This document shows, in pieces, positions 1 to 32,000 of a DNA stretch of 32,000 bases. The translations under genes were made by a program, and so were the position numbers. The notes under the pieces were generated by a model. It made no database searches, was not told where the DNA came from, and was given only the letters and a program-made list of their open reading frames with translations. This DNA is from Acetohalobium arabaticum DSM 5501. GTDB taxonomy: Bacteria > Bacillota > Halanaerobiia > Halobacteroidales > Acetohalobiaceae. Numbering within the stretch: position 1 is the first letter of the stretch; each line of letters begins with the position of its first letter. The stretch covers positions 2,293,289 through 2,325,288 of the forward strand of contig NC_014378.1 in assembly GCF_000144695.1 (NCBI RefSeq). Direction: 5' to 3'.

Positions 1-210
1 TCTATCGCCTGTCATTCGTCCCTGGCTGCTGTTAACCTCTACATTTCCAGTAGCCACTATACTCTTCTTTTCCAGTATCATTTCATCTGCCAGAATCTCC
101 ATCTCTCCGCCAGCCTCTTTAGCCTCCTTAGCCCCAGCTAAAGAGGTTACAGTGATAACTGCTAAACTAAACAGTACTATAGGTAATAATTTACTCTTCT
201 CTAGCAGCAT
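1..210 (-). CDS. lptA: LptA-like periplasmic LPS-transport protein, first 70 codons only (gene runs off the window start)
   Basis: Absent from the ORF track because it is truncated. My translation from ATG at 210 is MLLEKSKLLPIVLFSLAVITVTSLAGAKEAKEAGGEMEILADEMILEKKSIVATGNVEVNSSQGRMTGDR. This is a signal peptide followed by the start of an OstA/LptA-type beta-jellyroll (ADxM...ATGNVEV...G). It overlaps the lptC stop by 20 nt and follows lptC, the canonical order. Confidence 0.6.
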   Translation of the reverse strand, partial: MLLEKSKLLPIVLFSLAVITVTSLAGAKEAKEAGGEMEILADEMILEKKSIVATGNVEVNSSQGRMTGDR

Positions 211-805
211 TAATCTCACCTGCCTTCGGCTTATACTGAGCTGCTCTCACATTTCCTGTAACATGTAACTTATTCAGATCTACTTTAGCTGTAAAGCGCT
301 CTCCTGTAATCTTAACTTCCTGCTGGTAATGGATAATAACTATACTGCCCTTACCAATCCAGCGGTTCTCTTTCTGATCCCACCGTAAAGTATCAGCTTT
401 AATCTCAACCTTATCATTTTGAACCTCGACCGGACCTTCAAACTCCAATCTACCTTTCTGCGGCCAGTAATATCCCTGCGGCGCCGTCAGAGTAGCCTGT
501 AAGTCTGTAGCACCGCCCTGTTTATCGTAAGCCTTAATCACTACCTGTTGTAGATTAAGTTCAGATTCACTGCTGGACTGAGACAGTCTGTCTGCTATTA
601 ACTTTAATTCAGTACTTCCTTCATCACTACTTACATTAATTTCTACTCTGCTGGCCTCTCGTTGGGGTACCTGCTCTTCTGTCTGTTCCTGCTGCGAAGA
701 AGGGGAGGGTGGGCTGTCTGTACCGTCGTCAGCAGCTAATCCCCAATAAATACCGCCGGTAATAAGTATTAAACTAAGAATTAAGCCTAACCACCGCTTA
801 TTCAC
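191..805 (-). CDS. lptC: LptC-like inner-membrane-anchored LPS transport protein
   Basis: 204 aa with an N-terminal TM anchor (WLGLILSLILITGGIYWGL), a Ser/Pro/Gln/Glu-rich linker and a beta-rich C-terminal domain of LptC/OstA type. GTG start is preceded by GGAGGGGGAG. It lies directly upstream of, and overlapping, the lptA-like gene. Confidence 0.65.
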   Translation of the reverse strand: MNKRWLGLILSLILITGGIYWGLAADDGTDSPPSPSSQQEQTEEQVPQREASRVEINVSSDEGSTELKLIADRLSQSSSESELNLQQVVIKAYDKQGGATDLQATLTAPQGYYWPQKGRLEFEGPVEVQNDKVEIKADTLRWDQKENRWIGKGSIVIIHYQQEVKITGERFTAKVDLNKLHVTGNVRAAQYKPKAGEINAAREE

Positions 806-828
806 ACTTACTCCCCCTCCAAGCCGAA

Positions 829-1707
829 TTACTCAATATCAGGTGATCCTTTCCAGCGGTCATGCATCCACATCCACTGGGCTGGATATTTACGGATCAT
901 CTCTTCTAAACCATTATATAGATCGGACATAATCTCCTTTTTCTCAGCGTCGGTAATATTATCCGGTACCTCAACCGGCTCCTTAGCAATAATCTTATAT
1001 CCTCTATCCTCTCTGCGGAGGATATAAATCGGAATAACTACTGAATTAGTCCTGGCCGCTAACTCCACCGTTCCCAGCCGGGTTAAAGCTTTACAGCCGA
1101 ACAACTCCACATAATGCTCGGCATGGCGCGACTTCTGATCACCTAAAACAAATAAACCTTCTCCCCGCTTTAAAGCCCGGTAAGCCTGTTTGATTACCAG
1201 TCCTTTATTGGGAAAAATATTGATGCCCTTACTCTCTCTTGTCGCCAGAATATCTTCATTGATCAATTCATTACTCTGATCTCTAGCCAGAGCATTAATC
1301 GGAAACCCCTGCAAAGCCAGCGCTGCTCCCATAACCTCCCAGTTACCAAAATGCCCCGTAAAGAGAACAAAGCCTCTATCATCCTGCTGGGCCTGCTTTA
1401 GATACTTAAGACCCTCAATTTCAATAAATTCATCTATATTCTCTTCAGTTAATTGGCCCAGACGCAGAAATTCAATCAGAACCATACCTAAATGTTGAAA
1501 GTTAGCCCTGACCAGTTTGTTAACTTTCGAATCATCAATATCCAAAGCCAGCTGGAGATTCTTTCTGGCCAGCTGCCGCCGTTTAGGCAGGATCCAGTAA
1601 GCTAAATCACCAAATCGCTTGCCAATCTGATAAGCAATAGCTTCAGGTAGTATATTAACTAGCAGTCCCAATAATCTATATAATAAATAAAGAATAAAAT
1701 CCCCCAT
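829..1707 (-). CDS. lpxL: Lipid A late (secondary) acyltransferase, LpxL/HtrB/MsbB family
   Basis: 292 aa with an N-terminal hydrophobic anchor and the family catalytic motif HFGNWE (HX4D/E). Sits between kdsC and lptC. Acyl-chain specificity cannot be read from the sequence. Confidence 0.75.
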   Translation of the reverse strand: MGDFILYLLYRLLGLLVNILPEAIAYQIGKRFGDLAYWILPKRRQLARKNLQLALDIDDSKVNKLVRANFQHLGMVLIEFLRLGQLTEENIDEFIEIEGLKYLKQAQQDDRGFVLFTGHFGNWEVMGAALALQGFPINALARDQSNELINEDILATRESKGINIFPNKGLVIKQAYRALKRGEGLFVLGDQKSRHAEHYVELFGCKALTRLGTVELAARTNSVVIPIYILRREDRGYKIIAKEPVEVPDNITDAEKKEIMSDLYNGLEEMIRKYPAQWMWMHDRWKGSPDIE

Positions 1708-1721
1708 CTACTTCAGCCCCT

Positions 1722-2258
1722 TTATGATTCCAATAGCTCAGTCCAGACTCCCTGCAGCTTCAAGACCAGTTCAATAGCCTCTCTTATAGCTCCAGCTCCG
1801 CCTAAACTTTCAGTTATATAATCCGCTTCCTCTTTAACCTCAGCTACCCCATTGGCTACTGTCAGTGACAGACCTACCCGACTTAAAATAGATAAATCCG
1901 TCAGATCATCGCCAATATAGGCAGCTTCATCCAGACTTAAACCATGCTTGTCAAGCAGTTCTTCCAGAACAGCCGCTTTATCAGCAATCCCCTGATAGAC
2001 ATCACCAATATCCAGCTCCTCAGCCCGGCGGGTAACAGCCTGCGAACTCCGCCCCGTAATAATAGCCGTCTTAATCCCCGCCCGCTGAGCCAACTTAATA
2101 CCAGCTCCATCCTGCACATGAAAGAACTTCAACTCCTGACCGCCCTCACCCAAAATAATCCGGCCGTCAGTCAAAACACCATCCACATCCATAATGAACA
2201 GCTTTATTCTTTCAGCCTTCGCTTTCAGATTATCTTTAGTTATCTCTTTCTGTGACAT
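1722..2258 (-). CDS. kdsC: 3-deoxy-D-manno-octulosonate 8-phosphate phosphatase (HAD superfamily)
   Basis: 178 aa with HAD motif I DVDGVLTDG and a later GDDLTD. Size and kdsD/kdsA/kdsB context fit KdsC. Confidence 0.85.
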   Translation of the reverse strand: MSQKEITKDNLKAKAERIKLFIMDVDGVLTDGRIILGEGGQELKFFHVQDGAGIKLAQRAGIKTAIITGRSSQAVTRRAEELDIGDVYQGIADKAAVLEELLDKHGLSLDEAAYIGDDLTDLSILSRVGLSLTVANGVAEVKEEADYITESLGGAGAIREAIELVLKLQGVWTELLES

Positions 2259-2279
2259 GACTTCTACATCCTCCCGCTT

Positions 2280-2308
2280 ATCATAAAGATATTTCTGAGC
2301 ATAGTCAA
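2280..2308 (-). promoter_or_regulatory. Candidate sigma70-type promoter upstream of kdsC (TTGACT-17 nt-TATGAT)
   Basis: On the minus strand, -35 TTGACT is at 2308-2303, the spacer is 17 nt, and -10 TATGAT is at 2285-2280. Caveat: the predicted start (~2273) falls inside the kdsC Shine-Dalgarno GGGAGG (2275-2270), so function is doubtful. The -35 is one of the repeated TAGTCAA half-sites. Confidence 0.3.
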
Positions 2309-2338
2309 TATACTTTTACCACCTGCCATTCACGTCGC
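2301..2338. repeat. Inverted partial copy of the 3' end of the 122-nt element
   Basis: The reverse complement GCGACGTGAATGGCAGGTGGTAAAAGTATATTGACTAT aligns with element 3' ends: ...CGAACGAATGGCAAGCGTAAGAGATTTGTTGACTAT (16338-16369) and ...CCGAATGAGTGGCAAGCAGAAGAGGTATATTGACTT (2528-2562). Confidence 0.6.
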
Positions 2339-2386
2339 TTAAATCATTTAAGCAATCTGTCTCAGAAAATATTTCTTATTAACATA

Positions 2387-2413
2387 GTCAACATTTCTCC
2401 GAAGCGACTCTTA
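2387..2413. repeat. Partial copy of the 5' end (27 nt) of the 122-nt element
   Basis: GTCAACATTTCTCCGAAGCGACTCTTA matches GTCAACATTTCTCTGCAGCGACTCTTA (16245-16271) at 25 of 27 positions. Confidence 0.75.
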
Positions 2414-2439
2414 TTGGTGATAACAATCTATTACAGACA

Positions 2440-2561
2440 GTCAATATACCTCTGGCGCGACTCTTAAAAAGAACTTGGAGCCATGGACGGCGGAAAGTTC
2501 TTTTTTGAGAACGAATGAGGCAGGACGCCGAATGAGTGGCAAGCAGAAGAGGTATATTGAC
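2440..2561. repeat. 122-nt structured intergenic element, copy A (MITE-like or structured-RNA-like)
   Basis: Perfect 14-bp terminal inverted repeat GTCAATATACCTCT (2440-2453) / AGAGGTATATTGAC (2548-2561). Internal perfect 11-bp hairpin 2466-2476 / 2495-2505 with an 18-nt loop. Aligns without gaps to 16245-16366 (93/122 identical). Confidence 0.85.
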
Positions 2562-2577
2562 TTGCCCTGCAATACCT

Positions 2578-3555
2578 TTAAAACACCCCAGCCTTTAATA
2601 AATCCTGGAAATTAACCATCCCTATCGGCTCCTGTTCATCATTGATTACCGGTAAGTCATTAATCTCCTTATCCTGCATGATCTTAACTGCTTCTACTGC
2701 CAGTTTATCAGCTGTAATTGTTACCGGATCAGCTGTCATAACCTGCTTAGCCGGCAGCTGTAATAAGTCAGGAGACTCCTCTAACTTACGCCTGACATCG
2801 CCGTCAGTGATGACTCCTACTAATTTACCGGCCTCATTAACGATATTGGCTGCTCCCATCTGGGTTGAAGTCATAGTAAATAGCGTCTTCTTTAGCGGCT
2901 GATCCTGGGTAACAATTGGATTCCTCTCCCTAACATGCATTACATCTTCTACTTTCAATAATAGCCGCTTACCTAAACTACCGCCTGGATGGTAGAGGGC
3001 AAAGTCTTCCGGTTCAAAGCCTCTAGACTCCAGTAAGGCTATGGCCAAAGCATCTCCTAAAGCTAAAGTCGCCGTCGTACTGGCTGTCGGAGCTAAATCT
3101 AACGGACAGGCCTCCTGCTCAACACTGGTATCCAGGAAATAATCAGCATTCTCAGCTAAAGTAGAATCAATATTACCCGTTAGAGCAATAATCCGAGCCC
3201 CGATTCTTTTAATCACCGGCAGAATCTGAATAACCTCCGTGGTCTCACCGCTGTTGGATAGAGCAATTACTATATCTTTAGCCGTTACCATTCCCAGATC
3301 ACCGTGGACTGCTTCGCCGGGATGTAAAAAGAAGGACGGCGTACCGGTACTGGAAAAGGTAGCCGCCAGCTTTTTAGCTATTAGGCCAGACTTACCCATG
3401 CCGGTCATTACTACCCGACCGGAACAGTTTAGAATCACCTCAACTAATTCTACAAAGGTTCCGTTGATAGAATCGCTTAAATTTTCAATAGCTTCCTTTT
3501 CAATATCCAGTACCCGCTTGGCCTGGGACTTAATCTGGTCAGCATCCAGTTCCAT
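2578..3555 (-). CDS. kdsD: Arabinose-5-phosphate isomerase (SIS domain plus tandem CBS domains)
   Basis: 325 aa with the GMGKSG loop of the SIS domain and a C-terminal CBS pair. Adjacent to kdsA. Confidence 0.85.
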   Translation of the reverse strand: MELDADQIKSQAKRVLDIEKEAIENLSDSINGTFVELVEVILNCSGRVVMTGMGKSGLIAKKLAATFSSTGTPSFFLHPGEAVHGDLGMVTAKDIVIALSNSGETTEVIQILPVIKRIGARIIALTGNIDSTLAENADYFLDTSVEQEACPLDLAPTASTTATLALGDALAIALLESRGFEPEDFALYHPGGSLGKRLLLKVEDVMHVRERNPIVTQDQPLKKTLFTMTSTQMGAANIVNEAGKLVGVITDGDVRRKLEESPDLLQLPAKQVMTADPVTITADKLAVEAVKIMQDKEINDLPVINDEQEPIGMVNFQDLLKAGVF

Positions 3556-3558
3556 TGA

Positions 3559-4386
3559 TTAATCCTCCTTGACAATCTCATCTATTGCTTGAATCTTGCG
3601 TAAGATATCCTCTAAATCATCTAATCTAACCATATTTGGTCCATCACAGAGAGCCTCTTCCGGCCGGTCATGAACCTCCATAAATAAGGCATCAATACCT
3701 GCGCCGGCTGCAGCTCGCGCTAAATGAGGTACATACTCCCGCTCACCGCCGGATCTATCTCCAGCACCTCCTGGCAGCTGTACGCTGTGAGTTGCATCAA
3801 AGACTACCGGATAGCCGGTCTCTCTCATTCTCGGCAGAGAACGCATATCCACAACTAAGTTATTATAGCCAAAAGAAGCACCCCGTTCAGTCAATAAGAT
3901 ACGCTGATTATTGGTACTTTCAATCTTTTCTACCACCTGTTCTATATCCCAGGGCGCTAGAAACTGTCCCTTCTTGACATTAACCACTCTTCCAGTAGCT
4001 CCTACTGCTGTTACTAGATCCGTCTGACGAGAAAGAAAAGCCGGAATCTGCATAATATCAAGTACATCGGCTGCATACTCGGCTTCTTCAGCCGTATGCA
4101 CATCAGATAGGACCGGAAGATCAAACTCTCTCTTTACCTTTTCTAATATCTTCAGCCCTTCTTCTAGGCCGGGCCCGCGGTAGGAATCAATCGAAGACCG
4201 ATTGGCCTTATCATAGGATGATTTGAAGACATAAGGAATTCCTAACCGGTCAGTAATCTCCTTAATTCCCTCAGCTACCTTAAGCGACCGCTCTTCACTT
4301 TCTATTGCACAGGGGCCAGCCAGTAAAACAAAAGGACGCTGATTACCGAATTTAATCTCTTCATTGAGTACAACTTCCTTAACCAT
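3559..4386 (-). CDS. kdsA: 2-dehydro-3-deoxyphosphooctonate aldolase (KDO8P synthase)
   Basis: 275 aa with AGPCAIES and [12 protein letters not shown] motifs characteristic of KdsA. Confidence 0.9.
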
Positions 4387-5125
4387 TCTCTATCTCCTCC
4401 ATTACGTTTCTTACTCTCTTCAGATCTTCCTCAGTATCTACTCCTATCGAAGCATGCTCCGTCTCCACTACCTTAATTCGATAACCATTCTCCAAAGCCC
4501 TCAGCTGTTCTAGTGATTCTGCCTGCTCTAGAGGAGTAGCCTCCAGCTTAGCAAACTTAAGCAGAAAGCTCTTCTGATAAGCATATAATCCAATATGTTT
4601 ATAAAACTTACTGTCAGTCTCCTGATTCCTAAGATACGGAATTGGCGACCGAGAAAAATAGAGAGCATAGCCCTCCTTATCAGTAACTACTTTAACTAGA
4701 TCCGGATTATTAACTTCTTCCTGATCCTTAATCTCTTGTTTAAGCGTAGACATCACTAAAGTTGAGTCCACTAACAAAGGATAGACAAGTTCTTCAATCA
4801 TAGCCGGACTGATCAGCGGCTCATCACCCTGAATATTGACAATGATATCTGCCTCTATTCTCCGGGCTGCTTCTGCCAGGCGGTCAGTACCTGTCTTATG
4901 TTCGGTTGACGTCATTACTGCCTCACCGCCGAAGTTCTCAACTCTTTCTTTAATCCGTTCATCATCTGTCGCTACAATCACTCTATCAAAGACTTCAGCT
5001 TCAGCTGCTCGCTTATAAACATGTTGGATCATAGGCTCCCCACAGATATCAAGCAATGGTTTCCCCGGCAGGCGCGTTGAACCATAGCGGGCCGGAATAA
5101 TTCCTACTACCTGTTTGCTTTCCAT
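4379..5125 (-). CDS. kdsB: 3-deoxy-manno-octulosonate cytidylyltransferase (CMP-Kdo synthetase)
   Basis: 248 aa with N-terminal [16 protein letters not shown] and VNIQGDEP motifs. Overlaps kdsA by 8 nt. Confidence 0.9.
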
Positions 5126-6267
5126 TCTGTTCCCTCCAGTTTCAATAATAGACTCTCCAGTTCAAATTCTTCAGTTAATACCTCCAGCTCAATTCCTAAT
5201 ACCTTAAGCTCTATCTCCTGATTTGTAATCTTTTCCTTTACCTGCGGCGGCATGCTGACAGCATCCTTTTCAGTAGTTATTATCAGGTCAACCTCTTGTT
5301 GGGCAGCCGAAGAGAAAATATTCAGAATTTCTTCTTCAGTATACTGGTGATGATCTTCAAACCTTACTTTCTTAACTACCTCAGCTCCTAGACTCTCCAA
5401 TGTCTCTTCAAAGGATTGAGGATTGCCTATTCCTGATAAAGCCATCACCTGCTTGCCCGTCAGATCAAGATTCTTATCGGCTTGCTCTTTCTCTGCTAAA
5501 GACCGCAGATATGATGGAGCATGGATAGTCTCAAAGACTAAAGCAGTAGCATTATACTCCTTTAACTTAGACTTGATCTCCTCTAATCGGTCTTTAGAGA
5601 CTTGATCAACCTTAGTTAAAAAAAAGACATCTCCTCTGGCTAAACTAGTAAGCGGCTCCCGCAGAGTCCCCCGCGGCATCAAACGACCGTTGGCAAAGGG
5701 ATTAGTAGCATCGACTACTACTATATCCAGGTCCCGCTCTAGAGACCAGTGCTGAAAACCGTCATCCAGAATTACAATCTCAGCCCCGAGCTCACTATGG
5801 GCATACTCCCCGGTAACAGCCCGTCTGCTGCCTATAACCACCGGTACTTCCGGTAGGCTCTCAGCTAATAGATAGGCTTCATCGCCGGCTTCAGTCGCAT
5901 CCATCTTAACTCTTCTTCCATCTGAAACTACACCTATCCTGCCGTCAAAATCAGCTTTATAGCCCCGATTTAGAATAGCCGTCTGTAGACCGCGTTCTTT
6001 AAATCTACAGGCCAGAAACTGGGCAACCGGCGTCTTACCGGTACCGCCGGCAGTTATATTACCGATGCTAATAACAGTAGAGTCCAGTTCAGTGCTGTCG
6101 ATAATTCCTGACTCATACAGCTTACTTCTTATTTTGAGTATTAACTTAAAGATATTGGACAGAAAAGAACAGATTATAAGCACTATTCTGGCTATAAATC
6201 CTTGTTTATGGCCGCGAATAACTGCCAATAAATACTCTTCCAGGCTTCGATTCATATTATACTCCAT
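5107..6267 (-). CDS. lpxK: Tetraacyldisaccharide 4'-kinase
   Basis: 386 aa with an N-terminal membrane helix, P-loop [12 protein letters not shown] and a TTEKDAV motif. Overlaps kdsB by 19 nt. Confidence 0.85.
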
Positions 6268-6273
6268 CCCATT

Positions 6274-6921
6274 TTAATTTAATAATTCTTCTGCCTCTCT
6301 AAAAGCAGCCTGCAGGCTATCATCCACTTCTTCGCGCTTAGCTTCCAGTTCAGCCCCATCAGCCTCACTGCTTACCTCGATTGGATCTCCTAAACATAAA
6401 CTACCCCGGGTAAAGGGATAAGGAAGATTAAAGCAGTCCCAGCTATTAATTACTTTCTTATTGTTAAAGGCTACTCCTACCGGAATAATTACACTATTGC
6501 TGCTCTTTTTGGCCAGATAAACAGTGCCTAATTTAGTCTCATGGCGCGGACCGCGCGGACCATCAGGAGTAATAGCCACATCTTCTCCCTGCCGCAGCAG
6601 CTTAACCAGCTTAAGCAAGGCCCTGACACTGCCGCGGGAAGTAGAGCCGCGGACTACATTCCAGCCCAGTTTCTTCAACACCCGGCTGATATATTCGCCG
6701 TCTCTGCTGCGGCTGGCTAATCCATAATAACCCCGACGCCGAAAGTGATAAATGGGTACTAACATCTTACCGTGCCAGAAAACAAAGATCAACTTCTTAC
6801 CCTGCTCCTTTAGCCGCTTAATCTTCTCTTCCCCGGTCACCTGCAGACGTAAGGTTAGATTAGTTACTACCACCAAAATTAACGCCGCCAGATAAACCAG
6901 ATAAGTCTTAATCCGCTTCAT
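6274..6921 (-). CDS. DUF374-type (lysophospholipid-acyltransferase-like) membrane protein of unknown function
   Basis: 215 aa with a single N-terminal TM and the ITPDGPRGP motif I associate with DUF374. Sits between msbA and lpxK, where a Kdo transferase is often found. Confidence 0.55.
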   Translation of the reverse strand: MKRIKTYLVYLAALILVVVTNLTLRLQVTGEEKIKRLKEQGKKLIFVFWHGKMLVPIYHFRRRGYYGLASRSRDGEYISRVLKKLGWNVVRGSTSRGSVRALLKLVKLLRQGEDVAITPDGPRGPRHETKLGTVYLAKKSSNSVIIPVGVAFNNKKVINSWDCFNLPYPFTRGSLCLGDPIEVSSEADGAELEAKREEVDDSLQAAFREAEELLN

Positions 6922-6939
6922 GGTGAATCCTCCAGTGAT

Positions 6940-8676
6940 CTAATCATTAAACTGCATCTTATATAGATGGCTGTATAAGCCTTTCTGAGCCAATAACTCC
7001 TCATGGGTACCCTGTTCTGCAATCTCTCCTTCATCTAAAACTACTATCTTATCAGCATTTAAGACGGTAGATAATCTATGAGCAATGACAAAGGTTGTTC
7101 GCTCCTCCATTAATCGATCCAGAGCTTCCTGAACTAAGGCTTCCGATTCAGTATCGAGATCAGAAGTAGCCTCATCAAGAATCAATATCTTAGGATCATT
7201 CAAGATAGCCCGGGCAATAGAAACTCTCTGCCGCTGGCCCCCGGACAAGCCGGTTCCCCGTTCGCCGATCTGGGTATCATAGCCGTCAGGAAATTCCATA
7301 ATAAACTCGTGGGCATTGGCTGCCTTAGCTGCCTTAATAATCTCTTCTTGCTCCTTATCTATACCGCCGTAAGCAATATTATCACCGATACTTCCGCCGA
7401 AGAGAATATTCTCCTGGGGAACAATTCCGATCTTGCTGCGCAGTGATTTAATAGTTAAATCTTTAATATCATATCCATCCAAGAGTACTTCACCGCTCTG
7501 TGGTTCATAGAATCTTGGAATTAAATCAACTAAAGTTGATTTTCCAGCACCGCTGGGACCGACTAATGCTACTACTTCCCCCGGATTAGCTGTTAGATTA
7601 ATTCCTTTTAATACCATCTCATCTTCATCATAGCTAAACCAGACATCTTTAAACTCCACTTTCCCCTCGGCACTTTCAAGTTCGATAGCATCCTCTTTCT
7701 CCTCAATATCAATTTCCAGATCAATAATCTCAAAGATTCTATCGGCTGCTGCTAAGGCCTTTTGAATAGTACTTGATAATTTGCTAAGCGACTTAATCGG
7801 ACCAGAAATAGTAATTAACAGCGTAAAGAAGGCCAGTAATTCCCCTGGAGTCAGCAGTCCTTTCATCACCTGATAGCCTCCATACCAGAGAACAAAAGTA
7901 AAAATAAAAGATGCCAGAATCTCTACAATCGGAGTTAAACTGGCACTTAACTGTGTATTCTTCATATTGGCCCGAAAGTTAGCATGATTCTGTTCACTAA
8001 ATCTATCATATTCATAGTCTTCCTGAGTAAAGGACTTAACTATTCTAACGCCAGTAATTGTCTCCTGGAGTATATCCGTAACATCTGCAATTCTAGCCTG
8101 TACCCTGCGGCTGACCTCTCTTATCCGCCGGTTATATTTGATAAATACATAGGTTACAATCGGAAAAATAATCAACACTGCCAGAGAAAGCTGCCAGCTT
8201 AGATAGAATAAATAACCTAGACCAGCAATTAATGTAACTGATTTATAGAAGAGGCTTACAGCTCCAGAAACAATAGCACTCTGCAGCTTTCCTACATCAT
8301 TGGTCACCCGCGACATAATCTGGCCTGTCTTCATCTCATCATAAAAACCTAACGAAAGGTTCTGCAAGTGGCAGTAAAGATCATTTCGAATATCCATAAT
8401 AGCCCGCTGGGCCACATAGGAAGTTAGATACTTCTGTCCATAGTAAGCAACTCCCTTAAAGAAATAGACTACAACAATTCCTACTGCTACCCAGCTTAAC
8501 TTTACAAATCCTTCTCCGCTGTTGGAGATATTATTGATCATAGTATCAATTAAGTCTTGAAATCCTTTAATGAAAAGAAGAGTCATCAGGGAATGGAGAA
8601 CCATTGATACTACCGCTGCTGCTAACCGCCTGCGGTAAGGCTTAACATAGGCTAATATTCGCTTAACTAATTCCAA
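6940..8676 (-). CDS. msbA: Lipid A/LPS flippase-type ABC exporter (fused TMD-NBD)
   Basis: 578 aa with a six-helix exporter TMD. The NBD has Walker A GPSGAGKST, signature LSGGQRQR and Walker B ILILDEATS. Located between lpxB and lpxK. Confidence 0.8.
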   Translation of the reverse strand: MELVKRILAYVKPYRRRLAAAVVSMVLHSLMTLLFIKGFQDLIDTMINNISNSGEGFVKLSWVAVGIVVVYFFKGVAYYGQKYLTSYVAQRAIMDIRNDLYCHLQNLSLGFYDEMKTGQIMSRVTNDVGKLQSAIVSGAVSLFYKSVTLIAGLGYLFYLSWQLSLAVLIIFPIVTYVFIKYNRRIREVSRRVQARIADVTDILQETITGVRIVKSFTQEDYEYDRFSEQNHANFRANMKNTQLSASLTPIVEILASFIFTFVLWYGGYQVMKGLLTPGELLAFFTLLITISGPIKSLSKLSSTIQKALAAADRIFEIIDLEIDIEEKEDAIELESAEGKVEFKDVWFSYDEDEMVLKGINLTANPGEVVALVGPSGAGKSTLVDLIPRFYEPQSGEVLLDGYDIKDLTIKSLRSKIGIVPQENILFGGSIGDNIAYGGIDKEQEEIIKAAKAANAHEFIMEFPDGYDTQIGERGTGLSGGQRQRVSIARAILNDPKILILDEATSDLDTESEALVQEALDRLMEERTTFVIAHRLSTVLNADKIVVLDEGEIAEQGTHEELLAQKGLYSHLYKMQFND

Positions 8677-9815
8677 TCCGTAGTCACTCCTCCTGTATTT
8701 AACACCATCTGGGCTACTCGTTTAGTTGCCCCTGTATCTCCTAATCTAGTTACTACCTCATTTAAATCCTGCTTAATCTGCTGATAATCATCCTTAGAAC
8801 CCAGTATCTCCAGACCTGCCTCAGCAATCTTAGTTCCACTAACCTGGTCTTGGAGCAGTTCCGGTACTACTTCTTGATCCATAATAATATTCGGTAGTCC
8901 AACATAGGGAATCTTAACCAATAATTTTCCTAGCCACCAGGTAAGTAGAGAAGTCTGGTAAATGATAACCATCGGTGTATTCAGGCAGGCTGCTTCCAGA
9001 GTGGCAGTTCCAGAAGTCACCAACAGAAGCCGGGCTGAGTCCATGACACTATAAGAATGGCCTGCAATCAATTTAACTTCTACTTGGTAATTATCAATCA
9101 TCTCTTCAATCAACTGCTCTGATACCGTCTCAGCTACCGGCAGAAGAAATTCTACTTCCGTTCGCTTAGCTGCTATAATCTCTGCTGCCTCTAACATAGG
9201 CGGCAGTAATTTTTCGATCTCCTGTTGTCTGCTGCCGGGCAGAAGACCGATTATCTCCGAATTGGCATCTATATTCAGCCTCCCGGCTAACTCTTCTGGA
9301 GTTAATTCAGGCTCGACTATATCCAACAGAGGATGGCCGACAAAATTAACTTCGGCTCCAGCTTCACGATAAACCTCTGCTTCCATAGGAAAGACTGAGG
9401 CTATCTTGGCCTGACGGCGAGCCATCTTTTTTGCCCGCCACTTCCCCCAGACCCAGGCTGAAGGAGCAAAGTAATTTACTGTAGGTATTTCATATTTATT
9501 AGTTAATTTAGCAACCTTTAGATTAAAACCAGAATAATCAACTAAGAAAGCTGCATCAGGTTTATATTCTTTGATTGCTTCTTCTAATTGATTCAATACT
9601 TTATACATCAATCTTAAATGTTTTAGCGCCTCCATAAATCCGATAGTACTCAACTCAGTAGGATCGAAGATAATATCAACTCCAGCCTCAGCCATCTTAT
9701 CACCGCCGAGGCCGATAAACTCCAGATCAGAATGTAATTTCTTCATCTCTTTAATTACATGAGCAGCATGTAGATCTCCAGAAGCTTCTCCAGCTACTAC
9801 TAACACTGTTGGCAT
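8667..9815 (-). CDS. lpxB: Lipid-A-disaccharide synthase (GT19)
   Basis: 382 aa with N-terminal VVAGEASGDLHAA motif and LpxB-typical length. Its 3' end overlaps the msbA start by 10 nt. Confidence 0.9.
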   Translation of the reverse strand: MPTVLVVAGEASGDLHAAHVIKEMKKLHSDLEFIGLGGDKMAEAGVDIIFDPTELSTIGFMEALKHLRLMYKVLNQLEEAIKEYKPDAAFLVDYSGFNLKVAKLTNKYEIPTVNYFAPSAWVWGKWRAKKMARRQAKIASVFPMEAEVYREAGAEVNFVGHPLLDIVEPELTPEELAGRLNIDANSEIIGLLPGSRQQEIEKLLPPMLEAAEIIAAKRTEVEFLLPVAETVSEQLIEEMIDNYQVEVKLIAGHSYSVMDSARLLLVTSGTATLEAACLNTPMVIIYQTSLLTWWLGKLLVKIPYVGLPNIIMDQEVVPELLQDQVSGTKIAEAGLEILGSKDDYQQIKQDLNEVVTRLGDTGATKRVAQMVLNTGGVTTDWN

Positions 9816-9819
9816 CTTT

Positions 9820-10626
9820 TCACCTCATTGCTACAATCGGAAGTCCGGCCTTATCTGCTAACTGACAAACTTCCCTGCGATCTAAAATAAAGGTCTTAGC
9901 TGCTTCAATTACAAGCCCTGCAGCTCCAATCTCAATCAGATTCTTAATTGTATCCTTCCCAATAGTAGGAATATCAAACCTGAAATCCTGTTGGGGCTTG
10001 CTGACTTTTGCTGCTACTACTCCCTCGGCCAACTGCCCGCTGCGTAAAATTGCCTGGTCAGTCCCTTCAATAGCTTCGACAGCTATTACAGCCCTATCCT
10101 TAACCACAACAGTCTGACCGATGTCAAGATCACCGATCCCTTTAGCCATCTTGAACCCAAACTCCATATCCTTAATTATATCTGGTGACGGTTCAATTTC
10201 AGTCAAGGTTCCCAGCTGCGGTAAGAGACTTTCCAGATAGGTTGTCTGTTTTTTAACCTTGATCCCCGCTGCTGCTAGCTCTTCAACCAAAGCCAACAGA
10301 ATAGCATCATCATTCTTCTCTTCCAGGTTCATTAATAATTTAGTCATTCGTTCATCAAAGTCCAGATTAAACATCAGGTCTTTATTCACTTTACCTACCA
10401 TTACCACTTCTTTGATCCCTGCTGTCTGCAGCTTAGTTATTAATTTATCCAGCTTTGCAACACTGAGTTCATAACTTTCATCTACGATTGAATCCAGTTT
10501 ATTAACTAAAGCCTGCTCAGTAACACTGACAGCCACTACTTCTCTAGCCTTATCCTTAGCCGCCTGAGCAAAATACAGCGGTAATCTTCCGTTACCAGCA
10601 ATCAGTCCTACTCTATTCATCATCAT
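9820..10626 (-). CDS. lpxI: UDP-2,3-diacylglucosamine hydrolase, LpxI type (DUF1009)
   Basis: 268 aa with an N-terminal GLIAGNGRLP motif, in the lpxA-lpxI-lpxB arrangement typical of LpxI-encoding genomes. No lpxH in the window. Confidence 0.8.
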   Translation of the reverse strand: MMMNRVGLIAGNGRLPLYFAQAAKDKAREVVAVSVTEQALVNKLDSIVDESYELSVAKLDKLITKLQTAGIKEVVMVGKVNKDLMFNLDFDERMTKLLMNLEEKNDDAILLALVEELAAAGIKVKKQTTYLESLLPQLGTLTEIEPSPDIIKDMEFGFKMAKGIGDLDIGQTVVVKDRAVIAVEAIEGTDQAILRSGQLAEGVVAAKVSKPQQDFRFDIPTIGKDTIKNLIEIGAAGLVIEAAKTFILDRREVCQLADKAGLPIVAMR

Positions 10627-10638
10627 CCTCCTAAAAAT

Positions 10639-11451
10639 CTATCTACAGATTCCGCGCTGGGCATTATGCAAGAAACGTAAGAAATGTTCAATTTCAGGAC
10701 TGGCATCCAGTTCCTGGTCCATCTTCTCGATTGCCTGAGAGACATTGAGGTTGGAACGGTATAGATACTTATAGGCCTGTTTAATCTCTTTTCTTAACTC
10801 AGGATTGACTCCATTTCTTCTTAAGCCTACTGTATTGATGCCATTAACGGTAGCTGGATGTCCATCGACTAAGATATACGGAGGTACATCCTTAACCACC
10901 TTCGAATGAGCACCTATCATTGTCATCTTACCGATGCGGACGAATTGATGGACTCCTACCATACCAGAGATAACTGCCGAATCTTCAACAACTACATGGC
11001 CCCCTAAGTTAGTAGCATTAGACATGACTATATTATTACCCACTTGGCAGTCATGGGCTACATGACAGTAAGCCATAATTAAATTATCATTACCAATCTT
11101 TGTTTCCAAACCGCCTTCTTCAGTTCCGCGGTGGATAGTTGCATACTCACGAATAATATTATCGTCTCCAATTGTTAAATAACTCTTTTCTCCATCAAAC
11201 TTCAAATCCTGCGGTTTTTGACCAATAGAAGCACCAGTAAAGATTTCATTATTTTTACCAATCTCAGTCCAGCCTTCGATAACTACATGAGAACCTATCT
11301 CTGTTCCATCACCAATTTCAACATGCTCCCCAATAACACTATAAGGGCCGATCTTGACATTCTTTCCTATCTTAGCCCCTGATTTAACAATTGCCGTTTC
11401 ATGTACCTCGGCTAAATGAACAATATTATTTCCCTTATTAACTTCTTTCAT
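10639..11451 (-). CDS. lpxA: Acyl-ACP:UDP-GlcNAc O-acyltransferase
   Basis: 270 aa with hexapeptide left-handed beta-helix repeats, GVHQFVRIG and a C-terminal helical domain. Confidence 0.9.
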   Translation of the reverse strand: MKEVNKGNNIVHLAEVHETAIVKSGAKIGKNVKIGPYSVIGEHVEIGDGTEIGSHVVIEGWTEIGKNNEIFTGASIGQKPQDLKFDGEKSYLTIGDDNIIREYATIHRGTEEGGLETKIGNDNLIMAYCHVAHDCQVGNNIVMSNATNLGGHVVVEDSAVISGMVGVHQFVRIGKMTMIGAHSKVVKDVPPYILVDGHPATVNGINTVGLRRNGVNPELRKEIKQAYKYLYRSNLNVSQAIEKMDQELDASPEIEHFLRFLHNAQRGICR

Positions 11452-11470
11452 TATTTATTATCCTCCCTAA

Positions 11471-11902
11471 TTACTTATCCTGCATGGCAAACATCAGTTT
11501 AGCTTCAGCCGCTACTTCTCCATCAACTGAGGCCGTAGCTGATATTTTACCGATTTTACCTCTTAATTTTAAAACTTCAGCTTCAATCCTTAGTTGGTCA
11601 CCAGGTACAACCGGCTTTCTAAACCTGGCTTTATCAATTCCAGCAAAATAAGGAAGCTGTTCTTTATTCTCCTCATTGCTGTCCATCATAACAAAACCGC
11701 CTATCTGGGCCATAGTCTCCACAATCAATACTCCCGGCATTACTGGATGCTCCGGATAATGGCCGTTGAAGAATTCTTCATTGACAGTTACATTCTTCAA
11801 ACCTACTACTCTTTCCTTTTCTTCAAACTCCAGAATTCTATCGATTAATAAGAAAGGATAACGATGTGGTAAGATATCCTTAATCTCGTTTATATCAAAC
11901 AT
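11471..11902 (-). CDS. fabZ: 3-hydroxyacyl-ACP dehydratase
   Basis: 143 aa with [12 protein letters not shown] and [15 protein letters not shown] motifs. Confidence 0.92.
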
Positions 11903-11927
11903 AACTCATCCTCCTTTTATTTACTTT

Positions 11928-12776
11928 TTACCAACAGTGCATCACCTGCTGCTTAATCTTGTGGGCCAGCCTTCTATTTAGAGCATGTCCAGAACGAACT
12001 GCAATAATATGGCCTCTAAAAGGCTTAATTAAGGCTAGATCCCCTATTATATCCAAAATTTTATGTCTTACTATCTCATCTTCAAACCTCAACTCATTGA
12101 CAATCTCCTCTTCTCCAATCAAAACTGCATTATCCAAACTCCCCCCTAAAGCCAATCCCTCTTCTTGCAGTGCTTCTATTTCACTAGCAAAACCAAAGGT
12201 CCGGCTGGGAGCTATCTGGTTAATAAAAGTCTTCTCATCTATAGTAAATTCACCAAACTGGTTTCCTACTGCTGGATGATCAGAAACAAAAGTATAGGTA
12301 ATTTTAAGCTCCGGTCCAGGTAAGGCTACCAAATAAGTATCTCCTTCTCTAGCCCAAACTGCTTCTTCAATTGCATGGATTTCACATTTCTTATTCTGCT
12401 GTTTGATACCTGCCTTCTGTAATAGTTCTGTAAAAACTAAAGAACTACCATCAGTTATCGGTACTTCACCAGCATCAATTTCAATTAAGAGATTATCGAT
12501 TTTTAATCCATTTAAGGCAGCCAGTAAGTGTTCAACAGTACTTATCTGCCATTGGTCAGTTCCTAGACTAGTAGACCGTTTAGTGGATACAATATTATCA
12601 ACAACAGCTTCTATCTCTGGCGCTGATGGGAGATCAGTTCTTTTAAATCTAATACCGCTATTAGCAGTTAAAGGCTTACAGGTTATAGTGATCTGCTGGT
12701 TTCCTGTATGGAGGCCGGTTCCTGTATAAGTAATCTCCTGTTTTATTGTCTGCTGCCGCTTAGAATCTATATGCAT
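11928..12776 (-). CDS. lpxC: UDP-3-O-acyl-GlcNAc deacetylase
   Basis: 282 aa with GTGLHTGN, TVEHLLAAL and HKILDIIGDL motifs. Confidence 0.9.
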   Translation of the reverse strand: MHIDSKRQQTIKQEITYTGTGLHTGNQQITITCKPLTANSGIRFKRTDLPSAPEIEAVVDNIVSTKRSTSLGTDQWQISTVEHLLAALNGLKIDNLLIEIDAGEVPITDGSSLVFTELLQKAGIKQQNKKCEIHAIEEAVWAREGDTYLVALPGPELKITYTFVSDHPAVGNQFGEFTIDEKTFINQIAPSRTFGFASEIEALQEEGLALGGSLDNAVLIGEEEIVNELRFEDEIVRHKILDIIGDLALIKPFRGHIIAVRSGHALNRRLAHKIKQQVMHCW

Positions 12777-12851
12777 AATTGCCTCCTTCCTTCCTATTTT
12801 TAATTATTTCCATAGCAAACCGCTTATATCCTTCAACATTTTCTATAAAAT

Positions 12852-13586
12852 TCAGTGGTCTCTGATCAAATTATTATATTTTTTACCTACTTCAGAGGTT
12901 GGATTCTCAAAAACCTGTTCAGGAGGCCCTTCTTCTACTATCTTTCCGTTGTCCATTAATAGAATTCTATCAGCTACCCGATAAGCAAAATCCAGTTCAT
13001 GGGTTACAATCAGCAGTGTCCTATTCTGATTAGCAGTTATTGATTCCAACACTTCTAGAACTTCACTAACTAAAATTGGATCCAAAGAAGCAGTCGGTTC
13101 ATCCAACAGCATTAAATCAGGCTTTAAGGCCAAAGCTCTAGCAATTGCTACTCGCTGTTTCTGGCCGCCGCTTAAGTCTTGAGGATATCTATTACTGAAG
13201 TCACCGAGCTGAACCTGATTTAGACTGTCTTCAACTACCGCTTCCTTGTCTGTTAATGATAAAGTATCCTGTTTATATAAGGCTAACATAATATTATCAA
13301 AAACTGTCAGCCGATCTATTAAATTAAAATTCTGAAAAACAAAGCCGATATCCTGTCTTGCTTTTAAAAGTTCAGCCTGGTTTAACTCTAATAAATCACA
13401 GCCTTTATAGATTATCTGCCCGCCGTCAGGTTCCGTCAATCGGTTGATACAGCGAATAGTTGTTGACTTTCCACAGCCGCTAGGCCCCATAATAATAACG
13501 GTCTCTCCCTGGCTTACATCAAAATTAACGCCCTTAAGAATCTGTACTTCACCATAAGACTTATATAATTCTCTTACTTTCAACAT
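12852..13586 (-). CDS. ABC transporter ATP-binding subunit, partner of the 813-aa membrane protein; substrate unknown
   Basis: 244 aa with Walker A GPSGCGKST, Q-loop region GFVFQNFNLI, signature LSGGQKQR, Walker B LMLLDEPT and H-loop VTHE. By eye it is closest in style to the PhnC/GlnQ/FtsE-LolD group, but I cannot discriminate among them. The Shine-Dalgarno sequence is weak. Confidence 0.85.
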   Translation of the reverse strand: MLKVRELYKSYGEVQILKGVNFDVSQGETVIIMGPSGCGKSTTIRCINRLTEPDGGQIIYKGCDLLELNQAELLKARQDIGFVFQNFNLIDRLTVFDNIMLALYKQDTLSLTDKEAVVEDSLNQVQLGDFSNRYPQDLSGGQKQRVAIARALALKPDLMLLDEPTASLDPILVSEVLEVLESITANQNRTLLIVTHELDFAYRVADRILLMDNGKIVEEGPPEQVFENPTSEVGKKYNNLIRDH

Positions 13587-13625
13587 TAGCTTATCACATC
13601 ATTTCTAAATATCAAGACTAAATTA

Positions 13626-16067
13626 TTAAGCAAAGATCATCTTCCTTCTGTTCAGTATTGTTAATACTCCCGGTCTTCCCTGGGGAATGACAATCTCATG
13701 CATAATCTCAGTATAGCTTAACCCTAAAGCCTCACCGGCCAAAAATTCAGCCTCATCAAGCGGATTAATAGAGCCGGCTTTATTGGCGGCCAACATTCCA
13801 AGACTGCTGCCTATCAGAAATATATACTCCAGATTTAACAAAGGCAGTTTAGCCTGGGAGATATAGAAGATACTGCTTAATACTACTCCGCCTAAGACAA
13901 ATCCATATAGATAACTGGAGTTTAGAACCTTAATTAATCTATTGGACTCCTGTTGGTTTCTTCTCTGAATTGTAGCCATCACTAATGACTGGTCCATAAA
14001 GAGTACAAAGATAGTAAAGACTAGAGCAATCACCGCCGTTAAAACAGCCCTCACCTCTCCTAAAATTCTAAAGAACTCTCCTCTAACATTAGGCTGTAGT
14101 AGGCCAGGAGCTGTAAATAACTGCTTGATATCATACTCCTGCTGGGCAAAATAATCCTCAACCTTAGACTCCAGAGCTCCCTGATTAACACTCTGATTGA
14201 CTAAAAAATTGAGCTCTTTGCCAGGCACAACTTGACCGGCTAAATACTTATCCAGCAGCTGAATCGTTCCTGTAATCTCTTCATCCCGCAGATCAGGCAA
14301 AACATTCTGTACATGGTCTAACTCTGTAATAATCAGTTTGAAATTCAGCTGATTTAAATCCTTTACGCCGGATTCCAGGCTGCCTAATTCAGCCATTATA
14401 CCGTCTAAATCTCCTACTACCCCTTTCACAGCTCCCTTTAGTTCAGGCGAATTCAGATTCAGATCGGAACCAGCCTGCAGCAGTTGCTGTACCCTTTTTA
14501 AATTATTATTCCACTCCTCCAGCTTATTTAAAAGCGGATTATAGGAATTAATTCTGCTAATTATTCTATCCATCTCGCCATCGGTCTTCTGCTGTAGAGT
14601 CTTAACCGAATCCCGCAGATTAGTTAACCGTTCATCCTCCACGCCTACTAAAGATAAAGCAGCTACCTGTTTTTCTAAATTCCGTTCAAAACCTTTAAAG
14701 TTAGAATTAATCTCAATTAACTTTTCTCTTAACCGGTACATCTCTGCTACACTTTCTTCTAAGCTAGTAGTAACAGCAGAAATATCATTCACCGCTGCTC
14801 TTAACTGCTCTAAATCTCTACTTCCATCCGAAACTATAGAGGTTAACTTATCCTGTTGCCCGACTAATTCTTCCTGTAACCCCTGAATCTGATCGATCCC
14901 CTGCCGATATTCTGTTAACCAGTTTAAGAAATTCTGATTAACCTTTTCAGCAGTATCTACAAGCGAAGCTAATTTAGGTACTAATTCTTTAGTCTCCCCT
15001 ACTGCTTTCTGTAACAGATAACGCGGCTGTTCTATATTAGCTACTTCAAATTTCTGTTTTACTATGCCTTCCTGACTGATTAAATAAAGGCTCTGACCTC
15101 CAATCTCAGTTCCATCGCCCCGCTTGATGATTAGCTGCAGTAATCCATCCTCTCTCTGTAGCGGAGTTAACAGAATCGTTTCTGGAGTAATCTTATCCCC
15201 CACAGCTAAAGAACCATCCTCCTGGCTCGCTAAAGCAAATCTTTCTGTCGCACTAACCTTCAAATCAGCCGGAAGCTCAGCCTCAACAATGGTAGCATAC
15301 TCCATTAAGAATTTTTTCATCTGAGTCATAGTCTTAATTAAGTCATCCAAATCTCTACGCTGGCCGGAATTGAGACTCTGAATCTCCTGGGAAGAAAACT
15401 CCTTCTGTAATTTTTGACGCAAATTCAGATTTAGTTCAGTAATCTCCTCTGGTGATTGGGCAATAGGAAATCTGATCTGTAATAATCGATAGTCATCCAG
15501 AATCCCTTCAATCTGTTCCGTAGTTTCCTGCAAGTCAGCAGACTGTTTTAGAATAATATTCAACCCGGAACCGGTAGGCAGGATAAAATCAACTTCTGAT
15601 AACTTACTTATCTTTTGATTAAAAAAGTTCTTAGTATCGCCTATCATTCCCTGTAGAGAAATCTTCGGTTCAGCCATCAAAGATACATTATCGACTCCAA
15701 TTATCTCCTCAAAGTAATTATCTACCTTAGAAAAAACAGCTTTAGTACGCAGCTTATCATCCACCTGTAGAAAGTAATTAACTGTTCCTGCTACAGTAAT
15801 TCCCTTCTTTAGCTTTGAACCAGGCAGTTTCTCCTCCTTAACCTCTTTAATTTCCTTCATAGCAGAATCAGTCAGCTCCTGATTGACTGTCAATAGAAAA
15901 TCATACTTACCATAATCCCCCATTAGACTATTGACAGTATCTCCAAAATAATTATCAGCCAAATAGCCGATTCCGCTAGCTAGACTGCTGCCAACCAAAA
16001 TAACGACAATCAGCCAAATCAACAGATCAGTTCGGAATCTATATTTTAAAATCTCCACTCTTTTCAC
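13626..16067 (-). CDS. Atypical ABC membrane subunit: TM1, ~635-aa extracytoplasmic alpha/beta plus coiled-coil domain, three TMs, then a cytoplasmic tail with an EAA-like motif
   Basis: 813 aa. Predicted TMs at aa ~15-36, 672-691, 719-736 and 746-761. There is a long heptad-like helical stretch at aa ~350-620. The tail LAGEALGLSYTEIMHEIVIPQGRPG lies at nt 13668-13757. The track start is a GTG at 16067 that overlaps the AGGAG Shine-Dalgarno sequence. A GTG at 16058, 8 nt after AGGAG, is the more likely start. Confidence 0.75.
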   Translation of the reverse strand: MKRVEILKYRFRTDLLIWLIVVILVGSSLASGIGYLADNYFGDTVNSLMGDYGKYDFLLTVNQELTDSAMKEIKEVKEEKLPGSKLKKGITVAGTVNYFLQVDDKLRTKAVFSKVDNYFEEIIGVDNVSLMAEPKISLQGMIGDTKNFFNQKISKLSEVDFILPTGSGLNIILKQSADLQETTEQIEGILDDYRLLQIRFPIAQSPEEITELNLNLRQKLQKEFSSQEIQSLNSGQRRDLDDLIKTMTQMKKFLMEYATIVEAELPADLKVSATERFALASQEDGSLAVGDKITPETILLTPLQREDGLLQLIIKRGDGTEIGGQSLYLISQEGIVKQKFEVANIEQPRYLLQKAVGETKELVPKLASLVDTAEKVNQNFLNWLTEYRQGIDQIQGLQEELVGQQDKLTSIVSDGSRDLEQLRAAVNDISAVTTSLEESVAEMYRLREKLIEINSNFKGFERNLEKQVAALSLVGVEDERLTNLRDSVKTLQQKTDGEMDRIISRINSYNPLLNKLEEWNNNLKRVQQLLQAGSDLNLNSPELKGAVKGVVGDLDGIMAELGSLESGVKDLNQLNFKLIITELDHVQNVLPDLRDEEITGTIQLLDKYLAGQVVPGKELNFLVNQSVNQGALESKVEDYFAQQEYDIKQLFTAPGLLQPNVRGEFFRILGEVRAVLTAVIALVFTIFVLFMDQSLVMATIQRRNQQESNRLIKVLNSSYLYGFVLGGVVLSSIFYISQAKLPLLNLEYIFLIGSSLGMLAANKAGSINPLDEAEFLAGEALGLSYTEIMHEIVIPQGRPGVLTILNRRKMIFA

Positions 16068-16081
16068 TCCTATCCTCTGTA

Positions 16082-16110
16082 ATTATACCATCTAGAATCA
16101 AGGGCGTAAA
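16082..16110 (-). promoter_or_regulatory. Candidate sigma70 promoter with extended -10 (TTTACG-17 nt-TGgTATAAT) for the ABC pair and downstream lpx genes
   Basis: On the minus strand, -35 TTTACG is at 16110-16105, the spacer is 17 nt and ends in TGG, and -10 TATAAT is at 16087-16082. It lies about 15-25 nt upstream of the candidate start codons and downstream of the terminator at 16426-16460. Confidence 0.5.
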
Positions 16111-16173
16111 TAGAGCAAAGGAGGTAATTAATGGATTGATCAGGAAGATATTTCTTGTTTATAGTTACCTAGC

Positions 16174-16225
16174 ATAGTCGGTATAATCTCATTTATGATA
16201 TTGCAGGAATAGTCAATAGAAGTAA
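16174..16225. repeat. Cluster of degenerate element-terminus half-sites (TAGTCGGTATAATCTC, TAGTCAATAGAAG)
   Basis: 16175-16190 and 16210-16222 resemble the element 5' terminus (A)TAGTCAA(T/C)AT(A/T)(C/T)CTCT. The upstream AAGATATTTCT (16144-16154) is shared with 2286-2296. Confidence 0.5.
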
Positions 16226-16244
16226 ATATATTAGATTCCAACTA

Positions 16245-16366
16245 GTCAACATTTCTCTGCAGCGACTCTTAAAACTGACTCGGAATCATGGACGATGGAG
16301 AGTCAGTTTTTGAGAATGAGTGAGACAGGATGTCGAACGAATGGCAAGCGTAAGAGATTTGTTGAC
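16245..16366. repeat. 122-nt structured intergenic element, copy B
   Basis: Terminal inverted repeat GTCAACATTTCTCT / AGAGATTTGTTGAC (12 of 14 bp pair). Internal perfect 11-bp hairpin 16271-16281 / 16300-16310. Same length and orientation as copy A. Confidence 0.85.
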
Positions 16367-16425
16367 TATAATCTGCAATATCTTGAAAGTAACATATTAT
16401 ATAAATTAAACGTAAATTAACGTAC

Positions 16426-16460
16426 AAAAAGCAGTTTCTCACTAATTAGTGAGAAACTGC
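16426..16460 (-). terminator. Rho-independent terminator after the small OMP gene
   Basis: The minus strand reads GCAGTTTCTCAC-TAATTA-GTGAGAAACTGC (12-bp perfect stem, 6-nt loop) followed by TTTTT. It starts 16 nt after the OMP stop codon. Confidence 0.8.
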
Positions 16461-16475
16461 TTATAGCTAACTTAT

Positions 16476-17135
16476 TTAAAATTGAGTATTAAAGTTAATT
16501 CCAGCTGATAGATCAGATAAATCCTCTACAGCTAAATTAAAATTAAACTCTGAAGTTAATTTAAATTTAGCACCTACATTGAATTCCTGATCAATATACT
16601 CCATCATTAAAGTAGTTACCGGCATCTGGAGATTATTCTCTTCTTTAGTAGAGATAGTTACCGGATTAATCGTTTTGCTTATTCCAGCAAACAGCCCATC
16701 AAAGTCTCCATTACCGAGTCCCACATGGCCTCTTAAATCATAATCCAGGTTACTACTGGCTACTGCATAGAAGTCTTCATCCACCAGCCCCATCGATACA
16801 GCCGGCTGACTATTATTCTCCTCTAACAGCTGTAATTTAGCATTTAAAAATAGATCATCATCAGCTCTAACCTCATCATCATACCAGTAATTGGACAGTC
16901 CTAACTCAAAATTATCATAGGCTCCGTAATTAAATAGAACTAGATTAGCTCTATCAGTATGATGATAGCCCACTGTCGCCTTATTATAAGGTAAAACATC
17001 AGCAGTAGGGGTTTTAATTAGACCGCTAAAGCCTCCTTCAAAAGCAGTACTAGCTACAGCAGTACCACCGACAGTTAACATTAATCCGACCAGTAATGTA
17101 ATTACTAATAAATTTGCATTTTTCTTTAATTTCAT
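16476..17135 (-). CDS. Small outer-membrane beta-barrel protein of unknown function
   Basis: 219 aa with a signal peptide (…GGTAVA/STAF) and alternating amphipathic beta-strand pattern. The C-terminus is …GINFNTQF, a terminal-Phe beta-signal. The N-terminal GLIKTPTADVLP faintly recalls the GLLQMPTAR start of YjbH-like OMPs. Its Shine-Dalgarno sequence GGAGGGG lies inside the last lpxD codons, with a 5-nt gap. Confidence 0.7.
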   Translation of the reverse strand: MKLKKNANLLVITLLVGLMLTVGGTAVASTAFEGGFSGLIKTPTADVLPYNKATVGYHHTDRANLVLFNYGAYDNFELGLSNYWYDDEVRADDDLFLNAKLQLLEENNSQPAVSMGLVDEDFYAVASSNLDYDLRGHVGLGNGDFDGLFAGISKTINPVTISTKEENNLQMPVTTLMMEYIDQEFNVGAKFKLTSEFNFNLAVEDLSDLSAGINFNTQF

Positions 17136-17140
17136 TAAAG

Positions 17141-18172
17141 TTACCCCTCCTTTACTTCTTCCTTCAAACTCTTAACTTCTTTTTTTAATTCTCTTAATTC
17201 CTTTACCATTGCAGGTAATTTCCGCCGTGCCGCCTTAATTCTCATTTCCGACTTATGTTCCCGGGCTGGATAGCCAGAATAGAAGGAATCAGGCGGTACA
17301 TCATTAGTAATAATACTCTGAGCCGCTACAGTAGTATTGGCTCCAACTTCTAAGTGGCCGACTACTCCAGCCTTGCCCGCTAATGTCACCCCCTCTCCAA
17401 TCTCAGCACTACCGGCAATCCCTACCTGGGCAACTAAAAGACAATCTGCTGCTATTCTAACATTATGTGCAATATGCACCAAATTATCAGTCTTAGTACC
17501 TCTGCCGATGACTGTTGATCCAGTAGTCCCCCGGTCGATAGTAACATTTGCTCCTAATTCTACATCATCCTCAATTATTACATTACCTAACTGCGGTACT
17601 TTATAATGTCCTTCGGAAGTAGTCTCAAAACCATAACCGTCACTTCCAATTACAGCTCCAGGATGAATAATTACTCTATTTCCTACTTCAGTCTGATGCA
17701 TAATTACCACATTGGGATGAATAATAGTTTCAGCACCAATCTTAACCTGAGAACCTATATGAGCTCCCGCTGCTATTCTCACATTATCTCCAATTGAAAC
17801 TCCTGATTCAATAGTAACCTGCGGTCCTATCGAAACATTACTGCCGCATTCTACATCATCAGCTATTACTGCTGTAGAATGAATTTCATTCGTTTTATAT
17901 AACTCAGGTTCAAATTCATGAGCAATCTTAGCAAAAGCCAGTCTCGGATTATCAACCTTCAGCAGAGTCTTGTCCGATTCAATCTCATCAGCAACAATAA
18001 CTGCTGCTGCCAAACTGGATTCTGCTTTCGTTAAGTACTCATCGCTCTGGGCAAAGGTAATCTCCCCTTTAGCTACATTTTCTACCCCGCCCACACCAGA
18101 AATTATGAGTTCAACTTCTCCTATTATCTCTCCATCTACTAACTCTGCCAGCTCTTTTAATGGTACCTCCAA
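17141..18172 (-). CDS. lpxD: UDP-3-O-acylglucosamine N-acyltransferase
   Basis: 343 aa with an N-terminal uridine-binding domain ([14 protein letters not shown]…), a long hexapeptide beta-helix and a C-terminal helical tail. Confidence 0.9.
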
Positions 18173-18203
18173 CTTCTATAAGCCTCCCTTTAGCAAGGTT
18201 AAT

Positions 18204-18620
18204 CTAATTCTTCAAGGTCTCAATAACCTTATCAGTAATATCTACTCCTCCGTATTTCACATTATTCTGATCCAAGACTACATCTATCCTATTATCTTCA
18301 GCTACTTTAGCAATAGCCTTCTGTATATCTTTCTTCACTTTAGATTCAATCTTTGATTTAATCTCCTGACTTTCTTGGTAAGCTTCTTGACGCTTCTGTT
18401 CTAATTTTTCTTCATTCTCTATATTCTCCAGTTCTGATTCATACTCAGTCTGTAAATTCTGTAATTTATTGTCCAACTGCTCCTGATAATTCTGAATGCG
18501 GCTGCTTTTTTTCACTATTTCCTGCATATTAACAACAGCTACTTTATCCTGTTGGGCACAGCCAGTAGCTAAGACTAAAACTGTCAATCCAATCAATAAT
18601 AACTTCAATCTCTTATCCAT
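18204..18620 (-). CDS. Skp/OmpH-family periplasmic chaperone paralogue, probable lipoprotein
   Basis: 138 aa with a lipobox-like LATGC. OmpH core motifs KVAVVNMQEIV (N-terminal) and AEDNRIDVVLDQNNVKYGGVDITDKVIETL (C-terminal) are separated by ~60 aa of charged helix. Confidence 0.75.
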   Translation of the reverse strand: MDKRLKLLLIGLTVLVLATGCAQQDKVAVVNMQEIVKKSSRIQNYQEQLDNKLQNLQTEYESELENIENEEKLEQKRQEAYQESQEIKSKIESKVKKDIQKAIAKVAEDNRIDVVLDQNNVKYGGVDITDKVIETLKN

Positions 18621-18644
18621 CTTAGCCCTCCTAAACTAGTTAGC

Positions 18645-19790
18645 TTATTCTTTCAATTTAACGGCTACATCTTCTGTAATATTGGTTGCAGACAGACTAC
18701 TACTATAATTAGTTAATACCACATCCAGTCCTTTATCTTCAGCTACTTCAGCTATCCTTTCTTTAATATCTTCATTAATTTTCTTTTCTAATCTATTCCT
18801 ATCCTCTTTAACCTTTTCTAAGTTAGCTGCTAACTCTTCATTTCTCTCTGTAATATTCGTATCCAGTTTCTCCTCTGTTTCCACAATTGTATTCTTCAGT
18901 TTAGTAGTCAACTCTTCTCTTTTAGTCTCTATCTCTTGCTGTAAGAGCTGATTCTGTTCTTTAATATAGTTCTGTAATTCCTGATTGGCTTCTTCTTGTT
19001 TATTATTTATTTTCTGCTGCATCTGTTCAGTCAATTTTTGATGATAGGAACGCAGCTTTTCTTCAGCCTCTTTCTGCTGTTCTGAAACATATTCCTGCAG
19101 CTTTTTCTGTAATTCTTCCTTCTTCTTAGCTAACTTTTCTTTACGTTCAGTTTCTAACTTGGCTAACTGCTGCTGGTATTCCTTCCGCTCTTTTGAGGAC
19201 AGATCCAGCATCTGCAGTTTTAATCTCAAATTCAAAATTTTCCTATTATATTCCTTATTCAACTTCTGTTGGTAGTCCTGTAATTCCGTACTCTGTTCTT
19301 CCTTTCGTTTATCTATCTTCTGGTCCAGACCTGCTCTAATTTCTCTTTTTTTCTGTTCAAACTTTTCTTCGGTCTCCTGCTTAAAACTTTCTTTATAAGC
19401 ATTTAATTCCTCTTTTGTTTTTTCAACCCGTTCATCTATCTTAGTTTGATACTCTGATTTAATATCCTGAAGGCGCTTATTTATCTGTTCATTAATACTC
19501 TGTAGATGTTCTTCTCTATTCTGAGAAGTTAAATTCAAAAAACCCTGCTGCTCTTCTAAATTAATCTGACTATCCTTAATCTGTTTATTCAACTCTTTTA
19601 ATACTTCAGCTTCAGGATGAACCGCTTTTAATTCTTCTAAATCGACTATTCCTATTTTATTTGATACAGCTTCAGATTTATTCTGACTGGATTTATCAAT
19701 AGATAAAGTGTTATTACAGCCCATCAACTGGACTACAAATAAGATACCAACTAACAAGCTCCCTACTTTCCACCATAACTTACGCTGCAT
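18645..19790 (-). CDS. Giant Skp/OmpH-like lipoprotein with a ~270-aa K/E/Q-rich coiled-coil insert
   Basis: 381 aa with lipobox LMGC. OmpH core motifs KIGIVDLEELKAV (N-terminal) and IAEVAEDKGLDVVLTNYSSSLSATNITEDVAVKL (C-terminal) flank ~270 aa of uninterrupted charged helical sequence. Confidence 0.7.
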   Translation of the reverse strand: MQRKLWWKVGSLLVGILFVVQLMGCNNTLSIDKSSQNKSEAVSNKIGIVDLEELKAVHPEAEVLKELNKQIKDSQINLEEQQGFLNLTSQNREEHLQSINEQINKRLQDIKSEYQTKIDERVEKTKEELNAYKESFKQETEEKFEQKKREIRAGLDQKIDKRKEEQSTELQDYQQKLNKEYNRKILNLRLKLQMLDLSSKERKEYQQQLAKLETERKEKLAKKKEELQKKLQEYVSEQQKEAEEKLRSYHQKLTEQMQQKINNKQEEANQELQNYIKEQNQLLQQEIETKREELTTKLKNTIVETEEKLDTNITERNEELAANLEKVKEDRNRLEKKINEDIKERIAEVAEDKGLDVVLTNYSSSLSATNITEDVAVKLKE

Positions 19791-19825
19791 CTTTATTCCT
19801 CACTTCCTTATAAGCCTTTAACAGC

Positions 19826-20320
19826 TTAATTACTTTCTGTTTGCTCTTCCATAGCCTTTAAGACCTTATCAGTCAGGTCATTACCTCCATAGACTACTGA
19901 TTCTTTATGGAGTACTACTGCAACCTCTTCTTTAGCTGCTACTTTTTTGATAGTAGCATCAATATCTTCTTTAAGCGGCTGTAACAGTTCAGCCTGGCGC
20001 TGCTTAACCTGTTCATTCAGCCTTTGGTTATAATTCTGCAGCAGTTTCTGGCGTTCATCTCCGCTAGTTTCTTCTAACTTCGATTGTAGTTCAGAACCTA
20101 ATTCTTCTTTTAAATTCTGATAATACTGGTTAAACTCAGCATCAACTTCATCCCGTTTAGGATGGTTTTTCAATAACTTACCAAAATCAACATAAGCAAC
20201 TGCTTTTTTTACTTCAGATTTAGCCTTCACCATTGGGGATAAGACAACTACTGCTCCTATTCCTAGACTCAAAACTAAAGTTAAAGCTAATATCTTGATT
20301 AATTTATTTTCTTTAAACAT
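19826..20320 (-). CDS. skp: Skp/OmpH periplasmic chaperone
   Basis: 164 aa with a signal peptide and no Cys. OmpH core motifs are AVAYVDFGKLL and AAKEEVAVVLHKESVVYGGNDLTDKVLKAM. Immediately downstream of bamA, as in classical bamA-skp-lpxD clusters. Confidence 0.8.
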   Translation of the reverse strand: MFKENKLIKILALTLVLSLGIGAVVVLSPMVKAKSEVKKAVAYVDFGKLLKNHPKRDEVDAEFNQYYQNLKEELGSELQSKLEETSGDERQKLLQNYNQRLNEQVKQRQAELLQPLKEDIDATIKKVAAKEEVAVVLHKESVVYGGNDLTDKVLKAMEEQTESN

Positions 20321-20341
20321 TATTGAACCCCTTTCTCTGTT

Positions 20342-22090
20342 TTAGAATAATTGGCCTATACTGAAATGTAATCTAGAATCTTCTTCCTGCCAGCCGTAAT
20401 CCAGCCGCAGCTGTCCCATCGGCGTCTTGAATCTAACTCCCACTCCAGCTGATTTATTGATATCATCAAAATCAAATCCTTCATCTTTATTCCAAGCTTT
20501 ACCGGCATCAGTAAATAAGACTCCAGTAAAGTTATCAGCAAATGGAATTCTATATTCAGCATTGAATAACATAATCTCTTCCCCGACAAATTGATCATCT
20601 TTAAAACCGCGCAGAGTCTGCGGCCCACCAATTCGATAGCGTTCATGGTCAAGCCCTTCTTCATCCAGTCCTTCACTCAATCCTGCTTTAAAACGAAAGG
20701 CCCAGCTGTTATCCTCAAACATAAAGTCAGGGGTATAATCCCTAAGATCTAACTGATACTTAGTAAAGTCATTATCTCCACCTAAAGCCTGTCCGGCATA
20801 CTCAACAGAAAGCTTATCCTTACGGCCATCTGTGGGATTAAAGACATCATTCCTGGTATCTCGGACAAAACTGGAAGTCAGACTGCGAGTATTACTCTCC
20901 TGTCCTTCTGGCAGAGCTGTTTCACCTTCCAATGCTTCATTGATCGTCTTGTTATATTCATAGGTTAGATAGCCTTGCACATCATAACCTAAAGGATGTC
21001 CAAGTGTAATACTTCCTCCTTTTTCATGCTCTTCATAATCTATTCCTTCATCAGTTTCATCAGTAGGATCATAAAAACCAGTCTTTTCATCCCTGCGGTC
21101 ATAAATACTAAAACTAACAGAAGTATCACTGCCAAAAGCCCATGGTTCATAGAAGCTCAATTCATAGGTGGTATTCTCTTCTCCTACTTCCCAACGAAAG
21201 CCTAATCTCTGGGCCCGGCCTCTGAAGTTCTTCTCCTGAATCTCAAAATGTCCTAACCAGCCGTCAGAACTACTGTATCCGGCACCGACACCGACATTTC
21301 CTGTTTTACGCTCTTCTACCTTTATATTCAATGCTACTTCATTCTTCTCTGCAGAAGTCTGATTCAATTCAGGTTTGATATCCTTAAAGAAGCCTAAGTT
21401 ATAGATATCGCGCAGATCCTGCCTCATCTGGTCTGCATTAAAGACATCTCCTGGTTCCAGAGATAATTTACGTTTAATTACAAAGTCTTTAGTCTTTTCA
21501 TTTCCCTCAATCTTAATTTTTGCTACTTTACCTTCATTAATCTTTACTTTTAGCGTTCCATCCTTCTTCATTAAAACATCTTCTATTTGGGCTAATACAT
21601 AACCCTGCTCATTATAATAAGCTTCAATCTCGCGCAGTCCTTTATTTAATTGATTGGTATCTAATAGCTTATCCTCTTTAAGATCCAATATCTCTTTTAA
21701 TTTCTTGCTAGCAATCGATTTATTTCCTTTAAATTCTAAACTTTTTAAGTCAGGATTCTCTACTACTTCAAAGATTAACTTAACGCCGTTGCGGTAACTT
21801 TCAAAGGAAGCCTGTACATCAAAGAAGTATCCTAAATCAAAGATAGCCTGTAGATCATTCTGTAATTTCTGATTGGAAATCTGTTCTCCTACTTCAGTCT
21901 CAACCACTTCTAGAATCTCTTCTTTAGAAATCTTCTTATTACCCTCAACTTCGATAGCAGTAATCAAGTTATCATTCTTAAGCTCCTGCTGTGCTGCCAA
22001 CACCAGATTACTGCTAGCCAAAAAAACCGCCACAGTAAGTAACAGAACCAAAAACTTTGATTTGTTTTGCAAGTTTGTCTCCTCCTTCAA
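20342..22090 (-). CDS. bamA: BamA/Omp85-family OMP insertase with about three POTRA domains
   Basis: 582 aa with a signal peptide. Three ~75-aa POTRA-like units each start at (I/L)xVEGN / FKGN / IEGN. A ~320-aa barrel ends …RLHFSIGQLF. Confidence 0.88.
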   Translation of the reverse strand: MKEETNLQNKSKFLVLLLTVAVFLASSNLVLAAQQELKNDNLITAIEVEGNKKISKEEILEVVETEVGEQISNQKLQNDLQAIFDLGYFFDVQASFESYRNGVKLIFEVVENPDLKSLEFKGNKSIASKKLKEILDLKEDKLLDTNQLNKGLREIEAYYNEQGYVLAQIEDVLMKKDGTLKVKINEGKVAKIKIEGNEKTKDFVIKRKLSLEPGDVFNADQMRQDLRDIYNLGFFKDIKPELNQTSAEKNEVALNIKVEERKTGNVGVGAGYSSSDGWLGHFEIQEKNFRGRAQRLGFRWEVGEENTTYELSFYEPWAFGSDTSVSFSIYDRRDEKTGFYDPTDETDEGIDYEEHEKGGSITLGHPLGYDVQGYLTYEYNKTINEALEGETALPEGQESNTRSLTSSFVRDTRNDVFNPTDGRKDKLSVEYAGQALGGDNDFTKYQLDLRDYTPDFMFEDNSWAFRFKAGLSEGLDEEGLDHERYRIGGPQTLRGFKDDQFVGEEIMLFNAEYRIPFADNFTGVLFTDAGKAWNKDEGFDFDDINKSAGVGVRFKTPMGQLRLDYGWQEEDSRLHFSIGQLF

Positions 22091-22104
22091 TAAATATCCA
22101 GTCT

Positions 22105-25100
22105 TTAGTTAAAAGAAAAGTTAGTTTCTAACTCCAGTTTATACTCTTCATCATTATTCAGTGAACCATTCAGAATTATATCCTTCATGCTATCCATAAT
22201 CTGATACTCAAATCCAAGGGAATGTTCCTTATCCTCATCGAAATCTTGATTATACTTCAGCATCAAATCATCAGTTATGCTTTTACCCATTTTTATCTTC
22301 AAGCCGCTGTTGAATCCGGTATAGATCCTGAATCTATCCAGATTCCACTTATCTTCTACTGTCTCTTCAATATTAGACAGAATCTTTACATCAATTCTGG
22401 ATTCAAGCATTCTAAAAAATTCAGCCCGAATCATCTTATCATAATCTTTAGTCAGAAAACCCTGCAGTCCTCCCTGTTGAGCCAGCAGGGTAATAATCTC
22501 CTGTCTACTCAACGAAGGATTTGATTCCAGATTAATCTCCATTTGATCAGCTAAACCGCTTAATTTTAATGTAACCAACACTTCTTTTGCATCTACTTGA
22601 TTAACAGCATCTTCTTGTGAACCATTCTGAATCGCTTCTCCGTCTTCCTCTTCTTGCTTCTTATCTTCTATCGACTGTTGAATATTATCTACTTCAGTAG
22701 TAGCCGTTAAATTAAGGTAAGGAATATGTCCTTCGTACCTATCAAAGATAGCAGAACCGGATTCTAATTCAAAATCCGTATTGTAATAATTGAAGCTGCC
22801 GATTTTAGAACTTACACTCCCCTCTAATTGAATACTATCCTCAATAGTTACCAACTGTAAACTACCACTCTCCACTAGAATATCTATATTATCATTCTGA
22901 ACTCTGACATTATCGCCAGGTTCAAGATTAAGATCAAAGTTAGGTTTAATCGCTGAGTCTGAATCCTTTTTACCGGTCGGCCATTCAAAAGGAAGAGAGA
23001 TTTTAGTATCATAAACTAAAATACTGCCGCTGATCAAAGGTTCAGTTATATCTCCTTTAACTGTAATATCAAGATCATTCTCTCCCTGCCAGGAACCATG
23101 ATCGATAACAATCCTTTCTCCTGAAAAATCTAAGTCTATTTGGCCAGGCTGCCAGCCAGTAACTCCCATACTTCCCTGAGCCTTAAACTGCCCCTGACCC
23201 TGCCGGCCAGTTAAATACTTAAGCTTCAGTCTCTGATCTTTAATCTCTGCTCTACCTTCCAGATTCGAAATACTTTCTGCTAACCCAGCTATATCTAATC
23301 TGCCTGAATCTATTTCAACCTCTCCAGCAAAATCAGGCTCTGCTCTGCTGCCTGAAACTGTTAAATCAAAATTTCCTGTCCCTTCGGCTGTTTTAACTCC
23401 TTCAACTAAAAGCGGCAACAGATTCAAATTTCCGTTATCGAGATTAATATTGAGATATAAAGAGGCTTCTCTATTCTTCAACGGCAGATACCCCGTAATC
23501 CGAAATAAATTATCATCATTTACTCTCAGCTTTAATGGTTCAGTCAGCTTTACTAGCTTTCCTTTGGTTAAAGCCAGCCCTCCTTTTAAATTATCATACT
23601 TCAAAGTTCCAACTCGTCCGTCTATAATCTCTACTGTGGATTCTATATCTAACTTCTCCAGTTCACCTTCAAGCTCAGCAGTTAAATTTAAATCGCCTCC
23701 TATAGCTTCTAAAGCTGGAACTAGCTGATTAAATGGAGCTAAAGCAAAGTCTTGAGTTTCCACATTAAGGTCGGCTCCAGAACCAAAATCATAACTACCA
23801 TCTACTAACAGATATCCATTACGGTCAATATCTTTTGCTATTAATCTCCCTTTAACCTCTGGCGCCTCAAATTCACCATTGATTGTCATAGTTCCAAAGA
23901 AACTGTGCGGAATATCATGCTCTACTTCTTTAAGCGGCAGCAGCTCAATTACTTCATTCAATTGACCATTAGTTAATTCCAAAGCTAAATTTGAAAACTT
24001 CTCCTTGTTTAGATTAAGCTTCCCCTCAGCTTGATACTCTGTTGCTCCCTGAACTGCTGTCAGATTTCTTAAGTCTAGTTTATCTCCTGTATACTCTACA
24101 CTTCCTACTACTCTTTGGAAGTTATATCTATTGACTGCTAATTTATTTAACTTAACCTCACCAGCTAAAACAGGCCGCGAAATATCTCCTCTTACCTCAC
24201 CTGTAAAGTCCAAACTGCCTTGAATCGTACTACTATCAATAATATCATAATTATCTAATTCCAATTTAGCTAAATCTATATTTTCAGCCTCTAAATCAAG
24301 AGCCAGTCCTCCGTTTTTCTCAATCCGGCCGCTTCCTATAAGCTGGGACTCCACTCCAAACAATTGTATACTCTCTAATTTTAGAGTATCATTCTCCCAG
24401 CTAAAGCTTGAAGAACCTGAAGTTAATCCAATACCATGAATCTGGCCCTTTAATAAATTAATCCTTCCTGCCATTCTCAACTCATTAATAGGACCTATAA
24501 TCCTTAAGCTCCCGCTAAATCGGCCGTGAATATCATAAATCGGTTGGTCACTAATTAATTTATATAAACTTGCTACTTTTCCTGCTTTAGTCTTGAGCTC
24601 AAGATCCAGTTTAGGCTCTTTAGCTAATTCTATCTCTCCTGCCAATTGATACTTTCTCTTCTGGTCATTAATAAGAACATCATTTAAGCCTATTCTTTTC
24701 TGCCTATAGCTTATAACTCCTATTATCTCATCGACACTTCTTTGGGCATAACTAGCATCTTTTATCTGAACTTCACCTGAAAATTCTGGATCAGTAAGCT
24801 TCCCTTTTACTTGTCCCTGCAGAGATGCAGTTCCAGCTAGATCTCGATAATTATGTACACCATCCAGCTGAGATAGTTTAACATCATCAGCAGTAATACT
24901 TAAATTCAAATTTCTTTGATCATCGATTAAACCTTGAGCCTGCCACTTACTTCCATCCGATTTTAGATTTAAATCACTTATTAATAATTGATTATTACTG
25001 AACCAAAAACTGCTGTCTAAAGTATCAAACTCATACTGCATTAAAGTTCCATCAGTAACTTGAGCACTACCGAAAAGGCTTAAATCAGTAAGTGAATTCT

Positions 25101-26499
25101 GGCCGCTGATTACTAGATTACTGTTTACCTGCCCTGTTAAAGTTGAATCAGCCTGGGATATAGTAGATAGCTGTCCTAAATCAATCCCTTCTGCTTCCAA
25201 AGAAGCCGTATATAAAACTCCTTCATCTTTAGGCCAATTAATCGTTCCGCGCCCAGTTAAGATACCAGCGGCTACTTCCGTCTTAAAATCATTAAAAGTA
25301 AGCAGCTCATTCTTATACCACAGATTAAATTCCAGATCAATAACTTGGTATCCGTTAATGCTGCCAACAGGTAGTTGTAGGCTAGTCTGAATAGTCGGAT
25401 CATCTAGTGAACCCCGCATCCGCCCCTTTGCTTTTGCCATCCCTGTTAACTTTAATTCTGACGGCAGCCACTCCTCAATACTACTTAAAGCCAGCTGTGA
25501 ACTTTTATACTCCAGATAAAATGTAGGCTTCTGCCAGCCGTGCATTAGACCTGATAGCTGCAGTCTTGACTCACCAATATCAGTTACCAAGCTATTAATA
25601 TTTATTACTCGATTATTTAACTTAAACTTACTATCTATAATCTGGATTTTTGAAGTTAAATCATTAGAATCGATTATCCCTTCCTTTAACCTTATCTCTC
25701 CCTTATAATCAAGCTCAGAGAAAGACTCAAACCCCAATCCTCCTTTAATCTCTAAGTTACCACTTGCTTTTCCAGCTGTAAGCTGAAAGCCCTTTTGGGT
25801 TAAGACTTCTTTCCATTCTTCAGATAAAACATTTAAATCTAAGTTATCCAGTTCTGTAGTTAGCTTAAATTGATTTTCATCAGTACTCCCATTAACAACT
25901 AGATTCTCCGTTTCAGTCTCAGGCAGAGTTAGATCTAACCTTCCTTTCAGATTATCTTTAGTTAGATTCAGACCGGCTTGATTAATTCTGATCTTACTAA
26001 TACCGTCTATTAGATTAGTAACTGCCATTCCATCCTCTATAGCTATCCGGCCGGAATAATGGTTTAAAATTGGAGCAGAACCAAATAAGTCCTGAAGATT
26101 ATCTGTACCATCATCTGCCTGATCATTCGAAGTCTGCTTATAGATAAGGCGGGGACTAACTAATTTAATCTCTTTAATACTACCTAATGAATCAGTCTTA
26201 CCCGCTACAATATCCAGCAAGTCATAGGATAATTCAACCTGCTCAACAGATAAAAATCCATCTTCTTTAAGTTCCAGACTAAAGTTATAGAGTTTTAATT
26301 CATTAACTCCGCTAATTTCAATTTTATCTAAGTTAACATTATACCCATATCTTGACTCTAATTCCATAACTAATCTATCCTTAATGCTTGTTAACACTCC
26401 ATCCCATTTTAGCGACATAGTCATAAACAAGGATGCTCCCAAGATAAGAATTACCACCCAAGGAATAATTCTTCTATATTTTCGGGCTACCGGCATCAT
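22105..26499 (-). CDS. tamB: TamB/AsmA-like giant inner-membrane-anchored periplasm-spanning protein (DUF490-type C-terminus)
   Basis: 1464 aa with an N-terminal TM anchor (IIPWVVILILGASLFMTM) and >1200 aa of repetitive beta-rich sequence. The C-terminal region has NPSLSRQEIITLLAQQGG, as in DUF490. Stops 14 nt before bamA. Confidence 0.8.
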   Translation of the reverse strand: MMPVARKYRRIIPWVVILILGASLFMTMSLKWDGVLTSIKDRLVMELESRYGYNVNLDKIEISGVNELKLYNFSLELKEDGFLSVEQVELSYDLLDIVAGKTDSLGSIKEIKLVSPRLIYKQTSNDQADDGTDNLQDLFGSAPILNHYSGRIAIEDGMAVTNLIDGISKIRINQAGLNLTKDNLKGRLDLTLPETETENLVVNGSTDENQFKLTTELDNLDLNVLSEEWKEVLTQKGFQLTAGKASGNLEIKGGLGFESFSELDYKGEIRLKEGIIDSNDLTSKIQIIDSKFKLNNRVININSLVTDIGESRLQLSGLMHGWQKPTFYLEYKSSQLALSSIEEWLPSELKLTGMAKAKGRMRGSLDDPTIQTSLQLPVGSINGYQVIDLEFNLWYKNELLTFNDFKTEVAAGILTGRGTINWPKDEGVLYTASLEAEGIDLGQLSTISQADSTLTGQVNSNLVISGQNSLTDLSLFGSAQVTDGTLMQYEFDTLDSSFWFSNNQLLISDLNLKSDGSKWQAQGLIDDQRNLNLSITADDVKLSQLDGVHNYRDLAGTASLQGQVKGKLTDPEFSGEVQIKDASYAQRSVDEIIGVISYRQKRIGLNDVLINDQKRKYQLAGEIELAKEPKLDLELKTKAGKVASLYKLISDQPIYDIHGRFSGSLRIIGPINELRMAGRINLLKGQIHGIGLTSGSSSFSWENDTLKLESIQLFGVESQLIGSGRIEKNGGLALDLEAENIDLAKLELDNYDIIDSSTIQGSLDFTGEVRGDISRPVLAGEVKLNKLAVNRYNFQRVVGSVEYTGDKLDLRNLTAVQGATEYQAEGKLNLNKEKFSNLALELTNGQLNEVIELLPLKEVEHDIPHSFFGTMTINGEFEAPEVKGRLIAKDIDRNGYLLVDGSYDFGSGADLNVETQDFALAPFNQLVPALEAIGGDLNLTAELEGELEKLDIESTVEIIDGRVGTLKYDNLKGGLALTKGKLVKLTEPLKLRVNDDNLFRITGYLPLKNREASLYLNINLDNGNLNLLPLLVEGVKTAEGTGNFDLTVSGSRAEPDFAGEVEIDSGRLDIAGLAESISNLEGRAEIKDQRLKLKYLTGRQGQGQFKAQGSMGVTGWQPGQIDLDFSGERIVIDHGSWQGENDLDITVKGDITEPLISGSILVYDTKISLPFEWPTGKKDSDSAIKPNFDLNLEPGDNVRVQNDNIDILVESGSLQLVTIEDSIQLEGSVSSKIGSFNYYNTDFELESGSAIFDRYEGHIPYLNLTATTEVDNIQQSIEDKKQEEEDGEAIQNGSQEDAVNQVDAKEVLVTLKLSGLADQMEINLESNPSLSRQEIITLLAQQGGLQGFLTKDYDKMIRAEFFRMLESRIDVKILSNIEETVEDKWNLDRFRIYTGFNSGLKIKMGKSITDDLMLKYNQDFDEDKEHSLGFEYQIMDSMKDIILNGSLNNDEEYKLELETNFSFN

Positions 26500-26539
26500 G
26501 CTATTATAGCCTCCAGCTGCAGATTCTCAAACTACTCTT

Positions 26540-26568
26540 ATAATATTACATTTTTTTAAGAGATTCAA
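26540..26568 (-). promoter_or_regulatory. Candidate sigma70 promoter for the tamB-bamA-skp-lpxD operon (TTGAAT-17 nt-TATTAT)
   Basis: On the minus strand, -35 TTGAAT is at 26568-26563, the spacer is 17 nt, and -10 TATTAT is at 26545-26540. It is ~40 nt upstream of the tamB ATG, which has a GGAGG Shine-Dalgarno sequence, and downstream of the terminator. Confidence 0.45.
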
Positions 26569-26657
26569 TAGCTAACCTTAGTTATTTACTTATAATTATG
26601 GCAATTATTTGATTCCAAAGAACAAAGCCAAGCTGCATCTTCTGCCTGTTATTCATT

Positions 26658-26694
26658 AAAAAAAGCAGTCTATTCTATCAATAGAATAGACTGC
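26658..26694 (-). terminator. Rho-independent terminator ending the flagellar-ring/S55 peptidase operon
   Basis: The minus strand reads GCAGTCTATTCTA-TTGA-TAGAATAGACTGC (13-bp perfect stem) followed by TTTTTTT. It begins 20 nt after the S55 gene stop. Confidence 0.85.
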
Positions 26695-26713
26695 TGCTTT
26701 ATGATAAACCTAA

Positions 26714-28585
26714 TTATTCCTTGGTATCATCGTTATTCTCTTTGGAGTTTGATTCTACCTCTATTTCAGTATTCACTCTGCCTTCCAGAATATAATCAGT
26801 CTTAAATGTCTCCTCTGCTAACATGCCCATAGCTTCAAGGTCAGCTCCTTCAGAACCAGTCTCATTTTTGTTCTCAGCTCTATTTTCATCATTGTTCTGA
26901 TTAACCGGTACTGCTTTATGATTATTATAACTGGGATAAATTCTAACTACTAAATCGCTGTTAATCTTCTGTTCTTTAAAAGCAGTTATTACTTCTTCTA
27001 AGTTTCTGAAGGTTTCATTCTTGCCATAACCATACTTCTTCTCCTCTGGTTTAGCCTCCTGCTGTTGTTCAGCAGTAAAGTTTGCTTCTAAGCCGCCGAC
27101 TAATTCCATACTGGCTATACCTGATTCTATATCTTCAGGCAGAGTAAAACTATAATTTTTAACCAGTACTTCTTCACGATAAGGCTGGAATGTAACTTCT
27201 AACTCTACTTCTTTGCCTGGTTCAAGTTTATCAGTTAATACATTAAGTTCTCTAATTAAAGCAACCTGAGGCTTTTCTTTGATATCTACATCTAAATTTA
27301 TATCGATCAGATTTATCTTCTGGAATGGATTCTGGGTAATCAACATTAATGCTTGAGAAAAGTCCCTTAATGCTACTGAAGCTACATCTCTGCGGCTATA
27401 GAAAATATTCTTCCGCTCGATAATCTTTTCTTCTAAATTATTAGCCATAATTTCCATTTCTACTTCAGCAGTACCGCCGCCGCGACGGTCAATAGTACTA
27501 TTAATTGCCTGATAAATAACTGAACTGGCCAGTGATTGGAAGAGTTCCTCATTCCTAATTATTTGAGCATTGATCTTCTGCTCTTTATTTAAATCTCTAT
27601 CTGTAACGTCTACCTCTAGAGGTACAACTTTAGGTGATTGGCCTATTCTGCCTCCTACCCCTGCTGACCGATCCTGAGTTATAATTCCTTTTGAATTTAG
27701 TGGGCTACCCAGCTTAAAAGGCATCTTCATACTCTTAATCATATGATGAATATAGGCCGAAGAAAGGAAGTAATTACTATCACCTAAGCCCATAAACTGG
27801 TGTCCAAAACCTAAAACTCTATCTCCTTCTCTATAAGTTAAAGTTCCAACTGCTGAAATATCAACATCTCCTCTAGCCAACTGTACTGCAATTGCGCTTC
27901 CCGGAACTAATTTATCCTCTTTTCCTTTCGACATGTCTGCTGCAGCTGTACTCTGCACCGGCTTTAAATCATAAGCAGATAACTCTTCACTCAAGTAATC
28001 TACAGCCTCTTTATCCAAACCGCTAACCAGCAGCGGAGTCTTTACTGGATAAGCAGTTAAAGAATTATCTTGTTTGACACTGGACTTATCTTCTACAAAA
28101 GATACCTGCTCCACTGATTTCCCGTTTATTTTTATCGGCTCTGATAAACCAGCAGTCGTGCCTTCTTCAATCTCATCCAACTGCCACAGATCAAGCATAT
28201 CCTCAATCGGTGTTACCATACCTACCTTATGCTCAGTCAACTGCCAACCGTAACCAATTGCTCCAATCAACTTTCCATCAATATAAATTGGACTGCCACT
28301 CATACCAGCTGCAATTCCGCCTGTTTTATCAATTACATCTCCACTAACCTCAATCAAAATTAAATCGCGATTAACTCCCTGCTTTTTCAAAACTCCCAAA
28401 ACTTCTACGTTAAATTCTTCTACTTCTGTACCCGAAATTACCGTCTTGCCAACTCCGGACATTCCTGTTTCAATCTTATTTACCGGCAGAATCTCCCGTG
28501 GCCCAGAATCATCCACAGCCATTACCGGTGTAAATAATAAAACACAGAATGCTATCACTAACATCAGACTACCGTACTTGCGCAC
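26714..28585 (-). CDS. Secreted serine peptidase with an S55 (SpoIVB-like) catalytic domain and a long uncharacterised C-terminal region
   Basis: 623 aa with GTG start and a signal peptide. The GIAAGMSGSPIYIDGKLIGAIGYG motif matches the SpoIVB/S55 serine motif (GxSGSP). About 450 further aa lack motifs I recognise, ending in an acidic, Asn-rich tail. Confidence 0.6.
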   Translation of the reverse strand: MRKYGSLMLVIAFCVLLFTPVMAVDDSGPREILPVNKIETGMSGVGKTVISGTEVEEFNVEVLGVLKKQGVNRDLILIEVSGDVIDKTGGIAAGMSGSPIYIDGKLIGAIGYGWQLTEHKVGMVTPIEDMLDLWQLDEIEEGTTAGLSEPIKINGKSVEQVSFVEDKSSVKQDNSLTAYPVKTPLLVSGLDKEAVDYLSEELSAYDLKPVQSTAAADMSKGKEDKLVPGSAIAVQLARGDVDISAVGTLTYREGDRVLGFGHQFMGLGDSNYFLSSAYIHHMIKSMKMPFKLGSPLNSKGIITQDRSAGVGGRIGQSPKVVPLEVDVTDRDLNKEQKINAQIIRNEELFQSLASSVIYQAINSTIDRRGGGTAEVEMEIMANNLEEKIIERKNIFYSRRDVASVALRDFSQALMLITQNPFQKINLIDINLDVDIKEKPQVALIRELNVLTDKLEPGKEVELEVTFQPYREEVLVKNYSFTLPEDIESGIASMELVGGLEANFTAEQQQEAKPEEKKYGYGKNETFRNLEEVITAFKEQKINSDLVVRIYPSYNNHKAVPVNQNNDENRAENKNETGSEGADLEAMGMLAEETFKTDYILEGRVNTEIEVESNSKENNDDTKE

Positions 28586-28640
28586 TTAAATCCCTTCCCT
28601 TCTGTTTAACTACAGAAGCCCTTAACCTAAACATAAATCC

Positions 28641-29003
28641 TTACTCTGTCTTTTGGCTTAACTGTTGATAAAGTTTATCTGTTAAATGTAACTGTTTAGA
28701 ATCAGCAATTTCTTCAGCATACTTACGATCCAGCATATCTTTAAATATATCTTCTTTTAACCCGCCGTCTAAATAACCTGATTCAGGTATAGTCTTCCGC
28801 ATTTCCTTTAACATTAAACCAACAAAGACACTGGAAAACTTCTGGGTTGCCTTCTTTAATTCCTTATTCTCCTGCTCATCTTTTGAGCTCTGCTGCTGTA
28901 GCTTACTTAATTTTTCTTTGAACTCACTCTGCTTACGCTGATTCTGCTTAAGCCTAGATCTTTCAGTCAACATCTCCATTCTTTGAGTACTGTTAATCTT
29001 CAT
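28641..29003 (-). CDS. Flagellar rod-binding protein (FlgJ N-terminal-domain-like, no muramidase domain)
   Basis: 120 aa with FSSVFVGLMLKEMRKT…FKDMLDRKYAEEIA, the rod-binding motif pattern. Located directly after flgI. The N-terminal 50 aa are K/Q/E-rich. Confidence 0.65.
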   Translation of the reverse strand: MKINSTQRMEMLTERSRLKQNQRKQSEFKEKLSKLQQQSSKDEQENKELKKATQKFSSVFVGLMLKEMRKTIPESGYLDGGLKEDIFKDMLDRKYAEEIADSKQLHLTDKLYQQLSQKTE

Positions 29004-29019
29004 TTAAATCACCTGCTTA

Positions 29020-30195
29020 TTACATAGTTTCCAACTTAGCATGTAGAGCACCCTGTGCTTTAATTGCTTGTAGAATAGCTATTGTATCTCGTGGTGTAGC
29101 ACCTACTCCATTTAAAGCCTTAACAACATCTGAAATACTTGAGCCTTTAGGCAGTACTATCAATCTATTCTCCTCTTCTTCAGCCTCAATTTCAGTCTCC
29201 TCTGTTGTTTCCGTCTCTCCTTCTGAAAATGGAGGCGGTTGGGAGACCTCTTCTTCAGAAGAGATAGTAACTGTTAAGTTACCATGGGCTACCGAAACAG
29301 TAGAAATTCGGACGTTATGGCCCATTACTATGGTTCCTGTCCGTTCATTAACTACTACTTTAGCCTTCTTATCCGGCCTAACCGATAATCTATTCACCTG
29401 GGCTACAAAGCTTACTAACCTATCTTCCATTCGATCAGGAACTGATACTTTAATTCGACCAGGATCTACAGCCTGAGCAGCATTATTGCCCTCGCTATCA
29501 TAGCCATACCGCTGATTGATTACATCCGCAATTCGCTGGGCAGTAGCAAAATCAGGCTCATCCAGTAAAAATGTAACCTGCTGCTGATCAGAAAAGTCAG
29601 TCTCAACACCTTCTTCTATCGTAGCACCATCTGGAACTTGGCCTACTGTAGCATGGTTCTTTCGGACTGAACTTCCTCCCTGTTCGGTATTAAAACCGCC
29701 AATAGAAACAGGTCCCTGGGCTAAAGCATAAACCTGCTGTTGATTAGGACCTAATAGCGGCGTCATCAATAGAGTTCCTCCCTGTAGGCTATCGGCATCT
29801 CCAATAGAGGCAACATTTATATCAATTCTATCTCCTACTCTGCCAAAAGGAGGTAACTCAGCTGTAACCATCACTGCTGCTATATTCTCAGATTCAACCT
29901 GGCTGGGATTAACATTAACCCCAAAATTCTGCAGCATATTGGCTATTGATCGCACAGTAGCTGCTGAACCTCCGCCATCACCGGTTCCATTTAATCCAAC
30001 TACTAACCCATAACCGGATAGTTGATTACTTCTCACGCCCTGTACTCTAGTAATATCCTTTATCCGCACCATAGGGTCCTGAAATGTATTATCTTCCTGG
30101 GCCAACAGCGGCAGACTCAATATCAAACTGAAGCTTAAAGTTATAGCCAGAATAATAAAGGTTCGCTTTATATACATACTATGCCACCTCATCAA
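29020..30195 (-). CDS. flgI: Flagellar P-ring protein
   Basis: VRIKDITRVQGVRSNQLSGYGLVVGLNGTGD and C-terminal ATPRDTIAILQAIKAQGALHAKLE are FlgI hallmarks. The track start (30195) is a TTG. The internal ATG at 30177 (MYIKRTF…) is preceded by GAGGTGG at good spacing and is the more likely start. Confidence 0.9.
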   Translation of the reverse strand: MMRWHSMYIKRTFIILAITLSFSLILSLPLLAQEDNTFQDPMVRIKDITRVQGVRSNQLSGYGLVVGLNGTGDGGGSAATVRSIANMLQNFGVNVNPSQVESENIAAVMVTAELPPFGRVGDRIDINVASIGDADSLQGGTLLMTPLLGPNQQQVYALAQGPVSIGGFNTEQGGSSVRKNHATVGQVPDGATIEEGVETDFSDQQQVTFLLDEPDFATAQRIADVINQRYGYDSEGNNAAQAVDPGRIKVSVPDRMEDRLVSFVAQVNRLSVRPDKKAKVVVNERTGTIVMGHNVRISTVSVAHGNLTVTISSEEEVSQPPPFSEGETETTEETEIEAEEEENRLIVLPKGSSISDVVKALNGVGATPRDTIAILQAIKAQGALHAKLETM

Positions 30196-30210
30196 AAATA
30201 AGTAATTAAT

Positions 30211-30798
30211 CTAGAAAAAGACATTCAATACTTTAGTTAATAAGCCCGGCTCCTGTCTATCTCCGATGGCTCCCTCTCCTACATATTTAATCTTACTATT
30301 GGCTATCTTAGTTGAATTAACAGTATTACTGATAGTAATATCTTCCGGTCTGACAATTCCTTCTACTTCAATCTTCTGCATTTCAGCATTAACAGTAATC
30401 TCTTTGGTACCTTCAATCTTTAAATTACCGTTGGGTAAAACTTCTGTAACCTGAACAGTCATCTGAGCAGTTAGACTACCGCTTTGACTAGTACTGCCGT
30501 CAGCTGAAGAGCTATCCTCCTGATTTAATCGGAATAATTTAACAAAATCCAATTCACCAGCACCAGGTCCTACATTTACTTCATTACTCTGTCCTGTTTC
30601 AGTACTAGCCTGTTGGTCAGCTGTTGAACTCTCACTAATCATAACTGTCAATATATCTCCAGCTTCTGCAGCCTTATGTTCTCCATAGGGAGAGTTACTA
30701 TCTTCATATAATGAAGCTGCTAATAAAGGGTTAGCAGCTAAAGATAAAATAGATATTAATCCGATCACCAAAAAAAATCTAACAACAGTATGCTTCAT
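30211..30798 (-). CDS. flgH: Flagellar L-ring protein, with no lipobox cysteine
   Basis: 195 aa with AGDILTVMISES…, TVQVTEVLPNGNLKIEG and IGDRQEPGLLTKVLNVFF matching FlgH. The signal peptide ends LLAASLYED with no Cys. Confidence 0.85.
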   Translation of the reverse strand: MKHTVVRFFLVIGLISILSLAANPLLAASLYEDSNSPYGEHKAAEAGDILTVMISESSTADQQASTETGQSNEVNVGPGAGELDFVKLFRLNQEDSSSADGSTSQSGSLTAQMTVQVTEVLPNGNLKIEGTKEITVNAEMQKIEVEGIVRPEDITISNTVNSTKIANSKIKYVGEGAIGDRQEPGLLTKVLNVFF

Positions 30799-30827
30799 AA
30801 ATTAACACCTCAAAGATTTATAAATTT

Positions 30828-31814
30828 TTACAGAATTACCTTTACAGTCTTCTTGCCGATTACTTTAGCCATTATCTCCCGGTTGCTCTTTATATTTCTA
30901 ACCTTAATATGCTCTCCTTCGGTTCCTGACTCTAAAGCAACTCCTGCTGTACTGACTCTAACTCTACCCACTACAGCTATAATCTTTACTCTATCCCGCC
31001 GCTTAACTAGCGGAGGAATTTCAATTAAATTTCTTGTTAAAATCTGTCCAGTATTGATACTTCGTTCCAATCGATAATTCTGAATAGAGTCCACATCCGT
31101 AAAAGGCTGACTATGTAGCTTTACCAGTGGCCTCTTCTCCCACTTAAACTGGTTCTCTGCTAAACTCTGGCGGCGTTTAATTGATTCTTGAGCAACTAAC
31201 ACCCTCTGGTAAGCAGTCACCTGGGCCTGAATATACTTCTTTTTAGCTAATTTACCGTCAACATAGATATTAACCGGAACTGCTGTCCGGCCTAATATTC
31301 TTTTGGTATTGAGATTACCGATCTGTAATTCAACTCCACCAACAGGAAGCCGCACTTCTCTATCCAGATTTTGGAGCTCAATCTCAATATCTTCGGCTTC
31401 AGCAGATAAATTCTGTTGAATATAATTTCGAACCTTCTCTGTTAACCGATCTGTATCCAGTACTTGATGGGGAGTAGTTACTCTAATCTGTTTAGGAATC
31501 TGATAAGTAATTCTGCTTAAATTAAATCCGGCTCTTTCCAGCGCAGAAAGAATATAATCCCGCTTTAACACGCGGGTATAGCCAGGTAAAGGAGACTGGC
31601 CTAAATTGATAGTCTCCATCTTTTGTTTGAATTTTTTCGGTGCTTCAATCTCCGCTATTTCTCCTAACTGTAGTTTTTGGCCTGCTGCTTTTACTTCATG
31701 ATCAATTTTAAATCCAATTTTACTTTGAGCAGCAGCTGCACAACTAGTCATTAATAAAAGAATTAATAATAACAGAACCAGCCTTAATTGTGACAGCTGT
31801 CTCCAATTAACCAT
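30828..31814 (-). CDS. flgA: Flagellar P-ring assembly chaperone FlgA (long form)
   Basis: 328 aa with a signal sequence. The C-terminal SAF-like region is RRDRVKIIAVVGRVRVSTAGVALESGTEGEHIKVRNIKSNREIMAKVIGKKTVKV. Sits between flgG and flgH. Confidence 0.75.
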   Translation of the reverse strand: MVNWRQLSQLRLVLLLLILLLMTSCAAAAQSKIGFKIDHEVKAAGQKLQLGEIAEIEAPKKFKQKMETINLGQSPLPGYTRVLKRDYILSALERAGFNLSRITYQIPKQIRVTTPHQVLDTDRLTEKVRNYIQQNLSAEAEDIEIELQNLDREVRLPVGGVELQIGNLNTKRILGRTAVPVNIYVDGKLAKKKYIQAQVTAYQRVLVAQESIKRRQSLAENQFKWEKRPLVKLHSQPFTDVDSIQNYRLERSINTGQILTRNLIEIPPLVKRRDRVKIIAVVGRVRVSTAGVALESGTEGEHIKVRNIKSNREIMAKVIGKKTVKVIL

Positions 31815-31830
31815 TCTATATCAACTCACT

Positions 31831-32000
31831 CTATCTTTTTAGATTATTAGCCTGCTGTAGCATCTGGTCTGAAGCTTTAATAGCTTTAGAATTCACTTCA
31901 TAAGCCCGCTGCGCAGCAATCATATTCGTCATCTCCTCAACAACTTTAACATTTCCCTTCTCTAAATAGCCCTGTGAGATAGTTCCAAAACCGTCTTCTG
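31831..32000 (-). CDS. flgG: Flagellar distal rod protein FlgG, C-terminal 56 codons (gene starts beyond the window end)
   Basis: Absent from the ORF track. My minus-strand translation is …[55 protein letters not shown], the conserved flagellar rod C-terminus. The stop is at 31833-31831. Confidence 0.85.

Follow-up and report, generated by a model that had tools for sequence, protein, structure and literature searches.

The question raised by this locus is why an intergenic element should keep its helices while their sequence changes, and whether what is kept is a structured RNA, a folded single-stranded DNA or an ordinary dispersed repeat. The window, a stretch of 32,000 nt from Acetohalobium arabaticum DSM 5501 (G000:C1:2293289-2325288, G000 being the genome of this organism), contains two copies of such an element, A and B. 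They align without any gap over 122 nt each, with 93 of 122 positions identical.

2440..2561, plus strand: core copy A, a three-way junction (covariance model R1, G000 2295728-2295849, 138.5 bits)
16245..16366, plus strand: core copy B, the same fold with another P1 and P2 "allele" (covariance model R1, G000 2309533-2309654, 140.7 bits)

A preliminary description had proposed a perfect 14-bp outer helix (P1) in copy A that pairs at 12 of 14 positions in copy B, and this was found to be correct, the two exceptions in copy B being T.T oppositions and two of its pairs being double changes (T-A to C-G and C-G to T-A). The 11-bp inner stem is, as had been stated, perfect in both copies, and the 4 of 11 pairs that differ all do so on both sides; the 18-nt loop and a small third hairpin at 2519-2529 are also as described. 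What had been overlooked is that this third hairpin forms the end of a long helix, P3, with invariant tandem G.A/A.G pairs, that the "18-nt loop" holds 3 further covarying pairs, and that copies A and B belong to a family of ~85 copies. Numbered within copy A, P1 is formed by positions 1-14 and 109-122, the inner stem corresponds to P2/P2b, and the tandem G.A pairs lie in P3. When the sequences were folded singly as RNA, copy A gave -48.7 kcal/mol (z -7.2) and copy B -43.1 kcal/mol (z -4.4), and the opposite strands gave -44.6 and -35.6 kcal/mol, respectively.

The genomic setting agrees with the preliminary description as well. All genes around the copies are on the minus strand, and copy A separates the gene of a KdsD-type SIS+CBS protein, whose stop is 16 nt away, from that of a KdsC-type HAD hydrolase, which comes after it, the domains of both flanking ORFs being recognized by Pfam. 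Copy B is located next to a small putative outer-membrane protein that adjoins lpxD, with an 813-aa ORF on the other side. The folding strand of both copies is the plus strand of the window, antisense to kdsD-kdsC and to the OMP-lpxD array.

The element is a module of a large, mosaic, MITE-like family, and not a two-copy curiosity. Counting copies with nhmmer had been proposed as a check, and an iterated search of the genome (a single 2,469,596-bp contig, 36.6% G+C) returned 65 full-length 122-nt cores on both strands, ~20 longer variants of ~231 nt whose inner stem has ~110 nt of inserted sequence in its apical loop, and additional fragments. The repeats are small, non-coding and multicopy, possess terminal inverted repeats and differ in presence between close relatives, as MITEs do, and there is hardly any doubt that they form a mobile repeat family.

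The fold was derived with RNAalifold from 57 distinct copies, which yielded a three-way junction. P1 pairs alignment columns 1-14 with 110-123 and is followed by a 2-bp GC clamp. P2 measures 10-11 bp and continues through a symmetric GGA/GGA internal loop into a 3-bp P2b with a 6-nt loop. In the long P3, two-pair Watson-Crick steps alternate with tandem G.A/A.G pairs, up to a 3-bp end stem with the loop AGGAN. The four G.A/A.G positions are invariant (57, 57, 55 and 57 of 57 copies) while the intervening Watson-Crick steps covary. Among 45 copies within the genome, 95.4% of the cells are paired, compared to 34-42% in controls in which the partner was slid, double changes occur at 23 of the 39 pairs, and in a shuffle control the observed score was reached in 0 of 500 cases. 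The helix "alleles" are discrete and combined differently among copies, yet the distant P1 arms still always match. Across lineages (25 distinct sequences) the paired fraction is 96.0%, with double changes at 32 of 39 pairs. These copies differ at most helix positions, and in a GC-rich lineage the P1 and P2 sequences are entirely different and the fold is the same. Among the unpaired nucleotides, conservation is seen for A-GCGACU (first junction), GGA in each strand of the P2 internal loop, the loops CA(N)GGA(N)G in P2b and CAGGA(N)G in P3 (both conserved across lineages), and GA..GAA.G.CAAG on the 3' side. The earlier suggestion that structure is selected in RNA or single-stranded DNA, rather than that the two copies are merely a recent duplication, is thus supported, since the fold recurs with different helix sequences in other genera. 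The same persistence of the fold through helix turnover largely refutes recent duplication and DNA-level palindrome repair as its source, and we are highly confident that the fold is under selection on one strand.

That only one strand keeps the fold is evident from several comparisons, and whatever reads the structure reads one strand. The consensus energy (RNAalifold) is -41.4 kcal/mol for the folding strand versus -27.5 kcal/mol for the other strand, and covariance model R1 scores 142 bits on the former versus 13 on the latter. GGA occurs 4.7-6.0 times per copy on the folding strand and 0.64 times on the other, with ~1.8 expected, and on the folding strand it is located in the two apical loops and on either side of the P2 internal loop. 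G.U pairs outnumber A.C pairs (43:19 within the genome, 21:6 across lineages), and on the complement the tandem G.A pairs become C.T/T.C.

To follow how the copies arrived in the window, the sites were compared with those in G001, a congeneric sister species, in which the genes flanking the copy A and B sites show ~80% nucleotide identity. The kdsD-kdsC spacing is 6 nt in G001 versus ~300 nt in A. arabaticum, and the intergenic DNA can be divided as follows.

2272..2577, no strand assigned: whole copy A insertion, ~300 nt, from the kdsD stop to the kdsC start; empty site in G001
2280..2308, minus strand: promoter-like TTGACT, 17 nt, TATGAT, directed outward to kdsC, as found by consensus scan only
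2304..2313, plus strand: solo 5' arm of P1 type, at the left border of the ~300-nt insertion; a TTGACT hexamer appears on its reverse complement
2387..2439, plus strand: truncated core (first 27 nt) joined to the common left linker with TGGTGATAAC
2562..2577, plus strand: right flank of copy A (..CTGCAATA..), common to most copies; outer inverted-repeat layer
16137..16470, no strand assigned: remodelled intergenic stretch around copy B, 334 nt versus 57 nt in G001
16189..16218, minus strand: inverted piece of the core right end with its flank, immediately left of copy B
16367..16389, plus strand: conserved right flank of copy B (TATAATCTGCAATATC..)

The copy A insertion is therefore a composite of a solo P1-type arm, a truncated core, a linker and copy A. 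Its ends are imperfect inverted repeats, and TTA is present at both junctions as a candidate target duplication. Since both window copies are missing from the orthologous G001 sites, they arrived as mobile or mosaic repeat DNA. The operon junction between kdsD and kdsC tolerates the 300-nt insertion, and, judging from the promoter-like TTGACT-17-TATGAT, kdsC may now be driven from the repeat. The genome of G001 holds a single core, which is orthologous to the copy at G000 2276891 and antisense to both of its neighbours.

Most A. arabaticum cores lie within larger units, of which we found 42. These bodies are 278-729 bp long and are bounded by a 17-bp terminal inverted repeat, ATTGATATATTGTTGCA. 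The typical order is left inverted repeat, wing, linker, an optional 66-nt module, core, tail and right inverted repeat. The wing is enclosed by its own 15-bp inverted repeat and has the AAGCGACT motif after the arm, as in the core; with a weak model match (8 bits, E 0.08), it is read as a putative inverted and decayed core-like unit. The final 30 nt of the tail resemble the core 3' end, and further repeat layers often flank the bodies on the outside. This architecture looks like repeated nesting of core-like units. Head-to-head core pairs occur, and the unit is a 122-nt branched fold, unlike the short (20-40 nt) palindromes of REP/REPIN elements. In A. arabaticum, 37 copies have the same orientation as the genes and 35 the opposite one, and because 94% of the genes follow replication, the orientation is also random with respect to replication. 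When target duplications were sought for the 42 bodies (lengths 2-9, with offsets), the best candidate was an A/T extending the repeat, the flanks being AT-rich and themselves repeated. A body located on the uvrB terminator T-tract in A. arabaticum has a shorter and unrelated spacer as its counterpart in G001, and for a second body that was compared, the orthologous G001 spacer contains other, longer DNA. Several copies of the wing module are present in G001 at 74-75% identity (C12:61578-61760, C2:150243-150388 and C27:128-271). The presence of several wings and one core in that genome means that the modules have separate histories.

An autonomous element with matching ends was not found, either among longer intervals between such ends or by clustering all multicopy ORFs. 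The longer intervals contain only IS3-family or group II intron ORFs that were inserted into the repeat, and the multicopy ORFs, which are TnpB, IS3, IS4-like (by eye) and IscB-like, do not bear the ends of the repeat. IS3-family elements (orfA/orfB) are located in two bodies near the right ends (G000:C1:639307-641170 and 2130381-2132097). An ORF with group II intron reverse-transcriptase motifs (G000:C1:2205447-2206283, minus strand) lies beside a long-variant core in a 2.3-kb interval between repeat ends, an arrangement suggestive of intron insertion into the repeat. The genome also encodes a 445-aa protein in 3 copies (G000:C1:1176959-1178296 and two others) whose N-terminus resembles the IscB PLMP domain, and ~30 TnpB-like frames, at least 11 of which are full-length copies of a 434-aa family with a defined right end, ..GAGTAGTTCAC.

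The distribution of the core extends beyond this genome. With the covariance model, strong matches were obtained in 4 of 5 other genomes of the family (1, 4, 16 and 7 matches), and the fifth gave a weak single match. There was no model match in 13 genomes of the sister family; in a phylum-wide sample, a second, unrelated family with ~60% G+C contained matches (9 and 1). A degenerate pattern scan identified Candidatus Frackibacter sp. WG13, Fuchsiella alkaliacetigena Z-7100, an "uncultured Clostridia bacterium" (FIZI01) and a Bacillota MAG as carriers, and its matches in Roseibium and Streptomyces fail the covariance model and are due to chance. In metagenomes, the core was found in a marine low-GC lineage, and tandem copies were found as well. 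Searches for plasmid or phage relatives of the core found none, and no protein gene recurs beside cores in the other genomes, the neighbours there being housekeeping genes such as rpoC, pnp and ribF. One core is located in a 23S-5S rRNA spacer (L124 / L188, the MAG Bacillota AS02xzSISU_7 and a metagenome contig), and another, in the uncultured Clostridia genome, lies ~70 nt upstream of a tRNA gene. From these positions it follows that such copies must be transcribed at a high level. The literature searched contained no published description of the fold. An Rfam comparison, also proposed in the preliminary description, gave no gathering-level match in the window, and a permissive search (2200-2800, E up to 10) returned chance matches only. 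Six full loci matched only plant miRNA hairpins, which are spurious and far below threshold. Family membership refers to Rfam 15.

In Frackibacter, in a related genus (G005) and in the marine lineage, the core stands outside any larger repeat and has the appearance of a gene. Upstream of it is a conserved block of ~45 nt, consisting of TATAGGAAATTAT, 8-15 nt and TGTGGATAAC, followed by 6-12 nt up to the first base of P1. In the same three lineages, the core is followed by a terminator-like T-tract, TTTGTTCTT, which adjoins P1 or is separated from it by a small GGCC hairpin. The upstream block usually starts a few bases past the intrinsic terminator of the preceding gene, and this gene is on the same strand at all 8 loci in Frackibacter and G005, and at 17 of 22 loci outside A. 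arabaticum. Consensus scans did not find a convincing sigma-70-type promoter before the cores, and a comparison by eye with the TCGATAA-type flagellin promoters gave no match of the upstream block to the local flagellar-sigma consensus. The conserved upstream block precedes just two of the A. arabaticum copies, G000:C1:130211 and 307577. At the former, the body is in the forward orientation and at the latter it is inverted, and in both orientations it lies between promoter-type and terminator-type flanks. Bodies could flip by recombination between the inverted repeats and in this way switch the RNA on and off.

RNA is favoured because upstream block, core and terminator together have the layout of a small RNA gene. 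The 122-nt element is most likely a structured RNA, and we consider it probable that it acts as RNA and not as single-stranded DNA. On balance, we lean towards the more specific reading that each 122-nt element is a conserved, strand-specific structured-RNA module, which is carried and amplified by small non-coding mobile repeats. According to this model, the element would stand alone as a gene in the Frackibacter-like and marine lineages, equipped with a conserved control region and a terminator of its own. In A. arabaticum, one core-like unit would have nested into another, bodies of 280-730 bp bounded by inverted repeats would have spread in either orientation, and the copies would have multiplied ~85-fold. 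In the favoured mechanism, the RNA itself would be a scaffold that presents hairpin and internal loops with GGA to a GGA-binding protein. Most A. arabaticum copies, including A and B, are probably transposition passengers and not individually functional genes.

An alternative that we regard as unlikely, but the most serious of those weighed here, is that the fold is needed as single-stranded DNA. In that case, the top strand would adopt its structure while the DNA is transposed or replicated, and its recognition would fall to a priming enzyme, a recombinase or a transposase of the HUH/Y1 type. Folded single-stranded DNA is what functions in the ssoA origins of rolling-circle plasmids, in integron attC sites and at IS200/IS605 ends, and the strict strand specificity, together with the conservation of structure rather than sequence, would fit such a role. 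Tandem G.A pairs are stable in DNA too, and the invariant junction motif (T)AGCGA presumably resembles the CS-6 hexamer of ssoA. The nested self-insertions and the 3'-end fragments beside full copies in several lineages, the placement of cores just past terminator hairpins, and the ~30 TnpB-type genes (IS200/IS605 family) in the genome point in the same direction. However, IS200/IS605-type mobility should bias the orientation, whereas 37 versus 35 was observed with 94% of the genes co-oriented, and the bodies are bounded by 17-bp terminal inverted repeats, which are typical of cut-and-paste elements. Moreover, a HUH or recombinase gene does not recur beside cores in any genome, plasmid and phage relatives were not found, and in three lineages the core is flanked by the conserved upstream block and a terminator. 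The TnpB-type genes also bring up a guide-RNA scaffold, the omega RNA of TnpB or IscB, on a palindrome-associated IS200/IS605 derivative. The ~30 TnpB-like and 3 IscB-like genes in the genome would be in line with this, as would one TnpB element that adjoins sequence like the core 3' end, but this single resemblance lies beyond the element end, the IS having landed in a core fragment. We mapped 28 TnpB frames and aligned the right ends of 11 full-length 434-aa copies, and these ends are conserved up to ..GAGTAGTTCAC, which is unlike the core. No core was detected at TnpB loci with nhmmer --max or the covariance model, except for two located 5' of 5'-truncated tnpB frames, and the core is not followed by a variable guide-like segment, its flanks being either conserved or a T-tract. 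In G061 (the uncultured Clostridia genome) and G001, a TnpB or IscB gene was not found beside those cores that have named neighbours; the core neighbours in Frackibacter, G005 and Fuchsiella were compared only among themselves, and none recurs. A TnpB/IscB guide-RNA identity was rejected on the basis of the unrelated TnpB ends, the missing guide segment and the lack of strand bias relative to replication, and we consider it highly improbable.

The element could also be an ordinary MITE with a functionless interior, whose arms are kept paired by template switching in quasi-palindromes, gene conversion between copies and recent bursts from a few master copies. The discrete helix "alleles" are reshuffled among copies, a pattern expected from conversion or recombination. 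Most of the copies in A. arabaticum are young insertions that are missing from the sister species, and their insertion orientation is random. Palindrome correction, however, would remove mismatches, while here the G.A/A.G pairs are invariant and the Watson-Crick pairs between them covary. In addition, in distant lineages the fold outlasts a full turnover of helix sequence and a shift from 37% to ~60% GC. Conservation extends to unpaired nucleotides in loops and junctions, there are two to three times as many G.U as A.C pairs, and the enrichment of GGA is confined to one strand. Taken together, this makes a functionless interior very unlikely.

If the structured-RNA module binds a protein, CsrA, the obvious choice in the Halobacteroidaceae, is the leading named candidate, a proposal that is itself rather doubtful. 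The CsrB repeat is CAGGA(U/A/C)G, and high-affinity CsrA ligands have GGA in 5-6-nt loops on stems of at most 4 pairs (PMC7652899). We found csrA in all Halanaerobiales genomes that are at least 90% complete, in all Halobacteroidaceae and in G105. In 5 of 5 Halobacteroidaceae checked (L146, L147, L145, L148 and L144), csrA adjoins a flagellin gene. A further Flagellin_N gene lies ~2 kb upstream of the csrA-flagellin pair, and this order is conserved in five Halobacteroidaceae. In the flagellin leaders, a TCGATAA-type promoter element is combined with a GGAGGA ribosome-binding site and a GGA hairpin of the kind present in the core, and the hag leader of Bacillus subtilis has comparable features. 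In contrast, neither csrA nor flagellin was detected in the 96% complete genome G061, which carries 9 cores with intact GGA loops; its sole weak csrA match is an S1-domain protein. CsrA as an obligatory partner was therefore rejected. Some marine copies do not have the apical GGA of P2b, and known Csr decoys need less structure than is provided by the helix with tandem G.A pairs and by the conserved junction GCGACU / GRCAAG. The full proposal, that the family is a regulatory small-RNA gene turned transposable whose GGA loops sequester CsrA or another GGA-binding protein, would be quite a long shot. If true, it would be the first Csr-type decoy RNA in a FliW-type, Firmicutes-related lineage, and the first decoy with a dosage set by transposition.

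Among known systems, the Csr/Rsm decoys (CsrB, CsrC, RsmX/Y/Z) are similar in being multicopy and in having repeated GGA in hairpins and single-stranded regions. The core P3 loop CAGGA(Y)G corresponds to the CsrB repeat, and the short 3-bp stems with 5-6-nt loops are as in SELEX ligands. The core matches these decoys neither in sequence nor in Rfam, and it differs from them in its rigid, deeply conserved architecture and in a GGA number of only 4-7 in each unit. It is found in FliW-type organisms, for which, to our knowledge, no Csr sRNA has been described. Like ssoA and attC, the core is a strand-specific folded element within the 60-200 nt range, with structure conserved more than sequence. 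Those elements act in single-stranded form, either on plasmids or in cassette arrays with an adjacent integrase, their DNA being what folds, whereas cores are dispersed over the whole chromosome on both strands, with no array and no plasmid relatives found. With the omega RNAs and PATEs of IS200/IS605 the core shares a non-coding structured RNA tied to mobile DNA in a TnpB-rich genome, but not the likeness to TnpB ends, the guide segment or the orientation bias. The Correia/nemis, ERIC, BOX and RUP MITEs resemble the repeats in their terminal inverted repeats, a size of 100-170 nt and an intergenic location; they are co-transcribed with neighbours and may bring outward promoters or processing sites, as may the repeats described here. 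They are essentially one long hairpin formed by the inverted repeats, while the interior of the core is a three-way junction with conserved unpaired nucleotides and nesting units.

The nearest described systems are mobile intergenic repeats with compensated RNA folds, above all bcr1. This ~155-bp repeat of the Bacillus cereus group behaves as a mobile element and keeps its RNA fold by compensatory changes (PMC3184786). Both families are small, non-coding and dispersed, with a distribution that is not conserved between close relatives, and both have a branched, compensated fold. There is no sequence relation between the two, and bcr1 is limited to a single species group and shows clear direct repeats of 5 bp, whereas the core fold is common to several genera and a distant Clostridia lineage. 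Unlike bcr1, the core has invariant tandem G.A pairs and GGA loops, and in some lineages, with its upstream block and terminator, it looks like a stand-alone gene. The depth of conservation, the non-canonical pairs and this gene-like form set the family apart and are unusual.

The family thus represents a well-supported candidate structured RNA class that is missing from Rfam and that spans at least 4 Halobacteroidaceae genera, an uncultured Clostridia lineage and marine metagenomes. Its covariation, with 32 of 39 pairs plus invariant non-canonical pairs, is among the cleanest that can be asked for. It also accounts for ~85 intergenic stretches of A. arabaticum that are rich in helices and, taken one by one, would resemble gene-specific regulators. 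Here a structured RNA module and a mobile repeat naturally coincide, which has a bearing on how small RNA genes multiply and on how MITEs gain functional interiors.

Finally, in three lineages full cores are followed within 6-30 nt by 1-2 short fragments of their own 3' end, comprising the junction motif and the P1 3' arm (L123, L126, L124, L189, L168, L082 and G000 near 2284836). These trailing fragments could be nested self-insertions or could provide an alternative partner for P1.

Follow-up and report, generated by a model that had tools for sequence, protein, structure and literature searches.

The lipid A gene cluster of Acetohalobium arabaticum raises the question of what a large membrane protein and an ABC ATPase are doing among the genes for lipid A synthesis. 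In the window, by which we mean the whole 32,000-nucleotide stretch of DNA analyzed here, an 813-aa ORF at 13626-16067 on the minus strand is separated by 39 nt from the ATPase ORF, and the pair is flanked by lpxD and a 219-aa OMP-like gene on one side and by lpxC on the other. The original prediction read the two genes as an undescribed ABC system with a large extracytoplasmic domain, and our analysis supports that view. Neither Pfam nor NCBIfam has a model for the membrane protein, which is labeled "hypothetical protein" in the sources, and the family is not discussed in the literature on this gene cluster as far as we surveyed it. Both predicted ORFs exist, but the membrane protein is 810 rather than 813 aa long, its start being the second GTG, at 16058. 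This codon aligns with ATG or GTG starts in relatives, and 810 aa is also the length of the NCBI annotation. The elements of the locus are as follows.

12777-12851, minus strand: spacer from the ATPase gene to lpxC, with no predicted terminator
12852-13586, minus strand: gene for the 244-aa ABC ATPase
13626-16058, minus strand: gene for the 810-aa membrane subunit (longest ORF from 16067, true start GTG 16058)
16067-16071, minus strand: ribosome-binding site AGGAG, 8 nt upstream of GTG 16058, conserved as GATAGGAGTGA
16082-16110, minus strand: promoter TTTACG-17-TGgTATAAT with an extended -10, conserved in three genomes
16124-16134, minus strand: conserved CCATTAATTAC box, directly upstream of the -35 element
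16421-16462, minus strand: intrinsic terminator at the end of the preceding unit, lpxD plus the small OMP gene, with equivalents in relatives

No other site in the region resembles a promoter as well as the sequence at 16082-16110. Both this sequence and the terminator before it have counterparts in Selenihalanaerobacter and a Bacillota MAG, a conservation that supports the promoter originally proposed here. Judged by this pattern, the operon of the pair in Halobacteroidaceae is driven by a predicted, conserved sigma-70-type promoter, which in the window probably serves the whole operon, comprising the membrane protein gene, the ATPase gene, lpxC, fabZ, lpxA, lpxI, lpxB, and msbA; the CCATTAATTAC box could act as an UP element or as an operator. 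The terminator and the repeat element that had been noted upstream both exist. The terminator stem (16429-16462) has a dG of -24.1 kcal/mol (z = -7.8) and a T-tract, and the repeat, which is palindromic, lies at about 16192-16387 and recurs at about 2430-2575 with 75-82% identity. Aligned across three genomes, the spacer from the ATPase gene to lpxC has a column identity of 84%, and no terminator-like site is predicted in it, in agreement with the proposed run-on into lpxC without punctuation.

The pair is not confined to A. arabaticum. At 50% identity the family of the membrane protein comprises 186 clusters, of which 110 have E < 1e-30, and the ATPase gene directly follows in 79 of 80 loci. 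The order membrane protein, ATPase, lpxC-fabZ-lpxA-lpxI is found in 69 of the 76 informative loci, which come from Halanaerobiales, Sporomusaceae-type Negativicutes, and uncultured Bacillota and range from 32 to 71% GC; it is kept even on the contig with 71% GC. Four further loci adjoin lpxB or an LptB-like ATPase gene, followed in one confirmed case (L025) by a DUF3084 gene. In some MAGs the pair sits between msbA-lpxB and lpxC, and Pelosinus has second copies apart from lpx genes. The postulated link to the lpx genes is thus very strongly conserved, but the pair cannot be described as inserted into a lipid A operon, as had been suggested; it forms a conserved core of the operon in lineages of 32 to 71% GC. 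Such a neighborhood shows a functional link without indicating which function. The family did not display full-length homology to a characterized non-envelope family coupled with presence in monoderm bacteria, a combination that would have spoken against an envelope role. By gaps in accessions between lpxC and lpxD, the pair is present among Negativicutes in Sporomusa, Pelosinus, Acetonema, and Thermosinus, and is apparently absent from Halanaerobium, Veillonella, Selenomonas, Acidaminococcus, and others. Given this apparent absence from several diderm Firmicutes, it cannot be a step that LPS biogenesis requires universally.

How the membrane protein is built can be read from hydropathy, an AlphaFold model (mean pLDDT 80.9), and natural fusions, all three of which agree on four transmembrane segments with a large periplasmic domain between the first and the second. 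Residue numbers below refer to the 810-aa protein.

15960-16025, minus strand: TM1, aa 12-33, preceded by a basic N-terminus that is cytoplasmic
15471-15899, minus strand: two tandem ferredoxin-like (beta-alpha-beta-beta-alpha-beta) periplasmic domains, aa 54-127 and 132-196 (AlphaFold, pLDDT ~90)
15030-15290, minus strand: seven-strand beta domain, aa 257-343 (AlphaFold)
14235-15026, minus strand: helical region, aa 345-608 (AlphaFold)
14094-14216, minus strand: juxtamembrane beta-alpha-beta-beta unit, aa 615-655, after a conserved LPxLxDEEI motif and leading into the TM2 helix
13782-14054, minus strand: TM2, TM3, and TM4, aa 669-759
13641-13763, minus strand: cytoplasmic EAA-type coupling loop and tail, aa 766-806, with no TM helices beyond

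The hydrophobic segments (aa 15-33, 672-690, 718-736, and 743-761 in 813-aa numbering) correspond to the TM1 and three C-terminal TMs first proposed and are modeled by AlphaFold as helices, and basic residues are concentrated on the inferred cytoplasmic segments. In three natural membrane protein-ATPase fusions the ATPase is at the C-terminus and no TM segment follows the EAA loop, which places the tail in the cytoplasm and the large domain outside, not in the cytoplasm. The outside region, originally given as ~635 aa of coiled-coil stalk, is indeed extracytoplasmic, but it measures ~620 aa and is not coiled coil throughout: in the model ~290 aa form alpha/beta domains, ~264 aa are helical, and ~40 aa make up the juxtamembrane unit. 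A conserved GDYGEYD motif precedes the tandem ferredoxin-like domains. The helical region has two longest helices of 63 and 58 residues followed by shorter ones and is the least conserved part of the protein; its length in different family members ranges from 90 to 283 aa and its Foldseek matches are helical bundles, which gives no support to a stalk spanning the periplasm. With the AlphaFold model, Foldseek returned no significant match to a solved structure, listing RND and SecDF proteins at a probability of 0.13 or less only.

Of the long segments of the protein, the C-terminal tail is the best conserved, and an EAA-like loop had been recognized in it. Profile comparison and PDB matches confirm an EAA-type coupling loop there; the tail peptide originally quoted maps to 13668-13742 rather than 13668-13757. 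In hhalign, the C-terminal module matched E. coli MetI, GlnP, ArtQ, ArtM, HisQ, HisM, PotB, and PotC at 94.5% (E = 7e-8), over a span of 52 columns only, and the best five PDB sequence matches were type I permeases, each aligned through its EAA loop. BPD_transp_1 was matched by 18 of 27 members, always below threshold (best E-value 3.5e-4; the window protein at 12.7-16.4 bits against a gathering threshold of 26.4 bits); these weak matches align TM2-4 with core helices one to three of type I permeases (BPD_transp_1 profile positions ~20-114). By sequence, then, the loop is homologous to that of type I importer permeases. A complete type I core has at least five TM helices, two of them after the EAA loop, whereas our protein ends ~35 residues past the motif and these two C-terminal helices are missing from it and from the fusions alike. 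Unlike those permeases, it also carries the ~620-aa periplasmic region after TM1, and its genetic context is lipid A synthesis rather than nutrient uptake. No gene for a substrate-binding protein was found next to the pair, either in the window or at 80 related loci, and no binding-protein domain was found within the membrane protein with Pfam or NCBIfam. The two missing helices and the lack of a binding-protein gene indicate that the pair is probably not an importer.

The ATPase itself points to the same relatives. It matches PF00005 (E = 7e-39), and its motifs are intact, with GPSGCGKS at 34, the Q-loop, LSGGQ at 138, LMLLDE at 158-163 including the catalytic Glu, and H196. Profile scores were 238.6 bits for GlnQ, 224 for ProV, and 223 for TcyN, against 193.5 for DevA and 171.8 for FtsE; identity was 40-42% to GlnQ, MetN, and HisP (42% to GlnQ) and 35% to FtsE and LolD, which ranked last in a BLAST comparison with seven E. 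coli ATPases. Its sequence identifies it as a GlnQ/MetN-type ATPase, of the importer class, with every catalytic motif.

The two genes thus encode a conserved ABC system, so far undescribed, that belongs to diderm, LPS-bearing Bacillota, and we consider it reasonably probable that this system does not import but performs ATP-driven envelope work for lipid A or LPS. From gene context and architecture we infer that its function is probably periplasmic work tied to these molecules. The working unit would most likely be a dimer of the membrane protein with two ATPases, in which ATP binding and hydrolysis would be relayed through the EAA helices and TM2-4 into motion of the periplasmic domains. This motion might amount to mechanotransmission, or it might extract a lipidic molecule at the periplasmic face of the inner membrane; either would serve lipid A/LPS biogenesis or its control. 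LptB2FGC and MsbA are likewise driven by ABC ATPases and belong to the same gene cluster, and the pair may also handle an LPS-related lipid, but it bears no similarity to LptF/G or to the membrane domains of MsbA. MsbA and LptC have their own genes in the window, and this genome is reported to encode LptB and LptF/G (PMC5007114). Profiles of LptF/G, MlaE/MCE, Wzz/PCP, and HlyD-type adaptors gave no Pfam or NCBIfam family match; the MCE coiled coil gave one weak match (E = 0.03).

The position of the pair also invites a regulatory interpretation, which we regard as unlikely, in which the periplasmic domain would monitor LPS or the envelope and the ATPase cycle would relay its state to LpxC or the lipid A pathway, as a functional analogue of the control of LpxC by YejM(PbgA)/LapB/FtsH in E. 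coli. LpxC catalyzes the committed step, the pair lies immediately upstream of its gene with near-universal adjacency, and the spacer between them is strongly conserved. The membrane protein lacks a complete translocation pathway, and the pair is dispensable in several diderm lineages, as is often the case with regulators. The adjacency to lpxC suggests that the pair and enterobacterial YejM(PbgA/LapC)-LapB-FtsH may both link LpxC to the state of the envelope or of LPS, but gene position is the sole ground for this interpretation. The protein types are entirely different and not homologous, no similarity to YejM, LapB, or signaling domains was found with Pfam or NCBIfam, and the 244-aa ATPase has no extra output domain.

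A structural parallel is offered by the type VII systems (MacB, LolCDE, FtsEX, and YbbAP-TesA), to which the pair had originally been likened. That comparison holds for topology: N-terminus inside, TM1, a large periplasmic domain, TM2-4, and C-terminus inside. In the AlphaFold model TM1 and TM2 reach somewhat past the membrane and the periplasmic region is flanked by beta-alpha-beta units. Type VII systems, too, are expected to work on the envelope by mechanotransmission or extraction and not by transmembrane transport, and their envelope work includes lipid extraction (PMC12646458). No homology was detected, however, by sequence or profile. In type VII systems the major coupling helix sits in the TM2-TM3 loop, whereas the conserved coupling element of our protein is the C-terminal EAA loop, and the periplasmic domains differ, those of our protein being much larger. 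A helix of the FtsX/MacB kind had been suspected in the TM2-TM3 loop; this loop is among the least conserved parts of the protein (0.33, compared with 0.64 for the C-terminal tail) and varies in length. FtsX (PF02687) was not matched by any of 27 C-terminal modules or 33 full-length members, nor was MacB_PCD (for the Porter and Sabre periplasmic subdomains) matched by the latter, and hhalign against LolC/LolE/FtsX reached 13.7% only, compared with 94.5% for the type I loop. The AlphaFold model does contain ferredoxin-like beta-alpha-beta units. Since the ATPase is also nearer to importer ATPases such as GlnQ and MetN than to FtsE or LolD, a divergent true member of the MacB/LolCDE/FtsEX/YbbAP group, with the C-terminal motif a convergent "minor coupling helix", is quite unlikely. 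The accompanying statement that diderm Firmicutes lack Lol is correct for Negativicutes but not for Halanaerobiales, which carry LolA and a LolCDE cluster (PMC5007114).

The distribution of the pair recalls endospore formation, and a role in sporulation or germination, helping to convert the inner-membrane-derived spore membrane of endospore-forming diderm Firmicutes into an LPS-bearing outer membrane, would fit its occurrence in Sporomusa, Pelosinus, Acetonema, and Thermosinus and not in Veillonella, Selenomonas, Acidaminococcus, or Halanaerobium, as judged by accession gaps. LPS genes are reported to be upregulated in sporulating Acetonema (PMC13018214). The correlation is coarse, however, and confounded by genome reduction in host-associated lineages. 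Acetohalobium, Selenihalanaerobacter, and Thermosinus are not known to form spores, and the promoter is sigma-70-like with no sporulation-specific element established, so that we think this role scarcely likely. Least of all do we expect a conventional importer completed by helices or a binding protein from another gene, or its decaying remnant: the type I-like EAA loop and GlnQ-like ATPase would suit either, but no small membrane-protein or binding-protein gene is conserved beside the pair, the single-chain fusions bring no extra TM helices, and decay is excluded by the intact catalytic motifs and by conservation throughout 186 clusters.

The reading we favor is a probably non-importing system that works on the envelope for lipid A or LPS. 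A type I coupling loop and ATPase are here joined to a type VII-like four-helix topology, and no described class combines them. More tentatively, the pair may represent a new ABC class, in which half of a type I core, three helices with the EAA loop, serves as force transmitter for a giant periplasmic apparatus, and at the same time an unrecognized, ancestral component of lipid A/LPS biogenesis or homeostasis in diderm Firmicutes; we regard this as possible but less likely than not. Such a machine could, for example, pull out a molecule related to lipid A at the periplasmic face of the inner membrane or pass it on, or it could couple periplasmic LPS status to LpxC.

How outer membranes are assembled outside Proteobacteria has yet to be settled, and diderm Firmicutes occupy a central place in the discussion of how bacteria gained or lost this membrane. 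Across very divergent lineages of these organisms the pair has stayed at the head of the lpxC operon, yet it has no family model. Its combination of a type I loop and ATPase with a type VII-like topology suggests that the mechanotransmission mode of ABC systems arose more than once.

The pair is encoded on the reverse strand, flanked on one side by lpxD and the gene for a 219-aa outer-membrane-protein (OMP)-like product and on the other by lpxC, fabZ, lpxA, lpxI, lpxB, and msbA:

13626-16067 (-), ORF of the large membrane subunit (hereafter the big protein), 813 aa in its longest form
12852-13586 (-), ORF of the ABC ATPase

Both ORFs were re-found where the original prediction had placed them, as were all four hydrophobic segments of the membrane subunit. 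In its 813-aa form, this subunit matches a "hypothetical protein" of Acetohalobium arabaticum (order Halanaerobiales) at 100% identity. That ORF is real, but its start moves from GTG 16067 to GTG 16058, because an AGGAG box immediately abuts the former but lies 8 nt upstream of the latter, which lines up with the start codons (ATG or GTG) of relatives, and because the NCBI annotation of the protein is 810 aa. Upstream, a strong terminator had been proposed and was recovered (-24.1 kcal/mol, z = -7.8), and the predicted promoter, TTTACG-17-TGgTATAAT, is the top-scoring site of the region. Selenihalanaerobacter and one Bacillota MAG have the same arrangement of terminator, promoter, and ribosome-binding site ahead of the big gene, so that the promoter is supported by conservation; across three genomes whose proteins are 50-57% identical, the noncoding alignment upstream of the gene is 83% identical. 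The lpxC operon is best taken to begin with the two genes of the pair. A conserved CCATTAATTAC box at 16124-16134, present in 3/3 genomes compared and just upstream of the operon promoter -35, may serve as an UP element or as a site for a regulator. The "repeat element" noticed earlier is a palindromic, MITE/REP-like dispersed repeat that folds as a long hairpin (z = -4.3), with two intergenic copies (~16192-16387 and ~2430-2575) that are 75-82% identical. This repeat explains why the gap from the OMP gene to the big gene is 408 nt in the window versus 127-139 nt in relatives. Rfam gave no match in the region.

An exhaustive HMMER search of 1.84 billion representative proteins with a profile of seven close homologs defined a family of 186 clusters at 50% identity (110 with E < 1e-30; lengths ~600-970 aa), to which word-index homolog searches were nearly blind (7, 10, and, for the C-terminal module, 0 matches). 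A scan of GTDB in which each species was represented by a single genome yielded 99 confirmed loci, 80 of which were kept and their ORFs labeled by BLAST against the window's own proteins. The ATPase gene follows the big gene in 79/80 loci, lpxC follows the ATPase gene in 69 of the 76 informative loci across lineages, and the complete order lpxC-fabZ-lpxA-lpxI occurs in 61. The expected conservation of the lpx neighborhood thus holds, and, with the upstream arrangement also conserved in relatives, the idea that the pair was inserted into the lipid A operon does not. The seven exceptions to lpxC adjacency comprise four loci in which lpxB or an LptB-like ATPase gene follows the pair and three second copies, all from Pelosinus genomes in which the canonical copy is present as well. 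These second copies (L046, L054, L035) lie away from lpx genes, and downstream of the one at L046 come genes for radical-SAM, flavin-reductase, 3D-domain, and Amidase_2 (peptidoglycan hydrolase) proteins. At L025, one of the four lpxB/LptB-like loci and the one in which DUF3084 was shown, the pair is followed directly by the LptB-like gene and a Pfam-confirmed DUF3084 gene; DUF3084 corresponds to COG4372, "hypothetical," flagged as a diderm marker by Antunes et al. (PMC5007114). Many MAG loci (e.g., L045) have an LptB-like ATPase gene after lpxI, and in some MAGs msbA-lpxB and lpxC flank the pair on its two sides. Among the carriers are Halothermothrix, Halonatronum, Selenihalanaerobacter, Fuchsiella, Sporomusa, Pelosinus, and Dendrosporobacter, as well as many uncultured Bacillota of 32% to 67% GC. 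A metagenome scan found two loci, one of them informative: a 71% GC contig that keeps the gene order around a big protein 27% identical to that of the window.

The 219-aa signal-peptide protein (16476-17135, -) is probably a small beta-barrel OMP; it matches the YjbH family weakly (29.8 bits, slightly over the Pfam cut-off) and is conserved beside lpxD in Halobacteroidaceae and Sporomusaceae. We rejected it as an obligate partner: the terminator separates its gene from the pair here, an lpxL-like gene does so in Negativicutes, and many MAG lineages have no such OMP gene upstream. Within the outer-membrane gene cluster, a SpoIVB-type peptidase S55 domain is encoded by a 623-aa ORF (26714-28585, -) that has the flagellar P/L-ring genes on one side and tamB on the other.

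The ABC subunit is ATPase-competent, with the Walker A, Q-loop, LSGGQ, Walker B (including the catalytic Glu), and H-loop motifs, and is closer to GlnQ (42% identity), HisP (42%), MetN (40%), and ArtP (40%) than to FtsE and LolD (35%). Three family proteins of 932-967 aa (P0139, P0147, P0151), with amino-acid compositions typical of high-GC genomes, are natural fusions in which the ATPase forms the C-terminus of the membrane protein, showing that the two work together. About 90-110 residues separate the EAA motif from Walker A in these fusions, with no TM segment between them, which places the C-terminus of the membrane protein in the cytoplasm. With three TM helices intervening, the ~620-aa region lies outside the cytoplasm, as originally predicted; the basic N-terminus and basic cytoplasmic loops agree.

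An AlphaFold model of the big protein from a 33-sequence alignment (mean pLDDT 80.9, pTM 0.48; a 7-sequence model with pLDDT 49 was set aside) predicts the following organization, in 810-aa numbering:

7-46, helix with TM1 and a short extension past the membrane
54-127 and 132-196, two ferredoxin-like beta-alpha-beta-beta-alpha-beta domains (pLDDT ~90)
203-254, linker helices
257-343, seven-strand beta domain
345-608, helical region, the two longest helices having 63 and 58 residues
615-655, small beta-alpha-beta-beta unit
658-701, helix with TM2
715-734 and 743-759, TM3 and TM4
769-793, two short EAA helices

A Foldseek search of the model against the PDB returned no match at E <= 1e-3; the matches listed were generic (designed helical bundles, ClyA/AhlC/NheA-type toxins, SMC arms), and RND pumps and SecDF did not exceed a probability of 0.13. 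Conservation within the protein is lowest in the helical region, which varies from 90 to 283 aa in two size classes, a range at odds with a periplasm-spanning stalk of fixed length.

No Pfam or NCBIfam family covers the big protein. The sole Pfam family recurring across members, always below threshold, is BPD_transp_1 (18/27 C-terminal modules, 14/33 full-length proteins). The five best matches of a C-terminal-module profile to PDB sequences are Art-type amino-acid permease, PotC, and MetI entries, all aligned at the EAA loop. With authentic E. coli K-12 references, hhalign matched the module to MetI, GlnP, ArtQ, ArtM, HisQ, HisM, PotB, and PotC at 94.5% probability (E = 7e-8), pairing NKAGSINPLDEAEFLAGEALGLSYTEIMHEIVIPQGRPG of the big protein with the MetI EAA loop. 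The tail, the family's most conserved long segment (0.64), is thus rightly likened to a type I permease loop. The proposed FtsX/MacB-type coupling helix in the TM2-TM3 loop fares poorly, as that loop is variable in length with a conservation of 0.33 and hhalign of the module to LolC, LolE, and FtsX reached 13.7% probability. MCE/LetB/PqiB, Wzz/PCP, HlyD-type adaptors, YhgE/Pip, LptF/G, and SMC/Rad50 were rejected as candidates, their profiles giving no matches or just coiled-coil noise. In type I permease terms, the big protein comprises counterparts of core helices one to three and of the coupling loop, but it stops ~35 residues past the EAA motif and lacks the final two helices.

The simplest interpretation is that the ATPase dimer, on closing under ATP, would move the EAA helices and TM2-4, and that this motion would be passed on to the periplasmic domains, resulting in mechanotransmission or in extraction at the periplasmic side of the inner membrane. 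Such an activity would resemble that of type VII systems but would have evolved from type I ancestry; a divergent true type VII member is a main rival to this reading.

Gaps between lpxC and lpxD accessions in the supplementary table of Antunes et al. (PMC5007114) give the number of intervening genes.

Genes between lpxC and lpxD in diderm Firmicutes
Acetohalobium: 3
Sporomusa, Pelosinus, Acetonema, Thermosinus: 4
Halothermothrix, Halobacteroides, Orenia: 6-11
Halanaerobium (three genomes): 0
Veillonella, Selenomonas ruminantium, Megamonas, Mitsuokella, Phascolarctobacterium, Succinispira, Anaeromusa, Acidaminococcus: 1-2

The small gaps (0-2 genes) point to a patchy distribution, with the pair probably lost from several diderm lineages, this gap-based distribution being verified by sequence for the genera Sporomusa, Pelosinus, and Halothermothrix only. 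All recovered loci have lpx genes, except the three second copies of Pelosinus and a few contigs cut off too early for a judgment, and none comes from a recognized monoderm genome, in line with the original prediction; one MAG bears the doubtful label Syntrophothermus, a genus listed without lpxA-D by Antunes et al. (PMC5007114). This MAG (L007) and two labeled Bacteroidota (L038) and Patescibacteria (L039) carry a Firmicute-type big gene-ATPase-lpxC cluster and are likely binning or labeling errors, since all three come from one study.

The premise that diderm Firmicutes lack Lol is true of Negativicutes but not of Halanaerobiales, which have LolA and a LolCDE cluster, absent only in Negativicutes (PMC5007114). 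Diderm Firmicutes have since been reported to possess a 16-stranded homolog of LptD (PMC13018214), and a missing LPS translocon is thus not a gap for the pair to fill. Neither main text discusses the pair, and the three A. arabaticum genes between lpxC and lpxD are not among the markers listed in the Antunes table (PMC5007114).

The linkage of the pair to lpxC is tight and ancient, and a sensor controlling LpxC is another main rival to the mechanotransmission or extraction reading. A third is a role specific to sporulation or germination. Between the ATPase gene and lpxC, the spacer (12777-12851), with 84% column identity in three genomes whose proteins are only 50-57% identical, contains GGATA-15-GGAAATAAT, which resembles a forespore sigma-F-type promoter; we rejected this motif because, despite its single occurrence in the window (0.09 expected by chance), it is not conserved there past the closest relatives. 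A conventional importer, the remaining main rival, shares the EAA loop but is unlikely, because the type I pathway needs helices missing here and no binding protein is encoded nearby.

We conclude that the pair is a real, conserved, undescribed variant of ABC machinery that heads the lipid A operon and whose architecture fits no described class. Its conserved neighborhood points to a role in lipid A/LPS biogenesis or its control, and its probable loss from several diderm lineages speaks for an accessory or regulatory function over a core one.

Follow-up and report, generated by a model that had tools for sequence, protein, structure and literature searches.

A long-armed Skp variant that may reach across the periplasm, encoded between two short Skp paralogues in Acetohalobium arabaticum

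Acetohalobium arabaticum DSM 5501 is a salt-loving, two-membraned Firmicute (Halanaerobiales). Within the window (the whole 32,000-nucleotide stretch analysed), three minus-strand Skp/OmpH genes, here named skpA, skpL and skpC, are found in this order, flanked by bamA and lpxD. The features of the region are:

26695–26664: terminator-like hairpin preceding the promoter-like site of tamB (consensus scan, suggestive)
26530–26503, minus strand: promoter-like site before tamB (consensus scan, suggestive; the site counts equal chance expectation)
22105–26499, minus strand: tamB, probably leading the transcription unit (Pfam TamB, 6.9e-41)
20342–22090, minus strand: bamA, 582 aa, POTRA repeats and Omp85 barrel, directly upstream of skpA (Pfam Omp85, 2.4e-55; POTRA, 5.2e-40)
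19826–20320, minus strand: skpA, short Skp/OmpH paralogue, 164 aa (ORF; Pfam OmpH)
18645–19790, minus strand: skpL, long Skp/OmpH paralogue, 381 aa, predicted lipoprotein (ORF; OmpH; AlphaFold2 (AF2) model; orthologues)
18204–18620, minus strand: skpC, short Skp/OmpH paralogue, 138 aa, predicted lipoprotein (ORF; OmpH; AF2 model)
17141–18172, minus strand: lpxD, directly downstream of skpC (Pfam LpxD and Hexapep matches)

The open reading frames of 164, 381 and 138 aa between bamA and lpxD are exactly those given in a preliminary description of this DNA. From bamA to lpxD the genes are separated by 21–35 nt, each skp start codon (ATG) is preceded at a distance of 6–8 nt by a good Shine-Dalgarno sequence, and skpA, skpL and skpC are probably co-transcribed with tamB, bamA and lpxD. 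The genomic neighbours of the skp trio are lipid A genes.

The trio had been contrasted with the single skp of most diderms, and this contrast is correct, yet three copies are the published norm in diderm Firmicutes. In the relevant passages of two papers, "three copies of Skp" are placed in the outer-membrane gene cluster of these bacteria (Antunes et al. 2016, PMC5007114), and three tandem skp genes (vpar_0528–0530) are described in Veillonella parvula (PMC5491611). The triplication itself is therefore not new, and the window represents the same block (tamB, bamA, three skp genes, lpxD) in a Halanaerobiales genome. The Skp and lipoprotein passages of these papers make no mention of a long anchored middle copy or of a lipoprotein as the third, and a literature search for a long, anchored or lipoprotein Skp returned no relevant paper.

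All three proteins are Skp/OmpH relatives. When compared with the Pfam OmpH profile (PF03938; curated cut-off of 32.4 bits), SkpA and SkpC scored 64.4 and 56.3 bits, respectively, both over the cut-off, while SkpL reached 30.9 bits as a single hit, just below it, and 33.7 bits when the hits in frame were summed (whole-genome scan). The match on SkpL covers residues 277–379; moreover, the SkpL orthologues P0004–P0008 have precomputed PF03938 annotation, and the Selenihalanaerobacter orthologue is labelled "OmpH family" by NCBI. The Skp core motifs reported earlier for all three proteins are there, roughly as described: VAYVD, IGIVD and VAVVN at the N-terminus, and AVVL...DLT, DVVL...NIT and DVVL...DIT at the C-terminus (one of each per paralogue). 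The proteins also have the export signal and the slot in the bamA-skp-lpxD cluster that are expected of Skp. In their mature forms, SkpA, SkpL and SkpC are all acidic (pI 4.9–5.4).

The two short paralogues differ in their predicted anchoring. SkpA has, as previously noted, an ordinary signal peptide; it is cysteine-free and ends in an AxA-type site (VKA/K), and SkpA is thus predicted to be soluble in the periplasm. Comparison of orthologue N-termini revealed no lipobox in any SkpA, cysteine never being found at that position. SkpC starts with the n-region MDKRLK followed by a hydrophobic stretch and the lipobox ATGC (Cys21), which fits the broad pattern; Gly20-Cys21 is invariant in 10 of 10 sequences from two phyla, and the lipobox is present in most Halanaerobiia families. 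Since this cysteine stands 2–5 residues ahead of the first core strand, at a distance of 5 in the A. arabaticum protein, the body of a lipidated SkpC would lie flat on the membrane. The AF2 model of SkpC matches E. coli Skp in a structure search (1SG2/1U2M; E = 2e-5, probability 1.00), as well as SkpA of the Type 9 secretion system (8GL8; E of about 1e-4). Its two helices have 25 and 40 residues. The preliminary description placed 60–70 aa between the cores of the short proteins; the core landmarks are 92 and 85 residues apart in the two paralogues, and ~65 residues are helical in SkpC. Across orthologues, the arm span of the short forms has a single mode of about 84 residues, as determined by a noisy regex measure, of which only the mode is usable, because the N-core motif is sometimes mis-picked within signal peptides.

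SkpL combines a predicted lipid anchor with a greatly elongated hairpin. Its parts are:

19716–19790, minus strand: signal peptide and lipobox, residues 1–25, ending in QLMGC, Cys25 (sequence; orthologue conservation)
19656–19715, minus strand: polar linker, residues 26–45, from the predicted lipid anchor to the Skp body (pLDDT; length variation)
19611–19655, minus strand: N-terminal Skp core, residues 46–60, strand IGIVD, short helix, conserved His-Pro (model; conservation)
19209–19610, minus strand: arm helix 1, residues 61–194, 134 residues (DSSP on AF2 model)
19143–19250, minus strand: conserved hairpin tip, residues 181–216, Y181-x5-N187-L-R-L190, turn LDLS 195–198, E215-R216 (invariant columns)
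18735–19196, minus strand: arm helix 2, residues 199–352, 154 residues (DSSP on AF2 model)
18648–18734, minus strand: C-terminal Skp core, residues 353–381, DVVL...NIT, final helix (model; Pfam OmpH)

Lipobox-like signals had been noticed on the 381-aa and 138-aa proteins, and both are present, that of SkpL being atypical. Its n-region MQRKLWWK is followed by a hydrophobic stretch and LMGC. L at −3 and G at −1 are as expected, but −2 is occupied by an unusual M and −4 by an unusual Q, and strict lipobox patterns therefore miss it. In a 10-sequence alignment the Gly-Cys pair is at least 90% conserved. In Sysuimicrobiota and in the family to which A. arabaticum belongs the cysteine is kept, while some other Halanaerobiia lack it: lipoboxes were found in Sysuimicrobiota, family f1, a single genus of f2 and some members of f3. 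Many other orthologues have non-lipobox N-termini, and those of family f5 have a hydrophobic N-terminus without a plausible cleavage site. The enzymes Lgt and LspA, together with Lnt as the triacylation enzyme, are all encoded in the A. arabaticum genome. Pfam LolA was not found in a Pfam scan of this genome, which is probably a matter of sensitivity; a passage of PMC5007114 reports LolA homologues in Halanaerobiales, in conflict with this null result. Judged by its N-terminus, SkpL is probably a lipoprotein. The region following the putative anchor has low model confidence (pLDDT below 50 at residues 20–42), and the stretch before the N-core, which has 43 to 94 residues among SkpL orthologues, is the sole length-variable part of the protein.

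The AF2 monomer of SkpL (mean pLDDT of 85.6, and above 90 over most of the arms) consists of Skp-type end strands and a single antiparallel helical hairpin of ~20 nm. The N-core comprises a strand (residues 46–48) and a helix (51–57), and the C-core two strands (357–359 and 369–370) and a helix (372–380). The models of SkpL and SkpC show an identical order of elements (strand, short helix, helix, turn, helix, strand, strand, helix), the difference lying in the length of helix 1 (134 vs. 25 residues) and helix 2 (154 vs. 40 residues). In the preliminary description the cores of the long protein were separated by ~270 aa of uninterrupted helix. The long helical insert is borne out by the model, but the exact figure is not: the core landmarks are 309 residues apart, and 288 of these residues are helical, interrupted by one 4-residue turn. 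The predicted hairpin with arms of ~135 residues and ~20 nm agrees well with the modelled one, and its length is, as proposed, comparable to the width of a periplasm (24.2 ± 1.8 nm in V. parvula, PMC10665443). The earlier interpretation of SkpL as an anchored spanning or ruler structure is, as a whole, partly supported, through the hairpin geometry of the AF2 monomer.

The hydrophobic periodicity of the arms is 3.67–3.7 and not 3.5, which corresponds to an 11-residue repeat, evident in helix 2 once the sequence is set out in rows of 11. Only ~1.7–2 positions per 11 residues are strongly conserved as hydrophobic, forming a single seam, and outside it the arms are very hydrophilic, rich in K, E and Q, with a net charge of about 0 to −5. 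Helix 1 contains no proline and two glycines, and helix 2 neither proline nor glycine. A survey of insert length among homologues, proposed in the preliminary description, gave a landmark spacing of 138 + 171 residues in all 16 Halanaerobiia orthologues with full cores, without arm indels, and of 131 + 172 in 9 of the 10 Sysuimicrobiota sequences (131 + 168 in the remaining one). The arm length is thus constant across families at ~25% identity. The best conserved block of SkpL is the tip (conservation of 0.70; consensus Y-x5-N-L-R-L), which is also more hydrophobic, and another conservation peak is found at residues 41–50.

A Foldseek search of the SkpL model against the PDB yielded no significant match (best E of 0.05), with Skp at rank 34 (probability 0.69). 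The structures ranked highest, chemoreceptor 2CH7 and the arms of SMC/MukB, are likewise long antiparallel hairpins, a comparison of shape only. When the long-Skp profile was run against PDB sequences, the matches were weak and confined to apolipoproteins (best 1.3e-5), and Pfam Apolipoprotein matched SkpL at 1.2e-7, far under its cut-off. Homology to apolipoproteins was rejected, and the weak matches were put down to a common 11-residue period and composition. For an Lpp-like attachment, neither a peptidoglycan-binding nor a second anchoring domain was detected in SkpL with Pfam, but only the conserved tip.

Among 35 Halanaerobiia loci, 30 showed all five genes arranged as bamA-skpA-skpL-skpC-lpxD; in the other five loci, one gene was missed by the BLAST step or a contig end intervened. 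The long-Skp profile matches 83 of 102 Halanaerobiia genomes and 74 of the 81 Sysuimicrobiota genomes sampled. Throughout Halanaerobiia, as well as in metagenome-assembled genomes of Sysuimicrobiota, the three genes are found together with unchanged predicted anchoring. In a cross-phylum tree, each paralogue forms its own group (support of 99/98 for A, 100/98 for L and 97/87 for C). Genomes of family f3 have a fourth Skp gene. Several Halanaerobiia families encode forms of 294–326 aa that keep the hydrophobic N-terminus and the hairpin with its tip (several of them, e.g. L025, L027 and L031, show a recognisable tip motif) and have no C-terminal Skp core; in these families, the conserved function cannot need a complete Skp body. 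These shorter forms were initially considered to be certainly transmembrane-anchored, but this was dropped, as a conserved [GS]-x-A-S-P motif after the hydrophobic segment could be a signal peptidase I site; the N-terminus appears clearly uncleavable only in the proteins of family f5. In Negativicutes, a long form of roughly 300–320 aa with a lipobox was found, whose core landmarks are ~240 residues apart, whose arms are estimated at 105–110 residues, and in which the NLRL tip motif was not found.

Taken together, these data are compatible with the view that the three skp genes are ancient, functionally split paralogues, and that SkpL is a membrane-anchored, long-reach Skp acting with a soluble SkpA and a membrane-flush SkpC, a joint reading to which we give an even chance of being right. 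It starts from the gene structure, family membership, conservation and fixed arm length, which are observed directly, and from the monomer fold, which is predicted. SkpA would be an ordinary soluble Skp, and SkpC a short, lipidated one with its body flat on the membrane. SkpL, presumably trimeric, would consist of a lipid anchor, a flexible linker of ~20 residues, normal Skp end strands and a straight two-helix hairpin with a conserved tip. Rooted on one membrane (to judge from the transmembrane-type anchor that one sister family has, the cytoplasmic one), it would extend most of the way over the periplasm and might hold or guide unfolded outer-membrane proteins toward BamA, with the tip as a docking or closing site. 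SkpA could then cover the free step, and SkpC the membrane-proximal step, of outer-membrane protein (OMP) transit. A stricter version, in which SkpL stands permanently across the periplasm, based on the cytoplasmic membrane and docking by its tip at BamA or the outer membrane, is put forward only tentatively. In that version, and with the same reserve, OMPs of diderm Terrabacteria would travel along a standing bridge whose arm length is co-adapted with the periplasm width or sets it. Several observations speak against the long-reach Skp. The hydrophilic nature of the arms suggests a stalk more than a client-binding cavity, the proteins are acidic, unlike the basic Skp of E. coli, and some families have the coreless forms. 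To these are added the atypical SkpL lipobox, replaced in many orthologues, the lack of a significant match in Foldseek and the null result for LolA in the Pfam scan.

Some of the same evidence would suit a protein that is mainly a structural spacer or strut and not a chaperone, i.e. a membrane-anchored, rigid hairpin whose constant length serves to set or sense how far apart the envelope layers are. It would resemble E. coli Lpp or the OmpM stalk, and its tip would touch peptidoglycan, the opposite membrane or some fixed partner. The exact arm length with zero indels between families at ~25% identity, the straight hendecad helix with one seam and a highly charged surface, and the retention of hairpin and tip in several families without the C-terminal Skp core are all in favour of such a role. 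However, Pfam revealed no domain for binding peptidoglycan or another partner, and the short paralogues have a modal span of their own (~84 residues by the noisy regex measure), which means that a fixed length is not peculiar to SkpL. Moreover, skpL lies within an OMP-assembly operon between two ordinary Skps and, in this genome, retains the Skp cores, and outer-membrane tethering in these phyla has already been attributed to OmpM (PMC10628300). We therefore regard the spacer as possible but rather doubtful.

A heterotrimer with a single protomer each of A, L and C, forming an anchored jellyfish with one very long and two short tentacles, seems unlikely. Skp is trimeric, the three tandem paralogues keep a constant order across phyla, and compatible N- and C-terminal core strands are present in all three proteins of this genome, but many Halanaerobiia families have A and C together with a middle gene devoid of the C-terminal core, family f3 has its fourth Skp gene, and the anchoring differs between the soluble A and the predicted-lipidated L and C. 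It is very unlikely that the amphipathic helices of SkpL bind lipid or LPS in the manner of apolipoprotein- or LEA-like 3-11 helices, serving lipid/LPS handling or lying along a membrane. The weak apolipoprotein matches (Pfam and PDB), the periodicity of 3.67 and the adjoining lipid A genes could be cited for it. These matches are, however, most simply due to the common repeat period and composition, the seam is narrow (~2 positions per 11), as is typical of helix–helix pairing and not of a broad lipid face, AF2 pairs both helices with pLDDT above 90, and Skp-type end strands are present. Finally, the preliminary description itself named a lineage-specific low-complexity expansion without conservation as a finding that would speak against its interpretation. 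Despite the K/E/Q-rich composition of the insert, such an expansion, a functionless addition to an ordinary Skp, is hardly credible, being already contradicted by conservation across the whole class and in a second phylum, fixed, indel-free arms, the conserved tip motif and the regular hydrophobic seam.

Skp of E. coli is a single soluble basic protein of ~140 residues with arms of ~6–7 nm. It belongs to the same HMM family as SkpA, SkpC and, by summed hits, SkpL (HlpA/OmpH; PF03938; 1SG2, 1U2M), has the fold modelled for SkpC, and shares with the SkpL and SkpC models the topology, i.e. an end-strand body with an inserted helical hairpin, and with the trio the bamA-lpxD slot. In contrast, A. 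arabaticum has three acidic paralogues, two of them with lipoboxes, and SkpL has arm helices ~4–5 times longer, an 11-residue repeat, a conserved tip motif and a single-hit Pfam score just under the cut-off. Another protein worth comparing is Lpp, a periplasmic ruler formed by a 58-residue parallel trimer that is covalently joined to peptidoglycan. Both have a lipid anchor (predicted in SkpL) and an all-helical coiled coil, and in Lpp the length matters for envelope spacing, but the hairpin of SkpL is antiparallel and joined to Skp end strands, and the protein has no peptidoglycan-binding feature detectable with Pfam. Diderm Firmicutes and their relatives are described, in a passage of PMC5007114, as being without BamB–E and the classical Lpp tether.

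Two further systems offer parallels. In Flavobacterium johnsoniae, the Extended Translocon of Type 9 secretion includes SkpA as a permanent component (8GL8; PMC10994853). The likeness lies in a Skp paralogue built into an envelope machine and in several non-redundant Skp paralogues per operon, and the difference in another phylum and another partner system; the SkpA chains of 8GL8 have 152–173 residues, and their arms are thus of ordinary length. MlaD of V. parvula and other Terrabacteria, described under the motto "bridges instead of boats", measures ~23.5 nm vs. a periplasm of 24.2 nm (PMC10665443). As with Skp, the E. coli counterpart is short and uses soluble carriers, and the version of diderm Terrabacteria is long, helical and of periplasm-spanning size. 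MlaD, however, is an unrelated family that forms a hexameric tunnel for lipid cargo, and for SkpL we only infer that it spans the periplasm.

What is understood of OMP transit through the periplasm comes almost wholly from E. coli, whose OMPs are carried by small soluble chaperones. SkpL, an old and so far unstudied long-armed Skp variant that may, according to its model, reach across the periplasm, may well do for proteins what MlaD, with which diderm Firmicutes and their relatives appear to span the periplasm, does for lipids, and is a good candidate for that role. This candidacy follows from its predicted lipid anchor, the modelled 20-nm arms of invariant length and the conserved distal tip, as well as from its conservation over Halanaerobiia and Sysuimicrobiota and the related long lipobox forms in Negativicutes. 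At stake are the questions of whether OMPs cross by bridge or by boat, what purpose the second and third Skp copies serve, and whether the length of the arms and the width of the periplasm are linked. If SkpL were merely a stalk-like spacer, it would still provide a second instance of a Skp scaffold turned to structural use.

The three tandem Skp/OmpH genes of the window, designated skpA, skpL and skpC, belong to a gene block made up as follows:

22105-26499, minus strand: tamB, the first gene of the block listed
20342-22090, minus strand: bamA, after tamB and before the skp genes
19826-20320, minus strand: skpA, an ORF of 164 aa
18645-19790, minus strand: skpL, an ORF of 381 aa
18204-18620, minus strand: skpC, an ORF of 138 aa
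17141-18172, minus strand: lpxD, directly after skpC
16476-17135, minus strand: gene for an exported, putative outer-membrane protein of 219 aa, right after lpxD

Three OmpH-type genes of these sizes between bamA and lpxD had been proposed in the preliminary description, and both the ORFs and the OmpH matches were found there. The Pfam OmpH scores were 64.4 bits for SkpA, 56.3 bits for SkpC and 30.9 bits for SkpL (cut-off 32.4), the last rising to 33.7 bits when in-frame matches were summed in a six-frame scan of the genome, which is complete (2,469,596 bp). The spacing around the three skp ORFs is 21-35 nt, and a good Shine-Dalgarno sequence lies 6-8 nt 5' of each ATG, so the N-termini of the three proteins are reliable. 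In a consensus scan that is suggestive only (its counts equal chance expectation), the single good promoter-like site on the minus strand was located just upstream of tamB, past a strong terminator-like hairpin, and no terminator-like site was found within the intergenic gaps of the tamB-lpxD block. The 219-aa protein shows a weak YjbH match (PF06082, 29.8 bits, cut-off 24) over its first 145 residues and is possibly a small outer-membrane protein. The next gene block is headed by a gene (13626-16067, minus strand) for an 813-aa protein whose extracytoplasmic region is long and rich in coiled coil and whose C-terminal part holds membrane segments; no Pfam family scored above its cut-off for it.

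The order bamA-skpA-skpL-skpC-lpxD was found in 30 of 35 loci, representing 12 GTDB families of the Halanaerobiia; in the remaining five, one gene was undetected by the BLAST step or the contig ended. A long-Skp profile matched 83/102 genomes of the class. The same-order relatives include Natroniella acetigena, and the protein of one same-family relative (G005) is identical to the "OmpH family outer membrane protein" of Selenihalanaerobacter shriftii (NCBI; Halanaerobiales, Halobacteroidaceae). The middle gene occurs in two forms. In four families it encodes 375-434 aa and keeps both Skp cores (the N- and C-terminal strand motifs), while the shorter form of the other families (294-326 aa) keeps the hydrophobic N-terminus and the hairpin and lacks the C-terminal core (DVVL...DIT). 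Families f7-f13 have this form (loci L025-L041, from genomes G031-G098; e.g. L025:1972-2946 and L031:1982-2869), and several of their proteins still show the NL[RK]L motif of the tip, the conserved hairpin end. The hydrophobic N-terminus of 20-25 residues in f7-f13, often followed by [GS]-x-A-S-P-x-P, may be an anchor that stays uncleaved or may contain a site for SPase I. Family f3 has a fourth Skp-like gene of 164-175 aa between skpC and lpxD (L019:2965-3459, L020:3423-3950, L021:999-1520), whose product has a transmembrane-like N-terminus and then a short coiled segment.

Among the full-core orthologues, identity falls to about 25% in the most distant members. The distance from the N-terminal core to the tip Asn is 138 residues and from there to the C-terminal core 171 in all 16 Halanaerobiia proteins; the corresponding values are 131 and 172 in nine of ten proteins from Candidatus Sysuimicrobiota (131 and 168 in the tenth). 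Other length variation (365-425 aa overall) is confined to the N-terminal linker of SkpL (43 to 94 residues). A noisier measurement places the short paralogues, too, around a single modal core span, of about 84 residues. Conservation per block peaks at the tip (residues 181-190, 0.70), where it exceeds both Skp cores; Y181, N187, L188 and R189 are invariant, as are E215 and R216, and no other stretch of the arms is as hydrophobic as the tip. The SkpL insert is thus a conserved helical hairpin of fixed length and not a low-complexity accident: a lineage-specific expansion of that kind, envisaged in the preliminary description, is excluded by the conservation of the insert across the class and in a second phylum.

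An AlphaFold2 monomer model of SkpL (18-sequence alignment, mean pLDDT 85.6) comprises the following elements:

residues 20-42: disordered stretch
residues 46-48: strand
residues 51-57: short helix
residues 61-194: helix 1
residues 195-198: turn (LDLS)
residues 199-352: helix 2
residues 357-359 and 369-370: strands
residues 372-380: final helix

In the SkpC model (pLDDT 82.4) the elements follow one another as in SkpL, the two arm helices measuring 25 and 40 residues. The model matches E. coli Skp (1SG2/1U2M; E 2e-5, probability 1.00), as well as T9SS SkpA of 8GL8 and the Caulobacter OmpH-like protein 4KQT. Because SkpL shares its order of elements with a protein that matches solved Skp structures, it is, as modelled, a Skp with both arm helices lengthened. 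They exceed those of SkpC by about 109 and 114 residues, near-equal values that represent the matched extension which a hairpin needs. The earlier estimate of hairpin arms of about 20 nm is borne out by the model, which gives one hairpin with a helix 1 of about 20 nm (at about 0.15 nm per residue). Foldseek searches with the SkpL model returned nothing significant; the best shapes were other long antiparallel hairpins, and Skp ranked 34th.

The strongest hydrophobic period of the arms is 3.67-3.7 residues rather than 3.5, in the protein of the window as well as in the profile of the whole family. It follows that the arms consist of 11-residue repeats, a design that makes helices nearly straight. 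The two helices contain no Pro and two Gly. Strongly conserved hydrophobic positions number about 1.7-2 per 11 residues and form one narrow seam, which suffices for pairing of the two helices; outside it the arms are K/E/Q-rich. Mature SkpA, SkpL and SkpC are all acidic (pI 4.9-5.4). A relationship of SkpL to apolipoproteins was rejected, since the matches were weak and sub-threshold and are accounted for by the shared 11-residue period.

The N-termini of the three proteins differ. The ordinary signal peptide previously ascribed to SkpA was confirmed: a charged n-region is followed by a long hydrophobic stretch and by a VKA/K site. Neither this protein nor any of the 36 proteins of the SkpA group has a cysteine there. 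The lipoboxes described for the other two proteins fared unequally. That of SkpC (ATGC) stands, its Gly-Cys being invariant in 10 sequences from two phyla, with the first core strand 2-5 residues further on, and kept by most Halanaerobiia families. The SkpL signal terminates in LMGC; the L (-3) and the G (-1) fit a lipobox, whereas the M (-2) and the Q at -4 are unusual, for which reason strict lipobox patterns miss it. The window's family retains this cysteine (as LVGC, VVAC and VTGC), and so do the genus Natroniella, part of family f3 and Sysuimicrobiota; the orthologues of other Halanaerobiia have none at that position. Family f5 orthologues have a hydrophobic segment of 20-25 residues without a plausible cleavage site, and others are ambiguous. 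This transmembrane-type N-terminus in f5 makes the cytoplasmic membrane the probable anchoring side of SkpL. The third gene of one genome of family f10 (L036:2639-3193) encodes a Skp-like protein of 184 aa, in which the N-terminus is of the transmembrane type and an acidic Pro/Glu linker replaces the lipobox. Lgt, LspA and Lnt are all encoded in the genome; Pfam LolA (PF03548) had no match in the whole genome at E <= 0.001, and a passage of PMC5007114 reports LolA homologues for Halanaerobiales. A SurA_N-type protein (31.8 bits) is encoded at G000:C1:784586-784915, in the same genome.

Searched against 1.84 billion representative proteins, the long-Skp profile gave 853 matches at E <= 1e-3 and 42 at E <= 1e-30; E-values of coiled-coil-rich profiles can be inflated by composition, and full-length matches with both cores were relied on. 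Among the matches listed, lengths reach about 650 aa, and many proteins have a lipobox and both cores. Further length classes lie at about 460-480 and about 640 aa; in P0047 and P0178 (Bacillota MAGs, 540 and 656 aa) the profile matched over positions 23-370, and a Skp-like C-terminal core stands at the end. A lipobox class of about 300-320 aa belongs to Negativicutes (Thermosinus, Sporolituus, Sporomusaceae and Veillonellales MAGs); its cores are about 240 residues apart, and the NLRL tip motif was not found in it. The A/R-rich homologues were found in MAGs that bear the label ANGP1, Armatimonadota or Candidatus Sysuimicrobiota, with long-Skp matches in 74/81 sampled genomes of the last. Sysuimicrobiota loci have the order bamA, an extra gene, short Skp without lipobox, long Skp with lipobox, short Skp with lipobox, lpxD; the extra gene encodes about 420-470 aa (L043:2810-4213, L049:3105-4418, L054:1755-3008). 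In a tree of 51 sequences, limited to ten Halanaerobiia loci and six MAG loci (other loci left out), with SkpL trimmed to cores and proximal arms, a single branch separated each of the groups A, L and C from all other sequences (support 99/98, 100/98 and 97/87). Because both phyla occur inside each group, triplication and elongation would be older than the split of the Halanaerobiia and Sysuimicrobiota lineages, or else the whole block would have been transferred. The three genes are real, ancient and non-redundant Skp paralogues.

Skp passages in the literature describe three copies downstream of bamA in diderm Firmicutes (PMC5007114), three tandem copies plus a fourth in V. parvula, all detected in the outer-membrane fraction (PMC5491611), and co-regulation of skp1 with bamA in A. 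longum (PMC13018214). The Skp and lipoprotein passages of these three sources make no remark on a long anchored middle copy or a lipoprotein third copy, phrase searches of the literature for a Skp that is long, anchored or a lipoprotein gave no relevant result, and databases label such long proteins only as OmpH/Skp family.

The chances seem about even that SkpL is a membrane-anchored, long-reach Skp on one membrane, with a predicted extension of about 20 nm plus body and linker, compared with a periplasm of 24.2 +/- 1.8 nm in V. parvula, a member of another order (PMC10665443). The main rival, that SkpL is chiefly a strut or spacer, appears rather unlikely, although the arms are very hydrophilic with a single seam and invariant in length, some lineages without the C-terminal Skp core still keep hairpin and tip, and T9SS SkpA provides a precedent for a Skp scaffold that has become a structural element (PMC10994853). 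Less likely are a heterotrimer of SkpA, SkpL and SkpC and lipid binding by the 11-residue repeats of SkpL. As a long-reach Skp, SkpL would stand on one membrane with its arms extended about 20 nm, and its tip would meet a partner on the far side or close a cage; SkpC would work directly at a membrane surface, and SkpA unattached in the periplasm.
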